The notes under the pieces are model-generated. The model had not been told where the DNA came from, did no database searches, and saw nothing but the letters and a program-made list of their open reading frames with translations. From an uncultured Bacillota bacterium (GTDB lineage: Bacteria; Bacillota_I; Bacilli_A; RF39; UBA660): a stretch of 64,000 bases of DNA. Location: contig CAMOSR010000001.1 of assembly GCA_946625165.1 (NCBI GenBank), positions 7,744 through 71,743 of the forward strand, in the 5' to 3' direction. Below, one piece after another: positions 1-64,000 of the stretch. Positions within the stretch are counted from its first letter, which is position 1, and every line of letters starts with the position of its first letter. A program made the translations under genes and the position numbers.

Positions 1-207
1 ATTTTTGATTATTTCATCAATGCCTGTTTTGATAAAATCATCTACTTGTTTATTATTTAAAGCGTCATTATCAATTAGGTGCTGAATAATATTATTTCTA
101 AGTTTATCTAGTAGGTCTTTATTTTTAAATTCGTTATAGTCGTTTGTGTCTTTGACTTCAAACTCTGTTTCAGGATGTGCGAATTCCGAAGCGAATGTTT
201 TTTCTTT
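1..207 (-). CDS. Partial CDS (N-terminus only; continues past window start). From its position after the CpaE-like gene it may be a CpaF/TadA-type secretion ATPase N-terminal region.
   Basis: ATG at 207 preceded by GGAGG; open to the window edge. The N-terminal sequence MKEKTFASEFAHPETE... is not diagnostic. The call is by gene order only (tadZ then tadA in canonical tad loci). Confidence 0.3.
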
Positions 208-221
208 CATATCTGCCCCTC

Positions 222-953
222 CTATTTTAAAATTTTATCTAGTAAGTCTTGTAAGACTAATATTCCTTTGTTTTCTGGTTTTTCTAATGATAAGATTTTT
301 CCTTCTACAGTATATTTTTGGAGGTCTTTATCATAAAATGATTTTGGTAAGATGTAATCTATGTCTCTATTTAAAGCATTTTTTATTTCAAGGTCGCTAT
401 ATCTTCTTCCGAATGCTTCATTTAAAATTATTTTGTATTTGTCTAACTCCATATCATCATAGATTGCTATCATGCTTTTCATATTTTTTAAATCCATAAG
501 ATCGTCAGTCATGACATAAATAATTTCGTCACTTCTATCAAATGCGATTAAATTTATTTCACTTGTTGCATTATTTGTATCAATTAAAATAATATCATAT
601 TTGTATTCTAGGTGTCTTATGGCGGTTTCAAACAGTCTTGGATGAACTTTTAAGGCATCTCTTGGGTCATTAGGCGCGGCTAAAATATCGATGTAATCGT
701 TATACTTACTAACATATTTTTCTATTTGATTAAATCTATTGTTCATCATGTCATCTACTAAGCTGTGAATGTTTTGATTAAAATTCACGTTTAAACTGGC
801 AGCTATGGCTCCACCACTTAAATCAAGGTCGACTATAAGTGTCTTTAGCTTTCTTTTAGATATTATCCCAGCTAGGCTTAAAGCTACTGTGCTTTTGCCA
901 GTACCGCCTTTTACTGAAGTTATCGTGATAATTTTAGCTTTATCTAATGCCAT
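222..953 (-). CDS. ParA/MinD-family P-loop ATPase, CpaE/TadZ-like (Tad pilus localisation ATPase)
   Basis: Deviant Walker A KGGTGKST near the N-terminus. 243 aa. Directly downstream of two TadE-like genes. Confidence 0.6.
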   Translation of the reverse strand: MALDKAKIITITSVKGGTGKSTVALSLAGIISKRKLKTLIVDLDLSGGAIAASLNVNFNQNIHSLVDDMMNNRFNQIEKYVSKYNDYIDILAAPNDPRDALKVHPRLFETAIRHLEYKYDIILIDTNNATSEINLIAFDRSDEIIYVMTDDLMDLKNMKSMIAIYDDMELDKYKIILNEAFGRRYSDLEIKNALNRDIDYILPKSFYDKDLQKYTVEGKILSLEKPENKGILVLQDLLDKILK

Positions 954-962
954 AAAATCCCT

Positions 963-1343
963 CTATTCTTTAATTATAATTATTTTTTCGTTTTCTTTAT
1001 ATCCTGTATATGTTATATCAATATCAAATTTATTTTTGAATATTGCTCTATAAATTGTGTTATATTGTTTTTTTACATGTATTTTAATCTTTCCATCGGA
1101 AACTTCTATATCTTTTTCACCTTCGATATTGCTGTCTAATAGTTCGGTTACCTTTTCCTTTAAGTTTTCATTCTCATGCCTTAATCCGTAGGCAATCGCT
1201 TCTTTTATTTCGCTTTCATATTTGCTTTCCACAAAAGATAAATTACCAAGTTCCCAAACTAAAGTGATTAAAATAAAAATTATAGGAATAAGTAATACGA
1301 ATATTACTAGGCTTTGTCCTTTATTAGTCATTTTCTTCTCCAT
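963..1343 (-). CDS. TadE-like pseudopilin (Flp pilus assembly)
   Basis: N-terminus KGQSLVIFVLLIPIIFILITLV resembles the TadE/TadG N-terminal domain (GQALVEF...LP). Overlaps the next TadE-like gene. Confidence 0.5.
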   Translation of the reverse strand: MEKKMTNKGQSLVIFVLLIPIIFILITLVWELGNLSFVESKYESEIKEAIAYGLRHENENLKEKVTELLDSNIEGEKDIEVSDGKIKIHVKKQYNTIYRAIFKNKFDIDITYTGYKENEKIIIIKE

Positions 1344-1668
1344 ATATGGATCTAGATGTTTCTAATTTATACTTTTTGCCTATTACTTTTGATAATATTG
1401 GGGTGTTGATTTCGATTTCTTTTTTTATCGTTAAAACTGTCATATGGTTATTCAAGCTTTCAGAAAAAACAATATTTTCACTTGCAGCATATGCAAGAAG
1501 TTCTTTTTTATCACCGTTTTGATAAAATGCTGTAATGGTATCTAGCTCTTTGTTTAGTTCATATTTGCTTAAAAAAATATTACCAACGTCAATCAAGGAC
1601 ATTAGGATTATGAGTAATACCGGTAGTATCAATATGAACTCTACTAATGCTTGCCCTTTCTTATTCAT
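1324..1668 (-). CDS. TadE-like pseudopilin
   Basis: N-terminus MNKKGQALVEFILILPVLLIILMSLIDV matches the TadE-family signature. Confidence 0.6.
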   Translation of the reverse strand: MNKKGQALVEFILILPVLLIILMSLIDVGNIFLSKYELNKELDTITAFYQNGDKKELLAYAASENIVFSESLNNHMTVLTIKKEIEINTPILSKVIGKKYKLETSRSIYGEEND

Positions 1669-1733
1669 ATTATCACACTTTCCTATTCTTTTTAATTATA
1701 TCAAATTTTATTTTCAAACACAATAAATTGGCA

Positions 1734-1768
1734 TGAAAAAATACAAGTTAGTGAGATTACTTGTATTT
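1734..1768 (-). terminator. Intrinsic terminator downstream of the 358-aa gene
   Basis: Hairpin atacaagt...acttgtat followed, on the minus strand, by a T-run. Confidence 0.4.
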
Positions 1769-1834
1769 TATTTGTTTTTTACAAAAACGTTATTTATAAT
1801 TTATAACAAACCTATGGCATTAACTATTAATAAA

Positions 1835-2911
1835 TTAGTCATAATCACAATACGAAGAGCCATCATTGTATACACCACAAAGGTATCCACCGCCTTTGAC
1901 ACGAACCCTACCATCATTAAACACATCAACAACTAAACCTCCACCATTACAGCGGAAATAGGATGTTTTATTCCAGCAACTACCATTGTGTGAAGTAAAC
2001 CAATTTTGATTTGCTGTAGTTTCTAATATGCCTCTATTAACTGTATAATAATTAGTACCTCCTCCTTGAAGGCAGTGTTCTTCATCGCTTATAAAGCATA
2101 CATAACTTTCTGTAACGTTATTATTCACAATAGTATGTTTTAAATAGTAGTTTGAAGCTGAGGATGCAAAAGTTGATACCACAGTCGGTAATTCAGTTGC
2201 ATCTGTTGTATAATCTGTTCCTTCAGTTAGTGATGCTACCGTATCATTTATAGAAAGATTATCCATACTCCATCTATATATAGTCCCCGTTCCACTGAAG
2301 GCAGGATCTGTCACTTCAAATCCACCACTACCATCATCTTGTACTGCATTTATTCCTACTGTTATTGTTTGTGATTCATTTAATGTGTAATTACTTAAAT
2401 CTGTAGTATTTTGAAACTCGGCTGATACTTTCATTGTTGTAGTTCCAGTGCTAGCAGAAAGTACTACTGCTTCTGGCATATATACTTTCCATATTATATT
2501 TCCTTTGGTTATTGTTTGATTACTTGTTACAGAGCTTCCATCTACGGTTATACTTTCTATGGCGGCATCTATACTTCCTTTATTTGCTATAGTAAGTGTA
2601 TATTCTATTTTATCTCCCGGCTGATAAAAGTTTGCACTTAGGTTTGCTATAGGAACGTAATTAGTACTGCAAGCTGTTCCATCATAACCCATAGTAGCTG
2701 CTGGACTTGTTCCAGTAGACTTTCCTTTTGTTATTTGATATGTACTTGTCTTAGTATTATCAAAACCTACACACCAGTTTGTACTAATGCTTGCCGTACC
2801 ATTTATTTGAAGATTTGTTCTAAATGCGGCAAATCCTACTGTCATAAAAAGTACTAATAAAAATAGTCCTATTATTACATAATTTCTTTTATCTCTTGCG
2901 CTTTGCCTCAT
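1835..2911 (-). CDS. Secreted or surface protein with a Cys-rich C-terminus. The N-terminal signal resembles the TasA/camelysin (SipW-cognate) class.
   Basis: Basic N-terminus, then a hydrophobic segment ending VGFAAFRTNLQINGTAS. Eight Cys in the last roughly 90 aa. Sits at the end of the Tad-like cluster. Confidence 0.4.
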   Translation of the reverse strand: MRQSARDKRNYVIIGLFLLVLFMTVGFAAFRTNLQINGTASISTNWCVGFDNTKTSTYQITKGKSTGTSPAATMGYDGTACSTNYVPIANLSANFYQPGDKIEYTLTIANKGSIDAAIESITVDGSSVTSNQTITKGNIIWKVYMPEAVVLSASTGTTTMKVSAEFQNTTDLSNYTLNESQTITVGINAVQDDGSGGFEVTDPAFSGTGTIYRWSMDNLSINDTVASLTEGTDYTTDATELPTVVSTFASSASNYYLKHTIVNNNVTESYVCFISDEEHCLQGGGTNYYTVNRGILETTANQNWFTSHNGSCWNKTSYFRCNGGGLVVDVFNDGRVRVKGGGYLCGVYNDGSSYCDYD

Positions 2912-2956
2912 ATATTTCCTACTTTCTATATTCTAATAAAAGCTTATCAAAAATGG

Positions 2957-2996
2957 CGGAAAAAAACAAGTAATATTTTCCATGAATCACTTGTTT
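2957..2996 (-). terminator. Intrinsic terminator downstream of mutS
   Basis: Hairpin aaacaagt / acttgttt, then a T-run on the minus strand. Confidence 0.4.
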
Positions 2997-3073
2997 CTTT
3001 TGAATTTTACACTTCGATAAAGAAGTAGATATAAATTAATTCACGTTAGTGAGATATTTATTTGTAGCTGGAT

Positions 3074-5623
3074 TTATTTTATTTTTTTTAATTTGTATAA
3101 AATATTTAGGGCTTCCATCGGTGTTATTTCTAGGGGGTTTATTTTTTCTAGTTCTTCTTCGACTTTTGATTTTTGAGGTATCAATTCATCTAACGGTAAT
3201 GATTCTTGGATTTTAATATCGCGTTTCTTTTCACTATTTTCATAAATTTTTAATATTTCATCAGATCTTTTAATTAGTGAATCTGGAAGTCCTGCTAGTT
3301 TAGCAACATGAATTCCGTAGCTTTTATCAACGCTACCTTCTTTTATTTTATGAAGAAAGACAAGTTTTCCTTCTTCTTCATAGGCACTTACATGGATGTT
3401 TTTTAAATGTTTTAGTGTTTTTTCTAAGTCAGTAAGTTCGTGGTAATGGGTTGAGAAAAATGTTTTTCCTTTGATGTTTTCGTGAATATATTCAATAATT
3501 GATTGGGCTAGTGCCATGCCATCAAAGGTAGCTGTTCCTCTTCCGAGTTCGTCAAAAAGTATTAGGCTTTTATTTGTGGCGTTTGTTATGGCGTTATTAG
3601 CTTCCATCATTTCAACCATAAATGTAGATTCTCCGCTTACTAAGTCATCTGAAGCTCCAATTCTTGTAAATATGGCATCAAAAATCGGTATTTTAGCTTC
3701 TTTAGCTGGGACAAAGCAGCCTATTTGTGCCATAACTGTAGTAATAGCCATTTGACGCATATAAGTAGATTTACCAGCCATGTTTGGACCAGTTATTAAT
3801 AAGATATTTGTATTCTTATCCATGATGATATCGTTAGATACAAATTCTTTAGTGATAACTTTTTCAACAACGGGATGTCTTGAATCTTTTATGTATAATT
3901 CATCTTCAGTTAACACCGGCCTTATATAATTATTTGTTTCACTGACGGTGGCAAATGAGCATAGAACATCTATTTCACTTATTATTTTAGCTATTTTTTG
4001 AAGGTTTGGTATATATTTTTTTACTTCATTTCTTATTTCGGTAAATAGGTTATATTCAAGTTCGATAATTTTTTCTTCAGCATTTAATATTAGGGCTTCT
4101 TTTTCTTTTAATATAGGGCTTATAAATCTTTCAGCATTTACTAGGGTTTGTTTTCTTTCATAACCCCACTCATCTTTTACGGAACTTAAGTTTCCTTTAC
4201 TAATTTCAATGTAATAGCCGAAGACTCTATTATAGGCAACTTTTAGGTTTTTAATTCCGGTTTTTTCTCTTTCTTCTTTTTCAAATCTAGCAATAAAATC
4301 TTTGCCGCCTTTTCTTAATGTTTTAAGTTCATCTAGTTCAGAATTAAAGCCATTTTTTATTAGGAATCCCTCTTTAATGCTTACTGGTGGCTCTTCATAA
4401 ATACTTTTTTCTAACAGGTCATATATGTTATCTAATGTTTCCATGTCTTCATGAAAGTTAATTTTGTTTAGTATTTTTTTTATTTGTGGTAGTGCCTTAA
4501 GAGAAGTTTTTAGCTGGAGCATATCTTTCCCATTGGCGTTGCCAAAGGCAATTTTACCACTTAATCTTTCTAAGTCGTATACTTCTAGCAAATATTTTTC
4601 TAGGTCGCTTTTTAATATAAATTCTTTTAATAGCGTCTCGACCATATCATATCTTTGTTCAATTTTTTCTTTATCAACTAAGGGGTTTAGGATATATTTT
4701 TTTAATAGTCTTGCGCCCATGGCAGTTTTGGTTTTATCTAAAAGCCATATAAGTGAATAGTTTCTCTGCTTTAATCTTAGGGTTTCAGTTAGTTCTAGAT
4801 TTCTTTTGGTATGAATGTCCATTTTTAAATGGTCTTCAGATTTTCTAATTTGCAGTTTTTGGAGGTGTGATAAATCGCTTTTTTGATTATGTACTATGTA
4901 GGCGATTAAATGTTTTACAGATTCTATAAGTCTATAGTCCGTTATGTCATTATATATGTATGAATAATTATCGGATGTTTCATCAGTTATAGTAAGTGGC
5001 ATATTAAATTCTTTTTTTAAAACTGAATATATATTTTTATCGACTTTTGAGGTCATTATAACTTCTTTAATGCCTAAATTTACGATTTCATTTACTACTT
5101 TTAATGGTGAGTGTTCAGTTAAAAAGGCGCTTACTTCACCAGTTGATACATCAGCATAGCTTATGGCATAGGCATGTTTAAAGTCAGTTATACTGGCAAT
5201 ATAATTAAAGTCAGTTGCATCTAGTGTTTCTCCTTCCATAATGGTGCCAGAGCTTATTATTTGGATAATTCCTCTTTTTACGATGCCTTTGACACTTTTA
5301 GGGTCTTCTAATTGCTCTACAATTCCAATTTTATATCCTTTTTCAATTAATTTATCGATATAAGTACTCGAAGCATGAAATGGAATTCCGCACATTGGCA
5401 CTCTTTCTTCTAAGCCGCATGATTTTCCTGTTAAAGTAAGTTCTAACTCTCTACTTACTTTTTCTGCATCATCGAAAAACATTTCGTAAAAATCCCCTAG
5501 TCTAAAAAAGATTATTAAATCTTCGTTTTCATTTTTTATTTCTAGATATTGTTTCATCATAGGTGTTACTTTATTCATATCTACACTTTTTCTATCCATA
5601 ACGTTCACTTCCATTTTTTTCAT
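3074..5623 (-). CDS. mutS: DNA mismatch repair protein MutS
   Basis: 849 aa. N-terminal mismatch-binding region MKQYLEIKNE..LGDFYEMFFDDA. ATPase motif TGPNMAGKSTYMRQ. Confidence 0.9.
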   Translation of the reverse strand: MKKMEVNVMDRKSVDMNKVTPMMKQYLEIKNENEDLIIFFRLGDFYEMFFDDAEKVSRELELTLTGKSCGLEERVPMCGIPFHASSTYIDKLIEKGYKIGIVEQLEDPKSVKGIVKRGIIQIISSGTIMEGETLDATDFNYIASITDFKHAYAISYADVSTGEVSAFLTEHSPLKVVNEIVNLGIKEVIMTSKVDKNIYSVLKKEFNMPLTITDETSDNYSYIYNDITDYRLIESVKHLIAYIVHNQKSDLSHLQKLQIRKSEDHLKMDIHTKRNLELTETLRLKQRNYSLIWLLDKTKTAMGARLLKKYILNPLVDKEKIEQRYDMVETLLKEFILKSDLEKYLLEVYDLERLSGKIAFGNANGKDMLQLKTSLKALPQIKKILNKINFHEDMETLDNIYDLLEKSIYEEPPVSIKEGFLIKNGFNSELDELKTLRKGGKDFIARFEKEEREKTGIKNLKVAYNRVFGYYIEISKGNLSSVKDEWGYERKQTLVNAERFISPILKEKEALILNAEEKIIELEYNLFTEIRNEVKKYIPNLQKIAKIISEIDVLCSFATVSETNNYIRPVLTEDELYIKDSRHPVVEKVITKEFVSNDIIMDKNTNILLITGPNMAGKSTYMRQMAITTVMAQIGCFVPAKEAKIPIFDAIFTRIGASDDLVSGESTFMVEMMEANNAITNATNKSLILFDELGRGTATFDGMALAQSIIEYIHENIKGKTFFSTHYHELTDLEKTLKHLKNIHVSAYEEEGKLVFLHKIKEGSVDKSYGIHVAKLAGLPDSLIKRSDEILKIYENSEKKRDIKIQESLPLDELIPQKSKVEEELEKINPLEITPMEALNILYKLKKIK

Positions 5624-5678
5624 GTTTTATTATAACATGATTTTTCTTTCATTTTCAAACAAAAAGACAAATAGTATA

Positions 5679-6512
5679 TCATTTGCCTTCTTTAATAGCT
5701 ATTAATTTTTCTATAGGTACATCAGTATATTTAGAAATTGTATCGACATCTAAATTTTGCTTAAGCATATTTTTAATTATTAAGTTTTCTTTTTCTTTTT
5801 CTCCTTTTAAAATCCCTTGTTTTTCTGATCTTGATTTAATGGTATTGATAATAAGTTCTTCTTTTTCAGCTGATAGAAACTCTATCATTTCTTCATCGCT
5901 ATTTAAATTGTTGACTACTTTTTCAAATTTTTCCATTTTTTCGTCTCCCTTGCACAATGTACTTAATTCTTCTTTATTGGCATCTAAAGCAGATAAAAAC
6001 CTTGAACTAATATTATTATATTCTTTTTGTTTTATTTTGGCTATATTGAATTCATAAATTTGAAGTTTATCTGTAAATTTTCTTTTATTATTTTTGTCTA
6101 TCAATTCATATTTACTTATTTCAGGGTAGTTTTTATTTAAAGCAAATGATAAATTTATTTGGATGATATTTGGAAAATTATCGTAATTTTCTGATTCTTT
6201 TACTTCATCACCAAATTTAGTAAATATGTAAGCAGCATTTCTAATTCTAATATAATCATCACTTACTAAGTTCACTTCAATATTATATATGTCATTATTT
6301 TTATCTCTTACTATTACATCTAATGCCTTGCCTTTTATGTGAATATTGTGTTTTGGAATTTCTGGTGAGAGTACTTTTTCTATTTCAACATCTTTATTGA
6401 TAGTACTTTTTAAAAGAAGTTTTAATAAATCTCTATTATCGGGATTTAGAAAAATTGCTTTAAACATTAGATCGTATTTAGCTTCATAGAAGTCTTTTTT
6501 TACTTTTGGCAT
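5679..6512 (-). CDS. Rpn/YhgA-like PD-(D/E)XK nuclease (putative transposase family, TIGR01784-like)
   Basis: N-terminus KYDLMFKAIF and the core DVIVRDKNNDIYNIEVNL, typical of this multicopy Firmicute family. Confidence 0.5.
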   Translation of the reverse strand: MPKVKKDFYEAKYDLMFKAIFLNPDNRDLLKLLLKSTINKDVEIEKVLSPEIPKHNIHIKGKALDVIVRDKNNDIYNIEVNLVSDDYIRIRNAAYIFTKFGDEVKESENYDNFPNIIQINLSFALNKNYPEISKYELIDKNNKRKFTDKLQIYEFNIAKIKQKEYNNISSRFLSALDANKEELSTLCKGDEKMEKFEKVVNNLNSDEEMIEFLSAEKEELIINTIKSRSEKQGILKGEKEKENLIIKNMLKQNLDVDTISKYTDVPIEKLIAIKEGK

Positions 6513-6562
6513 TTTTACCCTCCTTATTTATTAATATACTGGGTAAAATCTCTATTTCCTTT

Positions 6563-7564
6563 TTATTTTGTTAAATATCTTAAAGCTTCTTCAAATGTCT
6601 CTACTGGGATTATATCTATATTATATCCTCTTTCTTCTTTTAGTTTTTTAGCTTCTTTATAATTATCTCCTTCTGGCACTAGAAAAACATCGGCTTTTTC
6701 TTTTATCGCACCTATTAATTTGTATTTAACTCCGCTAATTTGTCCAACATTACCATCTATATCAATTGTTCCTGTTCCAACTATTTTTTTGCCGTTCGTT
6801 AAATCAATTTTATTTAAGTTACTATATATTGTTAAGGCTAGCATAAGCCCTCCTGATGGTCCTGATTCACGATCTTCGAAATTAAATTTTATTTGTCTAT
6901 TTGACTTTATTTCAAAGTCTTCAGTTAATAAAGCACCAACTTTGGGTTCACCATTTACATCAATTAAGGTAGCTGTTTTCGTTTTTTCTTTTTTATTTTT
7001 TATAATTTTGAATGTAATTTTATCACCAGGTTTTTTTGAGCCAATGTATGAAAATAAGTAATTTTTATTTGTTACTTTATGGCCATCAACTTGGGTTATT
7101 TGGTCACCAACTTTTAAATTTGTGTTGGCAAGCTTGTCAATGTATGTAATATATATTTTGTTATTTTTAATTTCATAATTTATGTTTGAATGTTTATAGG
7201 CGACAAGTTCAGCTGTTTTGTTAGATTCGGTTAGTAGCATATGATTTCGATATTCCATATCTTCAACGCTTTCACTTTCTTTAATGGCCTTAGTTTCCTT
7301 TTCAGTGTCCCAGTCTTTGGCAAATAAAGACCATATGTAAGTTGGAATTGTCGCGTGCATTTCTGATACATAAGCCATGTTTAACGAGCCTTTTAAGTTG
7401 AAAGTTTCATTAGTTGTTACTTTTTTGCTTGTATCTAGTATTCCTCCTGGTGCGGAGATATAATATGGAAGATTTATTGTAAATATACAAAATATTAATG
7501 CATAGATTATTAGTAATTTATAGTGCTGTTTAATATTTTTCTTTAGTTTTTCATATATTTTCAT
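6563..7564 (-). CDS. YlbL/SepM-like membrane PDZ protein with a Lon-type (S16) C-terminal protease domain
   Basis: N-terminal transmembrane segment, PDZ-like middle, GPSGGLMLALTIYSNL Lon proteolytic motif. Adjacent to a ylbJ-like gene, as in Bacillus. Confidence 0.6.
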   Translation of the reverse strand: MKIYEKLKKNIKQHYKLLIIYALIFCIFTINLPYYISAPGGILDTSKKVTTNETFNLKGSLNMAYVSEMHATIPTYIWSLFAKDWDTEKETKAIKESESVEDMEYRNHMLLTESNKTAELVAYKHSNINYEIKNNKIYITYIDKLANTNLKVGDQITQVDGHKVTNKNYLFSYIGSKKPGDKITFKIIKNKKEKTKTATLIDVNGEPKVGALLTEDFEIKSNRQIKFNFEDRESGPSGGLMLALTIYSNLNKIDLTNGKKIVGTGTIDIDGNVGQISGVKYKLIGAIKEKADVFLVPEGDNYKEAKKLKEERGYNIDIIPVETFEEALRYLTK

Positions 7565-7611
7565 AGGTTAGTCCTTTCTACAATTAAATTTATTAAAAAT
7601 AAGGTGAATTT

Positions 7612-8583
7612 ATGAGAAAACTTATCAGTGTGTTTATTATGATAGTTTTGCTTTTTATTGGGTTTGAAATTTTAGCAGAATCAGAAAGCATTTTAGAATC
7701 TGTAGTTTTTTCTTTAAATATATTTAAAAATAATATTTTCCCTTCGTTATTTCCTTTTCTAGTTTTATCTAGTTTACTTATTAGATATGGTTTTGTAGAA
7801 CTTTTTAGTGACTTATTTAAAGGGATTATGAATAAGCTTTTTAGGATAGATAGTAAATGTGCGTTTATTTTTTTTATGAGCATTATATCAGGAAATCCGG
7901 CTAATGCCAAATATACTAGAGAGCTTTATTTAAATGGAGAAATTAATAAGTATGAAGCTACTAAGATTCTTTGCTTTAGCTGTTTTACTTCACCTTTGTT
8001 TATTTTAGGAACTGTAACTTTGCTTTTAAATAATAAGGAAGTTGGGCTTTTAATACTTATTTGTCATTATTTAGGCAATGTAATTGTTGGAATTTTAATG
8101 CGAGGTTTTCATCCAAGCGTGACTTGTCATGAGAAATTTAGTTTAAAAAAAGCTATTGATAATATGCATATGAAAAGAATTAGTAATAACGAAAGTTTTG
8201 GGGTAATTATTACTAATTCTATAGTAAATAGTATAAATACTTTACTTTTGATATTGGGTGTTATCACGGTGTGTTTGGTTCTTACTACTATAATTGATAA
8301 CAATATTAATTTAAATAGTACTTTACAAAGTATATTAAATGGATTTGTTGAAATGACTCAGGGGCTTAAATATATTAGCCTAGAGCCTATTCCTCTAAAA
8401 CTTAAATGCACTCTTACTGTTATGATTTTATCATTTGGTGGGGTATCTGTGCATATGCAGATAATGAGTATTCTTTCTGATACGGATATTAAATATTTGC
8501 CTTTTTTATGTACAAGAATAATTTGTAGTATTATTTCGTCTTTTTTGGTTTTTATTTTATTTGATTTTTGGATTAATTTATAG
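7612..8583 (+). CDS. YlbJ-like sporulation integral membrane protein (nucleoside-recognition/Gate domains)
   Basis: Polytopic membrane protein of 323 aa. Synteny with the ylbL-like gene. Confidence 0.45.
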   Translation: MRKLISVFIMIVLLFIGFEILAESESILESVVFSLNIFKNNIFPSLFPFLVLSSLLIRYGFVELFSDLFKGIMNKLFRIDSKCAFIFFMSIISGNPANAKYTRELYLNGEINKYEATKILCFSCFTSPLFILGTVTLLLNNKEVGLLILICHYLGNVIVGILMRGFHPSVTCHEKFSLKKAIDNMHMKRISNNESFGVIITNSIVNSINTLLLILGVITVCLVLTTIIDNNINLNSTLQSILNGFVEMTQGLKYISLEPIPLKLKCTLTVMILSFGGVSVHMQIMSILSDTDIKYLPFLCTRIICSIISSFLVFILFDFWINL

Positions 8584-9022
8584 TGTAATAATAAACCACA
8601 TTGTATTCGTAGTCCTCTGAGAGGTTGGGACTTTTAAGTTTAAAATAGACTTTTAAATAGCAGTCATCGTTTAAGCAAGATGACATTAAATTCGCGTCGT
8701 TTATTGTTAAATTTTTATCGCCATCTTTAGGCATATCAAAGATTTGACCGGCCACTATGACATTATTTTCGTTTATGGTTATTAGTTTTTGGCCGTTTGC
8801 GGTGCATGATAGTCCTCTGCAGCTAATTGTACCTTTTTTTGGCATGTTATATTTTATGTTTTTTGATATAATAGCTAATCTTTCCTCACAATTTGTTTTT
8901 ATTGCTGTTTCGACAAAAACATCTTTTACGTTTATTAAAACTTCAAAGAGGAAAACACTGATAACCATGGTCAAGGCAAATGAGGCGATTAATTCAACAA
9001 CAGTAAAGCCATTTTTTTTCAT
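8573..9022 (-). CDS. Type IV pilin-like protein (prepilin N-terminal methylation domain), Cys-rich
   Basis: N-terminus MKKNGFTVVELIASFALTMVI, the class III signal peptide motif (G/FTxxE). Confidence 0.55.
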   Translation of the reverse strand: MKKNGFTVVELIASFALTMVISVFLFEVLINVKDVFVETAIKTNCEERLAIISKNIKYNMPKKGTISCRGLSCTANGQKLITINENNVIVAGQIFDMPKDGDKNLTINDANLMSSCLNDDCYLKVYFKLKSPNLSEDYEYNVVYYYTIN

Positions 9023-9035
9023 ATATTTCCCCTTT

Positions 9036-10211
9036 CTATTTTATTATGTAAGGATCTTCAGAGGTCCCACTGCCAGTAATCTCGCTAGGCAATATATATA
9101 TAACTGGGCGAACATCTAAACTATTATTTAAAAGTATATTGTCAATATTTCCTTCACTATTTACATATGGTATTAAATTCGTACTATTTTGACCAAGAAG
9201 CCACCAATTTTTACGTGAAATATATAGATAATTTGAGTTTTCATTATCGGTGTTTGCGGCTAAGTATTCACTTGGTGAAAGCAATCCTACTTTACCTTTC
9301 CAATTTATTTTACTATTAGGTGTTTCAATGTTAAAGTCGTGTTCAATTATTTTGTCGTTTTGTTTAAGGCCGTTTATGAATTCACTGTTTAAATATTTTT
9401 GTATGGTTGCTTGATTCCAACTATTTGTATTATCATCCCAAGTCATTTGTCTATTCAATGGCTCATTTTTTATTATTTTAATACTGTTATCGGCTTCTAT
9501 AGAAAGTATGCGCCAAGTACTTTCACTAAAAGTCATATAATTATTTGGATTAGTTCCTTTATAAATATATCTATCTCTAGTTTCATTATCCTTATATAGG
9601 CCGTCTCCTGAAGTTACTATATTGTTTAAAATGTTTGAAAATATTGTTTTGTTAGATGAATTTATATTTTGATCAAAGGCGATGGTCGCAAAGTTGCCAT
9701 TTTCAAATTCAGCAATGAATCTACCTTTGTTTTCAATTTTTGTTGTGTTTAATCTTTTAATGAAGTCTTTCATTTCTTGGCTTAGATTGCCGTCATTTTG
9801 AAGACTTGTTTTTAAAGTGCTGGTGTCTGATTTTGTAAGTATCATAAATTTCAATTCCATGGCTTCTCCTAATGTTTGGCACATAGATTTATCTTGAAGA
9901 TCAATATTTTGACAGTAGTTATTGCTGTCTTTATTATAAATCACTATATAACTGCTTTTAGTTTCTTTTAGTTGATCTGTCAAAGTATTGCTAGGGTTTG
10001 AGGCTTTTTTTAGGTAGTCAGCCATAGAACCTAAATCATATATATTTTGTGTGTTATTATATGTATAACTTTTTTTATAATTAATCATTAGGGTCCTAAA
10101 CTGGACAAAAAGAAAAATTAATATTGTCAAGACAAAGGTTGAAACTATTAAAGATTCAGCAAGTAAAAAGCCCCTATTATTCATTTTCGACATTCTTTTC
10201 ACCTTTTTCAA
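9036..10211 (-). CDS. Large pilin-like protein (minor pilin or tip-adhesin candidate)
   Basis: N-terminus NNRGFLLAESLIVSTFVLTIL is prepilin-like. C-terminal domain of about 340 aa. Confidence 0.45.
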   Translation of the reverse strand: MKKVKRMSKMNNRGFLLAESLIVSTFVLTILIFLFVQFRTLMINYKKSYTYNNTQNIYDLGSMADYLKKASNPSNTLTDQLKETKSSYIVIYNKDSNNYCQNIDLQDKSMCQTLGEAMELKFMILTKSDTSTLKTSLQNDGNLSQEMKDFIKRLNTTKIENKGRFIAEFENGNFATIAFDQNINSSNKTIFSNILNNIVTSGDGLYKDNETRDRYIYKGTNPNNYMTFSESTWRILSIEADNSIKIIKNEPLNRQMTWDDNTNSWNQATIQKYLNSEFINGLKQNDKIIEHDFNIETPNSKINWKGKVGLLSPSEYLAANTDNENSNYLYISRKNWWLLGQNSTNLIPYVNSEGNIDNILLNNSLDVRPVIYILPSEITGSGTSEDPYIIK

Positions 10212-10286
10212 TTGTTTTTATCTTAAATATATTATATAATATATCTAGGATAAAATCTAGTCCTAACTTAATAAGGGGTTGATAAA

Positions 10287-11624
10287 ATGATTAGATCTTT
10301 TGATTTTCAAAAGATGCCAATAGTTGATATTTTAAATGAAATTCTGGTTGATGCTGCTAAACGAGGCGCGAGTGATATTCATTTTGATCCGCATGCTGAC
10401 AAATTATTAATTAGAATTAGAGTTGATGGTATTTTGTGTGACTATGCAGAAGTGCCTAATGATGCTAGAGATTATTTAATAACCAGAATTAAAACTGTGG
10501 CGAGGATGAATATTACTGAATCTAGATTGCCACAGGATGGAGCCATAAAAGCTACTTTACAGGGAATTGATTTGGATTTGCGTGTGTCTTCTTTACCTGT
10601 TAGTACTGGTGAGAAAATAGTGATTCGTATCTTAGATTATTCTATGAGTATGGCCGGTTTAGGTGAGCTTGGTTTTAGTGATGAAAATTATAAAAAAATG
10701 TTAGAGATGATCAGTGTTCCTAGTGGAATTATATTAGTTACCGGGGCAACTGGTAGCGGTAAATCGACAACTGTATATTCAATCTTACAACATTTAAATA
10801 CTCCTTCTACCAATATTATTACTGTCGAAGATCCTATAGAGATGGATATTACTGGTATTAATCAAGTACAGGCAAATAGTAAGATTGGTCTTACGTTTGC
10901 GACAGCGTTAAGATCTATTTTGAGACAGGATCCGAATATCATAATGATTGGCGAAATTCGTGATACTGAAACTGCGAGAATTGCCGTTAGAGCTTCGATT
11001 ACTGGACATCTAGTTTTATCTACTTTGCACACAAACACTTCATTAAATACTATTGAACGATTGATTGATATGGATGTTCAAAAATATTTACTTGCTTCTT
11101 CTTTAGAAGGTGTTGTTGCTCAAAAACTTGCTAGAAAGCTTTGCAAACATTGTAAAACAAAGAGAAAAACAAGTAATTATGAAAAAATGATATTTAAGAC
11201 TGTTTTAGGAAAAGATATTGAAGAAATATATGATGCAGAAGGATGCGAATATTGTAATGACGGCTATCGCGGAAGAATTCCTATACATGAGGTTTTAAAA
11301 ATTAATCAAGAAATTCGTGATGCTTTAAGTGATGATGCTCCTAAAGAAAAGCTAAGGGAATTAGTTTATGGTGGCTCTGATGTTATTACTATGCTTCAGG
11401 ATGGATTGCAAAAAGTTGTAAATGGTGAAACGAGTTTTGAAGAAATTTTAAAATCAATTGAACTTGAAGATGATGAACATATAAATGACAATAGTTCTTT
11501 AAAAGAGGCTATTTCGGAAGCTAAATCAGTAATGGCAATGCACACTAATAATCAAAATTTAGAAGATAAAAAGATTCCAATAAATGATGATTTAGAAATG
11601 ACACAGACTGAAATATTATTTTAA
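10287..11624 (+). CDS. GspE/PilB/ComGA-family type IV pilus or competence assembly ATPase
   Basis: Walker A VTGATGSGKSTT, a tetracysteine motif CKHCK...CEYC, and the Asp and His boxes. Confidence 0.8.
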   Translation: MIRSFDFQKMPIVDILNEILVDAAKRGASDIHFDPHADKLLIRIRVDGILCDYAEVPNDARDYLITRIKTVARMNITESRLPQDGAIKATLQGIDLDLRVSSLPVSTGEKIVIRILDYSMSMAGLGELGFSDENYKKMLEMISVPSGIILVTGATGSGKSTTVYSILQHLNTPSTNIITVEDPIEMDITGINQVQANSKIGLTFATALRSILRQDPNIIMIGEIRDTETARIAVRASITGHLVLSTLHTNTSLNTIERLIDMDVQKYLLASSLEGVVAQKLARKLCKHCKTKRKTSNYEKMIFKTVLGKDIEEIYDAEGCEYCNDGYRGRIPIHEVLKINQEIRDALSDDAPKEKLRELVYGGSDVITMLQDGLQKVVNGETSFEEILKSIELEDDEHINDNSSLKEAISEAKSVMAMHTNNQNLEDKKIPINDDLEMTQTEILF

Positions 11625-11652
11625 AAAAAAAATAAGACTTACTTAGTAAATC
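11625..11652. terminator. Bidirectional hairpin terminator between convergent genes
   Basis: Hairpin aagacttact/agtaaatctt flanked by A and T runs. Confidence 0.4.
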
Positions 11653-12114
11653 TTATTTTTTGTATTCTCTTATTGACTTTGAAACTACTTTTTTAAATTC
11701 GCCTTTAGCTTTTGTGCTCAATGTTCTTTTCTCATTTGGTTTTAGGCCAGTCCCAATGCGCCCTTTTAGACTTATTACTGTTTTTCCATCTTTGTCTTTC
11801 AAATCAATATATACTTTTTCTATTGTGTTATCGGTAGTATTAGTATTAATAACGTCGGCAGTAAATGTTGTATAACCTTTATCAGTAATTAAAGAGATAT
11901 TTGTAAATTTTAATCCTTCAAAAGTTTCTTCACTTATTATTTCAGCCTCGGTGTGGGCAAATGTTTCATAGTTTTTTTCATTTTCCTTTTCATTTCCCTT
12001 TTTATCACGTGTGCCATACCACATTGGAAAGACAATTATTAATAATAATATAACCATCAGGATTATTTTTGTTTTTGGATTATTTAAAAGTTTTTCAATA
12101 TTTATATTTTTCAT
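11653..12114 (-). CDS. Hypothetical membrane-anchored protein
   Basis: ORF with one N-terminal transmembrane helix; no recognisable motif. Confidence 0.35.
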   Translation of the reverse strand: MKNINIEKLLNNPKTKIILMVILLLIIVFPMWYGTRDKKGNEKENEKNYETFAHTEAEIISEETFEGLKFTNISLITDKGYTTFTADVINTNTTDNTIEKVYIDLKDKDGKTVISLKGRIGTGLKPNEKRTLSTKAKGEFKKVVSKSIREYKK

Positions 12115-12201
12115 AGTAATACCCCTACTTTCTTACTATTATTATAAATTATTTTTTTATTTCTTTCAAGATATATTACGAAAAATATTGCTTTATATTT
12201 T

Positions 12202-12639
12202 TTATAGGTATTCTTTTAATTTTTTAATGTAGTCTTCACCAAATTTTCTAAACTGTTTAGCTAAATTTATTATTTTCTTGTCTATTTCTTTTTCGAAATT
12301 AGATATTCTTTTGTCAATTTCTAAGTTTCCCATCATGAGACCTTGAATAAGCATATCTGCTATACTTGCATCGCTGTTGTCCTTCATTACTTCTTTTTTT
12401 ATGCTCATCTTGCTCATAATATCGGCCATTATTCCGGCGTTTTTTGGCTCTACTTTATTTTTCTTTAAAAGTTTGGAGCTTTCTTTTTCATAGTGTTCAT
12501 ATTGTTTGTTTATCTCTTCTACTGTTTTTTTTATTTTGTTATCTTTTTCTTTAAGCTCCGCAAGTAAGTCTTCAGTACTACTATGCCCCATATTGCTTGC
12601 TTTATATAGGTATTCTAACATTTCTAAATTTTCATTCAT
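12202..12639 (-). CDS. Hypothetical charged, helical protein
   Basis: ORF only. Confidence 0.35.
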   Translation of the reverse strand: MNENLEMLEYLYKASNMGHSSTEDLLAELKEKDNKIKKTVEEINKQYEHYEKESSKLLKKNKVEPKNAGIMADIMSKMSIKKEVMKDNSDASIADMLIQGLMMGNLEIDKRISNFEKEIDKKIINLAKQFRKFGEDYIKKLKEYL

Positions 12640-12683
12640 AAATATCTTCCTTTCTTTTTTTATTATGAGGTAAATTTTAAAAT

Positions 12684-12716
12684 AGTATTCAAAAACTAGA
12701 TAAGAATTTATCTAGT
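12684..12716. terminator. Palindromic hairpin (AAAACTAGATAA...TTATCTAGTTTT), a terminator-like element
   Basis: 12-bp perfect stem. A similar element is at 14848-14878. Confidence 0.4.
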
Positions 12717-12718
12717 TT

Positions 12719-13477
12719 TTATACGCATGTATATCCACCATCTATTGGAAGTATTACACCTGTAACGTATGAGGCTTCATCTGAGGCTAGGAAAATGGCT
12801 CCAGCATTTAACTCTCCAGCACGTCCGTATCTACCCATTGGGACTGTTTGCTTCATGTAAGTGGTAAAGTCTTCGGTATTTAATACGGCACTTGTAAGTT
12901 CTGTTTCAAAGTATCCTGGGCATATAGCATTACATGTAATATTATATTTTGCAAGTTCAGCAGCTACAGCTCTTGTAAAATTAACTACTCCTCCTTTCGA
13001 TGAATGATACGCAACTGTTCCCATAGCAGTGTTTCCAACTAAGCCATACATTGAGGCAATGTTTATGATTCTTCCGTAGTTGTTTTTCTTCATGATGCTT
13101 GCAAATGCTCTAGTCACTTTAAATACTGACGTTTGATCTGTTGCAATTGTAAAATTCCAATCTTCGTCTGTCATGTCTAAAATTCCAGCGTCTTTGGAGG
13201 AACCGGCACAGTTTACTAATATGTCAACTTTACCAAATTCTTTTTCTGTCATTTCGGCGGCTTTGTTGATGTCGTTTGTGTTTGTGACGTCACATTTTAT
13301 TGGAAGTACTTTGACTCCTTCTTGTTCTAGTTCTTTTTTATATTCTTCTAGCCTTTCTATTCTTCTGGCGAGTATTACTAAATCGGCTCCTTGTTTGGCG
13401 AAAGCCATAGACATTTGTTTTCCAAGTCCAGAACTTGCTCCAGTAATTACAGCAACCCTTCCTTTTAAATTAAACAT
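12719..13477 (-). CDS. Short-chain dehydrogenase/reductase (SDR) family oxidoreductase
   Basis: Cofactor-binding motif VITGASSGLG and the NAG motif region; 252 aa. Confidence 0.8.
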   Translation of the reverse strand: MFNLKGRVAVITGASSGLGKQMSMAFAKQGADLVILARRIERLEEYKKELEQEGVKVLPIKCDVTNTNDINKAAEMTEKEFGKVDILVNCAGSSKDAGILDMTDEDWNFTIATDQTSVFKVTRAFASIMKKNNYGRIINIASMYGLVGNTAMGTVAYHSSKGGVVNFTRAVAAELAKYNITCNAICPGYFETELTSAVLNTEDFTTYMKQTVPMGRYGRAGELNAGAIFLASDEASYVTGVILPIDGGYTCV

Positions 13478-13492
13478 ATTTTTACCTTCTTT

Positions 13493-14752
13493 CTATTTAT
13501 TTAAATACTCTATTATGGTATAGGCGGCATTTCTCCCGGCACGAGCAGCCCAGGCAACAGTGGCAATATTACCGGCTGCATCTCCTCCTGCAAATACTTT
13601 TTTGTTAGATGTGTTTCCTTTTTTATCTATTTTTATTCTGCCGTTGTTAGTTAGCTTTAGATTTAAACTATTCATAGTTCTTCTGTTTGCGTGTGAACCG
13701 ATTGCTTTTATGACATAGTCGCATCCTATTTTATGCTTGCTGTCTCTTATATTTTCTAATAATAATTTATCTTTGCTTTTTTTATAGTGAGTTTTTATTA
13801 ATTCTATACTTTTTACTTTGTTTTTCCCAATAATTTTTATAATATTATTGTTAAATAAAAACTCTATTCCTTCTTCTTTGGCAGCCTTTATTTCGTCTTT
13901 GTCAGCAGGCATTTCTTCTTCGCTTTTTCGGTATACGACAATTACTTTTTTGGCTCCTAATTTTTTTAGTGTTCTAGAAGTGTCCATAGCAACATTCCCT
14001 CCACCATATACCACAACAGTTTTGTTTTCATAGTCTATTTTTCTTTTGTATTCTAAAATTTCGTTACCGCCATAAACTCCTTTAAGCTTTTCTCCAGGTA
14101 TTTTCATTCTATTTGATATATTCGCGCCTATTCCGATAAATATGGCATCATATTTTTTTTCCAACTGTTCTATGGTGATGGTTTTACCAAGAGTTTCGTT
14201 ATATTTGACTTCTATTCCTAAGTCTATTATTCTTTGTACTGTTTTTTCAGTAATTGTTTTAGGCAATCTAAACTCTGGTATGCCGTGTGAAAGTAGGCCT
14301 CCTAAGTAATTGTGCTTTTCATAGATTGTAACGTTTATGCCGTGTTTTTTTAAAAAAGCGGCACATGTAAGCCCAGCTGGCCCACCACCGATGACGGCAA
14401 CGTTATGAGTTGCTTCGGCTTTACTTCTAATTTTCCAATTGTCTTTAATGGCAAGATCACCGATAAACTCTTCCAATCTACCGATTTTTACGGGCGCTTT
14501 TTTTATCTCTTTTCTGCAAGCTCCCTGGCACTGCTTTTCATGTGGGCAAATTCTACCACAGATGCTTTCTAATACAGTAGTTTTTGATAGGAGATTATAT
14601 GCTGCTTTGTAGTTTTCTTCTTTTATGCATTTTATAAATCCTTTGATATCGTTATCTAATGGGCAACCAACAATACATGCCGGTTTGGTACAATCTAGAC
14701 ATTTATTTGCCTTTTTCATAATGCTTTTTACATTTTCCATATGCCCCTCCAT
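13493..14752 (-). CDS. GltD-like FAD/NAD(P)H oxidoreductase with an N-terminal Fe-S cluster (glutamate synthase small-subunit / NfnB / SudA family)
   Basis: N-terminal Cys clusters CLDCTKPAC..GCP and ICGRICPHEKQCQGACR, followed by VAVIGGGPAGLTCAAF and a second dinucleotide fold. Confidence 0.7.
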   Translation of the reverse strand: MEGHMENVKSIMKKANKCLDCTKPACIVGCPLDNDIKGFIKCIKEENYKAAYNLLSKTTVLESICGRICPHEKQCQGACRKEIKKAPVKIGRLEEFIGDLAIKDNWKIRSKAEATHNVAVIGGGPAGLTCAAFLKKHGINVTIYEKHNYLGGLLSHGIPEFRLPKTITEKTVQRIIDLGIEVKYNETLGKTITIEQLEKKYDAIFIGIGANISNRMKIPGEKLKGVYGGNEILEYKRKIDYENKTVVVYGGGNVAMDTSRTLKKLGAKKVIVVYRKSEEEMPADKDEIKAAKEEGIEFLFNNNIIKIIGKNKVKSIELIKTHYKKSKDKLLLENIRDSKHKIGCDYVIKAIGSHANRRTMNSLNLKLTNNGRIKIDKKGNTSNKKVFAGGDAAGNIATVAWAARAGRNAAYTIIEYLNK

Positions 14753-14847
14753 TATTCTTCTATGTTTATTATACTATAAAACTTATGTTTTTAAAATAAA
14801 ACTCTTTTGATACTGCTTGTTTTTTTAATTGATTAGTCTTTTATTAT

Positions 14848-14878
14848 GATAAAAACTAGATATTTTCTATCTAGTTTG
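14848..14878. repeat. Palindromic hairpin AAAACTAGATA...TATCTAGTTT (second copy of the element at 12684)
   Basis: Seen directly; same stem sequence as at 12688-12712. Confidence 0.4.
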
Positions 14879-14887
14879 TTTTATTTA

Positions 14888-14913
14888 TGGTAGCCTGTAC
14901 GGGATTTGAACCC
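14888..14913 (-). repeat. 26-bp duplicate of the tRNA-Glu 3' end (att-like direct repeat)
   Basis: tggtagcctgtacgggatttgaaccc is identical to 17216-17241 and diverges immediately afterwards. Confidence 0.6.
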
Positions 14914-14967
14914 ATAATAGCTTTTTCCTTTATTTTTAAGCATTTTTTCAAGTTTATAAATTAATTT

Positions 14968-14991
14968 GGTCTTGTTTTTGGTCTTGTTTTG
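14968..14991. repeat. Tandem GGTCTTGTTTT(T) doublet (left copy)
   Basis: ggtcttgtttttggtcttgttttg. A near-identical doublet is at 17078-17103. Confidence 0.5.
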
Positions 14992-15009
14992 AAAATTATT
15001 CTTTATAAA

Positions 15010-16941
15010 CTATATTTTTCTTCCACCCTTTTCTGGATTGTTTTCGGCATATTCATCAGTTTCTTCCATTAATTGTTCAGCATCATTATGTTGCACTCTT
15101 GTTTCATATTCACTATTTACATATTTAATCAGATTTTGATAAGCCTCTTCGTTAGTTATTTTGCCTTCCCATAATTTATTCATAACATCTAAAAAATATG
15201 CTAACTCATTATCACTCAAATCATCGTTATATAATCTGTTTTCTCCAATTTTTAATTGTTCCAATACACTTCTCATAAATGATATATCATGCGATTTTTC
15301 AAACCATTCATCATCGGTAAAACTACCACCGTTAACTATTTCACAATTTTTTCTCATTAATGTCCCATCAGACAAAGACAAAGAATAAAATTCCATTGCT
15401 GATTTTTTAGCTTTAATCATATCTTCAGCTTTTTCTTCATCTGTTTTTTCAAATCTTTTAAAGAATGTATTAATCATATCTAGCTTTTCTTCTAATTCTC
15501 TCTCGTTTACACCAAGTGATAACAAATACTCTTTCGCATGTAATAAAACTTGTAATTTACCTATTATATCCATTTTATAATAATTAAATTCATCTTTTAA
15601 AGTTTCATATCTTTCGATAAATTTATCACAATTTGAATATAAATTAAGCAAAACATCATTCAAATATTGATTAAGAGCAGTTCCTAACAAATCATATATT
15701 CTATCTTTTTCTTCTTGTGGCAAATTTCTAAACCTATAATCTTCAAATAATGACCATTGATTTATTTCAAGTTCACTTAATTCAGAAATACCATAATCAG
15801 TTCCAGTTTTACCATAAAAATCATAATCACCTGCAAGTACATCTAAAATAAAACCGTATCTTCCACCTAAAATATTTAAATAATTTTCTGCAGCTTCTTT
15901 ATGCGAATCTATTTGCTGAAGTATTTTTGCAAGTTCATAATAGTCTAGCTCTGATGTTAATTCTTTTTTTAATGGACTAACGTATCTTTCGAACTTTATC
16001 TGTTGTATGTAGTCACCATATAAAGGATAATAAGATGTGTCATTAATATCTATATTGGTCATTGCTTCATTATTATAATTTAATAAGCTGTTTCGGATAA
16101 CATCTATATTACTTTGAATTTCACTTTTCGAAATACTATCAAGATCAAATATTCTCTCTGAAGGATCTTGAACAATAGATTTATCAAATTGAACATCAAA
16201 AAAATCAAACGAATCAGGAAAAAAATATGATAATGGTTCTTCTTTAGGAGTATGATATTTTCCCATCTTTTCATTACTAATAAAATCTTCAGAACCAAAC
16301 CATCTATAGTCACATAAGTTAGAGGTTAAATCCCATGTTAAATCAACACCAATAATTTTCCCATCAACCTCTATTAAATTATAATCATGTTCATGCATTC
16401 TATTTCTGAACAAGCATGGAATTCCTAGCCTATCCATGCCCTCTTTGAATGATAGTGCAAATCCAGCACACACTTGACGTTGATATAATAATCCATTCAA
16501 ACTTCTTAAAGTAGTACCTGCATTATGAATATCACTTTCATAATCCTTATAATCATAACTATTGTCTCTTGCTAATGCGCCATATAAAAACATAGCCTTT
16601 TGTGTTTCTGTCCACTCTGGTTTTATCATTCTTTCTATATTTTCGAAATACTCTATTACTTTAGAAAGTGCTTTCGGAGACATTAATGTTCTATCAAAAT
16701 AATCTCTATCCTTATATTTAGATTTTTCATCTGGATTAATCCCACCTCGAACACTAAAAAGAACATAGTCATTATCAATCATATTGATGATTTCGCTTTT
16801 TTGTCCAACAGTATTATCAAGGATTATAATTACTTGTGAAGTGAAAGCGTTAATTTCTTTAATATCTTCCTCAGTTAAACTTCCTTCAACTTTATAAAAA
16901 AAATCACCTAAATTATTTTCAGTTTTTTTGATATTTGCCAT
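15010..16941 (-). CDS. Transglutaminase-like superfamily cysteine protease domain protein (cytoplasmic, 643 aa)
   Basis: Core region QVCAGFALSFKEGMDRLGIPCLFRNRMHEHDYNLIEVDGKIIGVDLTWD has the Cys...His...Asp arrangement. No signal peptide. Confidence 0.5.
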   Translation of the reverse strand: MANIKKTENNLGDFFYKVEGSLTEEDIKEINAFTSQVIIILDNTVGQKSEIINMIDNDYVLFSVRGGINPDEKSKYKDRDYFDRTLMSPKALSKVIEYFENIERMIKPEWTETQKAMFLYGALARDNSYDYKDYESDIHNAGTTLRSLNGLLYQRQVCAGFALSFKEGMDRLGIPCLFRNRMHEHDYNLIEVDGKIIGVDLTWDLTSNLCDYRWFGSEDFISNEKMGKYHTPKEEPLSYFFPDSFDFFDVQFDKSIVQDPSERIFDLDSISKSEIQSNIDVIRNSLLNYNNEAMTNIDINDTSYYPLYGDYIQQIKFERYVSPLKKELTSELDYYELAKILQQIDSHKEAAENYLNILGGRYGFILDVLAGDYDFYGKTGTDYGISELSELEINQWSLFEDYRFRNLPQEEKDRIYDLLGTALNQYLNDVLLNLYSNCDKFIERYETLKDEFNYYKMDIIGKLQVLLHAKEYLLSLGVNERELEEKLDMINTFFKRFEKTDEEKAEDMIKAKKSAMEFYSLSLSDGTLMRKNCEIVNGGSFTDDEWFEKSHDISFMRSVLEQLKIGENRLYNDDLSDNELAYFLDVMNKLWEGKITNEEAYQNLIKYVNSEYETRVQHNDAEQLMEETDEYAENNPEKGGRKI

Positions 16942-17077
16942 ATTTATTGTTTCCCTTCTATATTTTAACCATTGCTTATATAAAATATAGCATAGATATT
17001 AATTAGAAACAATAATTTGAAATTTTTAATTGTATAAAAAATGTAAAGAAATTTTATATTATTATCAAATATTTTTG

Positions 17078-17103
17078 ATCTTGTTTTGGTCTTGTTTTGG
17101 TCA
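17078..17103. repeat. Tandem GGTCTTGTTTT doublet (right copy)
   Basis: gatcttgttttggtcttgttttggtc. Confidence 0.5.
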
Positions 17104-17215
17104 AAAATAACCCTTTTTCATCAAAAATAGTGCTTGACAAAAAACGTGAAAAATCATAACAAAACCCTTATAAAATAAGAAAAAGTCTTAAATATCAAGA
17201 CTTTTATAAACTAAA

Positions 17216-17292
17216 TGGTAGCCTGTACGGGATTTGAACCCGTGAGTGCCGCCTTGAGAGGGCGGTGTGTTAAACCACTTCACCAACAGGCC
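17216..17292 (-). tRNA. tRNA-Glu (anticodon CUC)
   Basis: The reverse complement gives a 77-nt cloverleaf: GGCCTGT acceptor, anticodon stem CCGCC/GGCGG with loop CTCTCAA, T-arm ACGGG-TTCAAAT-CCCGT, encoded CCA. Pair 1:72 is G-U. Confidence 0.8.
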
Positions 17293-17355
17293 ATAAAAAT
17301 TTATTGCATTAACATTTTAGCATATTTAAAGCATTAATACAATAAATTTTAATTA

Positions 17356-18270
17356 TTAATTCCACAAATGGTTTGGATAAACGCCATCAGGATTATCTTC
17401 GGTTTTCACTAATTTTTTTATTGATTCTTTTACATTTTCTGTATCTTCTTTATATGTTACACCTAGCCATTTAGCTGTTGTTGGTAATACTTTTATCTTT
17501 ATTTTGCCTTCTTTTATCATTTCGTCTAGAACGTCTGGCAACAAGAATTCACATGTATCCATATTATCTTTATTATTTTCAAAGAATGTTACTATTTCTT
17601 TTTCAAGTTCTTCAAATATTATTGGAGTTAGCCCAAACATTAACATAGATACTGGATGATCTAACTTTATATTGTAAGCTTCGCTACCGTCAAGTGGCTC
17701 GCAGTGTACTAAATTTCCTACTTTTGTAACTTTGCTTTCAATTACTGCTGTTAGATACCCTTCATTTTCCATACATACGCCTCGTTTAACGGTTCCTTTT
17801 TCAGACAATGTTTCGCCTATTTTATAGCCAATTACGCAGAAGTCTTTGTTGCTATTTAAAAAGTCAGCAGCTTGTTTAAAGGCGTCATATCCAAAGAAAT
17901 CGTCTGCAGATATTATGACAAAATTTTCATTTACTTTGTCTTTGGCACATAAAATTGCATGACCGGTGCCGTATGGTTTTGTACGGTCTTTTTGATAATT
18001 GAATCCTTTTGGTAAGTTATCGTTGTTTTGAAAAACGTATTCAACTTTAATATATGGTTCTACCCTACAGCCAATTGTTTCTTTAAATATTTCATAGTTT
18101 TCTTCTTTAATTATGAAAACTATTTTGTTGAAGCCGGCTTTTTTGGCGTCATAGATAGAATAATCAATTATAAATTCCCCATTTGGTCCTATAGGTTCAA
18201 TTTGTTTTAATCCACCAAATCTACTTCCCATGCCGGCAGCAAGGATGACTAAAGTTAAATCTTTATTCAT
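17356..18270 (-). CDS. Sugar-phosphate nucleotidyltransferase (NTP_transferase family, GalU-like)
   Basis: N-terminus LVILAAGMGSRF and YGTGHAILCAKD. Confidence 0.55.
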   Translation of the reverse strand: MNKDLTLVILAAGMGSRFGGLKQIEPIGPNGEFIIDYSIYDAKKAGFNKIVFIIKEENYEIFKETIGCRVEPYIKVEYVFQNNDNLPKGFNYQKDRTKPYGTGHAILCAKDKVNENFVIISADDFFGYDAFKQAADFLNSNKDFCVIGYKIGETLSEKGTVKRGVCMENEGYLTAVIESKVTKVGNLVHCEPLDGSEAYNIKLDHPVSMLMFGLTPIIFEELEKEIVTFFENNKDNMDTCEFLLPDVLDEMIKEGKIKIKVLPTTAKWLGVTYKEDTENVKESIKKLVKTEDNPDGVYPNHLWN

Positions 18271-18284
18271 GTTTTATCTCCTTA

Positions 18285-19463
18285 TTATTTTATTAATTCG
18301 TATGTATCTCTAGCAATCATAAGTTCTTCGTCAGTAGCAATTACATAGACGTCTATTTTAGAGTCTTCAGTGCTTATTTTCATAAAGTCTTCACGCTTAT
18401 TGTTTTCTTCTTCATTTATTTTAACGCCTAAGCATTCTAATCTCTTACATACTTCGGATCTAGTTTTAGGTCCTTTCTCTCCGATTCCTGCAGTAAATAC
18501 TATAGCATTAACGCCACCAAGCAAAACATAATACTGTGCGATATAATCAGCAATTCTTCTATTAAATTTATTGAAGGCAAGGATGGCTTTTTGGTTGCCT
18601 TCTTCACACGCTGCTTCGATATCACGCATGTCACTACTTATTTCGCTTAGTCCAAGTAATCCACTATGCTTATTTAAATCGTTAATTATATCATCAATTG
18701 TTTTTCCTTCTTTTTTCATTACGAATGGGATTATAGATGGATCAACATCACCAGATCTTGTTCCCATCATAATGCCAGCAAGAGGCGTAAATCCCATAGA
18801 AGTATCAACGCATTTTCCGTCTTTAATGGCGGCAAGAGATGCACCGCTTCCTATGTGACAACTTATAAGTTTTAGATCTTTTCTATTATAAATTTCTTCA
18901 ACTCTTTCTGTTATATATCTATGGCTTGTTCCGTGAGCACCGTATTTTCTGATTCCATATTTTGTATACCATTCATAAGGAACCGCATACATATAAGATT
19001 CTTCATCCATTGTCTGGTGGAACGCTGTGTCAAATACAGCAATCATTGGTACATTTGGTAATATTTTTTGAAATGCTTTTATGCCTGATACGTTAGCTCC
19101 GTTGTGAAGTGGCGCTAATTCGATAATTGATTCTAACTTTTTCATTACTTCGTCATCGACCACTACTGATCTATCAAATAGGTCTTTACCATTTACGATT
19201 CTATGTCCTACTCCACCTATTTCGTCTAATGATTCTACAATATGTAATTCGTGTAGTTTTTCTAACAATAGATCAACAGCTGCTGTGTGGTCTTTCATTT
19301 CAGATTCGCCTTTATGTTTTTCTCCATTATATTTAATTGTGTAGCAACTGCCTTCAATTCCAATTCTTTCAAATAGTCCAGTTGCGATAACTTCTTCAGT
19401 TTCCATATTAAACAAACTAAATTTTAGCGAGCTGCTTCCAGCATTAATTGACATTATTTTCAT
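18285..19463 (-). CDS. ackA: Acetate kinase
   Basis: N-terminus MKIMSINAGSSSLKFSLF; 392 aa. Confidence 0.9.
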   Translation of the reverse strand: MKIMSINAGSSSLKFSLFNMETEEVIATGLFERIGIEGSCYTIKYNGEKHKGESEMKDHTAAVDLLLEKLHELHIVESLDEIGGVGHRIVNGKDLFDRSVVVDDEVMKKLESIIELAPLHNGANVSGIKAFQKILPNVPMIAVFDTAFHQTMDEESYMYAVPYEWYTKYGIRKYGAHGTSHRYITERVEEIYNRKDLKLISCHIGSGASLAAIKDGKCVDTSMGFTPLAGIMMGTRSGDVDPSIIPFVMKKEGKTIDDIINDLNKHSGLLGLSEISSDMRDIEAACEEGNQKAILAFNKFNRRIADYIAQYYVLLGGVNAIVFTAGIGEKGPKTRSEVCKRLECLGVKINEEENNKREDFMKISTEDSKIDVYVIATDEELMIARDTYELIK

Positions 19464-19534
19464 TTGATTTCCTCTTTTCTATATTTCGTCTTTAATTAAT
19501 TTTACCAAAACATTTGCAATAAGTCCATAAAAAC

Positions 19535-19951
19535 TCAAGAAATTTCTTGAGTTTGAACATTAAAATTTATAGATTTAATTTTTTCTAAATTTTCTTTTGT
19601 CTGCATTGTTAGTATCTTATACTCTTCTTTTTTTAGCTCATCGCCGATATAACTAGAAAAAGTAATTGGTTTAGATGCGTTCATAGTAACTGTTATTGAT
19701 GATATTTTTAAGTTACTTGAGTTCTTGTTAATTACTTTAGCGGTAAAGTAATATGTGTCATTTTTAGAATAAATTTTGATTTTTTCGAAGTTTAGCTTTT
19801 TAACTGTTTGATCGGGAAAGCTTAAATTTATATTATTTTGCTTTTCTTTTTGTTTATTTGTAAATGTGCTAGCTATAATAATAGCTACTATAAATATGCC
19901 AATCAAAATTATTTTACAAGGTTTTATTCTTTTTTCTTCCATATTAAACAT
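19535..19951 (-). CDS. Hypothetical membrane-anchored protein
   Basis: ORF with an N-terminal transmembrane helix. Confidence 0.35.
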   Translation of the reverse strand: MFNMEEKRIKPCKIILIGIFIVAIIIASTFTNKQKEKQNNINLSFPDQTVKKLNFEKIKIYSKNDTYYFTAKVINKNSSNLKISSITVTMNASKPITFSSYIGDELKKEEYKILTMQTKENLEKIKSINFNVQTQEIS

Positions 19952-19978
19952 ACTAGTTCTTTTGAACTATTTGCCTCC

Positions 19979-20269
19979 TTATAATAGGTCTTCTATTTTA
20001 TTTTTTGTTTCTTCGTCTAAGTCTTTGATTATTTCTTTTATTTCGTTTGATTTTGAATATTGCTTTAATATTTTTTCATAATTTAATAATTTGTTTTCTG
20101 TTTCTTTTATCACTTTATGAATTGCGTTTCTACTTATGTTTCTATTTTCACTAATTTCTGATAGTGATAGGTTTTGAAAGTAATAGTCTTCAAAATATTC
20201 TCTTTGTTTTTCTGTTAATAGTTCGCCATAATAATCATATAAGTTTACTAAATAAAGTGTTTTATCCAT
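19979..20269 (-). CDS. ylxM: YlxM/UPF0122 family putative DNA-binding protein (usually associated with ffh/ftsY)
   Basis: 96 aa, sequence EKQREYFEDYY..NLSLSEISE..ISRNAIH. Confidence 0.65.
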   Translation of the reverse strand: MDKTLYLVNLYDYYGELLTEKQREYFEDYYFQNLSLSEISENRNISRNAIHKVIKETENKLLNYEKILKQYSKSNEIKEIIKDLDEETKNKIEDLL

Positions 20270-20504
20270 TTATCATTTTAAATATGCTGACACTTAATAC
20301 GGCTAGTCCAAAGATTAGATATATATATGTCATATATTTTCTTTTAAAATGTTTTTGATTATTATAGCTCATAACTAATAAAATTATTCCCATTAATAAT
20401 TCTGTATATGTATATATTTTAGTAAATATTGAAGAGATAAATGAAATTACTACTACTATAAATAATACAAATTCTATTTTTAAGCTTAAATCTGTTTTTT
20501 TCAT
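20262..20504 (-). CDS. Small hypothetical membrane protein
   Basis: 80-aa ORF with two predicted transmembrane helices; overlaps both neighbours. Confidence 0.3.
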   Translation of the reverse strand: MKKTDLSLKIEFVLFIVVVISFISSIFTKIYTYTELLMGIILLVMSYNNQKHFKRKYMTYIYLIFGLAVLSVSIFKMING

Positions 20505-21475
20505 TCTTCTATCCCCTTAAATAATCCATATATGTACTTTTCAATATCGAATACTCTTAAGTCTTCTTTAGTTTCTCCAAGACCAACAAATTTTACAGGA
20601 AGCCCTGTTTCGTCTTTGATGGCTAAGACTATACCGCCTTTTGCTGTTCCATCTAATTTGGTTAAAACAATTCCAGTAATATTGGTAATTTCTTTAAAGC
20701 TTTTGGCTTGACTAATTCCGTTTTGACCAGTTGTAGCATCAATTACAAGTAATGTTTCATGAGGAGAACCTGGAACTAGTTTACCAATAACTTTATTTAT
20801 TTTTTCAAGTTCTTTCATTAAATTTACTTTATTTTGAAGTCTACCTGCGGTATCAATTAAAACGACGTCATAGTTTTCATCTTTTGCTTTATTTACTCCA
20901 TCATACATAACGCTTACTGGATCGGCGTTTTCTTTATATGTAATATCGCAGTTTATTTTTTCTGCCCATTCTTTTAACTGTTCAGTGGCGCCTGCTCTAA
21001 AAGTGTCACCAGCAACCATTAAAACTTTTTTGCCTTCTTCTTTTAATTTATATGCTATCTTACCAATAGTAGTTGTTTTTCCAGCTCCGTTTACGCCAAC
21101 GAACAAGATAATTGTTGGACCTTCCTTTGAATAGTTAATTTTATTTACAATAATGTCATTATTAACATATATGATAAACATTTCATCGACAATTATGTCT
21201 TTGAGTTCTTCTGGAGTTTTAATATTTTCTTTTTTTACGCGTTTCTTTAATCTACTGATAATTTCCATAACTGTGTTAACTCCAATATCCGACATTATTA
21301 GTATTTCTTCCAAATTTTCAAAGTAATCATCGTCAACTATATTATGATTTTTGTTTAAGCTTGACAGGGCTGATAGAAAGTTATTACGTGTCTTTTCAAG
21401 CCCTTTATCATATAATTCTACTTCTTTTTTTTCTTCTTTTTTAAATACGTTTTTAAATTTGTCAAATAATCCCAT
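20501..21475 (-). CDS. ftsY: Signal recognition particle receptor FtsY
   Basis: GTPase motifs GVNGAGKTTTIGKIA, DTAGR and TKLDG. Confidence 0.9.
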   Translation of the reverse strand: MGLFDKFKNVFKKEEKKEVELYDKGLEKTRNNFLSALSSLNKNHNIVDDDYFENLEEILIMSDIGVNTVMEIISRLKKRVKKENIKTPEELKDIIVDEMFIIYVNNDIIVNKINYSKEGPTIILFVGVNGAGKTTTIGKIAYKLKEEGKKVLMVAGDTFRAGATEQLKEWAEKINCDITYKENADPVSVMYDGVNKAKDENYDVVLIDTAGRLQNKVNLMKELEKINKVIGKLVPGSPHETLLVIDATTGQNGISQAKSFKEITNITGIVLTKLDGTAKGGIVLAIKDETGLPVKFVGLGETKEDLRVFDIEKYIYGLFKGIEE

Positions 21476-21639
21476 TATTTATCACCTAACTATCTATTAT
21501 TTTACACTAATTCGATTTAAAGTTCAACAAATTAGGTTATTGAATAATATTTTATCTAGCTTAATATGTGAACTTGCCAAATGTATGAAAAAAAGATATA
21601 ATGTTATAGTCAGTTTTAACTTTTAAGAAAGGAGATTTT

Positions 21640-23319
21640 ATGAAATTTAATAAAGGCGAAACTTATATATTCGCTTTAGGTGGACTTGGAGAAGTTGGAA
21701 AAAATATGTATTGTGTAATGCATAATAATGAATTAATTATTACTGATGCGGGTGTCATATTCCCTGGAGGCGAACTTATGGGAATTGATTATGTTATTCC
21801 AGATTTTACTTTTTTAAAACAAAATGAATCTAAAATTAAGGGGCTTTTTATTACTCACGGTCACGAAGATCATATTGGAGCTATTCCGTTTTTACTATCT
21901 GAGGTTAATATTCCGGCAATTTATGCGCCTAATCAAGCAGCGGCTTTGATTAGGAAAAAACTTGAAGATAGAGGGATTAAATATAATAATTTATATGTAT
22001 ATAATGAGAAAAATGTTTATAATTTTAAGGAGATAAGTGTTGAATTTTATAGAACAACTCACTCTATTCCTGATTCTCATGGTATTGTTATTCATACTCC
22101 AAATGGTACTGTTGTTACCACAGGTGACTTTAAATTTGATTTAACTCCAATTGGACCTATTGCGGATTTACATAAAATTGCAAGACTTGGCAGCGAGGGT
22201 GTTACTCTACTTTTAAGTGACAGTACAAATGCATTGAATACGGGAATAAGTAATAGTGAATCTAAAGTTGATGATGCACTTGATGATTTATTTACAAGGC
22301 ATAATAGTAGAATTATAATCGCAACTTTTGCATCAAATATTTACCGTTTAAAACATATTGTTGATACTTGTAAAAGGCATGGAAGAAAAATTGCTGTGTT
22401 CGGTAGAAGTATGGAAAATAATATTGAAATCTCTATCGAAGGTGGTTATATAAAACATAAAGAGTTATTTGTTACCCCTGAAGAAGCTAATAGTTTACCT
22501 AGTGATAAGGTTTGCGTTTTGTGTACTGGTACTCAAGGTGAACCACTTGCTGCTTTAAGTAGACTTGCAAATGGTACACATAAACATATCAAGCTTAGAA
22601 GTGATGATATTGTTGTATTTTCTTCATCGGCTATTCCTGGTAATTCTTTAAGTATTTCAAGAACAATAAATAAGTTATATTTAAAAGGTATAACTGTTTA
22701 TACTAACACTTCACTTAGCGACATTCATGCGTCTGGCCATGGTAATGAGGAAGAACTTAAATGGATGATTAGGCTTATTAATCCTAAATACTTTATGCCG
22801 TTTCATGGTGAATATAGAATGCTTAAAAAGCATGCGGATATCGCAGTGAGCTGTGACATTCCTTCTGAAAATACTTTTGTTTTAAGTAATGGTGAAGTTC
22901 TTTCGATGAAAAATGGTGTTATTAAAAAAGCAGGATATGTTCCAGCTGGAGACAGTTATGTCGATGGTAACCGTGTTGGTGAAGTTAGTAATGCGGTTAT
23001 GAAAGATAGAAAGGTTATGGCTAATGATGGCATTGTAGTTGTTATTGCCAATATGGATATGAAAGGTGGAAAGCTTTTATCTTCACCTAGTATTATAACT
23101 AGAGGGTTTGTTTTAGTTAATGATAATTTAGAACTTTTAAAGAAACTTGAAAATCTAGCTAAAGATGCAATAAATAATAAAATTAAAACTGACGTTAATT
23201 ATTCAGATATTAAGCTGGAAATTTCAAATGTTTTATCTAGTTATATAAGTTTGCATACCGGGAGAAAACCTATTATACTTCCTGTTATTATGGATATTAA
23301 AAAAGGCGTTAAAAATTAG
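21640..23319 (+). CDS. rnj: Ribonuclease J (beta-CASP metallo-beta-lactamase)
   Basis: HGHEDHIGA motif; 559 aa; GGAG ribosome-binding site upstream. Confidence 0.9.
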   Translation: MKFNKGETYIFALGGLGEVGKNMYCVMHNNELIITDAGVIFPGGELMGIDYVIPDFTFLKQNESKIKGLFITHGHEDHIGAIPFLLSEVNIPAIYAPNQAAALIRKKLEDRGIKYNNLYVYNEKNVYNFKEISVEFYRTTHSIPDSHGIVIHTPNGTVVTTGDFKFDLTPIGPIADLHKIARLGSEGVTLLLSDSTNALNTGISNSESKVDDALDDLFTRHNSRIIIATFASNIYRLKHIVDTCKRHGRKIAVFGRSMENNIEISIEGGYIKHKELFVTPEEANSLPSDKVCVLCTGTQGEPLAALSRLANGTHKHIKLRSDDIVVFSSSAIPGNSLSISRTINKLYLKGITVYTNTSLSDIHASGHGNEEELKWMIRLINPKYFMPFHGEYRMLKKHADIAVSCDIPSENTFVLSNGEVLSMKNGVIKKAGYVPAGDSYVDGNRVGEVSNAVMKDRKVMANDGIVVVIANMDMKGGKLLSSPSIITRGFVLVNDNLELLKKLENLAKDAINNKIKTDVNYSDIKLEISNVLSSYISLHTGRKPIILPVIMDIKKGVKN

Positions 23320-23337
23320 TTAACGTCTTTTATTTAA

Positions 23338-24917
<1,580 letters not shown>

Positions 24918-24970
24918 CTACTCTCCTTTTTATGATTATAGCATATTTTCTATATTTTTTTAAAATATAC

Positions 24971-24999
24971 TTGAAGTTTTTACAAAATTATAGTATACT
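24971..24999 (+). promoter_or_regulatory. Sigma-A-type promoter for tRNA-Arg
   Basis: TTGAAG, a 17-nt spacer, then TATACT, about 20 nt upstream of the tRNA. Confidence 0.4.
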
Positions 25000-25018
25000 T
25001 GGTATGTTCACTTGAGTT

Positions 25019-25095
<77 letters not shown>

Positions 25096-25102
25096 TTTTA
25101 GT

Positions 25103-25132
25103 TATTTAAATCCTTTTAAGGATTTTTTTATT
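25103..25132 (+). terminator. Terminator after tRNA-Arg
   Basis: Hairpin atcctt/aaggat followed by TTTTTTT. Confidence 0.4.
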
Positions 25133-25143
25133 ATAAAAACTCT

Positions 25144-26148
25144 CTAGTGAGAGTTTTTTTCATAGTTCCATGCGTCTTTTAGCATATCTTCTAAGGTATA
25201 TTTAGCAGTAAAATTTAATTCTTTTTTAGCTTTTTCTGGGTTACTATAGCATGAATCAATATCTCCTTCTCGCCTTTCTACTATTTTATATGGTACTTTA
25301 ATATTATTAACTTTTTCAAATGTATTTATTATATCTAATACACTATAGCCTGTACCTGTTCCTAAGTTATAAATATATAGTCCTTGCTTTTCTTTTTTTA
25401 GTTTTTCAATTGCTTTAACATGACCTAGTGCTAGATCGACGACGTGAATATAATCTCTAACACCTGTTCCATCTTTAGTATTATAGTCGTTTCCAAAGAC
25501 ATTTAAATATTCTAATTTCCCTTTAGCTACCTTAGTTACATATGGTACTAAGTTAGCTGGAATACCATTTGGTTCTTCTCCAATAAGTCCAGATTTGTGG
25601 GCGCCTATTGGGTTGAAATATCTTAATATACATATATTCCATGTATTATCACTTTTATATAGGTCTTCTAGAATTTTTTCAACAAATAATTTACTTGTAC
25701 CGTAAGGATTTGTTGTTCCGCCCGTTTTTGATGTTTCTTTGATTGGTACTTTTTCTGGGTTTCCATATACGGTGGCGCTACTACTGAATACTAAAGTTTT
25801 TACATCATTTTCTTTCATGACATTTAGTAAGTTTAATACGCTACTTACATTGTTGATATAGTATTCTACTGGTTTTTGGACTGATTCGCCAACAGCTTTA
25901 TAGGCAGCAAAATCAATAACTGCTTCTATTTTGTTTTCGCTAAAAATGGTTTGAAGTATGTTTTTATCTAACATGTCACCTTCATAAAATTTAAATTCTT
26001 TATTGGTAATTTGCTTTATTTTGTCTAGGACTTCTCTTTTGCTGTTACTAAAGTTGTCAAGTCCTACTACTTCATAATTATTTTGTAGTAATTCTACTAC
26101 AGTATGGCTACCAATATATCCACACATACCTGTTACTAAAATTTTCAT
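25144..26148 (-). CDS. galE: UDP-glucose 4-epimerase
   Basis: MKILVTGMCGYIGSHTVVEL and the YxxxK region; 334 aa. Confidence 0.85.
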   Translation of the reverse strand: MKILVTGMCGYIGSHTVVELLQNNYEVVGLDNFSNSKREVLDKIKQITNKEFKFYEGDMLDKNILQTIFSENKIEAVIDFAAYKAVGESVQKPVEYYINNVSSVLNLLNVMKENDVKTLVFSSSATVYGNPEKVPIKETSKTGGTTNPYGTSKLFVEKILEDLYKSDNTWNICILRYFNPIGAHKSGLIGEEPNGIPANLVPYVTKVAKGKLEYLNVFGNDYNTKDGTGVRDYIHVVDLALGHVKAIEKLKKEKQGLYIYNLGTGTGYSVLDIINTFEKVNNIKVPYKIVERREGDIDSCYSNPEKAKKELNFTAKYTLEDMLKDAWNYEKNSH

Positions 26149-26188
26149 ATTATCACCTTTTACATTGTACTAAAAAAGTATCTTAAAT

Positions 26189-28510
26189 TCAAGATACTTT
26201 CTTTATGTCATGCCATTTCCAATTGCGAATTTCTAACATATCTATGCCATTTGCTTTTATGTAGGTATTATGTTCCTGCAATTTTTTTTCCATTTTATCT
26301 ATTATATCCTGCCCTTTATCGCCTAAGTTTAAATGTTTGACGGCGTCAATAACTAAGTGATAACGGTCTAACTCATTTTGAACGCGCATGTCAAATGGTG
26401 TAGTAATTGTTCCCTCTTCTTGATATCCATGAACTGACATATTATGATTATGTCTATTGTATGTTAGCGAATGGATTAATGAAGGATAGCCATGGAAAGC
26501 AAAAATGATTGGTTTTTCTTTAGTAAATATGGTGTCATATGTGTCATCGGTAAGGCCGTGTGGGTGAGCTTTTTTTAATTTCATTAAGTCAATAATATTA
26601 ATATATCTTATTTTTAGGTTTGGAAGTTCTTTATTTAATATAGATGTTGCAGCTAGTGTTTCAATTACTGGGGTATCACCAGCTGATGCAATAACAATAT
26701 CTGGCTTTTCTTTAGTATATGTGCTGGCCCATCCCCAAATACTTATACCGTTATTAAAGTGTTTAACGGCATCGCTCATACTAAGCCACTGATAACTTGG
26801 GTGTTTGGATGCAGTTATAACATTTATTTTATTTTTAGTTTTTAGTGCATGGTCTACTGTTACTATTAAACTGTTGGCATCAAATGGTAAGTATATTCTT
26901 GATATGCTTTCCTTTTTATCGGCTATGTGGTTTAAAAAGCCAGGTTCTTGGTGTGTATAGCCATTATGGTCTTGTTGCCAAACATGAGAGGTTAAAACAT
27001 AGTTTAATGAAGATATGTCTTCGCGCCACGATAAGTCTTCGCATACTTTTAACCATTTAGCGTGCTGGGAAGCCATAGAATCGATTACTCTAACAAATGA
27101 TTCATAGCTTACGAATAGTCCGTGTCTTCCAGTTAATAAGTATCCTTCTAGCATACCTTCGCACATGTGCTCTGAAAGATACGAGTCCATAATTTTTCCA
27201 TCTTTACTTAAATATTCGTCGTTATTGGCGATTAAGCCTTGCCAATCACGATTTTGGACATCAAATATTTTATATAATCTATTTGACATGGCTTCATCAG
27301 GGCTAAATATTCGGAAGTTATCATTTTTTTTATACACATCTCTAAGATATTTACTTAGTTCTACCATATCTTCAGTTTCATATTCTCCGTGTTTTTTAAA
27401 GTTAGAGGCATAATCATATATATTAGGTAGTTTTAATTCTTTTAATAATTTCCCACCATTTGTGTATGGGCTTGCTCCCATCCTTTTATTTCCTTTTGGC
27501 AGAAAGTCACTTATTTCTTTTATTAATTTTCCTTTTTCATCAAATAGATTTTCGGGGTTATAACTTTTAAGCCATTTTTCTAGTATTTCCACGTCTTCAT
27601 CATTTTCTATATGTAGTGGCACTTGATGGGCTCTAAAAGTTCCTTCTATTTGTTTACCATGAACTACTTTTGGCCCAGTCCAGCCTTTTGGGGTTTTTAA
27701 AATAATCATTGGCCATTGTGTATTTTTATTTCCATCTTTTATTTTTTTGAAGTCTTCTATTACTTTGTTTAGAGTTAAATACATTTTTTTATGCAGGTTT
27801 TTTATGTCTTCTCCTTCAACCAAATATGGATGATATCCTAAACCGTAAAAATAACTGCCTAATTCTACTTTACTCATTTTAGATAATATGGTTGGATTAC
27901 TTATTTTATATCCATTCAAATTTAATATTGGTAAAACTACTCCATCTTTTTTAGGATTTAGAAATTTAATACCATTCCATGATGTTGCGAGCGGGCCGGT
28001 TTCGGCTTCACCGTCACCAACAACTGCAGTTACTATTAGGTCAGGATTATCTAAAGCAGCACCAAAAGCATGGGCTAAAGAATACCCTAATTCTCCACCT
28101 TCATGAATTGAACCTGGCGTTTCTGGAGCTGCATGACTTGGAATTCCTCCGGGGAATGAGAAGCTTTTAAACAATTTTTTTAGTCCTTTTTCATCCATGG
28201 TTACGTCTTTATATATTTCACTATATGTCCCCTCTAGATATGTATTAGCTACTGGACTGTTGCCACCATGTCCTGGTCCGGAAATATAAATCATATTTAA
28301 ATCGTAATCTTTAATTAATCTATTAAGATGAGCATATATGAAATTTTGGGCTGGTACAGTTCCCCAATGTCCAACTATTTTCTTTTTTATGTCATTTTTA
28401 GTTAGTTTCCTTTTTAATAGTGGGTTGTCAAGCAAATATAATTCAGCTGCTGATATATAATTTGCAGCATCAAAATATTTGTCAATTGTAATTATTTTTT
28501 CTTCGTTCAT
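26189..28510 (-). CDS. xfp: Xylulose-5-phosphate/fructose-6-phosphate phosphoketolase
   Basis: 773 aa; GHWGT and EGGELGYS motifs; thiamine-diphosphate fold. Confidence 0.9.
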   Translation of the reverse strand: MNEEKIITIDKYFDAANYISAAELYLLDNPLLKRKLTKNDIKKKIVGHWGTVPAQNFIYAHLNRLIKDYDLNMIYISGPGHGGNSPVANTYLEGTYSEIYKDVTMDEKGLKKLFKSFSFPGGIPSHAAPETPGSIHEGGELGYSLAHAFGAALDNPDLIVTAVVGDGEAETGPLATSWNGIKFLNPKKDGVVLPILNLNGYKISNPTILSKMSKVELGSYFYGLGYHPYLVEGEDIKNLHKKMYLTLNKVIEDFKKIKDGNKNTQWPMIILKTPKGWTGPKVVHGKQIEGTFRAHQVPLHIENDEDVEILEKWLKSYNPENLFDEKGKLIKEISDFLPKGNKRMGASPYTNGGKLLKELKLPNIYDYASNFKKHGEYETEDMVELSKYLRDVYKKNDNFRIFSPDEAMSNRLYKIFDVQNRDWQGLIANNDEYLSKDGKIMDSYLSEHMCEGMLEGYLLTGRHGLFVSYESFVRVIDSMASQHAKWLKVCEDLSWREDISSLNYVLTSHVWQQDHNGYTHQEPGFLNHIADKKESISRIYLPFDANSLIVTVDHALKTKNKINVITASKHPSYQWLSMSDAVKHFNNGISIWGWASTYTKEKPDIVIASAGDTPVIETLAATSILNKELPNLKIRYINIIDLMKLKKAHPHGLTDDTYDTIFTKEKPIIFAFHGYPSLIHSLTYNRHNHNMSVHGYQEEGTITTPFDMRVQNELDRYHLVIDAVKHLNLGDKGQDIIDKMEKKLQEHNTYIKANGIDMLEIRNWKWHDIKKVS

Positions 28511-28580
28511 ATGATCCCCTCTATTCTTTTATAATTATATAATGTTTTATCGAAAAGAACAAGTGATTTTAAAAAAATAC

Positions 28581-29528
28581 CTACTTTAATGTGGTATTTT
28601 TACAAAATTTTTGTGATGTGTTTAGAAATACTTCATCAATATCATAATTATCACAAACTGATAAGGATATAGTTTGATTTAAAGCATTATTTATCTCTTT
28701 ATTTACATTGTAAGTTTCTCCGGTAAATTCTAGTTTCATTATTCTGTCATCGATATTACTAGAGACTAATTTAACCTCACTATTCATGAAACTTATCAGC
28801 TTTTTGTTTGGATTAAAATTAATGCTTAATTCATCAATTATTATATTTATCTTGTCTCTATTATCATTTAAATATTTTGTGACTGGAACATAGTAATAGT
28901 TTTCGTTTATTTGATTTATATAATATATTGTAACGTCTGTAATGTCTTTAGTGCTGGTAAGGTCAAATTCTTTATTTATTCCAAACGATCTATCTAAGGT
29001 GCTTGGCAAGTTTATTTTAGTTTTTGGAAGTTTAGTTAGTATGTCTCCTTCTACGTAAATTATTATTTTATCTACTTTATCGATCGAAGTTAACGTATAT
29101 ACTATGGCTTCTATCATTTTTTCTTCTAGAGCTTTATCTACTTCTAATATATCTTTGGAAAAGTCAATCTTTAATACGTCGTGGTCGTAGCTTAAACTTA
29201 GTACTTCAGTATCTGGTGGGATTATAGCACTAAAACCACTTGGTACTTTGCTGTCCATGCCACCAACTGTGAGTATTTTGATAAGTTCTCTCGCTCTTTT
29301 TTCAATATTGCTTTCGGATACCGGAGCTTCAGTTAAGGCTACATAACTATTTTTATCCATTAGAAATATAGGGGTACTTGTGACGCTTGAATCGACATAT
29401 TCTAGTTCTTCTTTGATATTTAATTTTGGGGTATTAGAAGGTATTAAATATATTAGTAGTAGTGCGAATAAAGCAGCAACTGAAAGGTATATTTTTCTTA
29501 TATATATTTTTTTTAGCATAATGATCAC
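28581..29528 (-). CDS. gerM: GerM-like germination/sporulation protein (two GerMN domains)
   Basis: Segments align to B. subtilis GerM (..YVALTEAPVSES.., ..SGFSAIIPPDTEV.., YYYVPVTKYLNDN). Confidence 0.55.
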   Translation of the reverse strand: MIIMLKKIYIRKIYLSVAALFALLLIYLIPSNTPKLNIKEELEYVDSSVTSTPIFLMDKNSYVALTEAPVSESNIEKRARELIKILTVGGMDSKVPSGFSAIIPPDTEVLSLSYDHDVLKIDFSKDILEVDKALEEKMIEAIVYTLTSIDKVDKIIIYVEGDILTKLPKTKINLPSTLDRSFGINKEFDLTSTKDITDVTIYYINQINENYYYVPVTKYLNDNRDKINIIIDELSINFNPNKKLISFMNSEVKLVSSNIDDRIMKLEFTGETYNVNKEINNALNQTISLSVCDNYDIDEVFLNTSQKFCKNTTLK

Positions 29529-29568
29529 CTATTTAATGATATGAAAAAAAAGGCTATTTATAACCTTT

Positions 29569-29775
29569 TTATAACGAAAGCTCTCCTAGCCTTAATAGTT
29601 CTATTACAGCTCCGGCGCGGCCTTTGACTCCCAGTTTTTGCATTGCATTTGAAATATGATTTCTCACTGTCTTATCACTGATATTTAGTTTTTCGGCAAT
29701 TTCACTTGTACTGTTATTTTTAATAAGTAATTCAAAAACTTCGCGTTCTCTTTTGGTTAGAATACCATTTTTCAT
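29569..29775 (-). CDS. gerE: Sporulation transcription factor GerE (LuxR-type HTH only)
   Basis: 68 aa; TKREREVFELL...KTVRNHISNAMQKLGVKGRAGAVIELLRLGEL is near-identical to B. subtilis GerE. Confidence 0.85.
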   Translation of the reverse strand: MKNGILTKREREVFELLIKNNSTSEIAEKLNISDKTVRNHISNAMQKLGVKGRAGAVIELLRLGELSL

Positions 29776-29891
29776 ATTTTCCTCACTTTCTTAAGGCGGG
29801 TGGTTTATATTTACTCATAAATACTATATGCACTCTTGTCTTTTAAGTGAGAAAAAATGCCCATTTTAAAAGCTTTCTTTGGTAGAAAGTT

Positions 29892-30395
29892 TTATTTTTG
29901 AAATTTAACTGATATTGACATTGGACTGTCAAAATTTGTTTGTACTGCCCTCATTATTTTATTAGCTATCTGGGCATCATGTTTTTTACTATCTATGACG
30001 ACGGTTACTTTTGTATTTTCTATACTAATAAATGATTTATAATTAAATTCTTTTTGAATTTGTGTTTCAATTTTTTCTTCTTCACTCCTGTTTTTATTTA
30101 ATTTTTGCAGTTCTTCAAAGGCTTTGTTTTTATCTTCGGTAGATGCTTTAGAGTCCGTTAATGTTTTCTTGAGTTCTGTAACTTTATCTAACATTTTCTC
30201 TTCTGATTCTACTCTTAAGGCGACAAGTTCAGCACTTTCCTCTGGTTCTTCATTAATTGAAACTGTTGCTTCTTTCTTTTTATTTTCATTGTTGGTAGCC
30301 ATTAAAAGTTCACTTGGCATTGTTATATAATACACACTTAATACAAGTATTAAACTAAACAAAGTCAAAAACCATAAACTTCTTTTATTAATCAT
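29892..30395 (-). CDS. spoIIIAH: Stage III sporulation protein AH-like (SpoIIIAH)
   Basis: N-terminus LWFLTLFSLILVLSVYYITMPSE and C-terminus KVTVVIDSKKHD..ISVKF match SpoIIIAH. Confidence 0.6.
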   Translation of the reverse strand: MINKRSLWFLTLFSLILVLSVYYITMPSELLMATNNENKKKEATVSINEEPEESAELVALRVESEEKMLDKVTELKKTLTDSKASTEDKNKAFEELQKLNKNRSEEEKIETQIQKEFNYKSFISIENTKVTVVIDSKKHDAQIANKIMRAVQTNFDSPMSISVKFQK

Positions 30396-30477
30396 TATTA
30401 TCCCTCCTGGCGTGCTTCTAATTAATTATATTAGGCTTTTAATTATTTATTACAAAAAAAGAAGCAAAAACTGCTTC

Positions 30478-31962
30478 TTATATTTTATTTTTCATTTGAG
30501 GGAATAAAAGTACATCCCTAATTGATTCTTGTTCGGTAAATAACATACATAATCTATCTATTCCATAGCCTATTCCACCAGCTGGAGGCATACCATATTC
30601 TAAGGCTTCTATAAAGTCCATATCAATATCATTGGCTTCTTCATTACCTAAATCTCTTTCGGCAAGCTGGGCCTCAAATCTTTCTAACTGATCTATTGGA
30701 TCATTTAATTCAGTATAGGCATTTGCGAATTCTTTACCGCCTATAAATAGTTCAAATCTATCAACAAATCTTTCATCATCAGGATTTTTCTTTGTTAGTG
30801 GAGAAATTTCAATGGGATGGCCATATAAAAATGTTGGTTGGATTAAGGTTTCTTCTACATATTTTTCGAAAAATTTATTTATGATATGGCCGTATGCTTT
30901 TTCGTGTTCTTCTAGTTCGATATTGTGCTCCTCAGCCAGTTTTAGGCATTGATCTAAGTCTTTAATTTTTTTAAAGTCTATTCCAGTCTTTTCTTTAATT
31001 GCATCAGTCATGCTAACTCTTTTCCAGGGACCTTCAAGATTGATATCATTTCCAAAAAACTTGAAATTCATTTTGCCAAATACTTCTTTAGCTATAGTTT
31101 GGAACATTCCTTCAGTTATGTTCATCATGCCTTCTAGGTCGCTATATGCAAGATATGCTTCCATTAGTGTAAACTCTGGGTTGTGTCTAGTATCCATTCC
31201 TTCATTTCTAAATACCCTACCTATTTCGTAAACGGCTTCCATGCCGCCAACTAGTAGTCTTTTTAGTGGCAATTCTAGAGCGATTCTTAAATACATGTCT
31301 AAATCTTGGGCGTTATGGTGAGTGACAAATGGCTTTGCTGAAGCTCCAGTAAGTAAAGTTGTAAGTACTGGTGTTTCTACTTCGGTAAAGCCTTTTTTAT
31401 CCATATAATTTTGAATACATCTGATTATTTTTGGCCTTAAAAATGCTACTTTTCTGGAGTCTTCATTCATGATTAGATCAACATAACGTCTTCTATATCT
31501 TTCTTCTATATCCGTTAATCCATGGAATTTTTCTGGTAATGGTCTTAATGCTTTAACTAAATGAGTATATTCTAGGCATTTTATAGTTATTTCGCCGGTT
31601 CTCGTTTTCATAACTTTACCATGTATTCCTACTATGTCACCAATATCAGCTGTTTTAAATAAGTTATATGTTTCCTCACCAATATCGTTAATTGAGATAT
31701 AAATTTGGATTTTGCCTGTTTTATCTTGGATAGAAATAAATGAAGCTTTGCCCATCTTTCTAATAAACATAATACGTCCAGCAACGGTTACTAAATCATT
31801 TCTATTTTCAAATTCATCATGTGGAATATCTGCATATTTTTCTTTTATGTCATTTGCCCAATCTGTTCTATTAAATACGTGACCAAATGGATCCATTCCT
31901 AACTCACGTATTTTTTCGGCTTTTTCTCTTCTCACTAATTCTTGTTCTGTAAATTGTCTCAT
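30478..31962 (-). CDS. lysS: Lysyl-tRNA synthetase (class II)
   Basis: 494 aa; anticodon-binding OB fold plus class II motifs. Confidence 0.9.
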   Translation of the reverse strand: MRQFTEQELVRREKAEKIRELGMDPFGHVFNRTDWANDIKEKYADIPHDEFENRNDLVTVAGRIMFIRKMGKASFISIQDKTGKIQIYISINDIGEETYNLFKTADIGDIVGIHGKVMKTRTGEITIKCLEYTHLVKALRPLPEKFHGLTDIEERYRRRYVDLIMNEDSRKVAFLRPKIIRCIQNYMDKKGFTEVETPVLTTLLTGASAKPFVTHHNAQDLDMYLRIALELPLKRLLVGGMEAVYEIGRVFRNEGMDTRHNPEFTLMEAYLAYSDLEGMMNITEGMFQTIAKEVFGKMNFKFFGNDINLEGPWKRVSMTDAIKEKTGIDFKKIKDLDQCLKLAEEHNIELEEHEKAYGHIINKFFEKYVEETLIQPTFLYGHPIEISPLTKKNPDDERFVDRFELFIGGKEFANAYTELNDPIDQLERFEAQLAERDLGNEEANDIDMDFIEALEYGMPPAGGIGYGIDRLCMLFTEQESIRDVLLFPQMKNKI

Positions 31963-32585
31963 TTTATTCCTCCTTGCTTTTTAGGTTTTTCATCTCTTCT
32001 TGCATTCTCCCATAAAGAGTCTATAAAAAGATTTAAATCATTTATTGTACATAGTTCCACTCCATTATACATACATTCAAATATTATAGGGTTTTTTTTG
32101 AAATATTCGGGGTCTTCTATTTTAATTGTTCTAATTTCTCTATCTAACTGTTCAAGGAACTTTATTTGATTTTTCGAGCAGCTTGATGGTAGCCATATTA
32201 TTGATGGAGAAGCTTTAGGATCACAAAGCTGAATTAATATGTTATCATCTTCAGTTATTAATTCTTGCCAATCTATTCTTTCTATTTGTGAATCATATGA
32301 CATAAGTGGTGGTTTGTTTCCATATATAGCTTGATATATAATTTTAGCTGTTTCGAGGTGGGTACCGAATTTTGGGGTGTCAGGGCCACTTGCAAAGGCA
32401 TCAGTAGCAATCATTTGATTTGGTGTTATTATGATGTCTGCGCCACTTGAGGCTCCTTTTCCTTTGAAAAAATCTCTTAAACTAAATTTTTGCGTTTCTT
32501 CATATACTATTTTTTGGCTATTTGTTTGAAAATCACTATCTATTATAATCTCGTCATCAAGATAAGTAAAATTTTTATTAGGCAT
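31959..32585 (-). CDS. Hypothetical protein, translationally coupled between thrS and lysS
   Basis: ORF overlaps both neighbours by 4-8 nt. Confidence 0.35.
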   Translation of the reverse strand: MPNKNFTYLDDEIIIDSDFQTNSQKIVYEETQKFSLRDFFKGKGASSGADIIITPNQMIATDAFASGPDTPKFGTHLETAKIIYQAIYGNKPPLMSYDSQIERIDWQELITEDDNILIQLCDPKASPSIIWLPSSCSKNQIKFLEQLDREIRTIKIEDPEYFKKNPIIFECMYNGVELCTINDLNLFIDSLWENARRDEKPKKQGGIK

Positions 32586-34329
32586 TTTTATTTTTAACCT
32601 CTTTTTCTAATTTTTTTACAAAATCTTTTAGTGACATACTTTCGGTTTCTTTTGATGAATATTTTCTATAGCTAATAGTATTTTCTTCTTTTTCTTTATC
32701 GCCTAGTATTAAAGTATATGGAATTTTTTTAATTTGGCTTTCACGCATTTTATATGAAAGTTTTTCTTCTCTACTATCTAGAGTTACTCTAAAATAATCT
32801 TTTAATTTTGTGTAAATTTCTTCGGCATATTTTAAATGATATTCATTATTTACTGGTATTATATTTATTTGAGTTGGGCTAAGCCATAGTGGAAGGGCTC
32901 CTTTTGTTTCTTCTAATATAAATGCAGTAAATCTATCGAATGTTCCAAATATGGCTCTATGAAGAACAACTGGTGTTTTTTTAGTTCCATCTTTATCAAT
33001 GTAACTTAATTCAAATCTTCTTGGTAGTAAGAAATCTAATTGACAAGTAGATAATGTTACTTCTGGGCCAACTGCCGGTTTTACTTCTACGTCTAATTTT
33101 GGTCCATAGAAGGCGGCTTCACCAACGGCTTCAAAGTACTTAACACCTAATGAATTTAAAACTTCACGTAATTTATTTTCGGCGTTATTCCACATTTCGT
33201 CATCATCAAAATATTTTTCTTTGTCATTAGGATCTCTAAGTGATAATCTAAATTTATAATTCTTGATTCCAAAGTCTTTATAAACATCCAATATTAATTG
33301 AACTACTTTTTTAAATTCGTCGCCAATTTGCTCAGGTGTGACAAATAAGTGAGCATCGTTTTGGCACATGCATCTAACTCGTTCTAGCCCCTTAACAGCT
33401 CCTGAGGCTTCATATCTAAAGTCTGTTGCAAACTCGCCTATTCTTATTGGAAGCTCACGGTAAGAATGAAGAGAGTTTTTATAGACAAGCATGTGGTGTG
33501 GGCAGTTCATCGGCCTTAGTACAAATTCTTCTTCATCTACTTTCATAGAGGGAAACATATTTTCTTTATAGTGGTCCCAGTGTCCGCTTGTTTTATATAA
33601 ATCAACGGTTCCAACACATGGTGTATAAACGTGTTGGTATCCTAGTTTTTGTTCTTTCTCATATATATAATTTTCAAGTTCTTTTCTTACTAAAGCTCCA
33701 TTTGGAAGCCATAATGGCATACCTTTACCTACTAGGTCATCGGTCATAAAAATTTCAAGTTCTTTACCAATTTTTCTGTGGTCACGCATAGCAGCTTCTT
33801 CTAATTCCTTTAAATGATTCTGCAAGTCTTCTTCGTTATCAAAGCATATTCCATATATTCTTTGGAGTACTTTGTTTTTTGAATCTCCTTTATAATATGA
33901 ACCACTAAATTTTAATAGTTTAAAGTTTTTGCATTCTTTAACACTATCAACGTGAGGGCCTCTACATAAATCAGTGAAGTCCCCTTGTGTATAGCAGCTT
34001 ATTACTTCATCTTTTGGCAGTTCATTTATTATGTCTATTTTATATGGGTCGTCTTTAAATTTTTCCAAGGCTTCTTGTTTTGATAGTTCTTCACGGTATA
34101 TTCTTTTACCATCTTTAGCTATTTTTTTCATTTCTTTAGAAATTTTTTCTAAATCTTCCTCAGTTAGTGTATGGCCGTTTAGGTCCATATCATAGTAAAA
34201 TCCTTCATTGATAACTGGCCCAACCCAAAATTTAGCATCTTTATATAGATGTTTTACAGCTTGTGCGAGTAAGTGCGCGCAGCTATGGTTTAGTGTATTT
34301 AATCTTTTATCTTCTTTTATGTTTATCAT
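32578..34329 (-). CDS. thrS: Threonyl-tRNA synthetase lacking the N-terminal TGS domain
   Basis: Editing-domain HSCAHLLAQAV, RDHRKIGKELE, class II core; 583 aa. Confidence 0.85.
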   Translation of the reverse strand: MINIKEDKRLNTLNHSCAHLLAQAVKHLYKDAKFWVGPVINEGFYYDMDLNGHTLTEEDLEKISKEMKKIAKDGKRIYREELSKQEALEKFKDDPYKIDIINELPKDEVISCYTQGDFTDLCRGPHVDSVKECKNFKLLKFSGSYYKGDSKNKVLQRIYGICFDNEEDLQNHLKELEEAAMRDHRKIGKELEIFMTDDLVGKGMPLWLPNGALVRKELENYIYEKEQKLGYQHVYTPCVGTVDLYKTSGHWDHYKENMFPSMKVDEEEFVLRPMNCPHHMLVYKNSLHSYRELPIRIGEFATDFRYEASGAVKGLERVRCMCQNDAHLFVTPEQIGDEFKKVVQLILDVYKDFGIKNYKFRLSLRDPNDKEKYFDDDEMWNNAENKLREVLNSLGVKYFEAVGEAAFYGPKLDVEVKPAVGPEVTLSTCQLDFLLPRRFELSYIDKDGTKKTPVVLHRAIFGTFDRFTAFILEETKGALPLWLSPTQINIIPVNNEYHLKYAEEIYTKLKDYFRVTLDSREEKLSYKMRESQIKKIPYTLILGDKEKEENTISYRKYSSKETESMSLKDFVKKLEKEVKNKNA

Positions 34330-34330
34330 T

Positions 34331-34666
34331 TTATCCTCTCCTTTTTATTAAATAAGACACACGGTGTTCATCTAAGGTGGTTAAAAATTCGTCATTTAAA
34401 GATATCATTGGATTTATGTATGGGGCAGTTTTTTCAAATCCATCTGTAACTAAAATTATTTCTCCACTAGCTAGCATTTCTCTTGTCACGCTTTCAAAGC
34501 ATATTTTGTGTAAGTTTATACCATATAATGGTGTGATTTCTTTTAAATCTCTATGGGATAGCTTTGATAATTTTACAAGTAATTCTTCGTTGGTTACTCC
34601 ATAATACCTTTTTAAAAACTTTTTCATGTCTATCTTTATGACGCGCCTTAATTCTTTTTTATCCAT
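34331..34666 (-). CDS. Small hypothetical protein, first cistron after the T-box leader
   Basis: Trimmed to the second Met (MDKKEL) because the longer ORF overlaps the T-box terminator. AGGGGGAAG ribosome-binding site 9 nt upstream. Confidence 0.4.
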   Translation of the reverse strand: MDKKELRRVIKIDMKKFLKRYYGVTNEELLVKLSKLSHRDLKEITPLYGINLHKICFESVTREMLASGEIILVTDGFEKTAPYINPMISLNDEFLTTLDEHRVSYLIKRRG

Positions 34667-34683
34667 TTTACTACTTCCCCCTA

Positions 34684-34995
34684 AAAACAAAAAAATCCTT
34701 GCTGAAAAATCATGCAAGGAGCGCTTGTGCGCGGTACCATCCTATTTTGTTACTTAATTAGATAACGGTTTTACCCGGATTATAAAATCAGCTCCAAGGT
34801 AGTAATTATTAAAGTTATTTTTTTTTGGCTTACACCATCCCAAATTCGCTTTAAAACACTTTTTAATAATGTTGTCCTCTTCAAAGCCATTAATGATATT
34901 TTATCACATATTTATTAATTTAAAAATAGTATTTTTTAATTTTCTTTATTTTTATTATTTAAACAATAAATATTCGATTATCTCATCAAAATAGT
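34684..34995 (-). promoter_or_regulatory. T-box riboswitch leader of the thrS operon
   Basis: Minus-strand GGATGGTACCGCGC (34729-34742) matches the T-box consensus. A terminator hairpin plus U-run follows at 34684-34719. Confidence 0.6.
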
Positions 34996-35002
34996 CCAAA
35001 TT

Positions 35003-35926
35003 TTATTGTCTTAAATTTTTACTAATTAATTCTTGATATTCTGTAAGTTGTTTAATTCTGGATATTATTCTTCCAGCTTTTATTATTTCATCTCCTTTGC
35101 TAGTTATAGATAGGTGCGTTTCTAAAGCTTTTAAATCTAGATTTGAAGTAAAGAAAGTTGGCAGTTTCTCATCCATCCTATACTGAAGTATTGGACACAA
35201 TATTTCATCTCTAGCCCAAGGGGTAACGCTTTCAGCTCCAATGTCGTCTATTAATAAAAGTGGGGCTTTTTTGACAGTGTTATATTTAGTTTTAAATTCT
35301 GTTTTTATAGGTGAATTAAATGATGATTTTAAATCATTTAAATATTCTGGCCAAAAGATAATAGCACTTTTTACACCGTCTTTAGCTAGTTCATTTAGCA
35401 TGGCAGCTATTAGATAGGTTTTGCCTGAGCCAAAGTTACCACATAAATATAGTCCTTTTTGATGGCTATCTTTCTTATACTTTTTAATAAAGTCTGTAAG
35501 CCAGATTATTGTAGCATATCTAGCTTTATCGGTTTTGTATATTTTTTTCATACTGGCGTTTTTTATTTCTTCAGGTATATTATACGCATAAGTATTTTCG
35601 TGGTATTTATTATCCTTGTCCATTTTCTTTTTGTATTTACATGATTTATAAGAAAATTCTAAAGTACTGTTTGTTACTTTTGGAAGATAGGCAAAGCCTT
35701 TTAATTTGTTTTTGCATTCTAAGATTCCTTTACAGTTTTGACAGTTGTTATATTCTCTTTCGCTTTCTTCTAAAAGAGATGTGTATTTTCTTAGTTCTTC
35801 TCTTTTTAATTTAATTTTGCTGACAAATTTTTTGAAATTTTCACTTTGTAGAGCTTCTTCATAAGCATCATCTAATATGTCATTTAGATTATTTTTTGGG
35901 TTTAAATGTTCTTTTAATCTTTGCAT
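35003..35926 (-). CDS. dnaI: Primosomal helicase loader DnaI (DnaC-like AAA+)
   Basis: Walker A NFGSGKTYLIAAM. The dnaB-dnaI-thrS order is as in Bacillus. Confidence 0.75.
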   Translation of the reverse strand: MQRLKEHLNPKNNLNDILDDAYEEALQSENFKKFVSKIKLKREELRKYTSLLEESEREYNNCQNCKGILECKNKLKGFAYLPKVTNSTLEFSYKSCKYKKKMDKDNKYHENTYAYNIPEEIKNASMKKIYKTDKARYATIIWLTDFIKKYKKDSHQKGLYLCGNFGSGKTYLIAAMLNELAKDGVKSAIIFWPEYLNDLKSSFNSPIKTEFKTKYNTVKKAPLLLIDDIGAESVTPWARDEILCPILQYRMDEKLPTFFTSNLDLKALETHLSITSKGDEIIKAGRIISRIKQLTEYQELISKNLRQ

Positions 35927-35937
35927 ATTAATCCTCC

Positions 35938-37209
35938 CTATAGGTTTTGCAGCTTTTCTTCTAATTTTTTTATATCTTCTGAAGAAGCTGTTTCTTCTTC
36001 TATGTTTTTATTAAACCAATCTGGTCTTTCTTCTTTTTTTACTGTTTTGATGGTGTTTTTTTTCGTTTTATTTTCTTTTTTGCATATATTCATAGCGTCT
36101 TCAACGGTTTTTATATTACTTCTCTTCCACTGACTTGCAATAGTTAAACAAAAGTTTTTAGTTAATTTGTTATCGTTTATTCTAAGAACGTAATCTATTA
36201 AAACATTGACAACTCCTGGAGTTAATTCATAGTCCAAAAGTAATGTTTCAATTAGATTTAGGTCCGTTTTGCTTGGCCTTACGCCTTTATTTTTGCCGGT
36301 TAGGAAGTCATATGGTGATGTTGTTTCAAAGGTATATATTAGCTTTGATTTCTTAGAATTATTACTGACGGTCTTTCTTAAATATTCTGGCTGTTTTTTA
36401 TAAACGAGTGATGGTGAAGAATTTTTATTTTCAAATGTATAATAGTTGTGGCAGTTTTCTCTAAGTTTGTCTTTATCAATTATGCGTTTTTCGTTAACGG
36501 AGTTTCTTATTAATTCTCTTAGTGTTTCATCATCTAAATCGTATATAAAAGACAACTTATATATTAATGATCTGGTATCTTGGCTAATACTTTGGTGGTT
36601 TAATATTTCTTCAGGTATCAGTGAGAATATGCTGTTTAAATCAATCTTTTCATCAACTGTTATATCAAGGCTTTTTACTCTTTTAATATTTTCGGTATCA
36701 GTTATTTCTGAATTACTCATGGTGTCAAAAATCTCACTAAATTTAGAGGTTATGTCTTCATAATCAGTTAGATCAATTTTTGGTATTGAAAAGGTTTTTA
36801 AAATCTTTTTGTATTCTCTTTTTCCAATGTTGCTTTCTAGGGTGGTAGATAGTATTGGGTTATCAAGGAAGTCTTTCGGTTCTAGTGGTGAATAAAGCTC
36901 ATATATGTAATTATTTATATTTCCCTCCTTGACATAAGTTTTTATAAGGCCTATGCCCTCCAATTTTTCTCTAGATTCTAAAATGTCTTCTAATTTTAAT
37001 CGCATGGTAGCCATTAGGCTATGGTGAGTAAATTCGGTAGAGATTATTCCTAAGGTATCTAGATTTGACCATAAAGTGAAATATAAGTTTATAGCAGTAG
37101 CTCCGATAACTGGTTCATATAGTTTAATTAAGGTGAGTCTATCTTCGTTATTTAGTATAGTTGCGTTTTTTACGATATATGTGTCTGCCGGAAAAAGACT
37201 TTTTGTCAT
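35938..37209 (-). CDS. dnaB: Replication initiation/membrane attachment protein DnaB (DnaD-like domains)
   Basis: 423 aa, immediately upstream of dnaI. The call rests on synteny. Confidence 0.55.
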   Translation of the reverse strand: MTKSLFPADTYIVKNATILNNEDRLTLIKLYEPVIGATAINLYFTLWSNLDTLGIISTEFTHHSLMATMRLKLEDILESREKLEGIGLIKTYVKEGNINNYIYELYSPLEPKDFLDNPILSTTLESNIGKREYKKILKTFSIPKIDLTDYEDITSKFSEIFDTMSNSEITDTENIKRVKSLDITVDEKIDLNSIFSLIPEEILNHQSISQDTRSLIYKLSFIYDLDDETLRELIRNSVNEKRIIDKDKLRENCHNYYTFENKNSSPSLVYKKQPEYLRKTVSNNSKKSKLIYTFETTSPYDFLTGKNKGVRPSKTDLNLIETLLLDYELTPGVVNVLIDYVLRINDNKLTKNFCLTIASQWKRSNIKTVEDAMNICKKENKTKKNTIKTVKKEERPDWFNKNIEEETASSEDIKKLEEKLQNL

Positions 37210-37255
37210 ATACTCACCTTCTTTCTATAAATAGTTTATCATATTTTTTATAAAG

Positions 37256-37276
37256 AAAAAAGAGCTTTATAGCTCT
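37256..37276 (-). terminator. 21-bp hairpin terminator (AAAAAGAGCTTTATAGCTCTA), copy 1
   Basis: 6-bp palindrome AGAGCT/AGCTCT followed by a U-run on the minus strand. Identical to 38302-38322. Confidence 0.45.
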
Positions 37277-37284
37277 ATGGTTAA

Positions 37285-38250
37285 TTATCTGGTGTAGCTT
37301 TCATCTTCGCCAGCTATGATTGCTTCTTCTCTTAAAAATTCTAATAATTTTTCGATTTCTTTATTATATTTCTCTATACTGCAACCTAGACATTCGCATT
37401 CCTCAACAAACATATTGTCATTAAAGTAATTTTCAATTCCAAAACTGTTATAAAATGCATCTTTATTAATCCAAATGCATTCTAGTATAAATTCTTTGTC
37501 TTCAACAAGGTAGCTTGGAATTCCGATTTCAATCCCAGCTTTAAGGCATATTTTATAAAAAGTTCTCTCATCAAATTTTGTACTTATTATGGATAGTAGA
37601 TATTCATTTATTTTTAGTGCTTCTATGACAAATTCTTCATCATATAATAATTCTTCTGGAATATAGAAAATGGCTCTTTTATTTTCTTTTATTTCATTTA
37701 AAACAATCTCTTTTATATTTTCTATCTCTACCGGTATATATGCCAAATATTGAATATCTTTTTTTAGTAACTCCTCAATAAATTTTCTATTGTATCTGAA
37801 ATCATTATCGATATATTTTAGAATGGATGGCTCTATCTCAAGGGCCATTAAAACTAATTCTTTATCTTTGTAATACTGTCTAGGAATATTATTAAATAGT
37901 CCTGGAATAATGACATTGGGGATACCTGCAATTGTTATTAAATCAATTATAAATTCTCTATCTTCAATTATTTTTTTTGGTAGTTGTTCAATATTTTTAT
38001 ATTCATTCATCACCAGTAATAAAGCGAAATCTTTGTTTTCTTTGATTATTTCTGGAGCGAATATATAGCTGATAGGATTATCTAAAATTATTTTCATGCA
38101 TTCTTGTTCTTCTTTACTAGTTTTTTTTAATTTATTTTTTATATATTTTTCAATTATTTCTATCTGTTCTATATTTTTTATATAGCTTGGTGTCATGTGG
38201 CCAAGTTTATATGGTTCACTTTCTATAAATAATTTTAATTCTTCTTCCAT
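37285..38250 (-). CDS. DUF4116 repeat protein
   Basis: Repeats of the form DKEFILECI..N.., DEEFVIEALKINEYLL, DKELVLMALEIEPSILKYI. Confidence 0.45.
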   Translation of the reverse strand: MEEELKLFIESEPYKLGHMTPSYIKNIEQIEIIEKYIKNKLKKTSKEEQECMKIILDNPISYIFAPEIIKENKDFALLLVMNEYKNIEQLPKKIIEDREFIIDLITIAGIPNVIIPGLFNNIPRQYYKDKELVLMALEIEPSILKYIDNDFRYNRKFIEELLKKDIQYLAYIPVEIENIKEIVLNEIKENKRAIFYIPEELLYDEEFVIEALKINEYLLSIISTKFDERTFYKICLKAGIEIGIPSYLVEDKEFILECIWINKDAFYNSFGIENYFNDNMFVEECECLGCSIEKYNKEIEKLLEFLREEAIIAGEDESYTR

Positions 38251-38301
38251 ACTGTCCCTCTTTCGATTGAATATTATACTTATTTCTGTTAGTTTGTCAA
38301 A

Positions 38302-38322
38302 TAAAAAGAGCTTTATAGCTCT
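38302..38322 (-). terminator. 21-bp hairpin terminator, copy 2 (overlaps the yebC stop)
   Basis: Identical 21-mer to 37256-37276. Confidence 0.45.
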
Positions 38323-39029
38323 ACATTGTGGTAAACTGTTTGAACATCTTCTACTTCATCTAACATGTCTAGCATTCTTTTAAAGTTATCTAGATCTTCC
38401 CCAGTCAATGTTACTTTTTCTTTTGGAAGCATAGTTATTTCATCCATATCAAACTCTACATTTGGTAATTTTTGAGTAATAGCTTCTTTTATTTTGTATA
38501 AATCATTTGGTGCGCCATAAACTATTGTTTCATCGTTTTCCATCTCAATATCATTTACATCTATGCCGGCGTCTATTAATGTTTCTAATGTTTCTTCATC
38601 TGATAATCCCTTAAAACTTACAATACATAAGTGATCATACATATAACTTACACTGCCTTGAGCTCCCATTTTAACATGACATTTATTGATGACTGCTCTT
38701 ATGTTGCTGACGCTTCTATTTACGTTATCAGTAAGGCAAGTAGCTATAGCGTTTGAACCAGCTGGTCCAAAGATTTCATAACTCGCTACTGTATAAGTTT
38801 CATCGGCTCCACTATTAACTTTATCGATTGCTCTTTTAACAATGTCGTTTGGAACTTGTTCTTTTTTTGCTTTTTCAACAAGTCTTTTTAAAGAAGGATT
38901 TCCTTCTAATTCTGTGCCTCCGTTTTTAGCTGCTTGATATATTTCTCTCGCATACATTGAATATAATTTGGCTTTAGCTGCTCCTGTTTTTTGAATACTA
39001 GCTTTTCTTACTTCATATGCTCTTCCCAT
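38313..39029 (-). CDS. YebC/PmpR-family transcriptional regulator
   Basis: TYTVASYEIFGPAGSNAIATCLTDNVNRSVSNIRAV matches the YebC core. Confidence 0.75.
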   Translation of the reverse strand: MGRAYEVRKASIQKTGAAKAKLYSMYAREIYQAAKNGGTELEGNPSLKRLVEKAKKEQVPNDIVKRAIDKVNSGADETYTVASYEIFGPAGSNAIATCLTDNVNRSVSNIRAVINKCHVKMGAQGSVSYMYDHLCIVSFKGLSDEETLETLIDAGIDVNDIEMENDETIVYGAPNDLYKIKEAITQKLPNVEFDMDEITMLPKEKVTLTGEDLDNFKRMLDMLDEVEDVQTVYHNVEL

Positions 39030-39697
39030 TTTAACTTTCCTTTCTGTGCTTTTGATAAAGCATCTTTAGCTGCCTCTTGTTCAGCAGCTTTTTTACTATT
39101 AGATTCTCCTACTCCATAGACAATTCCATCAATGATAGCTTCGACTTTAAAATGTCTATTATGTGCAGGGCCACTTTCTTCGATCAGTTTATACTCTAAG
39201 CTTTTCTTATCTGTTTGTACAAATTCTTGTAGTACAGATTTGTAATCATCAAAGAAATCAATTTCATGATTTTCAATATGTGGAACCACATTTTCGTTGA
39301 AAAATTTTTTAACGGTGTCTAATCCTTGGTCTAAATATAAGGCACCTAAAAATGATTCAAATATATCAGCTAGAATAGCTTTTCTGGTGCGTCCTCCGCT
39401 AGCTTCTTCGCCAACGCCTAATTTTAAATATTTTTCCAAACCTAATTTTTTAGAGTATTCATAGTTTGCGGTTGTACATACATAATGTGCTCTTAACTTA
39501 GTCATTTCACCCTCGTCATATTCATATCTACTATATAAATAATCACTCATTAAAAGTTCTAAAACGGCATCGCCTAAAAATTCTAATCTTTCATAACTAA
39601 GCGTGTCGTTTTCGTTAGCGTACGAGGTATGTGAAAAAGCTGTTTCATATAAATTTATAATATTAGGTTTGATATTTAATTTATCGAGTAGTTCCAT
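39008..39697 (-). CDS. rnc: Ribonuclease III
   Basis: RNase III signature ERLEFLGDAVLEL and a C-terminal dsRBD. Confidence 0.85.
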   Translation of the reverse strand: MELLDKLNIKPNIINLYETAFSHTSYANENDTLSYERLEFLGDAVLELLMSDYLYSRYEYDEGEMTKLRAHYVCTTANYEYSKKLGLEKYLKLGVGEEASGGRTRKAILADIFESFLGALYLDQGLDTVKKFFNENVVPHIENHEIDFFDDYKSVLQEFVQTDKKSLEYKLIEESGPAHNRHFKVEAIIDGIVYGVGESNSKKAAEQEAAKDALSKAQKGKLKWEEHMK

Positions 39698-39848
39698 TTA
39701 AATCACCTATCATATTATAGCACATTTTCCATCATTTTTAACCTATTAATAATAAACTTAGTTTATTATATAGTTCTTTGATTTGTAAATATGAAAATAT
39801 TTATTTTACTTTTAGCTTATTTTTATAGTATAATTATTTTGATGATAT

Positions 39849-40082
39849 ATGAAAAGAGTATTAATTGGACTTATCAAAATCTATCAAAAAATACCAGGAC
39901 CTTGGCATAATGCGTGCAGGCACATACCAACTTGTTCAAATTATGCGCTAGAGGCAATTGAAACTTATGGTTCGTTAAAAGGCGGAATTATGGCAATAAA
40001 AAGAATTTTAAGATGCAATCCATGGGGGACTTCAGGATATGACCCAGTTATTAAGGAGGATATGAATGAAAAAAATATTTAG
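39849..40082 (+). CDS. yidD: Membrane protein insertion efficiency factor YidD
   Basis: 77 aa; [19 protein letters not shown]. Confidence 0.85.
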
Positions 40083-40932
40083 TGTGTTTGCTTTGTTCGT
40101 TTTATGTTTTAGTATGACAGGCTGTTTGAAAAGAGATAATATGGAAGATATAACTATTTATACTACTAATTATCCGTCTTACTATATTACTAAAAAACTA
40201 TATGGTAAGTTTAGCAAGGTTAATAGTATTTATCCCAATGGTGTTAATATTGATGATTATAATTTAACTAGTAAACAAATAAAAGATTATAGTAGTGCGA
40301 GTTTATTTATTTTTAATGGTCTTAGTAATGAAAAAGATTATGTAGATAAAATGCGAAATGAGAATAAGGATTTAAAGATAATTGATACGACATTATACAT
40401 GGAATATACTTATGATATGAATGAGCTTTGGCTTGATCCATCTAATTTGTTAATGATGGCTCAAAATATAAAATCTGGTTTTAATGAGTATATTGATAGT
40501 TATTATTTAAATAATAATATTGATAATAATTATGATGACTTAAAAGTCGAAATTTCTAATTTGGATGCAAAAATGAAAGAAATAGTACTAAATAGTAATA
40601 GTAAGACTATAGTAGCATCAAGTAATATGTTTAAATATTTAGAAAAATATGGTTTAACTGTTTATGTTTTAGATGAAAGTGATTCTAATATTGAAATTAC
40701 TACCAATGAAGTTAGAAAGTTAATTAAAAATGGGCAGATTAAATATATCTTTATAAAAAACAATGAGGAAGAAAATGATACTATTAAAAATTTAGTGAGT
40801 TCTACTGGTGTAACTGTTCAAAAGTGGCATACTTTATCTAATATTTCAGAAATTGATGCTAGCGAGAACCAAGATTATTTTACAATTATGAATTCCAATT
40901 TAGAGTTACTTAAAAATGAAATATATAAATAG
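40066..40932 (+). CDS. Lipoprotein with a ZnuA/TroA-like binding-protein fold (putative)
   Basis: Lipobox MTGC. The segment [31 protein letters not shown] resembles the cluster-9 solute-binding-protein core, but the usual His is replaced. Confidence 0.4.
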
Positions 40933-40936
40933 CGAG

Positions 40937-42148
40937 CTATTTCTTAGCTCGCTTTAATAATGTTATTAATATTATTATAAATATGAAACCAAGTATACTT
41001 AATGTGTTTGTTTTTATGAAGTTTAGAATACTAAAATGTAATTTACCTTTTAGATATACTGTTTCTTCATATAGCAGTTCATTTTTATAATATATTTTTA
41101 AAGTTCCTAATTTTCTTTTAGTAAATGGGGTTACCTTTTCTACTCCATCATATTCATACTTGATATTATTCTTATTATAATTATTTGGCAAATATTTAAT
41201 TATATTTTTTGAAGGGTATAATTTTATCTTACCTTCTTTTGCATATTTTGTTTCTAGTATTTTGAAACTTTTTCTTTTATCAACTATTTTTTGATTGCTA
41301 TAGTTTTGGATAAAATAGTCATAAATTGTTTTAGCGTCTTCGATATGGTGTGGGGCTTTTTTATCGTATAAGGCTCCTGTTGTTACAAGTATATAATTTA
41401 CATTGTTTTCTTTGGCTATGGTCGCTAGACATAGACCAGCACCTGTGGTAGTTCCTGTTTTTCCACCTAAAACATATGGAATTTCTATATTAAAGGCTTT
41501 GGCATTTTTCTGAATTGTGCTTTTAAAGGTTAACTTTCCATCTGATGTTTTATACTCTTTAGTTTTGATAATGGCTTTGAATGTGTCATTTTCTAAGGCT
41601 TTACTGAAAATTGTGAAAAGGTCTTTAACAGTTGAATAATTTCTTTCATCATCTAGTCCTATGACATTGCTAAAATGGGTGTTTTCTAATCTTAGTTCTT
41701 TCACTTTTTCATTCATGAGTTTAATGAATGCTTCTTCACTACCGGCTATGTTTCTAGCTATGGCTTTAGCAGCATCAGCGCCAGATGGTAATAATAAGCC
41801 ATATAATAAATCTTTATATGTTACTACTTCTCCCACTGTAAAACCGGCTGTCACTAAGTTTGCTTCTTTGGCTCCTTTAAGGTCGCTGCTATTTATGATA
41901 ACCGTTTTATCTAAATCATCTATATTTTCTAAAGCCACCATGGCTGTCATTATTTTAGTTAAAGATGCTATTTGAACTTTATTTTCGGAATTTTTCTCAT
42001 ATAATACTTCATTACTATCCATATTATATAAAATGGCATTTTTAGAACTTATATCTAGTTCTATAGCTTTTATGTTTAGTGGCATTAAAAGTATTAAAAT
42101 TATGCATAATGCTTTTAGACATTTCTTCATTTTTTCACCTTTTAACAT
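40937..42148 (-). CDS. D-alanyl-D-alanine carboxypeptidase (DacB/DacF-like, class A low-MW PBP)
   Basis: SxxK motif IASLTK plus SxN and KTG regions; C-terminal membrane anchor. Confidence 0.8.
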   Translation of the reverse strand: MLKGEKMKKCLKALCIILILLMPLNIKAIELDISSKNAILYNMDSNEVLYEKNSENKVQIASLTKIMTAMVALENIDDLDKTVIINSSDLKGAKEANLVTAGFTVGEVVTYKDLLYGLLLPSGADAAKAIARNIAGSEEAFIKLMNEKVKELRLENTHFSNVIGLDDERNYSTVKDLFTIFSKALENDTFKAIIKTKEYKTSDGKLTFKSTIQKNAKAFNIEIPYVLGGKTGTTTGAGLCLATIAKENNVNYILVTTGALYDKKAPHHIEDAKTIYDYFIQNYSNQKIVDKRKSFKILETKYAKEGKIKLYPSKNIIKYLPNNYNKNNIKYEYDGVEKVTPFTKRKLGTLKIYYKNELLYEETVYLKGKLHFSILNFIKTNTLSILGFIFIIILITLLKRAKK

Positions 42149-42150
42149 TA

Positions 42151-42903
42151 TTAGCTTATTATGCTTTTTATTTTTTCAAGAGAATCGGTATTAGAAATGC
42201 CAAATCTCGGTATTTTATACTTGTCTATTCCCCTAGTTACTTTTCTTCCCCCACCGGCAAAAGCCATAGTAAATCCGGCTTCTTTAAGAGCTTCTATTGC
42301 ATGGTCGTTATATTCGTAAAATGGATAAGCGAAATACTTAGAGTTATTTAAGCTTTCACTGCTTTTCTTTAAGTCATTTACTATATATTCTTTATTTTTG
42401 CACAAAATGGCTCCACCTCTACCTATAGGGCATTCTTTTAAATTATGCATATTCCATGTGTGTGAATGAATTTCTAAATTTGGTGATTTATAATCATCTG
42501 GGGAAGCAAGGTGGCCTATTAAAAATAAAGTGGCATGAAGATTATATTTTTCTAATATTTCAATATTGTGTGGTAAATACCAGCCATCATCAATAGTTAT
42601 AACTACAGTTTTTTCTGGTAAATTTATTTTACCATCTATCCATAATTCTAGCTCTTCTAATGTTGCAGTATAATAATTATTTTCTTTTAAGTATTTCATT
42701 TGTTCATCATATTTGTAATCTCTTAAGCATATATTTTGCCTGCATTCTTTGGCTTGTTCTTCATCGATTACGTAGTGATAGTTTATAACAGCAATAGCGT
42801 TTGTACTTTTATATTTATCAATTTCTTTTTTTTCTTTTATATTATCCTTATTTACATATACTTTTTTATCATCAAATATAAAGTAATATTTATCATCTAT
42901 CAT
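42151..42903 (-). CDS. Polysaccharide deacetylase (NodB domain, PdaA/PdaB-like). The true N-terminus probably extends to about 43373 through a frameshift.
   Basis: VVITIDDGWY and HTWNMHNL motifs. The reading frame stays open, with no Met, up to 43374. Confidence 0.7.
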   Translation of the reverse strand: MIDDKYYFIFDDKKVYVNKDNIKEKKEIDKYKSTNAIAVINYHYVIDEEQAKECRQNICLRDYKYDEQMKYLKENNYYTATLEELELWIDGKINLPEKTVVITIDDGWYLPHNIEILEKYNLHATLFLIGHLASPDDYKSPNLEIHSHTWNMHNLKECPIGRGGAILCKNKEYIVNDLKKSSESLNNSKYFAYPFYEYNDHAIEALKEAGFTMAFAGGGRKVTRGIDKYKIPRFGISNTDSLEKIKSIIS

Positions 42904-43495
42904 TATTGGATTAAATGTTATTTCTTTATTGAATTTGTAGTATGAATCTTCATCTATGTATATTGCAGTATTTGGTTTAATTGTTATTTCTAAATTATAA
43001 GGGACGTAATTATATTTTGTATCTGGTTGTTTTTCAACTTTATTTACATCTTTATATAATATATATGCATCAATATTTTCGGCATAAAAATATTTAGTGT
43101 TTTTATCTATTTTTTGTTTTTTTAACTTTAATTCAACATTTGAAATAGTTCCAATAGTCTTTTTCTTTTTATTATATATTTTAACTTCTTTGTTTGCTTT
43201 AACGTAGATGTTATAGTGGCTTTTTATTTCTTTAATCTGTTCTTTTTCTTCTTTTATTTTCTTTTTTTCTAATTCTTTTTTCTGATAAATTAAAAATACT
43301 GATAGGCTTGTTATTATTAAAATTGCCCTATTAAAATAATTATTGGGCCTTTTTTTATTCTTCTTTTTTTCATATTATCACCATACTCATAGTATCATAT
43401 TATTTTTAAAAATTAAAGATATCCATATATTAAATATTATTTTATATGTAATATTATTGTCATTTTAAAAAAAAATATATAATTTTTTAAATTAT

Positions 43496-46306
43496 CTATT
43501 TTAAGTATGGTTTTAAAAACTTTCCTGTATAACTACCATCATAAGCGGCAACTTCTTCTGGAGTTCCAGTTATAACAATGTTTCCACCTTCGTCTCCTCC
43601 TTCTGGTCCTAAGTCTATGATGTAGTCAGCCACTTTGATAACGTCTAGGTTGTGCTCAATAACAATAACGGTATCTCCATTATCAACTATTCCATCTAAT
43701 ATGATAAGTAGTTTTTTGATATCATCGGTATGAAGACCAGTTGTAGGTTCGTCTAAGATAAATAAGCTTTTACCAGTTGGTTTTTTTTGAAGTTCTTTAG
43801 CTAGTTTAATTCTGGCTGCTTCTCCGCCTGATAGAGTTGGAGCAGATTGCCCTAATTTAATATATGATAGTCCAACATTCATAAGCATTTGTAATTTGTG
43901 TTTTATTTTTGGGTGGTTTTCAAAGAATTCTAATGCTTCTTCTACTGTCATGTCTAGAACTTCCGAAATATTTTTACCTTTGTACTTTATTTGTAAAGTT
44001 TCACTATTATATCTTGTTCCATGACAAACCTCACAAGGAACATAAACATCTGGAAGAAAATGCATTTCTATTTTTTTAACACCATCTCCCCAGCAAGCTT
44101 CACATCTTCCGCCTTTAACATTAAATGAGAATCTTCCTTTATCATAACCTCTCATTTTAGCCTCTTTCGTTTCTGTAAAGACTTCTCTAATATCATCAAA
44201 TACGCCGGTGTATGTGGCTGGATTACTTCTTGGGGTCCTGCCGATTGGGGTTTGAGAAATATCTACTACTTTATCAATATTTTCTAAACCTTTTATTTTT
44301 TTAAATTTACCAGGTTTAGTTTTTGTTTTATATAAATTGTTGGCAACTACTCTATAAAGTATTTCGTTTACTAAAGTACTTTTACCTGAACCTGAAACTC
44401 CTGTTACACAAATAAATTTTCCGAGGGGAAATTTTACTTTAATATTTTTTAGATTGTTTTCAGAGGCTCCATCTATTTCTAAGTACTTTTTATTTCCTTT
44501 TCTTCTTTTCTTAGGTACTTCTATTTTGTATTCGCCTGTTAGATATTTGGCGGTTAAACTATTTTTATTTTTCATAACTTCTTGTGGTGTGCCTGCGGCA
44601 ATGACTTCTCCTCCATGAACACCCGCTTTTGGTCCAATATCAACTAAGTAGTCTGCAGCAAGCATGGTGTCAGTATCGTGTTCGACTACTATTAATGTAT
44701 TGCCTAAGTCACGCATTTCTAATAATGATTTAATAAGTCTATTATTGTCTCTTTGATGAAGACCAATACTTGGTTCATCTAAGACGTATAAAACTCCTGT
44801 TAGTCTTGAGCCTATTTGGGTAGCTAATCTGATTCTTTGTGCTTCTCCTCCAGATAGGGTTTTGGCTTCTCTTGAAAGTGTTAGATACTCAAGTCCGACA
44901 TTGATTAAGAATTTTAATCTCGAATTAATTTCTTTGATTACTAAATCTGATATTTCTTTTTCCTCTTTATTTAATTTTAAATTCGATAAGAATTCATATA
45001 GTCTTCCGATTGAAAGCTTTGTGACTTCATATATATTTTTACCGCCAATTAGAACTGATAATACGCTATCGTCTAGTCTGGCCCCGTGGCATTTTGGACA
45101 CTCTAATTCAGTCATGTAGTTTTCTATCCATTGCCTTATCCAAGTACTTTTGGTTTCTACATATCTTCTTTCTAAATTGGTAATTATTCCTTCAAAGAAG
45201 CCTTTAGTTGTTCTAGTGTTTCCACTTTTAGATACATAATTAAAAGTCATCATTTCACTAGAACCGTATAAAACTATATCTAGCTGTTTTCTAGTCAAGT
45301 TTTTAACCGGGGTGTCCATATCTATTTTATGGTGGTGGCAAGCGGTTTCGAGGTTAGTGTAAGTTATATTGTTGTCATCACCACTTACTATAGTAATCGC
45401 TCCTTCATTAATGCTTTTATCTTTATCAGGGATGATTAAGTCTTCATCTATTTTGTATTTAATTCCAAGGCCTTTGCATTCTGGGCAAGCGCCCCATGGC
45501 GCGTTAAATGAAAACATTCTTGGTTCTAATGAGGGAAGTGAAAAATTACATTCTGGGCAGGCGTATGTTTCACTCATTAACATTTTTTCTCCGCCTACTA
45601 CATCAATTAAGACTTTGCCTTTGCCTAATTTAGTTGCGGTTTCCATGCTTTCATAAAGTCGGCTTCTAATATCAGGTTTAATGATAAGTCTGTCGATAAC
45701 TACTTCAATTGTGTGTTTTTTATTTTTGTCTAATACTATATCTTCTGATAAATCATATTCTCCTTCATCTATTACAGCTCTTACATAGCCATCTTTTCTT
45801 AAATTTTCGAGTAAATCTTTATGGGTTCCTTTTTCTAAAGCTACTACTGGTGCGAGAACTCTAATCTTGGTTTTTTCTTCTAGTTTTAAAACATCATTAA
45901 CCATTTCTTCAATTGACTGACTACTAATTGGAATATGATGATTTGGGCAGTATGGAACACCAATCCTTGCATATAAAAGTCTTAAATAGTCATATATCTC
46001 GGTTACAGTTCCAACTGTACTTCTTGGATTTTTGTTAGTTGTTTTTTGATCAATACTAATAGATGGGCTTAAACCTTCTATACTATCAACGTCTGGTTTA
46101 TCAGAACCACCTAAGAACTGTCTGGCATAAGCACTCAAACTTTCAACATATCTCCTTTGTCCTTCAGCGTAAATTGTGTCAAATGCGAGTGAACTTTTTC
46201 CTGAACCACTTACTCCTGTCATTACTATTAGTTTGTTTTTTGGAAGTGTTATATCTATGTTTTTAAGGTTGTTTTCTCTGGCACCTTTAATAATTATTTC
46301 GTCCAT
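43496..46306 (-). CDS. uvrA: Excinuclease ABC subunit A
   Basis: 936 aa; two ABC ATPase modules and zinc fingers. Confidence 0.95.
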
Positions 46307-46494
46307 AGTATCTCTCCTTTTTGTCTCTATACTATTATATCAAATATGTCAATTATAATAATACTAAGGAAACAAATGTTTGTCAATCTTATTTGTAAAA
46401 ATTCAGTTTTTATTTCATTATAGTAGTTCAAAAAATCACCTTCTATATTATACATGCTGGATAAAATCTTTATTTCCTTTTTTTATCAAAAAAA

Positions 46495-46690
46495 CTTTAT
46501 AAAATAGTTTTATATTAGTGTTTCTAAATAAAGAAAATGTTAAATCAGTTCAATATAAGGGAATAAATAAGCTTGATGATTCTAGTATAAATTATTTGAT
46601 TAGATTAGAGTGTAATCCTTCAGTAAAACCTCAAATTAGAAGGAATAGTATTGAAATTCCTTACACGCAAATTGATATTCATAATAAATA
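46495..46690 (+). pseudogene. C-terminal remnant of an MscS-family mechanosensitive channel
   Basis: Translation ..KGINKLDDSSINYLIRLECNPS...IEIPYTQIDIHNK* resembles the MscS C-terminal domain (SSSINFVVRVW..ISFPYPQMDV). No transmembrane portion. Confidence 0.4.
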
Positions 46691-46728
46691 ATGCCAGTAT
46701 GGCATTTTTTTATTAAAAAAAGAGATTT

Positions 46729-47079
46729 TTAATCTCTTGGTTCAAATACTAGCGAGAAGAAGAAAGAAAATATAATGGCGGCGCTTATTCCTGCTGAGGT
46801 TAAGTTTAATGTTCCATTAAATAGGCCTAGTATGCCCCCTTGGTTATATCCTTCAATAGCTCCGTGGGTTAACATATGTCCAAAACTGGTAATTGGAACT
46901 AAGGCTCCACCTCCAGCCCAAAGAACTATTTTGTCATATATGTTGAATACATCTAAGAATGTTCCGACAACAACAAATATAACAGTAATATGACCTGGTG
47001 TAAAGTTGGTGTTATCTAGTATTATTTGACCTATTGCACATACCAATCCGCAAAATAGAAAGGCGTTTAAATATACCAT
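46729..47079 (-). CDS. spoVAEB: Stage V sporulation protein AEB
   Basis: 116 aa; PITSFGHMLTHGA and LTSAGISAAIIF match SpoVAEB. Confidence 0.75.
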   Translation of the reverse strand: MVYLNAFLFCGLVCAIGQIILDNTNFTPGHITVIFVVVGTFLDVFNIYDKIVLWAGGGALVPITSFGHMLTHGAIEGYNQGGILGLFNGTLNLTSAGISAAIIFSFFFSLVFEPRD

Positions 47080-48059
47080 TATACTGCCTCCAAACTAACG
47101 GCATGAGCTACCGCTGGTATTGTTAATTTTTGGTTAGTCATGGTTGGGTTCATTAAGGCTCCTGTAGCAACAAGTAATACTTTATTTAGTTTCTTCTTTT
47201 TCATTTGACTAAATATATAACTATAAGTAACTAATGGGGCGCAAGCAGCTCCGCTAGCTCCGGCATATACTGGCTGGCTATCTACGTCAAATATCATAGT
47301 TCCAGTATCGTTATAGTTTTTTAGATGAATATTATATTCTTCTTTCATATATTCTTTTATAATTTCTTTTCCGTATACTCCTAGGTCACCTGTTAAAATT
47401 AAATCGTAATAATCAATTGTTCTTCCTGTATCAGTTAAATGTTTGTTAATAGTATCGGCGGCTGCTTTAGCCATGACTGCACCCATGTGAAATACGTTAG
47501 TGGTTTTAGAATCTACTACTTTTCCAATAGTTCCAGATTCTATCTTTATTCCTTTTTTTATTTTTGTTAGTAAAGCTGATGCAGCTCCAGTTGTTGTAAA
47601 AGTGGTAGTTTTCGGTTTTGGCCCACCATATTCTATGGGATATCTATATTGTTTTTCAGCGCCATTATTATGTGATGAAGCAAAGGTAATTACGTTTTCT
47701 GCAAGTTTATTTTCAATAAAGTTTGCACCTAAGATTAAGCCTAAAGTACTTGTTGAACAAGCCGCATATATACCGATGAAACTGGAATTTATTTTAGAAG
47801 CGGCGTAACTTGAAGCTACTATTTGATTTAATAGGTCGCCGCCTATTAATATACTTGCAGTTTTTATATTGCTTTTATTTTTTAGCATATCGATGCTTTC
47901 ATTTATAAGTTTTGTTTCTGCTTGTTCCCAAGTTTTTGCTTTAAAGTATAAATCGTCATATGTTTTATCAAAGTATTTTTTTAAGGGGCCATTAGCTTCA
48001 TAAGGACCAGTGATGGTAGCTGTTTCATTTATATAAACATTATTATATTTTATCGTCAT
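47079..48059 (-). CDS. spoVAD: Stage V sporulation protein AD
   Basis: 326 aa thiolase-like protein. Confidence 0.8.
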   Translation of the reverse strand: MTIKYNNVYINETATITGPYEANGPLKKYFDKTYDDLYFKAKTWEQAETKLINESIDMLKNKSNIKTASILIGGDLLNQIVASSYAASKINSSFIGIYAACSTSTLGLILGANFIENKLAENVITFASSHNNGAEKQYRYPIEYGGPKPKTTTFTTTGAASALLTKIKKGIKIESGTIGKVVDSKTTNVFHMGAVMAKAAADTINKHLTDTGRTIDYYDLILTGDLGVYGKEIIKEYMKEEYNIHLKNYNDTGTMIFDVDSQPVYAGASGAACAPLVTYSYIFSQMKKKKLNKVLLVATGALMNPTMTNQKLTIPAVAHAVSLEAV

Positions 48060-48493
48060 ACTAGTCCCACCAGCATTCTAATTAGGCTAAAGACAAAGCT
48101 TCCGATAATTCCATATATGATTACAGCACCTGATAGTTTTAGCATATTCGCTCCTATGCCTGTTACTAAGCCTTCTTTCCGGTATTCTAAGGCAGCGCTT
48201 TGTGTTGCATGAGCAAAGCCAGTGATTGGAATTATAAGTCCACATTTACAAAAATTCACCCACTTATCAAAAAAACCTAAACTTGTAAATAGACAGCTTA
48301 AGAAAATCAAGGTTATTAACATACATACTGTTGCTTCTTTTGAGGAAACAGAAAAGTAATATTGATAAAATTCAATTAAAAGTTCCCCGATTATTCCCAT
48401 AATTCCGCCTATTATAAAAGCAATAATTGTATTATAAAAAACGGCTTCTTTTGGCGTATATTTGTCTACTATTTTTTGATATTTATCTTTCAT
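48056..48493 (-). CDS. spoVAC: Stage V sporulation protein AC
   Basis: Start trimmed to MKDKYQK; the longer ORF would overlap the pilin gene. Small polytopic membrane protein. Confidence 0.7.
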   Translation of the reverse strand: MKDKYQKIVDKYTPKEAVFYNTIIAFIIGGIMGIIGELLIEFYQYYFSVSSKEATVCMLITLIFLSCLFTSLGFFDKWVNFCKCGLIIPITGFAHATQSAALEYRKEGLVTGIGANMLKLSGAVIIYGIIGSFVFSLIRMLVGLV

Positions 48494-48554
48494 GTTTTTC
48501 CTCCCAATAATATTATGATGTCTTTTGGGATTTTCTATGCAAAAAAAGTGACGC

Positions 48555-48932
48555 TTATGAACATGTGTCACTTTCTAAACCACATCTAACTGGTTTAAAT
48601 TCGTATTTGTATTTATTACTAGTAAAGGTAATGATAACATAGCCACATATGTCCTCACTGGATTTGCGTGGATCTTTTATATTTTTATTTGTTAGAAAGC
48701 CAGAATTTTGTAATTTTTTTATACTTATATTACAAGTTTCTTCTGGAAGCTGTTTAGAATTACTAGACATATAAGTTCTGGCGGCTTGTTCAATGAGGTT
48801 AACTTGTTCTTTGTATGTTTTTTCTTTTGAGTCATTTATTATTCCACCTACTGCTGGAACGGTAATCATAGTTATTATTCCAATAATTGTAATTACGGCT
48901 AAAAGTTCAATTAGTGTAAATCCTTTTTTCAT
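48555..48932 (-). CDS. ComGC-like type IV major pilin / pseudopilin
   Basis: N-terminus MKKGFTLIELLAVITIIGIITMITVPA; paralogous to 23338-23691. Confidence 0.65.
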   Translation of the reverse strand: MKKGFTLIELLAVITIIGIITMITVPAVGGIINDSKEKTYKEQVNLIEQAARTYMSSNSKQLPEETCNISIKKLQNSGFLTNKNIKDPRKSSEDICGYVIITFTSNKYKYEFKPVRCGLESDTCS

Positions 48933-48973
48933 ATTATCACCTATTATTATTATAATTTAATAGGCATTGCTTG

Positions 48974-49618
48974 TCAATTGAAGGCCTTTCTTAGTTTAGT
49001 TAGGGCTTTTTGTTCCTTTCTAGAGACGTCTACCTGAGATAGACCTAAATTATTTGCAATTTCTGTTTGGGTTAAGTCTTCAAAATATCTTTCTAGCATA
49101 ATGCTTCTTTCTGGTTCACTTAAATTTTCTATTTCATCTTTTAAGGCTAGTAATGTGTCGTAATCTGTTTGTTTATCAGCGACAATTTCATGCATGGACA
49201 GGTCGTCAGCAAATAATTCGTCCATGCTAAATGGATCGGTATAGTTTAATATTTGTTCAACTATTCTCTCATCTATTTCTAAATAGTTACTTAACTCTTT
49301 ATTAGATGGCACATGCATAAAGATTTGGGTTAAGTGGTTTCTTGCGTCTTCTATTTTGTTTTTTAATCTAGCCATGTCTCTACTTAATTTAACGGTGTGA
49401 TCTTCTCTTACAAATTTGCTCATTTCACCATAGATATATTGATAGGCGTAACTTGTAAATTTTGTCCCTTTAGTTTCATCATAGTTTTTATAAGCTTCTA
49501 TCATTCCAATACATCCTACTTGAAATAAATCTTCTTTATTTTTATATTTTGTAAATTTATTTGCAATACTATAGATAAAACTTTCGTTTCTTAAAATTAT
49601 TTCGTTTATATCTTCCAT
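48974..49618 (-). CDS. sigF: Sporulation sigma factor, SigF/SigG-like (sigma-70 regions 2 and 4)
   Basis: DLFQVGCIGMIEAYKNYD...F.SYA..I.GEM region 2. LSEPERSIMLERYFEDLTQTEIANNLGLSQVDVSRKEQKAL region 4. Confidence 0.7.
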   Translation of the reverse strand: MEDINEIILRNESFIYSIANKFTKYKNKEDLFQVGCIGMIEAYKNYDETKGTKFTSYAYQYIYGEMSKFVREDHTVKLSRDMARLKNKIEDARNHLTQIFMHVPSNKELSNYLEIDERIVEQILNYTDPFSMDELFADDLSMHEIVADKQTDYDTLLALKDEIENLSEPERSIMLERYFEDLTQTEIANNLGLSQVDVSRKEQKALTKLRKAFN

Positions 49619-49629
49619 ATCTGCCTCCT

Positions 49630-49941
49630 TTAAACACCAATTAAATTAACGGCAGTCATCTCATCAGTTACATAGTTTAGTTTTTTTATTAAACCTATTT
49701 GACTCGGATTTACACATATAAAGCTTTTTTCACATATTTTGTAGCATTTTTCCAGGGTTTTTATGCCGCTTTTGTCAATATAATTTAAGTTTTGGATGTT
49801 TAATACAATGTTTTGAATACCAACATTATTAATTAGTGTGATTACTTCTTTATTTAGTTTACTTCTTGTCTCTTTTGTCAGTTTTCCAAATAATCTAACA
49901 AATAAAATGCCCATTTTAGAGTCTATATCAATGTCTAACAT
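49630..49941 (-). CDS. spoIIAA: STAS-domain anti-sigma-factor antagonist SpoIIAA
   Basis: 103 aa; ILFVRLFGKLT...IVLNIQNLNYIDKSGI aligns to SpoIIAA, including the phospho-Ser position. Confidence 0.7.
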   Translation of the reverse strand: MLDIDIDSKMGILFVRLFGKLTKETRSKLNKEVITLINNVGIQNIVLNIQNLNYIDKSGIKTLEKCYKICEKSFICVNPSQIGLIKKLNYVTDEMTAVNLIGV

Positions 49942-50072
49942 ATCATCACCGTTTAAAGTGTAGCATGCTTTTGGTTTTGATTATATAGTTTCGACAAAAC
50001 TAGAATTTAATTTTAAGTTATATTTTCTATGTCTATTGATTGTGAGTGATATTTTTCACTATAAAAGGAAGA

Positions 50073-52271
50073 TTATTCAGTATCTTCCTTTTTTTCTAGT
50101 TTAATTAAAACTTCTCTTGGCTTTGATCCGTTTGGTGGCCCAATAATGCCTCTTTCCTCTAATAGGTCAATACATCTGGCCGCTCTATTATAGCCTAGTC
50201 TAAATCTTCTTTGAAGTAATGAAGCACTAGCTTTACCTTGAGTTATAACAAATTCTCTAATTTCGTTATATAAAGGTTCTTCATGATCGTCATTACTATC
50301 TACCATAGTAGTTGCTCCTTTATCTTCGTCTGATAAAGTTAGTGATTTATCATACATAGCTTTTTGCTGAGAAATAGTATAATCGACGACTTTTTTGATT
50401 TCTTCATCACTGATGAATGTACCTTGAACTCTTACTGGAACGTTTTCTCCTTGTGGTAGAAATAGCATATCACCTTTACCGAGTAGTTTTTCGGCTCCGC
50501 TCATATCTAAAATTGTTCTAGAGTCGATACTGCTTGATACGGCGAATGAAATTCTCGATGGAATATTTGCTTTTACTACACCGGTAATGACATCGGTACT
50601 TGGTCTTTGAGTAGCTACAATTAAATGTATTCCGGCAGCTCTAGCCATTTGTGTAATACGCATAATAGAATCTTCTACTTCTTTAGCGGCTACTAGCATT
50701 AAGTCAGCAAGCTCATCGATGATGACAACAATGTATGGTAATTTTTGAATTTGCTCATCTTCTGGTAGTGTTTCATTTTTCTTTTCGACGTATGCGTTAT
50801 AACCAGCTATGTTTTTTGTTTTACTTTCTTCAAATAGGTCATAACGGTCTTCCATTATTTTAACTATTTTTTGAAGAACGATATTAGCTTTTTTAGGATC
50901 GGTTACAACTGGCGTTAATAAATGTGGTACACCATTATACATTGAAAGTTCAACCTTTTTAGGATCAACCAAAACTAATTTTACTTCGTCTGGTTTAGTG
51001 CGCATTAAAATGGAGGTAATCATACTATTAATACACACTGATTTACCTGAGCCGGTAGAACCAGCTACTAATAAGTGTGGGGTTTTATCAATTTCACAAA
51101 AAATTGACTCTCCCATAATGCTTTTACCTAACGCGACTAGTAATTTTCTATCTTCTTTCTCTTTTGGAACGGCAGTTAATATTTCCCTTACTGAAACTGG
51201 TGTAGTCGTTTTGTTAGGCAGCTCAATACCAACTGTTTTTTTGCCTGGAATTGGAGCTTGAATACGGACGTCCTTAGCTCCTAGGTCTAAGGCGATTTCT
51301 TTATTTAAAGCAGTTATTTTTGATAATCTTGTTCCAGATTTTACTTCAAGTTCATACTGGGTTACAGATGGGCCGATGTGGGCTGTTGCAACTTTAACTT
51401 CAACGCCGAAATCTCTAGTAACTTTTTCGATTGCAGCTGCGTTTTGATTGATGGCTTCTTTATTAGCTTTAGTAGCTGTACTTTTACTTCCTGATGGTTT
51501 ATTTAGCAGTTCAATTGGTGGTTTTTGATAGCCTTTGGTATCCATATGTTCTTCTGGGATTGTCTCTTCTTTTTCTTTAGGCGTGTTATTTTCTAATTCG
51601 TCCATCGAAGATATAATTAGTTTTTTGCTTCCTTCAGTTTCGTATTGTTCTTCAGCTTCTTTAACGGCTTCTCTTATTTTAACGTTGTGAGTAGCTTCTT
51701 TTATGTTTTCCATCTTATCTTTTATATAAGTTATAGCATCATAAATGGATACTCCAGTAAACATGATAGTACCACATACAATTAAGGCAACACATACTAC
51801 TCTAGTACCTTCTAAGGTTAATAGTTTATATCCAATGACTGAGAATATGGCACCAATCATTCCTCCGCCTTGAATAGCTTCAGTATGTTTGACAAAGCCC
51901 ATTAAATTATTTATAGTTTCGGTAAATATTTTACTGGCTTCAGCGCCTTTATCAGCAAGTTCTTTAATATATTCGGTATGTGATAACGTCAAAATACCGA
52001 TCATTAAAATATAAAGGCCTACTAAACGTGATGTTATAAAATCGGGATTTTCCCTTTTTATCATCATATATATGCCTGTGGCTCCAATGCATAAAAGTGG
52101 CACTATGTACCATCCACCTGCTAGAAATCCGGCAAAGCCTTTAAATATATCAGCTGCTATGCCAAATGGACAGCATCCAATAATTGCGACTAATAATAAT
52201 AAAATTCCTTTTAACTCTACACTATATGTTGCTTCTTTTTTTGTTTGTTTTCTTTTTTTCCTTTTAGCCAT
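50073..52271 (-). CDS. ftsK: DNA translocase FtsK/SpoIIIE
   Basis: N-terminal transmembrane helices, linker, motor domain with LVAGSTGSGKSVCINSMI; C-terminal winged helix. Confidence 0.9.
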   Translation of the reverse strand: MAKRKKRKQTKKEATYSVELKGILLLLVAIIGCCPFGIAADIFKGFAGFLAGGWYIVPLLCIGATGIYMMIKRENPDFITSRLVGLYILMIGILTLSHTEYIKELADKGAEASKIFTETINNLMGFVKHTEAIQGGGMIGAIFSVIGYKLLTLEGTRVVCVALIVCGTIMFTGVSIYDAITYIKDKMENIKEATHNVKIREAVKEAEEQYETEGSKKLIISSMDELENNTPKEKEETIPEEHMDTKGYQKPPIELLNKPSGSKSTATKANKEAINQNAAAIEKVTRDFGVEVKVATAHIGPSVTQYELEVKSGTRLSKITALNKEIALDLGAKDVRIQAPIPGKKTVGIELPNKTTTPVSVREILTAVPKEKEDRKLLVALGKSIMGESIFCEIDKTPHLLVAGSTGSGKSVCINSMITSILMRTKPDEVKLVLVDPKKVELSMYNGVPHLLTPVVTDPKKANIVLQKIVKIMEDRYDLFEESKTKNIAGYNAYVEKKNETLPEDEQIQKLPYIVVIIDELADLMLVAAKEVEDSIMRITQMARAAGIHLIVATQRPSTDVITGVVKANIPSRISFAVSSSIDSRTILDMSGAEKLLGKGDMLFLPQGENVPVRVQGTFISDEEIKKVVDYTISQQKAMYDKSLTLSDEDKGATTMVDSNDDHEEPLYNEIREFVITQGKASASLLQRRFRLGYNRAARCIDLLEERGIIGPPNGSKPREVLIKLEKKEDTE

Positions 52272-52375
52272 CTTGTATCACTCCGTTATTTTAATTATAA
52301 CATCATTTATTTTAAAGGGAAAGTTTTGATTGTCATTATTTAACATTTTTGGACAAAAAAATCAAAGTATTTTAA

Positions 52376-54559
52376 TTACTCTGATTTTTTATCTTCTTTT
52401 TCTTCTTTCTTTTTTTCTGGAGCGATGGCTTGTTTTCTTGAAAGGTTTAATCTGCCTTTATTATCGTAGCCTAATGATTTAACAATTATTTCATCGCCTA
52501 CTTTAACCATGTCGCTTGGTTTCTCGACTCTCTTGGTATCTAGTTGTGATACATGTACTAGTCCTTCGCATCCTGGCCATAGTTCAACAAAACATCCGAA
52601 GTCTTCAACTTTGACAACTTTTCCATTATATATCTTATTTGTTTCAACTTCTCTAGTTATGTCTTTGATTCTTTTTGCTGTGTTTTCGATTACTTCTTTA
52701 TCTGTATGATAAATAACTACTCTTCCGTCGTCTTCTAAGTCTACTTTGACAGCGTTTATGTCATTTACACTATTAACATGGCTGCATTCTAAGATAATCT
52801 TAGTAATCATTTCGCCGCCTTTACCGATAACGTCTTTGATTTTTTCTGGGTCAATTGTGAATGTTAGTACTTTTGGTGCATATTTACTAACTTCTTTACG
52901 AGGCTGCGCAATAGTGCTTGTTATAACTTCTAATACTTCCATTCTTGCTTTTTTAGCTTGTTCTAAAGCTTCTTTTAATATTTCTTTAGTTATTCCTTTT
53001 ATTTTTATGTCCATTTGTAATGCGCATATTCCGTCTTTAGTTCCAGCTACTTTAAAATCCATGTCGCCTAAGTGGTCTTCCATACCCTGAATATCGGTTA
53101 ATATTGTATAGTCTTTATCATTTGTGATTAATCCCATAGCAATACCAGCTACTGGGGCTTTAATAGGAACACCAGCAGCCATTAAACTCATGCATCCAGC
53201 GCAAATACTTGCTTGTGATGAAGAACCATTACTTTCTAGGATTTCTGATACGACTCTGATTGTATAAGGAAATTCATCTTCGGTTGGAATTACTTGTAGT
53301 AAGGCTTTTTCGCCTAAAGCACCGTGGCCAATTTCTCTTCTACCAGGAGCGCCGTATCTTCCTGTTTCACCAACTGAGAATTGCGGAAAGTTATAGTGAA
53401 GCATGAATCTTTTTGAATCTTCTAGCCCAAGTCCATCTAATATTTGATGTTCGCCCAAAGCACCTAGCGTAGTTACAGATAAACTTTGAGTTTGTCCTCT
53501 TGTAAATAGTGCTGATCCATGGGTCCTTGGTAAGAAATCTATTTCAGCTGATAGTGGTCTTATTTCATCCATTTTTCTTCCGTCAGGTCTTATTTTTTCT
53601 TTAGTTATGATATTTCTAAATAGCGAGTATTCTACATCATTATAAATTAATGTAACTTTAGTTAAAAGCTCAGCTAGCTCTTCTGGTTTTAAGTCTTCGT
53701 TTTCGATTTTATATTTTTCAAGTAGGTTTTCTTTTATTTCGTCGAGTCTAGCATATTTTTCTAATTTGTCTTTTATTCTTAACCCTTCGTCGACGTCTTT
53801 TTCGATTAGGTTAGTGACTTGGTTTCTAAGTTCATCAGTTATTTCTAATTTCTCATATTCCATTTTTTCTTCGCCGATTTCACTAATGATTTTGTTTTCA
53901 AATTCGATTAGTTCTTTAATGGCATCGTGCCCAAACATTAAGGCTTCTAACATATCTTCTTCTTTTGCTTCTTTAGCAGAAGACTCAACCATGTTGATGG
54001 CATCCATTGTTCCGGCTACTGTTAGGTCGATATCTGATTTTTCAGTTTCTTCGATAGTTGGGTTTATGACGAAATTTCCATCTACTCTTCCAACTTTAAC
54101 ACCGGCAATTGGTCCATCAAATGGTATTTTACTAATTGATGTCGCAAGTGAAGAAGCAAATAGGGCTGTTATTTCTGGTGAATTATCAGGATCAACTGAT
54201 AATACGGTGTTTACGATTTGTACTTCGTTTTTAAAGTCATCTGGGAATAGTGGTCTCATAGGACGGTCAATCATTCTAGCAGCTAAGGTTGCAGCTTCAC
54301 TTGGTCTACCTTCTCTTTTAATGAAACCTCCAGGTATTTTTCCGACTGAATATAATTTTTCTTGATATAAAACCATTAATGGAAAAAAATCTGATAAAAG
54401 ATTAGCATTTTTAGAAACAACTGCAGTAGATAAAACTACAGTATCACCATACCTTACTAATACTGCACCATCAGCTTGCTTGGCAACTTGTCCAACTTCT
54501 ACTATTAACTTTCTTCCTCTAAAATCTGTTTCAAATATTTTTTTCATATATACCTCCAT
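52376..54559 (-). CDS. pnp: Polynucleotide phosphorylase
   Basis: Two RNase PH domains, KH and S1. The start is probably MKKIF at 54547. Confidence 0.95.
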
Positions 54560-54586
54560 AAAAAAGACACCTTAAAAGAGTGTCTA

Positions 54587-54856
54587 CTATTTTCTTAATC
54601 CTAATTGTTTAACGATTTCACGATATCTAGTAACATCTTTTTTCATAAGATAGTTAAGTAAACTTCTTCTATGTCCTACTTTTTTAAGTAGTCCTCTTCT
54701 TGAGTGGAAATCGTGTTTGTGTGTTTTTAAGTGTTCGGTAAGTTCACTAATTTCTTTAGTTAAAATTGCGATTTGTACTTCAGCTGAACCAGTATCGCCG
54801 TCTTTTTTCGCATATTTTTTAACTATTTGTGCTTTTTCTTCCTTTGTTAAAGCCAT
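54587..54856 (-). CDS. rpsO: 30S ribosomal protein S15
   Basis: 89 aa; [23 protein letters not shown]. Confidence 0.95.
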
Positions 54857-55140
54857 TTTATATCCTCCTTTTCTTAAGTATTCGCTTATATCCTAGAATA
54901 AAAGATGGAGTTCTTTTGTTCCACGAAATAAGTACACTACTAATATACACTAGTTTATGCGAAAATGCAAGAAAAATTAAAATTATTCATCAAAATAGTG
55001 TTTTTTGTAAGAAAGACTGTTAAATGCATAATAAATTGACTTTGGAACGTTTTCTAGAAATAAAATCTTATTACTATTGCACTTGTAATTAAATCAATTA
55101 CTTTATTATAGACGTAATCACTACTCTGTTCGTCAACCGT

Positions 55141-56583
55141 TTAATCCTTAGTTTCTTTCGCCATATCTTCTATTACATTTTCTTGATTATTGAAGTTCGA
55201 TTTCTCATTTTCTATTTTTTTATTAGTAATTTGTCTTTTTTCTTTATTTTCGTTTTCGAGCTTAGTAATTTTAGCATCGATATTTTTTATTAAATTGTTA
55301 ATATTTGTTTGATTATCATTATCTTTGATTTTATCAGCTAAGCCTGGCATCATAGAATTTACTAAATTTTCCATTTTTTCTATACGTTTAGTATCTACAT
55401 ACCCTTTTAAGTCAAATACTTTAATATGGTGTGCTTTAACAATTGGATATTGTATATTAGATTTATCAATTATCACTTCTTCAATATCATTATTAAATTT
55501 CGTAATTTCCCCAAAGCTTTCTAGCTCTATTTCATCTTTTTTTATTTTTATAACATCACTAATGGCATGAGTTGTTATCATATATTTACTTTCAAAATTT
55601 TCAACCGAACAAGTACCAATATAATATCTAGTATTAGAATAATTATTCAATTTTAAATAGTTATTAATATATAAAATGTTTTCAATATCATCTATATTAT
55701 CGAGTATAATATGACATTTATTTGTAGGTCTAGTTTCTATTAAATATTGCATAATTTGGTTGAAGAACATTTCTGAAATTACATTAATGTTTTTACTTTC
55801 TGGCTTTCCTATAACGAATATTGCCATCTTTTTCTCAGTTAAATCATGAAAGCTAAAGGTTGACTTACTAAGCAAACTGCTTACTTGTTCATTTCCAACT
55901 AATTTTGAAAGTGGTTTTTCGGCAACAGATAGGATACTTGCTCTAGTGTCTACTGGTGCGATTATAGTAGGTGAAACATTATTATATGAAGAAGAAGTTT
56001 TATCCTTTGCTTTAAAATATTCATCTAAATATTTTTTGTTCACACCTGTTTTTTCTTCTCCTACTGTAATAAACGTATTTACACTATTTAAATTTATTTC
56101 ATCATCTTTTCCATCTTCGAATAGCGCTAAACTAAGCCCAACAAATAAATTAGAAGAAGTATTGGTCCAAAATGGATCCGTGTGTTCATTATCTGGGTAA
56201 AGTATGTGTCCTAAATTATCTAATAATTCTTCAGCTTTATCTTTCATACCACTTTTAAAATAATAGTAAGGATTTTCTAATGGATTCCATCCATCAGAAT
56301 AGTTTAAATTTCTTAAATTAATAATATTAACTTGATATCCTTTTTTTATTAACTTATCATAATATTCGTTTAAATATTCGACTTTTGTATCATAAACTAT
56401 AACATTTTCATTATTATCCATTATTTTATTAAATAATGGAAATAATACACCTGTAGTTTTTCCAGAAAGCATGTCACCAGAAACTACAACATTTTTTTTC
56501 GGATTAATTTTTTCTAATAATTCTTTCACAATGTTTCCCCTACTTTCTATAATAATTATATCATAATACATTATGTGTTTCAA
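55141..56583 (-). CDS. VirD4/TraG/TraD-type coupling-protein homolog (PF02534-like NTPase domain). Soluble, with a degenerate Walker B.
   Basis: VVVSGDMLSGKTTGVLFPLF...NVIVYDTKVEYLNEYYDKLIKKGYQVNIINL..YSDGWNPLE aligns to the T4CP core. Walker B reads HIILDNIDD (D-N rather than D-E). No transmembrane helix. Confidence 0.5.
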   Translation of the reverse strand: MKHIMYYDIIIIESRGNIVKELLEKINPKKNVVVSGDMLSGKTTGVLFPLFNKIMDNNENVIVYDTKVEYLNEYYDKLIKKGYQVNIINLRNLNYSDGWNPLENPYYYFKSGMKDKAEELLDNLGHILYPDNEHTDPFWTNTSSNLFVGLSLALFEDGKDDEINLNSVNTFITVGEEKTGVNKKYLDEYFKAKDKTSSSYNNVSPTIIAPVDTRASILSVAEKPLSKLVGNEQVSSLLSKSTFSFHDLTEKKMAIFVIGKPESKNINVISEMFFNQIMQYLIETRPTNKCHIILDNIDDIENILYINNYLKLNNYSNTRYYIGTCSVENFESKYMITTHAISDVIKIKKDEIELESFGEITKFNNDIEEVIIDKSNIQYPIVKAHHIKVFDLKGYVDTKRIEKMENLVNSMMPGLADKIKDNDNQTNINNLIKNIDAKITKLENENKEKRQITNKKIENEKSNFNNQENVIEDMAKETKD

Positions 56584-56660
56584 GCAATGATATTTGGACT
56601 TTATATATTAAATTATTGTGTTTTTTATATCAATTCTTTAAATAGTTTTTAGTTGTGATT

Positions 56661-57497
56661 TTAAAGCATAATTTTGATTTTCATTATATCATTGTCTTTT
56701 TTATATATAGCAAGTTCATTATCTTCTTCATCTATGAAAAGTACTTCTTCCGGGTATTTTCCCTTTAATTTAGCGCCATTTATTATTTTCTTTTTGAGTT
56801 CTTCATCTACTTTAATATTAGGAATGTCCAATATGTCCTTTATCTTAAGGATTCGGTAGTTTCCTTTTTCGATATCTTCTAAAGTATATGAATCATCTAT
56901 TTTAAATGTGCCTTGTCTAGTTCTTGTCAGACTACTCATTGTCCCAATTGTATTCATATTTTGAAGTAAGTCTCTAATTAAGCTTCTTATATATGTTCCT
57001 TTACTAACTAAGGTTTTAATGGTAAAACTATTTTCATTATAATCTAGGAGACATAAAGATTTAATGGTTACTTCTTTTCTAGGAAGTTTTATCTCAATAT
57101 TTTCTCTAGCGTATTCATAAAGTTTTTTACCATCAACTTTAACGGCTGAGTATTTTGGTACTTCTTGCTTATACTTTTTGGGAAAAGTTTTAATGGCGTG
57201 TTTTAAATCACTTATATTTAATGTTTCTTTTTTTTCTTCTAAAACATTTCCGGTTATATCCAAAGTATCAGTTTTTATACCTATGGTTACTTTTGCAATA
57301 TATTCTTTTTCTTTAGCTGTAAGCATTTCATTTAATTTAGTATATTTACCTATACATATAACTAGCACGCCTTCAGCTAAGGGATCTAAGGTTCCATTAT
57401 GCCCAACTTTTTTTATGTTTAATATTTTGCTTATTTTATTAACTACATCTCTACTGGTTAATCCTTTAGGTTTATTTACGATTATTATTCCATTCAT
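56661..57497 (-). CDS. truB: tRNA pseudouridine(55) synthase TruB
   Basis: GHNGTLDPLAEGVL catalytic motif. Confidence 0.85.
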   Translation of the reverse strand: MNGIIIVNKPKGLTSRDVVNKISKILNIKKVGHNGTLDPLAEGVLVICIGKYTKLNEMLTAKEKEYIAKVTIGIKTDTLDITGNVLEEKKETLNISDLKHAIKTFPKKYKQEVPKYSAVKVDGKKLYEYARENIEIKLPRKEVTIKSLCLLDYNENSFTIKTLVSKGTYIRSLIRDLLQNMNTIGTMSSLTRTRQGTFKIDDSYTLEDIEKGNYRILKIKDILDIPNIKVDEELKKKIINGAKLKGKYPEEVLFIDEEDNELAIYKKDNDIMKIKIML

Positions 57498-58897
57498 TTT
57501 ACTTCGTATTTTGTTCCTTCTCTAGTATCTTTAATAATGATATTCTTTTTTAAAAGCTCTTCTCTAATTTTGTCCGCAAGTTCAAAGTTTTTGTCTTTTT
57601 TAGCGTTATTTCTTTCTTCTATTTTAGTTTCTATATATTTTTTTAATTCATCATCTATTTCATTTTCTTTTAATAAGTCTAAGCTTAATACTTTATCAAA
57701 GTCTTTAATTAAATATAGTTTTTCATTATTATTTAAATTGCTTTTTAAAACATCATATAAAGTAGTTAGGGCAAGTGAAGTATTTAAATCATTTTCTAGG
57801 GCTTCTTTAAATTTATCTTGATATTGTTTAATGTTTTCTTTATTTACCTTGTCATTTTTGTTTTCTTTAAGGCTTCTTGTTTTGTTTAATAATTTTTCAT
57901 AGGAAATGGAGGCATTATCTAGCGACTCATAATTAAATACTAATTGTTTTCTATAATGACTAGCTAGACACATATATCTAAAACTTAATGGGTTATAGCC
58001 TTTTTCTTTTAATACAGAAACCGTAAGGATAGCGCCTTTACTTTTACTCATTTTCCCAGACTCATCCATTAGGTGTTCATTATGAAACCAGTAATTACAC
58101 CATTTATGGCCCAAATAGGCTTCACTTTGAGCAATTTCGTTTGTGTGATGGGGAAAAATATTATCAATTCCGCCACCATGAATATCTAAGTATTCACCGC
58201 AGTAATGGATGTTTATTCCTGTACATTCAATGTGCCATCCTGGATAGCCATAGCCCCAAGGGCTTTCCCATTTTAGTTCTTGATCTTCGAATTTTGATTT
58301 AGTGAACCATAAAACAAAGTCAGCTTGATTGTGCTTGTTTTTATCATATTCTACGCCTTCTCTTATACCAACAACCATTTCATCTTCTTTGTGGTTTGTA
58401 AGTTTATAATAATCATCTAATTTTGAGGTATCGAAGTATACATTTCCTCCTTCAATATAGGCATAACCGTTTTCTAATATTTTTTGTATTATTTTAATAT
58501 AATCTTCAATATAATCAGTCGCTGGGGCAATCACTTCTGGAACTTTATTATTTAGCATCTTAAAATCGTCAAAAAACTGCTTTGTATAAAATTTAGCAAT
58601 ATCCATGACAGTTTTATTTTGATCTTTCGCGCTTTTAACCATTTTATCGTCGCCTGAATCTGAATCACTTGTTAGGTGCCCAACGTCGGTTATATTCATT
58701 ACTCTATAAACATCATATCCTAGATATCTTAATGTTTTATCTAATATATCATGGCCTATGTAATTTCGCATATTACCGATGTGCTGGAAGTGGTAGACAG
58801 TGGGACCACATGTATAGAATTTTACTTTTCCTTCTTCGTTTGGAATAAATTCTTCTATTTTTCTAGTTAGTGTATTATATATTTTCATTTTCATCAC
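57494..58897 (-). CDS. cysS: Cysteinyl-tRNA synthetase
   Basis: HIGN and KMSKS class I motifs; 467 aa. Confidence 0.9.
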   Translation of the reverse strand: MMKMKIYNTLTRKIEEFIPNEEGKVKFYTCGPTVYHFQHIGNMRNYIGHDILDKTLRYLGYDVYRVMNITDVGHLTSDSDSGDDKMVKSAKDQNKTVMDIAKFYTKQFFDDFKMLNNKVPEVIAPATDYIEDYIKIIQKILENGYAYIEGGNVYFDTSKLDDYYKLTNHKEDEMVVGIREGVEYDKNKHNQADFVLWFTKSKFEDQELKWESPWGYGYPGWHIECTGINIHYCGEYLDIHGGGIDNIFPHHTNEIAQSEAYLGHKWCNYWFHNEHLMDESGKMSKSKGAILTVSVLKEKGYNPLSFRYMCLASHYRKQLVFNYESLDNASISYEKLLNKTRSLKENKNDKVNKENIKQYQDKFKEALENDLNTSLALTTLYDVLKSNLNNNEKLYLIKDFDKVLSLDLLKENEIDDELKKYIETKIEERNNAKKDKNFELADKIREELLKKNIIIKDTREGTKYEVK

Positions 58898-58921
58898 CTT
58901 TTTTAATTATATCATATTATA

Positions 58922-59608
58922 TTATATAAGTTTCGTAAGAAGGCCGAATAGTATTATAATTATTAATGATATTTTACTTACTTTACTTATTTTTATTTTT
59001 GTTTTGTCTTCTCTTTTTAAAGTGTTTTTTGTACCCAAATATTTTAATCCGAAATGTCTTTCTTGTGAAATTTCTTTATTTGTATATATTCCAAATGACG
59101 TTTCATTATCAAATTCAGTATATTCTATATCTTTTGGCAATTTAATTATAAATATAAACATTATAATATCACCGGCGGCTCCTGATATATTGCAGATTGA
59201 AAGAATGTGCAATAATGGAAGACTATAAATTATAGATATTATATATGTTACTATTCCAATAAAAAATAGTGGGTACATTAAAGATATTAGGATGTTTTTT
59301 TTAGTTATATTTTGCTTACACAGGCAGTAGAAAACACCTTTTTCTAAAGCCATGCCGTATGTAACGTTTTTAAAGTTAGCACCATGAATAACGTATGCAA
59401 TACTATGTAAGATTTCATGAAGTATTAAGTAACAGATGAATGCTAATATGAATATAAAGTAATCATTTATGATAAATGATTTTATAAGTATGGTTTTATT
59501 TAATAGAAAGCTTAACAATACTGTAGCTACTAATATTACGATTGAAATGATATTTAAAATATTTATATCCATTTCATATATATAATATTTCTTTTTCATA
59601 GACTTCAC
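58922..59608 (-). CDS. Membrane protein with an HExxH motif (putative zincin peptidase, DUF3267-like)
   Basis: HEILHSIAY within a polytopic membrane protein. Confidence 0.4.
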   Translation of the reverse strand: MKSMKKKYYIYEMDINILNIISIVILVATVLLSFLLNKTILIKSFIINDYFIFILAFICYLILHEILHSIAYVIHGANFKNVTYGMALEKGVFYCLCKQNITKKNILISLMYPLFFIGIVTYIISIIYSLPLLHILSICNISGAAGDIIMFIFIIKLPKDIEYTEFDNETSFGIYTNKEISQERHFGLKYLGTKNTLKREDKTKIKISKVSKISLIIIILFGLLTKLI

Positions 59609-59682
59609 CTCTAATATGATTATATCATCTTATTTTATTTATTAATAGCTTTTTGTATTTTAAAAAGGTGTTTTAACACCTT

Positions 59683-61221
59683 TTACTTCTTTTTGCTAAA
59701 GACTGATTTTACAATTGCATTAGCTATTCTTCTAATAAATCCTGTGGTCGTGTTTTGGATGACTCTTTGGCCCATTTTTTTAGCTTGACCACCAAAGCTG
59801 TTTTCAGCCTCTTTTTGTTTTTGCCTAGCTATTCTTGCTGCTTCTTTTTCTTCTTCCTTTTTCTTTTTTGCTTCTTCTTTAGCTAGTTTTTCTTCTTCTT
59901 TCTTTTTATCTTCTGCTTCTTCTAATGCCTTTTTTTCTTCTAATTTTTTGGAAAGTATTTCATAAGCTGTTTCATTATCAATTGGTTCATCATATTTGCC
60001 AGCAAATTCACTATTATTAATTACTTTAGTTCTTGTCATTTCGTCAATTGTTCCCATAGCGCTTTGTGGTGGTAATATTACGCCTTTTTCAACTACTTCT
60101 GGTTCGCCTTTTTCATTTTGGAAAGAAATTAAAGCTTCTCCTGTTCCAAGTTCTAAAATAGCTTTTTCTGTATCGAATTTTGAATTTACTCTAAAAGCGG
60201 TAGCTGCGGCTTTTACGTTTTTCTGTTCTGCTGGGGTATATGCACGAAGGGTGTGCTGAACTCTATTACCTAGCTGAGCTAAAATAGGATTTGGAATATC
60301 AGTTGGCGTTTGTGAGACAAAGTATAGCCCGATTCCTTTTGATCTTACTAGTCTTACTACTTGGACTATTCTTTTTAATCTATATTCAGGCATACCGTTA
60401 AATAGTAAATGGGCTTCATCAAAGAAGAAGACTATTTTTGGTTTATCTAAGTCACCAACTTCTGGCATGGTTGTAAATAGTTCCGTTAAAAGCCACAATA
60501 AGAATGAAGCATATAAGTCTGGATTTTCAAACAATTTTGTGGCGTGTAATATGTTAATATACCCTTTACCTTCATTATTTGTTTTTATAAAATCATTGAT
60601 ATTTAAATCTGGCTCTCCAAAAAATTTTTCAGCGCCTTCTTTTTCTAAAGAAAGCAAGCTTCTTTGGATAACGCCGACACTTTGGGTTGTAATGTTTCCG
60701 TATTTGGTTATATAATCTTTTCTATTGTCTGCGATATATTGCAACGTTAATCTTAAATCTTTTAAATCAACAAGTTTTAAATTTTCGTCTTCAGCTATTT
60801 TAAAAACAATATCTAAAACACCTTCTTGGGCTTCAGATAAACCTAGCATAATAGATAATATAGATGATCCGACTCTTGAAATTGTGGTTCTTATTGGGTG
60901 CCCTGACTCACCATAAATGTCCCAAAAATGAACTGGAAAGCTTTTATAATCGAATTCTTTTAAGTTAAGTGATTTTAATCTTTCTTCAATTTTTTCAGAA
61001 GTTTTTCCTTCTATGCAACTGCCAGCTAAGTCTCCTTTAACATCAGCCATAAAAACAGGAATGCCGGCGTCTGAAAAGCTTTCAGCCATTACTTTTGAGG
61101 TAACTGTTTTTCCACTACCGCTTGCTCCTGTTATAAGCCCATGTCTATTAGCCTTATTTGGTAAAATAAATAATTCTTTTTCTTTGCTTTTACCTATTAA
61201 TATCTTTTCATTTAAATACAT
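59683..61221 (-). CDS. HerA-like/DUF853 P-loop ATPase with a K/E-rich C-terminal tail
   Basis: Walker A ITGASGSGKTVT; Walker B region VFFFDEAH; low-complexity Lys/Glu tail. Confidence 0.55.
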   Translation of the reverse strand: MYLNEKILIGKSKEKELFILPNKANRHGLITGASGSGKTVTSKVMAESFSDAGIPVFMADVKGDLAGSCIEGKTSEKIEERLKSLNLKEFDYKSFPVHFWDIYGESGHPIRTTISRVGSSILSIMLGLSEAQEGVLDIVFKIAEDENLKLVDLKDLRLTLQYIADNRKDYITKYGNITTQSVGVIQRSLLSLEKEGAEKFFGEPDLNINDFIKTNNEGKGYINILHATKLFENPDLYASFLLWLLTELFTTMPEVGDLDKPKIVFFFDEAHLLFNGMPEYRLKRIVQVVRLVRSKGIGLYFVSQTPTDIPNPILAQLGNRVQHTLRAYTPAEQKNVKAAATAFRVNSKFDTEKAILELGTGEALISFQNEKGEPEVVEKGVILPPQSAMGTIDEMTRTKVINNSEFAGKYDEPIDNETAYEILSKKLEEKKALEEAEDKKKEEEKLAKEEAKKKKEEEKEAARIARQKQKEAENSFGGQAKKMGQRVIQNTTTGFIRRIANAIVKSVFSKKK

Positions 61222-61273
61222 ATAAATCCTCCTATTTACTTAAGTATAGCATATTTATTACTTTTTTTATATA

Positions 61274-61849
61274 TTAAAATATAAAGTATCCAAAGATAAA
61301 ACCGCATATTGCTCCAACTATATGACTATCATGAGCTATATTATCATTTCTTTTAAAGATTTGTTTGATGATTTCGTCGGCTACATAAAATAGAAAAATT
61401 AGTATAAGTGTTACTGGAATTTTTCCTTGTGATATATTAACGATAGAACATAAAACAACCATCATATATACGTTATCGCTTGCACCAATTGCTCCATTTT
61501 CGTATATAAAAAGGTGAACTAAGCTACTAGCTATGGTGGTTATGATAATCATTTCTAGCATGGAAATGCTTCCGTATTTTTCTTCAAGCAATGGTCCGAC
61601 TAATAAAATCATAACAAAGTTATTTCGGAAGTGTGTCCAATCTTTATGACATAATCCGGATGTTACTAGTCTAATATATGTCATGGGGTTTAATAGGCTT
61701 CCTCTTCTAGTCGTTAAAAAATTATTTAGTTTTCCTTTGCTTATAGTATCAATTATAAGTACCAATAAGCATATCAAAAAATATGATATTATTACTACTG
61801 AATTATACGAAAAATAATTAGCAATATCCATGATATTATCTATTTTCAT
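61274..61849 (-). CDS. Rhomboid-family intramembrane serine protease
   Basis: TM2 motif HKDWTHFRNNFVMILLVG, a Ser-containing GASD motif, and a TM6 His (HDSHIVGAICG). Confidence 0.55.
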   Translation of the reverse strand: MKIDNIMDIANYFSYNSVVIISYFLICLLVLIIDTISKGKLNNFLTTRRGSLLNPMTYIRLVTSGLCHKDWTHFRNNFVMILLVGPLLEEKYGSISMLEMIIITTIASSLVHLFIYENGAIGASDNVYMMVVLCSIVNISQGKIPVTLILIFLFYVADEIIKQIFKRNDNIAHDSHIVGAICGFIFGYFIF

Positions 61850-61957
61850 AAATTACCTCCTATCTGTAATTTTTCAGTTTGTTTTCTATCTTTTTTTCGA
61901 CATATAATTGTCTTCTTGTAAGTTTTTATGTTATTATACCATTATTTTAATTTCTTT

Positions 61958-61996
61958 GAAAAAACTGTGTCAAAATAATGAACACAGTTTTTAAAT
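61958..61996. terminator. Bidirectional hairpin terminator
   Basis: aaactgtgt...acacagttt stem with flanking A and T runs. Confidence 0.4.
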
Positions 61997-62018
61997 TTAT
62001 TCAAAGTATAAATCTTCG

Positions 62019-64000
62019 TTAGATAGCTTTTTTCTTTTTGAAATAATAAATCACTCCAGCATCTATAGCTATGCAGGCTACAGCAACTATTATTAGAATA
62101 TTTGGTGTATTACTTGCTGTATTAGGAACTTTTACTTGAAGTTTATTTAACATTTCTACTTTTACAGTAGGCTTGCTGCCATCGACAGTAAACATAACTT
62201 TTTCAGTATTTAGAATATATCCTTTTGGAGCCATTGTTTCTACTAAATAGTAAGTTCCGTTTGGCATTCCTTCTATTTCGTATTGTTTATCTGTAGATAC
62301 CCATTTACATTCGGTATTTTTATTGCCGTTTTGATCAGTACAGTATTTTACTATTCTTCCGTAAATATCTTGTATTTCTAATGTCGCACCTGGTAGTTCT
62401 TTTTTATTTGTAGCACTAAGTTTAGAAATGACTACTTTATTAAGCGCGTTTTTCATAGCAACAGATGTTACATCTGAGTTTTCTTTTACTTCAAATTTTA
62501 CTTTTTCTTTATTTAGAACATATCTATCTGGAGCAAGAGTTTCTACTAAATAGTATACTCCTGTAGGTAATCCCTCTATTTCGTGTGGTTTATCTGTTGA
62601 TATCCATTTACATTCAGTGTCTTCATTACCTTCTTCATCTTTACAGTATTTTACTATGTTGCCATTTTCATCTTGAATTTCTAGGGTTGCACCTGGCACT
62701 TCTTCTCCACCTGTCATAGTTTGTTTTGATATAATTACTTTGTTATATGCATTTTTCATAATAACTGGTGCGCTGCTGACTGTTCCGTCTGATTTCACTT
62801 CAAATTTTATCTTTTCAGTGTTTAATGCATATCTTGATGGAGCTATTGTTTCTACTAGGTAATATGTTCCTCTTGGCATTCCTTCTATTTCGTATGGTTT
62901 ATCTGTTGATACCCATTTACATTCGGTATTTTTATTGCCTTTTTGATCAGTACAGTATTTTACTATTTTTCCGTTTTTATCTTGAATTTCTAGGGTTGCG
63001 CCTGGTACTTCAGCAGTACCTGTTATATTTTGTTTTGAAATAGTAACTTTTGTGAGTTTGTTTTTCATAGTAATGTTACTAGGTGTAACTGTCCCGTCTG
63101 GTTTTACTTCAAATGTTATTTCTTCTTTACTTAATACATATCCATTTGGAGCTTGAGTTTCGATTAATTTATATGTCCCTGGAACTAGTGTTTCGCTGTG
63201 CTGCGTGCTACTAGATGTCCAAGAAGCAACTATATTTCCTGCGCTATCTTTAATTTCTAGTTTAGCGCCTGGTAATTCAGCGGTGCCGGTAGCTGATGTT
63301 TTTGAAACATTTACTGTTCCTGTGTTTGCATTTAAAGTTAATTCACTAGCGACTGCCTCTGTTCCTGGATCATATTGTAATAAGCCTTGTAATGCTGTAT
63401 TGGTATGATCACATTTAGTAAAAGTTCCACCGTCTATTGCACTTGTCCCACTTATTGATAATTTTACATTGGTGTTGTTTGATACTGAACTTACTGGGAC
63501 TTTTACATAAACTGTCGCACCATTTGCAAAAGTAGTAGTTCCTGATGTTGCAGACTGATTAGTAGTTATAAAACCTGTATTTACCCTTGCAGTTAAATTA
63601 CCTGTAGTATTTGTTCCTGTAAGTTTTATAGGACTTGAAATATAATATTTTTTATCATTTGTTATTGTCATTGTTTTTGAGCTAACTGTTCCAGTAACTG
63701 AAGCATTGGCGTTTACAGCTGCGTTTGCGTCTTTAATAAGATTTCCTATCTTCTTAACAGTAGCACCATAATTTGACCATGTTCCGTTTTTAAATGGGGC
63801 TACCCACCCATCGTTTGGACTAGTATAGTACCATATAGCCATTTGAGTTATAAAATATCCTTCGTTGGCATCGCTTCCTAGCAATGACCCATTATTAAAT
63901 ATATATTTTAAGGCTTTTGTATTAGAACTATATGTATTACATTTTGTCCAATTATATCTATTGTTATCTAGTCCTGGTGAGCCAAGATGTGCGTCAGCAC
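62019..64000 (-). CDS. Sortase-anchored surface adhesin. N-terminal thioester-domain-like region, four tandem Cys-pair Ig-like repeats and a cell-wall sorting signal. 5' partial; the gene continues beyond the window end.
   Basis: FITQMAIWYY matches the thioester-domain TQxA(I/V)W motif. Four repeats of about 80 aa (PGATLEIQD.NG.IVKYC.D..GN..TECKW.STDK..EIEG.P.G.YYLVET.AP..Y) follow. C-terminus VPNTAS + hydrophobic segment + KKKKAI. The frame stays open to the last base of the window. Confidence 0.55.
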   Translation of the reverse strand, partial: ADAHLGSPGLDNNRYNWTKCNTYSSNTKALKYIFNNGSLLGSDANEGYFITQMAIWYYTSPNDGWVAPFKNGTWSNYGATVKKIGNLIKDANAAVNANASVTGTVSSKTMTITNDKKYYISSPIKLTGTNTTGNLTARVNTGFITTNQSATSGTTTFANGATVYVKVPVSSVSNNTNVKLSISGTSAIDGGTFTKCDHTNTALQGLLQYDPGTEAVASELTLNANTGTVNVSKTSATGTAELPGAKLEIKDSAGNIVASWTSSSTQHSETLVPGTYKLIETQAPNGYVLSKEEITFEVKPDGTVTPSNITMKNKLTKVTISKQNITGTAEVPGATLEIQDKNGKIVKYCTDQKGNKNTECKWVSTDKPYEIEGMPRGTYYLVETIAPSRYALNTEKIKFEVKSDGTVSSAPVIMKNAYNKVIISKQTMTGGEEVPGATLEIQDENGNIVKYCKDEEGNEDTECKWISTDKPHEIEGLPTGVYYLVETLAPDRYVLNKEKVKFEVKENSDVTSVAMKNALNKVVISKLSATNKKELPGATLEIQDIYGRIVKYCTDQNGNKNTECKWVSTDKQYEIEGMPNGTYYLVETMAPKGYILNTEKVMFTVDGSKPTVKVEMLNKLQVKVPNTASNTPNILIIVAVACIAIDAGVIYYFKKKKAI

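Follow-up and report, generated by a model that had tools for sequence, protein, structure and literature searches.

Results and Discussion

We analysed a 64-kb stretch of DNA (64,000 nucleotides, hereafter the window), in which an islet lies at the 3' end of a tRNA-Glu gene. The islet is probably the integrase-less remnant of a temperate-phage-type integrating element, mobilized in trans in the manner of a cis-mobilizable element (CIME).

Boundaries and content of the islet

The last 26 nt of tRNA-Glu (17216-17241) were found again, exactly and in the same orientation, at 14888-14913, giving a repeat-to-repeat distance of 2.3 kb. An earlier, sequence-only reading of this DNA had reported this recurrence, and ARAGORN together with a repeat search upheld it; the exact repeat is 27 nt once one flanking base is added (14887-14913 = 17215-17241). 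In a shuffle control, 100 shuffles gave 0 matches to the tRNA end with 3 mismatches allowed. That reading had also described a single gene between the copies and no integrase, and both points stood. The only long open reading frame between the repeats is 15010-16941 (minus strand, 643 aa), integrase, excisionase and transfer genes are absent from 14888-17216, and tblastn with three cognate-family integrases as queries gave no match in the whole 64-kb window. The composition differs as well, with a GC content of 0.24-0.32 in the islet (mostly 0.25-0.30) compared to mostly 0.29-0.38 in the adjacent genes, and with an AT skew unlike that of these genes. The features, read along the tRNA strand, are:

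17216-17292, minus strand: tRNA-Glu(CTC), gene intact (ARAGORN)
17216-17241, minus strand: att core, tRNA-proximal repeat copy, the last 26 nt of tRNA-Glu (exact repeat)
17099-17215, minus strand: element-supplied arm beside the tRNA, starting TTTAG (collinear with the attP of phage L091)
about 17174-17205, minus strand: replacement terminator hairpin with U-run, in the tRNA-side arm (-8.8 kcal/mol, z=-2.6)
17132-17143, minus strand: TTTTTGTCAAGC box in the tRNA-side arm
17077-17098, minus strand: tRNA-proximal doublet, AAACAAGACC / AAACAAGATC on the tRNA strand, 11-nt spacing (same spacing and inter-doublet distance in the attPs of L091, L104, L136, L194 and L108)
17030-17076, minus strand: stretch past the tRNA-proximal doublet, homologous to phage DNA beside attP (blastn and alignment)
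16942-17029, minus strand: upstream region and 5' UTR of the cargo gene (read from sequence)
15010-16941, minus strand: cargo gene, soluble 643-aa protein (only long open reading frame)
14992-15009, minus strand: possible remnant of the last codons of a lost integrase, directly upstream of the KQDQKQDQ-coding doublet (match to L094/L109)
14968-14990, minus strand: distal doublet, AAACAAGACC twice, 12-nt spacing, two perfect units (KQDQKQDQ-coding in intact elements)
14914-14967, minus strand: short arm of about 54 nt, from distal doublet to core (collinear with the L091 attP)
14887-14913, minus strand: distal att core, the displaced original tRNA-Glu 3' end, 27 nt (exact repeat)
14846-14884, minus strand: native tRNA-Glu terminator hairpin, outside the element and stranded behind the distal repeat (inverted repeat; -9.9 kcal/mol, z=-5.4)

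Short tRNA repeats can break or mis-join metagenome assemblies, and two contigs of the window's strain do end 47 nt past the neighbouring gene. However, the islet was recovered at 99.96-100% identity on the 6 further contigs compared, from several samples and independent assemblers, and is thus not an assembly artefact; its 643-aa protein is recorded on 9 contigs. The arms are moreover homologous to phage attP, which also argues against a local tRNA duplication without any mobile element. Misassembly and chance duplication are therefore both highly improbable, and we rejected them.

Empty sites and probable spread between species

The locus of a second carrier species (L001) corresponds to an empty locus (L008) plus about 2.3 kb; the left flanks are 100% and the right flanks 99.6% identical, and the two alignments overlap on a 32-nt repeat. 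Two other loci, L009 and L007, are also empty, and both arrangements of the flanks have an empty counterpart (L008 for L001, L009 for the window). Homology between the window and L001 stops exactly at the distal repeat, and in the comparison with L009 homology to the window resumes at 14801. A hairpin follows directly after the tRNA in all three empty sites, and none of them carries the arms. These clean empty sites in relatives show that the islet is an insertion, confirming the att junctions proposed from the sequence alone, and the open reading frame is accordingly not a conserved core gene lacking an empty allele. A look-up in the window's own strain via the neighbouring NTP-transferase gene returned no empty allele, all contigs being occupied or truncated at this site.

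The repeat of 32 nt in L001 runs 6 nt (AGAAAT) past the tRNA, into the native flank. Native flank reaches as far as the core on either side in L001. The two crossovers therefore fall within 27-32 nt, a pattern that fits site-specific and not homologous recombination. Between the window and L001, identity is 78.6% in the NTP-transferase gene, 87-91% in the arms (91.4% for the short arm with the distal doublet), 96.3% in the wider region upstream of the cargo gene (16942-17076) and 98.6% in the open reading frame, with nothing shared past the distal repeat, where the flanks are unrelated (nusB in one species, a GltD-like gene in the other). The flanking core DNA of the two carrier species is thus only about 78% identical while the islet interior reaches 98.6%, and both species have the same minimal structure, with the same internal junctions, in the same tRNA; the second species has the empty allele (L008) as well. 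Together with junctions that lie within the core, this difference suggests integrase-mediated movement in trans.

Two further loci form a decay series. In L063 only the arms are left; the repeat is down to one unit and the distal core is degenerate. In L003 the gene is frameshifted and the distal arm lost; the cargo-to-doublet junction is identical to that in the window and L001, homology breaks off exactly at the distal doublet, beyond which the tail is unrelated chromosomal DNA (Rfam gave no match in the L003 tail motif or its L047 counterpart). The sequence-only reading had offered a decayed island or a minimal mobile unit as alternatives; the islet appears to be both at once, as the decayed form itself has apparently moved between species.

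A different account of these data is that a prophage integrated once, decayed and became immobile, and that its scar was shared between species by homologous recombination after natural transformation or transduction. The missing integrase and the decay in L003 and L063 agree with this, and so does the presence of competence-type genes in these bacteria (a T2SSE ATPase is encoded at 10287-11624, and relatives have pilin-like and ComEC genes). The identity gradient, with arms below interior, also resembles a recombination patchwork. Against it, the flanks of L001 match those of L008 up to the core, so that a double crossover could have drawn on no more than 27-32 nt of homology on each side, and the unrelated distal flanks of the two carriers are also hard to reconcile with such an exchange. 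We therefore regard an inert scar as unlikely, an assessment to which the attP geometry described below adds, since neutral decay would not keep it intact to the base.

The islet ends rebuild a phage-type attP

Joined at the tRNA core, the two islet ends make up a complete attP. Its order is the integrase 3' end (in intact elements), the 12-nt-spaced doublet, the 54-nt arm, the 26-nt tRNA core and TTTAG, followed by the replacement terminator, the TTGTCAA and TTGAC boxes and the 11-nt-spaced doublet. The TTGAC box stands immediately before this last doublet, and both boxes are common to L001, L003, L063, L091 and L218. The rebuilt site is collinear throughout with positions 8521-8960 of L091 (75% identity over 320 columns), a temperate phage with an endolysin, a PF00589 integrase, cI/cro-like regulators and a replication initiator. 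Homology was also seen by blastn, where window positions 17030-17222 matched L091 and L102 at 72% over 196 nt.

The doublet units lie at offsets 0, 12, 220 and 231 in both the window reconstruction and L091, and at 0, 12, 210-223 and 221-234 in L104, L136 and L194; the far arm of L108 holds a cluster of up to seven repeat units. In all six, the same short repeat thus stands on both attP arms at a fixed distance from the core. The sequence-only reading had noticed the tandem doublets, with coordinates slightly off, and left them unexplained. We located them at 14968-14990 and at 17077-17098, the latter being GATCTTGTTTT plus GGTCTTGTTTT at 11-nt spacing, followed by GGTC of a third unit. The single 11-mer GGTCTTGTTTT is not significantly enriched in the window (6 found compared to 2.7 expected; 6/100 shuffles reach 6), and the reality of the doublets follows from the comparative evidence instead. 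Exact doublet-pattern scans of IMG/VR and JGI metagenomes returned mostly unrelated low-complexity sequence (marine contigs, KQDQ repeat proteins) and were filtered by blastn against the islet.

The doublets are thus real and correspond to the arm-repeat clusters on either arm of a phage-type attP. In intact elements one cluster overlaps the integrase 3' end, where it encodes the C-terminal KQDQKQDQ shared by about 19 divergent tyrosine integrases, and the other doublet is non-coding in the phages. Judged from their arrangement, both are probably arm-type integrase-binding sites, the tRNA-proximal one on the non-coding arm. No Pfam arm-binding domain was found in these integrases at E<=5, despite about 200 residues N-terminal to PF00589. 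A 45-nt stretch of the window (14965-15009) is 93% identical to the 3' end of the integrase gene in L094 and L109; 23-24 of these nucleotides belong to the doublet. The islet may retain no more than about 20 nt of an integrase 3' end, with modest support from a match that is short and AT-rich.

An alternative in which the cassette between the doublets is the mobile unit, integron-like, and lands in a pre-existing pad of arms draws on the same observations. Identity between species is higher in the interior than in the arms, L063 has arms and a single repeat unit without cargo, and L003 loses homology exactly at the distal doublet. However, the doublets belong to the phage attP and to an integrase reading frame, and the empty sites without arms show that arms and cargo arrived together. 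No other cargo was seen between such arms in any locus, deletion between direct repeats accounts for L063, and in L003 the gene is broken and the tail is unrelated chromosomal DNA. We consider this alternative very improbable and rejected it as well.

The cargo gene and its protein

By eye, we infer a candidate promoter (TTGTTT-17-TATATT) and a ribosome-binding site (GGGAAAC) for the cargo gene; consensus scans for promoters and terminators were uninformative in AT-rich DNA, the promoter signal not being above chance. In the 643-aa protein, an alpha/beta domain at the N terminus is followed by a transglutaminase-like core (about aa 105-235) and then by a long C-terminal region that is helical. 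C158, H185 and D200 are invariant in 25 homologues and, in a profile search, align with the Cys, His and Asp motifs of PDB 9crn, and the core resembles solved transglutaminase-like/papain-like members in fold. From its sequence, the cargo is a cytoplasmic protein with a transglutaminase-like Cys-His-Asp fold, as had been proposed, and structural similarity to Cys-His-Asp proteases is present. The family searches suggested with that proposal were of mixed outcome. No Pfam family was found at E<=1, the match to NCBIfam NF045980 was weak and below threshold (38.8 bits compared to a cut-off of 450), and the profile alignment to 9crn succeeded. A profile was needed for this, as phmmer against PDB gave nothing, and Foldseek of the whole model against PDB returned noise only. 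PADLOC and PHROGs scans of the protein gave no match.

The cargo family is rare and found only as solitary accessory genes on mobile elements, namely in the att islet, in a conjugative T4SS cluster and on a Mob_Pre contig. Outside the islet cluster, its closest relative is the 80% homologue in the conjugative T4SS cluster, and a search of IMG/VR gave 0 homologues. Most likely the cargo protein modifies or cleaves a target protein, from which the element or its host would profit.

A model for origin and mobilization

The cis sites all retain their geometry, and the remnant should therefore still be a substrate for an integrase (plus excisionase) provided in trans. We propose that an ancestral element entered the 3' end of tRNA-Glu(CTC) by tyrosine-integrase recombination, and that one or more deletions then took the interior of the phage as far as the last ~20 nt of int. 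Integrase and excisionase acting in trans would excise and re-integrate the remnant, the helper being a related phage with the same tRNA-Glu core specificity, and the remnant possibly travels as a tandem co-integrate with this helper. The predicted circular junction of the excised islet is ...AAAGGAAAAAGCTATTAT-GGGTTCAAATCCCGTACAGGCTACCA-TTTAGTTTATAAAAGTCTTG, and the restored attB is predicted to be tRNA-Glu followed by TAAATAAAACAAACTAGATAG. A helper integrase was found neither in the 64-kb window nor in 86 related loci, and 26-nt and 18-nt versions of the window's tRNA-Glu core matched 0 IMG/VR contigs.

Several observations speak against parts of this model. Besides the negative searches for a helper, they include the lack of an empty allele in the window's own strain, the 6-nt extension of the L001 repeat and the lack of a Pfam arm-binding domain in the integrases; neither a circular form nor an attP junction was seen. 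The arms diverge by about 11% between the window and L001 and the interior by 1.4-3.7%, which is not expected if the whole unit is simply transferred; an exchange of arms with helpers, or mosaic recombination, would be needed to account for it. As for the cargo, the lack of a relative in IMG/VR phages and the nearest relative beyond the islet cluster, in a conjugative element, weaken the case for a phage origin.

A bolder version, which we put forward tentatively and as rather less likely than not to hold, makes the islet a non-autonomous 'miniature integrative element' that hitch-hikes actively, a bare attP around one gene. If true, it would spread among uncultured gut/rumen Bacilli species via integrases borrowed from a large phage family that shares an arm-site code of AAACAAGACC doublets, one of them written into the KQDQKQDQ tail, and arm swapping with helpers would account for arms that diverge more than the cargo.

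Significance and comparison with known systems

The remnant, with its proposed mobilization in trans, overturns nothing in current understanding. It is a clean, dissected case of a tRNA-borne element reduced to two attachment sites and one gene and apparently still crossing species; its host belongs to a rumen lineage that is uncultured and has small genomes. The case further defines how attP is organized in a family of temperate phages of gut Bacilli that is widespread but undescribed. The repeat doublets are conserved and their spacing is fixed, the tRNA core lies in either orientation, and a replacement terminator is built in. This architecture could be used for locating prophage ends and remnants in metagenome-assembled genomes. 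A rare transglutaminase-like family that travels only on mobile elements is in addition a candidate for an element-benefit function.

The closest parallel is the CIMEs of Firmicutes, which were defined for decayed ICEs and IMEs (PMC5704250). The islet likewise keeps attL and attR without integrase, excisionase or transfer genes, likewise sits in a tRNA 3' end, and by analogy is expected to move only via the recombinase of a related element, possibly after tandem accretion. It differs in that its arms belong to a temperate-phage family and not to a known ICE/IME, although its cargo has the 80% homologue in a conjugative T4SS cluster. It is also extremely small, with one gene in 2.3 kb, and its mobilization is deduced from comparative data. 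Compared to phage satellites (PICI, P4-like), the islet has neither an integrase of its own nor packaging-hijack genes, and its sole gene has no PHROG match.

The cargo shares a transglutaminase-like core, with the motifs vCaGfA, HafNvie and DvTW, with Streptococcus pyogenes TglA (PDB 9crn) and the MAG6410 lipoprotein family (NF045980). Unlike these, it has no lipoprotein signal, only about 130-160 residues match (17% identity), and its N-terminal domain and 400-residue helical C-terminal part are unique to its family.

In lambda attP, arm-type integrase sites lie on the P and P' arms; L5, Tn916 and P2 have arm-type sites too. The islet attP is similar in having tandem short direct repeats that flank the core at a mutual distance of about 220 bp, in lying directly downstream of int (in intact elements), and in using a tRNA 3' end as core, with the element bringing a replacement 3' end and terminator. 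Unlike in lambda-type sites, one repeat cluster is inside the integrase frame, coding KQDQKQDQ, and the integrases have no known arm-binding Pfam domain at E<=5.

Like cryptic prophage remnants and moron islets, the islet consists of a single accessory gene with its own upstream region left at a phage att site. In contrast to them, its cargo has the nearest relative beyond the islet cluster in a conjugative element and not in a phage, both att sites are complete and correctly spaced, and the unit is present in two species at 98.6% identity.

Structure of the islet

The sequence-only reading described a duplicated tRNA-Glu 3' end enclosing a single gene, and both points were borne out. The last 26 nt of the tRNA-Glu(CTC) gene recur exactly (27 nt with one flanking base added), no such repeat arose in 100 shuffles with up to three mismatches permitted, and only one long ORF, the cargo, lies between the copies.

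Features of the islet
14888-14913: exact copy of the last 26 nt of tRNA-Glu(CTC) (distal repeat)
14968-14990: distal GGTCTTGTTTT doublet, 12-nt spacing
15010-16941, minus strand: cargo ORF, 643 aa, sole long ORF between the tRNA repeats
17077-17098: tRNA-proximal GGTCTTGTTTT doublet, 11-nt spacing, first unit GATCTTGTTTT
17216-17292, minus strand: tRNA-Glu(CTC), ARAGORN

The islet is flanked by housekeeping genes, with NTP-transferase, acetate kinase, FtsY and RNase J on one side and a GltD-like oxidoreductase, SDR and T2SSE ATPase on the other. The proposed GC check showed it to be somewhat AT-richer than its neighbours (0.24-0.32 vs mostly 0.29-0.38). An assembly artefact was ruled out, since the 6 further contigs that were compared, from several rumen samples, carry the islet at 99.96-100% identity; the cargo protein is on record for 9 contigs. 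The tRNA's native terminator hairpin has been left on the far side of the distal repeat (-9.9 kcal/mol, z=-5.4), and the tRNA gets a terminator hairpin from the element itself (-8.8 kcal/mol).

The islet ends as a phage-type attP

The single 11-mer was not significantly enriched within the window, so the meaning of the doublets had to be sought by comparison. IMG/VR and metagenomes were scanned for the doublet and hits were filtered by blastn against the islet. This yielded loci where the doublet directly adjoins a gene for a tyrosine integrase. PF00589 is matched by the integrases of L091/L102 (449 aa), L097 and L109 (420 aa each), whose C-terminal tails contain KQDQKQDQ, encoded by AAACAAGACCAAAAACAAGACC. 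Altogether, viral and metagenome contigs (L087-L223) supplied ~19 divergent tyrosine integrases that end in ...KQDQKQDQ... with the same 22-nt DNA doublet (e.g. L091 8561-8582, L097 13861-13882, L109 922-943 and L104 7714-7735). Their attPs have a tRNA 3' end as core, in either orientation, and a second doublet 210-234 nt downstream, spaced by 11 nt rather than the 12 nt of the integrase side. This second doublet is non-coding, thus conservation acts at the DNA level.

L091 is a genuine temperate phage, with the gene order endolysin, integrase, attP, cI-like (opposite strand), cro-like and replication initiator. Its attP (8521-8960) runs from the integrase 3' end through a doublet, a ~55-nt arm and the 27-nt 3' end of a different tRNA to TTTAG, a hairpin with a T-run, a TTTTGTCAAC box, TTGAC and the second doublet. 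When the attP of the window was reconstructed by joining 15040 down to 14888 to 17215 down to 17021, it was collinear with that of L091 (75% identity across 320 columns), and the repeat units stood at offsets 0, 12, 220 and 231 in both. Three further attPs with other tRNA cores in either orientation (L104, L136, L194) have offsets of 0, 12, 210-223 and 221-234, and the far arm of another (L108) holds as many as seven clustered units. The doublets that had been noted inside both tRNA repeats are hence explained as attP parts. Heterobivalent tyrosine integrases give an established basis for reading such doublets as arm-type sites, and by analogy with lambda-type attP we infer that they are integrase-binding sites of this kind; Pfam detected no arm-binding domain in these integrases. 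The same long arm and doublet also follow a tRNA-Gly(TCC) gene (L218 14141-14360 and L212 1938-2156), indicating that the phage family uses several tRNA targets with conserved arms. The next gene in L218 resembles, by eye, the peptidoglycan-binding C-terminal part of an endolysin.

Absence of the phage body

As first described, the islet holds no integrase or excisionase. The suggested search for a recombinase elsewhere was negative, as tblastn gave no match to cognate-family integrases either within the 64-kb window or across 86 related loci. On the tRNA side, phage DNA homology continues ~47 nt beyond the doublet, to 17030. On the other side, the 18 nt separating the cargo stop codon from the distal doublet (14992-15009) are similar to the 3'-terminal codons of the integrase genes of L094/L109 and L097 (93% over 45 nt, doublet counted in) and are plausibly an integrase remnant, though short and AT-rich. 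Since phage homology ends at 17030 and at this putative remnant, the cargo and its upstream region replace the whole phage body.

The cargo protein

Only 31 relatives of the cargo were found among 5.8 billion clustered proteins, and none in IMG/VR. C158, H185 and D200, together with T202, W203 and D204, are invariant in an alignment of 25 of the 31. The family profile matches PDB 9crn (transglutaminase-like, S. pyogenes TglA; E=2e-10) in a way that lines up the Cys, His and Asp motifs, and no hydrophobic segment was found (Kyte-Doolittle maximum 0.94 over 19 residues), in agreement with the cytoplasmic transglutaminase-like protein originally proposed. The match to NCBIfam NF045980, a transglutaminase-related lipoprotein family (E=4e-10), is far under the cut-off of that model; Pfam gave no match to the 643-aa protein and Foldseek with the cargo model no useful one. 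What remains of the protein is a small alpha/beta domain at the N terminus plus ~400 helical residues that gave no informative match.

The homologue cluster with 80% identity is encoded within a conjugative T4SS gene cluster of Gram-positive type (L241 1-22007), in the order TrbL, PrgI, VirB4-like ATPase, CHAP hydrolase, a 115-aa protein, the homologue (668 aa) and, further on, a VirD4-like coupling protein; TrbC is also present. AAA+ ATPase and ClpP-like protease genes are found nearby. Nucleotide homology between the window and this homologue is limited to the ORF (16901-15105, 85%). Relatives at 31% identity are solitary genes by a Mob_Pre relaxase, near Ku/LigD or between core genes. Two family paralogues (594 and 611 aa) adjoin a Mob_Pre relaxase on the contig L240 (8001-14446), which probably represents a mobilizable plasmid or IME. 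These settings indicate that the family is an accessory gene of mobile elements. The cargo most likely modifies protein or is proteolytic, to the element's benefit.

Empty sites and decay

The host belongs to uncultured rumen/gut Bacilli, and related MAGs carry the labels Erysipelotrichaceae, Firmicutes or Bacilli. Related loci were retrieved with the neighbouring NTP-transferase gene as query, and the proposed comparison for empty sites was successful. L009 has the window's arrangement without the islet (ackA, NTP-transferase, tRNA-Glu, hairpin, GltD-like gene), and L007 and L008, also without it, have nusB-xseA after the hairpin. The rumen contig L001 carries the islet in the nusB arrangement, with a cargo protein 98% identical to that of the window. 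Compared with L008, it is 100% identical across the left 639 nt and 99.6% across the right 5.3 kb, and a 32-nt repeat is covered by both alignments. L001 thus amounts to L008 with an additional ~2.3 kb, which makes the islet a presence/absence polymorphism inside one species. DNA 3' of tRNA-Glu varies among similarly related species (nusB-xseA-xseB, or a GltD-like gene and SDR; window 14801-14887 vs L001 2959-3030, L007, L008 and L009), so the att site coincides with a synteny breakpoint.

Reduced forms were also found. L063 (10180-10360, RUG357) is cargo-less, with the order tRNA, tRNA-side arm, one AAAACAAGATCAAA unit at which both attP arms are fused, short arm, degenerate core (4 mismatches in 26, 155 nt from the tRNA end) and GltD-like gene. 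This attP-only scar is best attributed to deletion between the two direct doublets. The L003 cargo is frameshifted (521 + 122 aa), and unrelated chromosomal DNA directly follows its distal doublet. In other species, L124 (700-860) and L179 (1830-2075) have doublet remnants directly 3' of their own tRNA-Glu(CTC) but lack an integrase next to them. Elements of this kind appear to decay recurrently at tRNA-Glu(CTC). Separately, L003 (2268-2437), L047 (2870-2960) and L045 (11455-11500, reverse strand) share a conserved non-coding motif, ...GTCAAGGAAACTTGCATAAAATAAAAAAGGGAACATTCA-hairpin-TGAATGCC..., that had no match in Rfam and could represent a leader or small RNA that has escaped annotation.

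Probable movement of the minimal form

Identity between the window and L001
NTP-transferase gene: 78.6%
tRNA: 97.4%
tRNA-side arm: 87.5%
Cargo upstream region: 96.3%
ORF: 98.6%
Distal doublet plus arm: 91.4%
Past the distal repeat: unrelated

Core DNA of the window is 77-80% identical to L007, L009 and L063 over kilobases, and homology to L001 ends exactly at the distal repeat. The cargo-to-doublet junction is common to the window, L001 and L003, so these lineages share an already-reduced element. As the L001 flanks are native up to the core, both crossovers fall within 27-32 nt. RecA-type recombination could scarcely place both inside so short a stretch. attP x attB recombination gives crossovers of this kind, and we favour integration of a putative circular form of the islet by an integrase supplied in trans.

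Several observations weaken this trans-mobilization reading. No helper integrase was found, either by the tblastn searches or by tRNA-Glu-core searches of IMG/VR, and no circular form was observed. Every contig of the window's own strain is occupied or truncated; two of the latter (L250, L251) stop 47 nt past the NTP-transferase gene, just ahead of the tRNA; the assembly may have broken at the repeat, or the site may vary within the population. Divergence is higher in the arms than in the islet interior, for which repeated arm exchange with helpers could account. Finally, the 32-nt direct repeat of L001 takes in 6 nt of native post-tRNA flank, AGAAAT (634-639 and 2959-2964). At the tRNA-proximal junction these stand in place of the TTTAG of the window, L003 and phage L091, a difference that a simple core crossover does not account for.

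Taken together, our results uphold the initial interpretation of an att-bounded, decayed or minimal mobile unit. It is of moderate interest for the comparative evidence that an integrase-less form crossed a species boundary, and for the well-defined attP architecture of an undescribed phage family of uncultured Bacilli. Integration by a recombinase acting in trans is the behaviour defined for cis-mobilizable elements (CIMEs; PMC5704250), and the islet is most aptly classed as a CIME-like remnant of phage type.

Follow-up and report, generated by a model that had tools for sequence, protein, structure and literature searches.

A cytoplasmic, predicted hydrolysis-dead VirD4/CD1115-type coupling-protein paralogue in the truB-rpsO gap of an uncultured gut Bacilli species

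In conjugation and effector secretion, coupling proteins are regarded as gatekeepers driven by ATP. TraJ of pIP501 is encoded within a conjugative transfer operon and keeps the canonical ATPase motifs. According to a review, the all-alpha domain of coupling proteins serves to recognise the cognate relaxosome and accessory proteins, and nucleotide or substrate can still be bound once ATPase activity is lost (PMC7434980). TrwB of R388 and Cagbeta of Helicobacter pylori combine a nucleotide-binding domain with an inserted all-alpha domain; both are natively membrane-anchored and active as ATPases, their Walker B motif being canonical, and TraJ, which works with the membrane protein TraI, is a soluble homologue (PMC7434980). 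The CD1115 family (NF045973; PF02534 plus PF12696) occurs on conjugative plasmids of Bacillus and Enterococcus and in chromosomal clusters of uncultured Bacilli. Coupling-protein homologues located away from virB4, beside chromosomal type IV secretion systems that have no relaxase, are described for the Patescibacteria in one study (PMC12102498).

The present study concerns a gene between truB and rpsO in a 64-kb window, by which we mean the whole stretch of DNA analysed. Judged from its sequence, the product is a cytoplasmic, predicted hydrolysis-dead VirD4/CD1115-type coupling-protein paralogue belonging to what we term the short clade. It has the fold, Walker A region and all-alpha domain of the CD1115 family, together with the tail motifs YP..FDLK.YV and LIKxIDxKIxELE, and differs from that family in having no N-terminal transmembrane helices, a D-N rather than a D-E Walker B, and neither the sensor Gln, the conserved Arg nor about 50 residues of the TraG-D_C region; neither a VirB4 gene nor a relaxase gene accompanies it in the window. 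The domain arrangement is also that of TrwB and Cagbeta, at only 10-18% sequence identity and without their anchor or canonical Walker B. Like TraJ the paralogue is soluble, but members of the short clade are encoded on chromosomes, have a degenerate catalytic site and typically stand next to a MerR-family gene in place of a membrane partner. Its hosts resemble the Patescibacteria in being uncultured and small-genome, and in having a vertically inherited monoderm-type cluster, usually relaxase-less, with scattered extra coupling-protein homologues; the Patescibacteria are nonetheless a different phylum, and the available text on them describes neither a transmembrane-less, Walker B-degenerate subclade nor MerR pairing (PMC12102498).

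The assignment as a VirD4/TraG-type homologue, put forward in the initial annotation, was borne out by profile and structure searches. The protein matches PF02534 (T4SS-DNA_transf; E 1.2e-24, 87.5 bits versus a cut-off of 20.1), with residues 32-289 aligned to positions 47-298 of the 468-position profile, and PF10412 (TrwB_AAD_bind; 26.5 bits, cut-off 20.5). The second profile named in the initial annotation, PF12696 (TraG-D_C), gave no match at E <= 1 in the Pfam search and is likewise absent from the precomputed Pfam domains of short forms. The equivalog NF045973 (VirD4-like conjugal transfer protein, CD1115 family) was matched at E 1.2e-36 over profile positions 3-283 of 442 only, and the score of 126.6 bits falls below the cut-off of 250, leaving the paralogue outside this family. 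No AAA+/KAP-type P-loop family was significant, the sole P-loop candidate among the five Pfam families at E <= 1, other than the two coupling-protein families, being DEAD (E 0.005, below its cut-off); neither an unrelated P-loop family by profile nor a contiguous conjugative element in the window, the two observations named beforehand as counting against the assignment, was found. A sequence search of solved structures returned spurious ferritin matches (E 1e-3), so a fold search was needed. The AlphaFold2 model (pLDDT 89.2, pTM 0.83) is confident throughout residues 20-420, and its best PDB matches by Foldseek are Cagbeta (8dol, E 2.5e-13) and TrwB (1e9r, E 1e-10), with TM-scores of about 0.5-0.6. 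A helical block in the model, H103-H250, corresponds to the all-alpha domain that sits between the two Walker motifs. The VirD4/TrwB fold, and with it the status of coupling-protein homologue, is therefore confirmed. A defence-system or phage origin was considered and dropped, as the paralogue and two other short forms had no PADLOC or PHROG match.

The listed open reading frame, 55141..56583 on the minus strand, is present in the sequence and encodes 480 aa from a TTG at 56583. The true start is almost certainly the GTG at 56529, giving 462 aa (Table 1), because the ribosome-binding site, the position of the promoter, the N-termini of homologues (MKELLEK) and the gene calls on conspecific contigs (462 aa) agree. 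The promoter matches the consensus at 11 of 12 positions in a consensus scan, and the listed TTG is the start of its -35 hexamer; DNA comparison indicates that the -35/-10/RBS block is also conserved 5' of the homologues in loci L090 (76% identity) and L002 (61% identity). Annotation of the gene should accordingly begin at GTG 56529 and carry a 3'-truncated flag. Residue numbers (G36, K42, D295, N296) follow the 480-aa numbering.

Table 1. Features of the paralogue and its surroundings, in window coordinates
Feature	Position	Strand	Basis
Coupling-protein paralogue CDS, 462 aa	55141..56529	(-)	GTG start; TAA stop 55141-55143; ORF listing, RBS, promoter, homologue N-termini
RBS AGGGGA	56536..56541	(-)	6 nt 5' of GTG 56529; direct sequence reading
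Sigma-70-type promoter TTGAAA-17 nt-TATAAT, extended TG	56555..56583	(-)	consensus scan
Walker A GDMLSGKT (G36-T43)	56455..56478	(-)	alignments
All-alpha domain, residues ~101-250, including DPFW and LALFEDGK-DEINLNS	55834..56283	(-)	PF10412 match, model
Degenerate Walker B IILDN (D295-N296)	55696..55710	(-)	alignment, 137 short vs 84 long sequences
Conserved C-terminal tail, residues 376-450: YP..FDLKGYV, LVNSMMPGL, LIKNIDAKI..LE	55234..55458	(-)	tail alignment
Decayed C-terminal-extension remnant	55031..55140	(-)	tblastn of P0002 and P0005 vs window; DNA comparison
Species-specific inserted segment, truB stop to conserved rpsO leader	54983..56661	(-)	blastn vs L095, L097, L099

Alignment of 137 short-type with 84 long-type sequences separates the two groups at the catalytic site. 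Walker A is intact in the window protein (G36-DMLS-G41-K42-T43), where it begins at residue 18 of the 462 aa, and in the short group K42 and T43 are conserved at 97% and 95%, respectively. Asp295 is conserved in 100% of the short group, and the position after it, glutamate in 100% of the long forms, is asparagine in 84% of the short forms and never glutamate. The window protein reads IILD295-N296, in agreement with the earlier description of a degenerate Walker B in which the catalytic Glu is missing. The sensor position is Gln in 94% of long forms, Arg in 67% of short forms and Cys in the window protein; the first conserved Arg, present in 94% of long forms, is lost in the short forms, and about 50 residues of the TraG-D_C region, following 'KYG', are deleted relative to the long forms. 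The N-terminal transmembrane anchor is absent, with a maximum 19-residue hydropathy of 0.48 compared with 2.4-3.4 in full-length relatives, and the earlier view of the protein as soluble and anchor-less thus held.

The short clade was defined in this analysis and has no curated family; its members lack an anchor, carry GxxxxGK[TS] within the first ~25 residues, hhhDN and the deletion after 'KYG', and are placed together in the tree. Every one of these features was found in the window protein. All of 71 long forms have a hydrophobic N-terminus, GSTGAGKT and ILDEF, and the short forms compared with them are all without an anchor and all ILDN. A neighbour-joining tree built on the core region shows the short forms to be monophyletic and to evolve faster than the long forms. 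Searching 50%-identity representatives with an HMM recovered at least 116 D-N sequences or clusters at that identity level, and the hosts are mostly uncultured gut Bacilli. No short-type member covering >=80% of the query was present among 72,556 plasmid records, the plasmid coupling proteins matching query residues 3-260 at 28-30% identity, and viral contigs yielded only two distant partial matches to the paralogue. A metagenome scan with the window protein alone returned a single match, a contig identical to the window. No description of the short clade was found in the literature on CD1115, on orphan or degenerate VirD4, or on type IV secretion in RF39, an order-level group of uncultured gut Bacilli.

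Genomic context was examined by a genome scan with a 14-sequence short-clade alignment, from which the best 80 of 266 matches were taken. Long forms are membrane-anchored and lie in a syntenic chromosomal cluster with TrbL_4 (VirB6), VirB4-like and hydrolase genes. Among these 80 matches, at least six genomes carry both a short and a long form: the two lie on one contig, with about 8 kb between them, in L018, L027 and L037, and belong to one assembly in L002/L020, L010/L071 and L019/L078. Among the matches listed, L018, L027 and L037 are the only loci in which a short form is linked to secretion genes within 10 kb, and most long-form loci have no short form within that distance. The typical, though not universal, 5' neighbour of a short form is a MerR-family gene, which abuts or overlaps it in at least ten loci; the two make up a compact module that recurs in many chromosomal settings unrelated to one another and is mostly remote from the secretion cluster. 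On the 3' side, at least four loci carry a radical SAM/SPASM gene, a 41-aa ORF and F39 (our name for an uncharacterised protein of about 470-505 aa), and at least two carry an ADP-ribosylglycohydrolase gene. The 5' neighbours in the window's own subclade are ClpP-like or AraC-type rather than MerR, and the two closest relatives (L090 and L002, 76% and 61% identity) sit in an AAA/ClpP-like context. A split coupling protein, with its anchor supplied by a separate upstream gene, was rejected because the upstream product is MerR-type or another cytoplasmic protein. The initial description of the gene as an orphan is consequently true locally, but the gene belongs to a large clade that is usually MerR-paired and has a co-resident long form in at least six genomes.

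The window copy itself has moved. Homology to the sister loci L095, L097 and L099 ends at 56662 on the truB side and resumes at 54972-54982 on the rpsO side, and in sister species with matching flanks the same gap holds another gene, of either the PDDEXK_2/Rpn-like or the HTH_3 type. The space between truB and rpsO is variable in content, and the paralogue is species-specific accessory cargo, outside the truB-rpsO-pnp and sporulation gene sets. The inserted fragment of ~1.7 kb consists of the last bases of a ClpP-like gene, the paralogue's promoter and the paralogue, showing translocation from an AAA/ClpP-like locus that brought the promoter along. The stop codon is premature relative to sister species: reading through it gives DEQSSDYVYNKVIDLI, and in a shifted frame the stretch NSNKILFLENVPKSIY aligns by tblastn with residues 481-519 of P0002, a homologue of 627 aa. 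The C-terminal extension was thus lost through a stop codon, a frameshift and a deletion after translocation. When VirB4-like, TrbL-like, hydrolase, MerR, AAA and ClpP-like proteins of the relatives were searched against the 64-kb window by tblastn, only the paralogue itself was matched, which accords with the initial observation that no conjugation genes lie nearby. Compared with homologues, the paralogue has a dN/dS of 0.22-0.32; values of 0.25-0.32 are relaxed relative to core genes. The 462-codon reading frame is intact and equally long in every conspecific contig, the contigs coming from different samples (L001, L087-L089, L092-L094), and these copies differ by at most six synonymous and two non-synonymous changes.

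Similarity to the long forms is distributed unevenly along the protein. Identity reaches 49-50% in the all-alpha domain, compared with 31-34% in the N-terminal and 17-19% in the C-terminal half of the ATPase domain. The tail had been described as a coiled coil; it is helical by prediction, but it carries motifs common to full-length coupling proteins and ends at a premature stop. It is 55-58% identical to the full-length tails in L011, L014, L016 and L057, compared with 39-40% in the core, and reaches 52% against the L011/L014 group in the region-by-region comparison; both the all-alpha domain and the tail of the window's subclade track one long-form subgroup. Of four same-genome pairs in which the tails of the short and the long form could be compared, two matched (rank 6 of 71), whereas L018 and the truncated L078 did not; tail co-evolution is suggestive only. 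A long coupling protein of the window species itself was not identified among the protein matches, the best tail identity being 51%.

These observations bear differently on the possible roles of the paralogue. Its most likely role, which we advance tentatively, is to serve the lineage's type IV secretion system as an adaptor or regulator that binds ATP without hydrolysing it. The translocation raises the prospect that this copy is instead a non-functional relic, a fragment heading for loss that, transcribed or not, has no selected role in the species. The 3' end truncated by stop codon, frameshift and deletion, the separation from the AAA/ClpP-like context with no MerR, AraC, AAA or ClpP neighbours in the window, the other cargo held by the gap in sister species and a dN/dS of 0.25-0.32, above typical core-gene values, all point that way. 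Nevertheless, the frame has stayed intact and nearly invariant among conspecific copies, a near-consensus promoter and RBS are retained, all clade-defining residues are kept and the model is confident over residues 20-420, and we consider a relic possible but rather unlikely. Also unlikely, and a little more doubtful to us, is a stand-alone nucleotide-dependent switch of coupling-protein descent but unrelated to secretion, for instance one that binds DNA or protein alongside a MerR-type regulator or one that belongs to the neighbouring radical-SAM/SPASM peptide cluster. The dispersal of the MerR module away from the secretion cluster, the recurrent radical SAM/SPASM, 41-aa ORF, F39 and ADP-ribosylglycohydrolase neighbours and the faster evolution of short forms are consistent with such a switch, although those downstream neighbours may reflect gene order inherited among related species. 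The greater closeness of the all-alpha domain and tail to the long forms, and their tracking of one long-form subgroup, are difficult to account for unless a partner is shared or exchange continues, and co-residence with long forms in at least six genomes likewise argues against it.

A subfamily of coupling proteins that have no transmembrane domain is recognised, represented by TraJ with TraI of pIP501 (PMC7434980), and the intact Walker A and a fold complete enough for a confident model would fit an active member of this type, recruited to the membrane by a small partner and powering transfer. We judge this improbable, given that the catalytic Glu is replaced in 137 of 137 short-type sequences, the sensor Gln and Arg are replaced too, about 50 TraG-D_C residues are deleted, the upstream partner is a cytoplasmic MerR-type rather than a membrane protein and the window contains no secretion genes. 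Least probable is the proposal, made in the initial annotation, of a domesticated DNA- or substrate-recruiting ATPase with a sporulation role that replaced ribF between truB and rpsO. The sporulation role draws solely on proximity to ftsK and sigF: ftsK/spoIIIE lies 2.9 kb from the paralogue, and a STAS-domain gene, sigF and spoVA genes are near. The position is limited to one species, identical sporulation flanks in sisters enclose other cargo, the two closest relatives are located elsewhere, the promoter is of the sigma-70 type and was imported with the gene, and the catalytic site is dead by residue comparison. The proximity is a species-specific accident of insertion, and neither domestication in the ribF position nor the sporulation link is supported.

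Returning to the adaptor or regulator reading, the paralogue retains the P-loop, the all-alpha domain and the C-terminal tail common to the lineage's membrane-anchored coupling proteins. Its transmembrane anchor and Walker B glutamate are gone, in addition to the clade-wide loss of the sensor Gln, the Arg and ~50 residues. Motif retention suggests that it would bind nucleotide without turnover, while the all-alpha domain and tail would recognise partners or substrates of the true coupling protein. Partner recognition without ATP turnover would therefore let it act in solution on the chromosomal VirB4/VirB6/hydrolase/coupling-protein apparatus of uncultured gut Bacilli, as an adaptor, a decoy or a regulator, and in most relatives the short form would act jointly with the adjacent MerR-family DNA-binding protein. 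The replaced catalytic residues, the closeness of the all-alpha domain and tail to the long forms, the co-residence of the two forms, the MerR pairing and the dN/dS of 0.22-0.32 speak for this reading; the long-form loci without a nearby short form, the divided outcome of tail matching and the relaxed dN/dS speak against it. The function of intact members may be gone from the window copy, because it is without the usual neighbours and the C-terminal extension. In a more speculative and unlikely extension, short forms would be nucleotide-locked soluble receptors that, with a MerR-type partner, gate or program a vertically inherited, apparently relaxase-less type IV secretion system encoded on the chromosome of gut Bacilli with small genomes. 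Short forms might then choose its cargo (DNA uptake or release, protein delivery) or switch the apparatus on or off, and the window copy would be a trimmed variant still titrating the same partner via its all-alpha domain and tail.

A large, conserved clade keeping the recognition modules of a coupling protein without catalysis or anchoring would be a natural 'substrate-trap' version of the gatekeeper. If short forms regulate or feed the chromosomal secretion cluster of these abundant uncultured gut Bacilli, they would offer a handle on the function of that apparatus.

Relatives of the window protein numbered 92 in a database search and 266 in a scan of species-representative genomes, mostly metagenome-assembled genomes of uncultured gut 'Bacilli', and split cleanly into two groups. 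In long forms (640-850 aa) the N-terminus is hydrophobic, Walker A reads GSTGAGKT and Walker B ILDEF, and a TraG-D_C domain is present. Short forms (340-630 aa) begin ~18 residues ahead of Walker A and are devoid of hydrophobic segments; their Walker B is ILDN, and in the alignment ~50 residues are missing downstream of a conserved KYG. Neighbour-joining analysis of the core region recovered them as a monophyletic group with longer branches than the long forms. An HMM was run exhaustively against 1.84 billion cluster representatives, giving 1,120 proteins at E <= 1e-30, and a motif screen of the best 150 of these found 82 that were anchor-less with D-N. The window protein belongs to this clade.

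Its coupling-protein identity, as proposed in the initial annotation, is supported by several comparisons. Pfam T4SS-DNA_transf matched residues 32-289 (model positions 47-298 of 468; E 1.2e-24), TrwB_AAD_bind matched at gathering level, and the top NCBIfam model was the CD1115-family VirD4-like equivalog (E 1.2e-36), which scored 126.6 bits against a cut-off of 250 over the first two-thirds of the model only. A confident AlphaFold2 model based on 85 homologues (pLDDT 89.2, pTM 0.83) had Cagbeta and TrwB as top solved-structure matches, with DndH and HerA ranking behind. Coupling-protein models were the top profile matches, rather than those of an unrelated P-loop family, and PADLOC and PHROG scans of the protein gave no match. 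The first in-frame TTG, at 56583, was rejected as start codon, being the -35 hexamer of the gene's own promoter. Based on this promoter, the ribosome-binding site, the homologues' N-terminal MKELLEK, which coincides exactly with GTG 56529 in the alignment, and the 462 aa that gene callers return for conspecific contigs, translation almost certainly begins at GTG 56529 and the protein is 462 aa long; residue numbers follow the 480-aa numbering of the initial annotation.

Coordinates of the gene, its surroundings and related loci (L-numbers, loci from other genomes)
Feature	Locus	Position	Strand	Basis or remark
ORF of short paralog	window	56583 to 55141	minus	ORF listing
Promoter TTGAAA-17-(TG)TATAAT	window	-35 at 56583	minus	11/12 consensus positions matched
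Ribosome-binding site AGGGGA	window	6 nt before GTG 56529	minus	sequence reading
truB-rpsO gap segments	window; L095; L099	54983-56661; 5497-6690; 5201-6685		window segment is the insert
HerA_C/DUF853 P-loop ATPase, 512 aa	window	59683-61221	minus	E 1e-193; four genes upstream of short paralog
IS605 OrfB / Cas12f-like TnpB gene	L099	14629-15777		near rpsO-pnp
AAA/AAA_lid_6 ATPase (309 aa) and ClpP-like protease (179 aa) before homologue	L002; L090	8462-13771; 1-2392
Tandem anchor-less paralogs	L017	5001-7750
Type IV secretion-like cluster	L027	1-16589		~30 more loci besides those in text
MerR plus short paralog	L006; L010; L027; L103	9613-11314; 9607-11323; 19554-21043; 9605-11020		six more loci
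Radical SAM/SPASM and F39 neighbours	L106; L107; L010; L019; L007	6313-9038; 4710-7435; 12795-15329; 1301-4481; 11646-14233

The degenerate Walker B noted in the initial annotation proved to be clade-wide. Among 234 aligned sequences, 137 short and 84 long forms were compared by position. Walker A Lys42 (97% short, 96% long) and Walker B Asp295 (100% in both) are kept, while position 296 is N in 84% of short forms and never E, versus E in 100% of long forms. The sensor position 325 is R in 67% of short forms (C in the window protein) and Q in 94% of long forms, and the first conserved Arg (314), present in 94% of long forms, is lost in short forms (I/L/N). The degenerate Walker B is therefore not a private mutation; it marks out an old, conserved clade. 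A retained P-loop with hydrolysis residues lost is the pattern that would be expected of nucleotide binding without turnover. Two anchor-less paralogs occur in tandem in L017, the first (460 aa) with Walker B FILDDF and a retained TraG-D_C match, which may represent an intermediate state, and the second (434 aa) a typical D-N short form.

Conservation differs by region. Identities of the window protein to 71 long forms, the L011/L014 long subgroup and 10 other short forms were 31, 34 and 48% in the N-terminal half of the ATPase domain (30-100), 49, 50 and 44% in the all-alpha domain (101-250), 17, 19 and 30% in the C-terminal half of the ATPase domain (251-365), and 34, 52 and 30% in the tail (376-450). 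Local alignment puts the tail at 55-58% identity to long-form tails in L011, L014, L016 and L057, about its identity to the tail of its 61%-identical short sister. The tail had been described as a coiled coil; it is not merely a low-complexity one, as it contains motifs common to long forms (YP..FDLKGYV, LVNSMMPGL and LIKNIDAKI..LE). In coupling proteins, recognition of the cognate relaxosome and of accessory proteins is ascribed to the all-alpha domain, and partners dock at the C-terminal tails (PMC7434980, PMC12857230). Taken with the regional identities, these published roles indicate that the recognition modules were kept and the motor was not. Short and long tails from the same genome matched in two of four pairs and did not in the other two; concerted evolution of the tails is suggestive only.

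Within this group, the cargo carried in the gap between truB and rpsO varies. The window PNPase shares 84-94% identity with its counterparts in many 'Bacilli bacterium' metagenome-assembled genomes with contigs up to 1.36 Mb, and sister species share the order rhomboid, HerA_C, cysS, truB, gap, rpsO, pnp, ftsK, STAS-domain gene, sigF and spoVA. In L095 and L096 (PNPase 92% identical) the gap is occupied by a PDDEXK_2/HTH_Rpn_C (Rpn-like) gene, in L099 and L100 (84%) by an HTH_3 gene; ribF is absent from it in the window, L095 and L099. DNA homology to sister species stops at the truB stop (56662) and returns at 54972-54982, which delimits the insert. The HerA_C/DUF853 gene, which in sister species keeps its place alongside the rhomboid gene and cysS, encodes a second FtsK/HerA-superfamily protein nearby and is unrelated to the short paralog finding. 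The TnpB gene in L099 is another sign of mobile-element traffic around rpsO-pnp.

The window copy was translocated and truncated. Its nearest non-conspecific homologues, P0002 (76% identity) and P0005 (61%), are full-length at 623-627 aa and encoded directly after a ClpP-like gene, in the arrangement AAA / ClpP-like / homologue / 517-aa protein, the last having no family match; this arrangement may be the ancestral operon of the window subclade. The gene for P0006 (60%) follows an AraC-type gene. The 80 nt upstream of the window gene align with L090 and L002 across the ClpP-like gene's last bases, both promoter hexamers (-35 and -10) and the ribosome-binding site, indicating that the gene brought its own promoter with it. 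At the 3' end, alignment to P0002 passes through the TAA at 55141-55139 into DEQSSDYVYNKVIDLI, and a frameshifted NSNKILFLENVPKSIY at 55078-55031 matches P0002 residues 504-519, where homology stops. The C-terminal extension of ~150 residues has thus been lost; in the sisters it includes a YDDFF motif resembling the very end of long forms.

Long forms close a strongly syntenic chromosomal cluster, present in many uncultured gut Bacilli (loci including L014, L020, L060, L061 and L072) and comprising TrbL_4 (VirB6-like), two small proteins, a 594-aa VirB4-like ATPase, a C39/NlpC-type hydrolase, a glucosaminidase/CHAP hydrolase, small lipoprotein-like proteins and the coupling protein, always with rhodanese, rmuC, rnr and smpB immediately behind. 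Within 10 kb of it there was no sign of a relaxase, and its layout recalls the chromosomal monoderm-type systems without relaxase of Patescibacteria, which also have extra coupling-protein homologues far from virB4 (PMC12102498). As initially reported, conjugation genes are absent near the window gene: no secretion, MerR, AAA or ClpP-like relatives were found within the 64-kb window. In relatives, the short form is preceded in 10 loci by a MerR-family gene of 130-160 aa, adjoining it or overlapping its start (L006, L007, L008, L010, L012, L013, L018, L027, L037 and L103), forming a compact two-gene module in many different chromosomal neighbourhoods. The pair lies ~8 kb downstream of a long form in L018, L027 and L037, and at least three further assemblies carry both forms on separate contigs.

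A radical SAM/SPASM enzyme, directly downstream of the short paralog in several loci, occurs near short forms in four loci with a 41-aa ORF, located between it and F39 in L106 and L107, and F39 itself (~470-505 aa, unknown function), a set that looks like a peptide-maturation cluster. ADP-ribosylglycohydrolase is found near short forms in two loci, between the paralog and radical SAM/SPASM genes in L010 and after the paralog in L017. Several Bacilli-type loci (L009, L012, L016, L019, L020, L031, L060 and others) derive from metagenome-assembled genome records whose titles name Muribaculaceae, Methanobacteriaceae, Ignavibacteriales or Actinomycetes, probably through mislabelled taxonomy at bin level.

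We tentatively favour, at somewhat less than even probability, a short paralog that would, judging from its motifs, bind nucleotide without hydrolysis, and that would recognise the long coupling protein's partners and serve the chromosomal secretion cluster as an adaptor, decoy or regulator. Estimates of dN/dS for the window gene (0.25 versus L090, 0.32 versus L002 and 0.22 versus L086), averaged over both lineages, indicate purifying but relaxed selection. A functionless relic appears unlikely: all conspecific copies, from independent samples, keep the 462-codon frame with at most six synonymous and two non-synonymous changes in total relative to the window. These counts, though small for a rigorous test, lean against a dead gene. 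A switch operating independently of secretion is likewise unlikely. A subfamily of soluble coupling proteins is recognised (PMC7434980). An active TraJ-like member is very improbable here because the catalytic site is dead. The sporulation role initially suggested was not borne out and is scarcely credible, as it drew on an accidental neighbourhood.

Small genomes with extra coupling-protein homologues have been noted earlier (PMC12102498); a conserved anchor-less clade with degenerate Walker B, or its MerR-type pairing, did not turn up in our literature search. The window copy is a truncated, displaced member of the short-form family.
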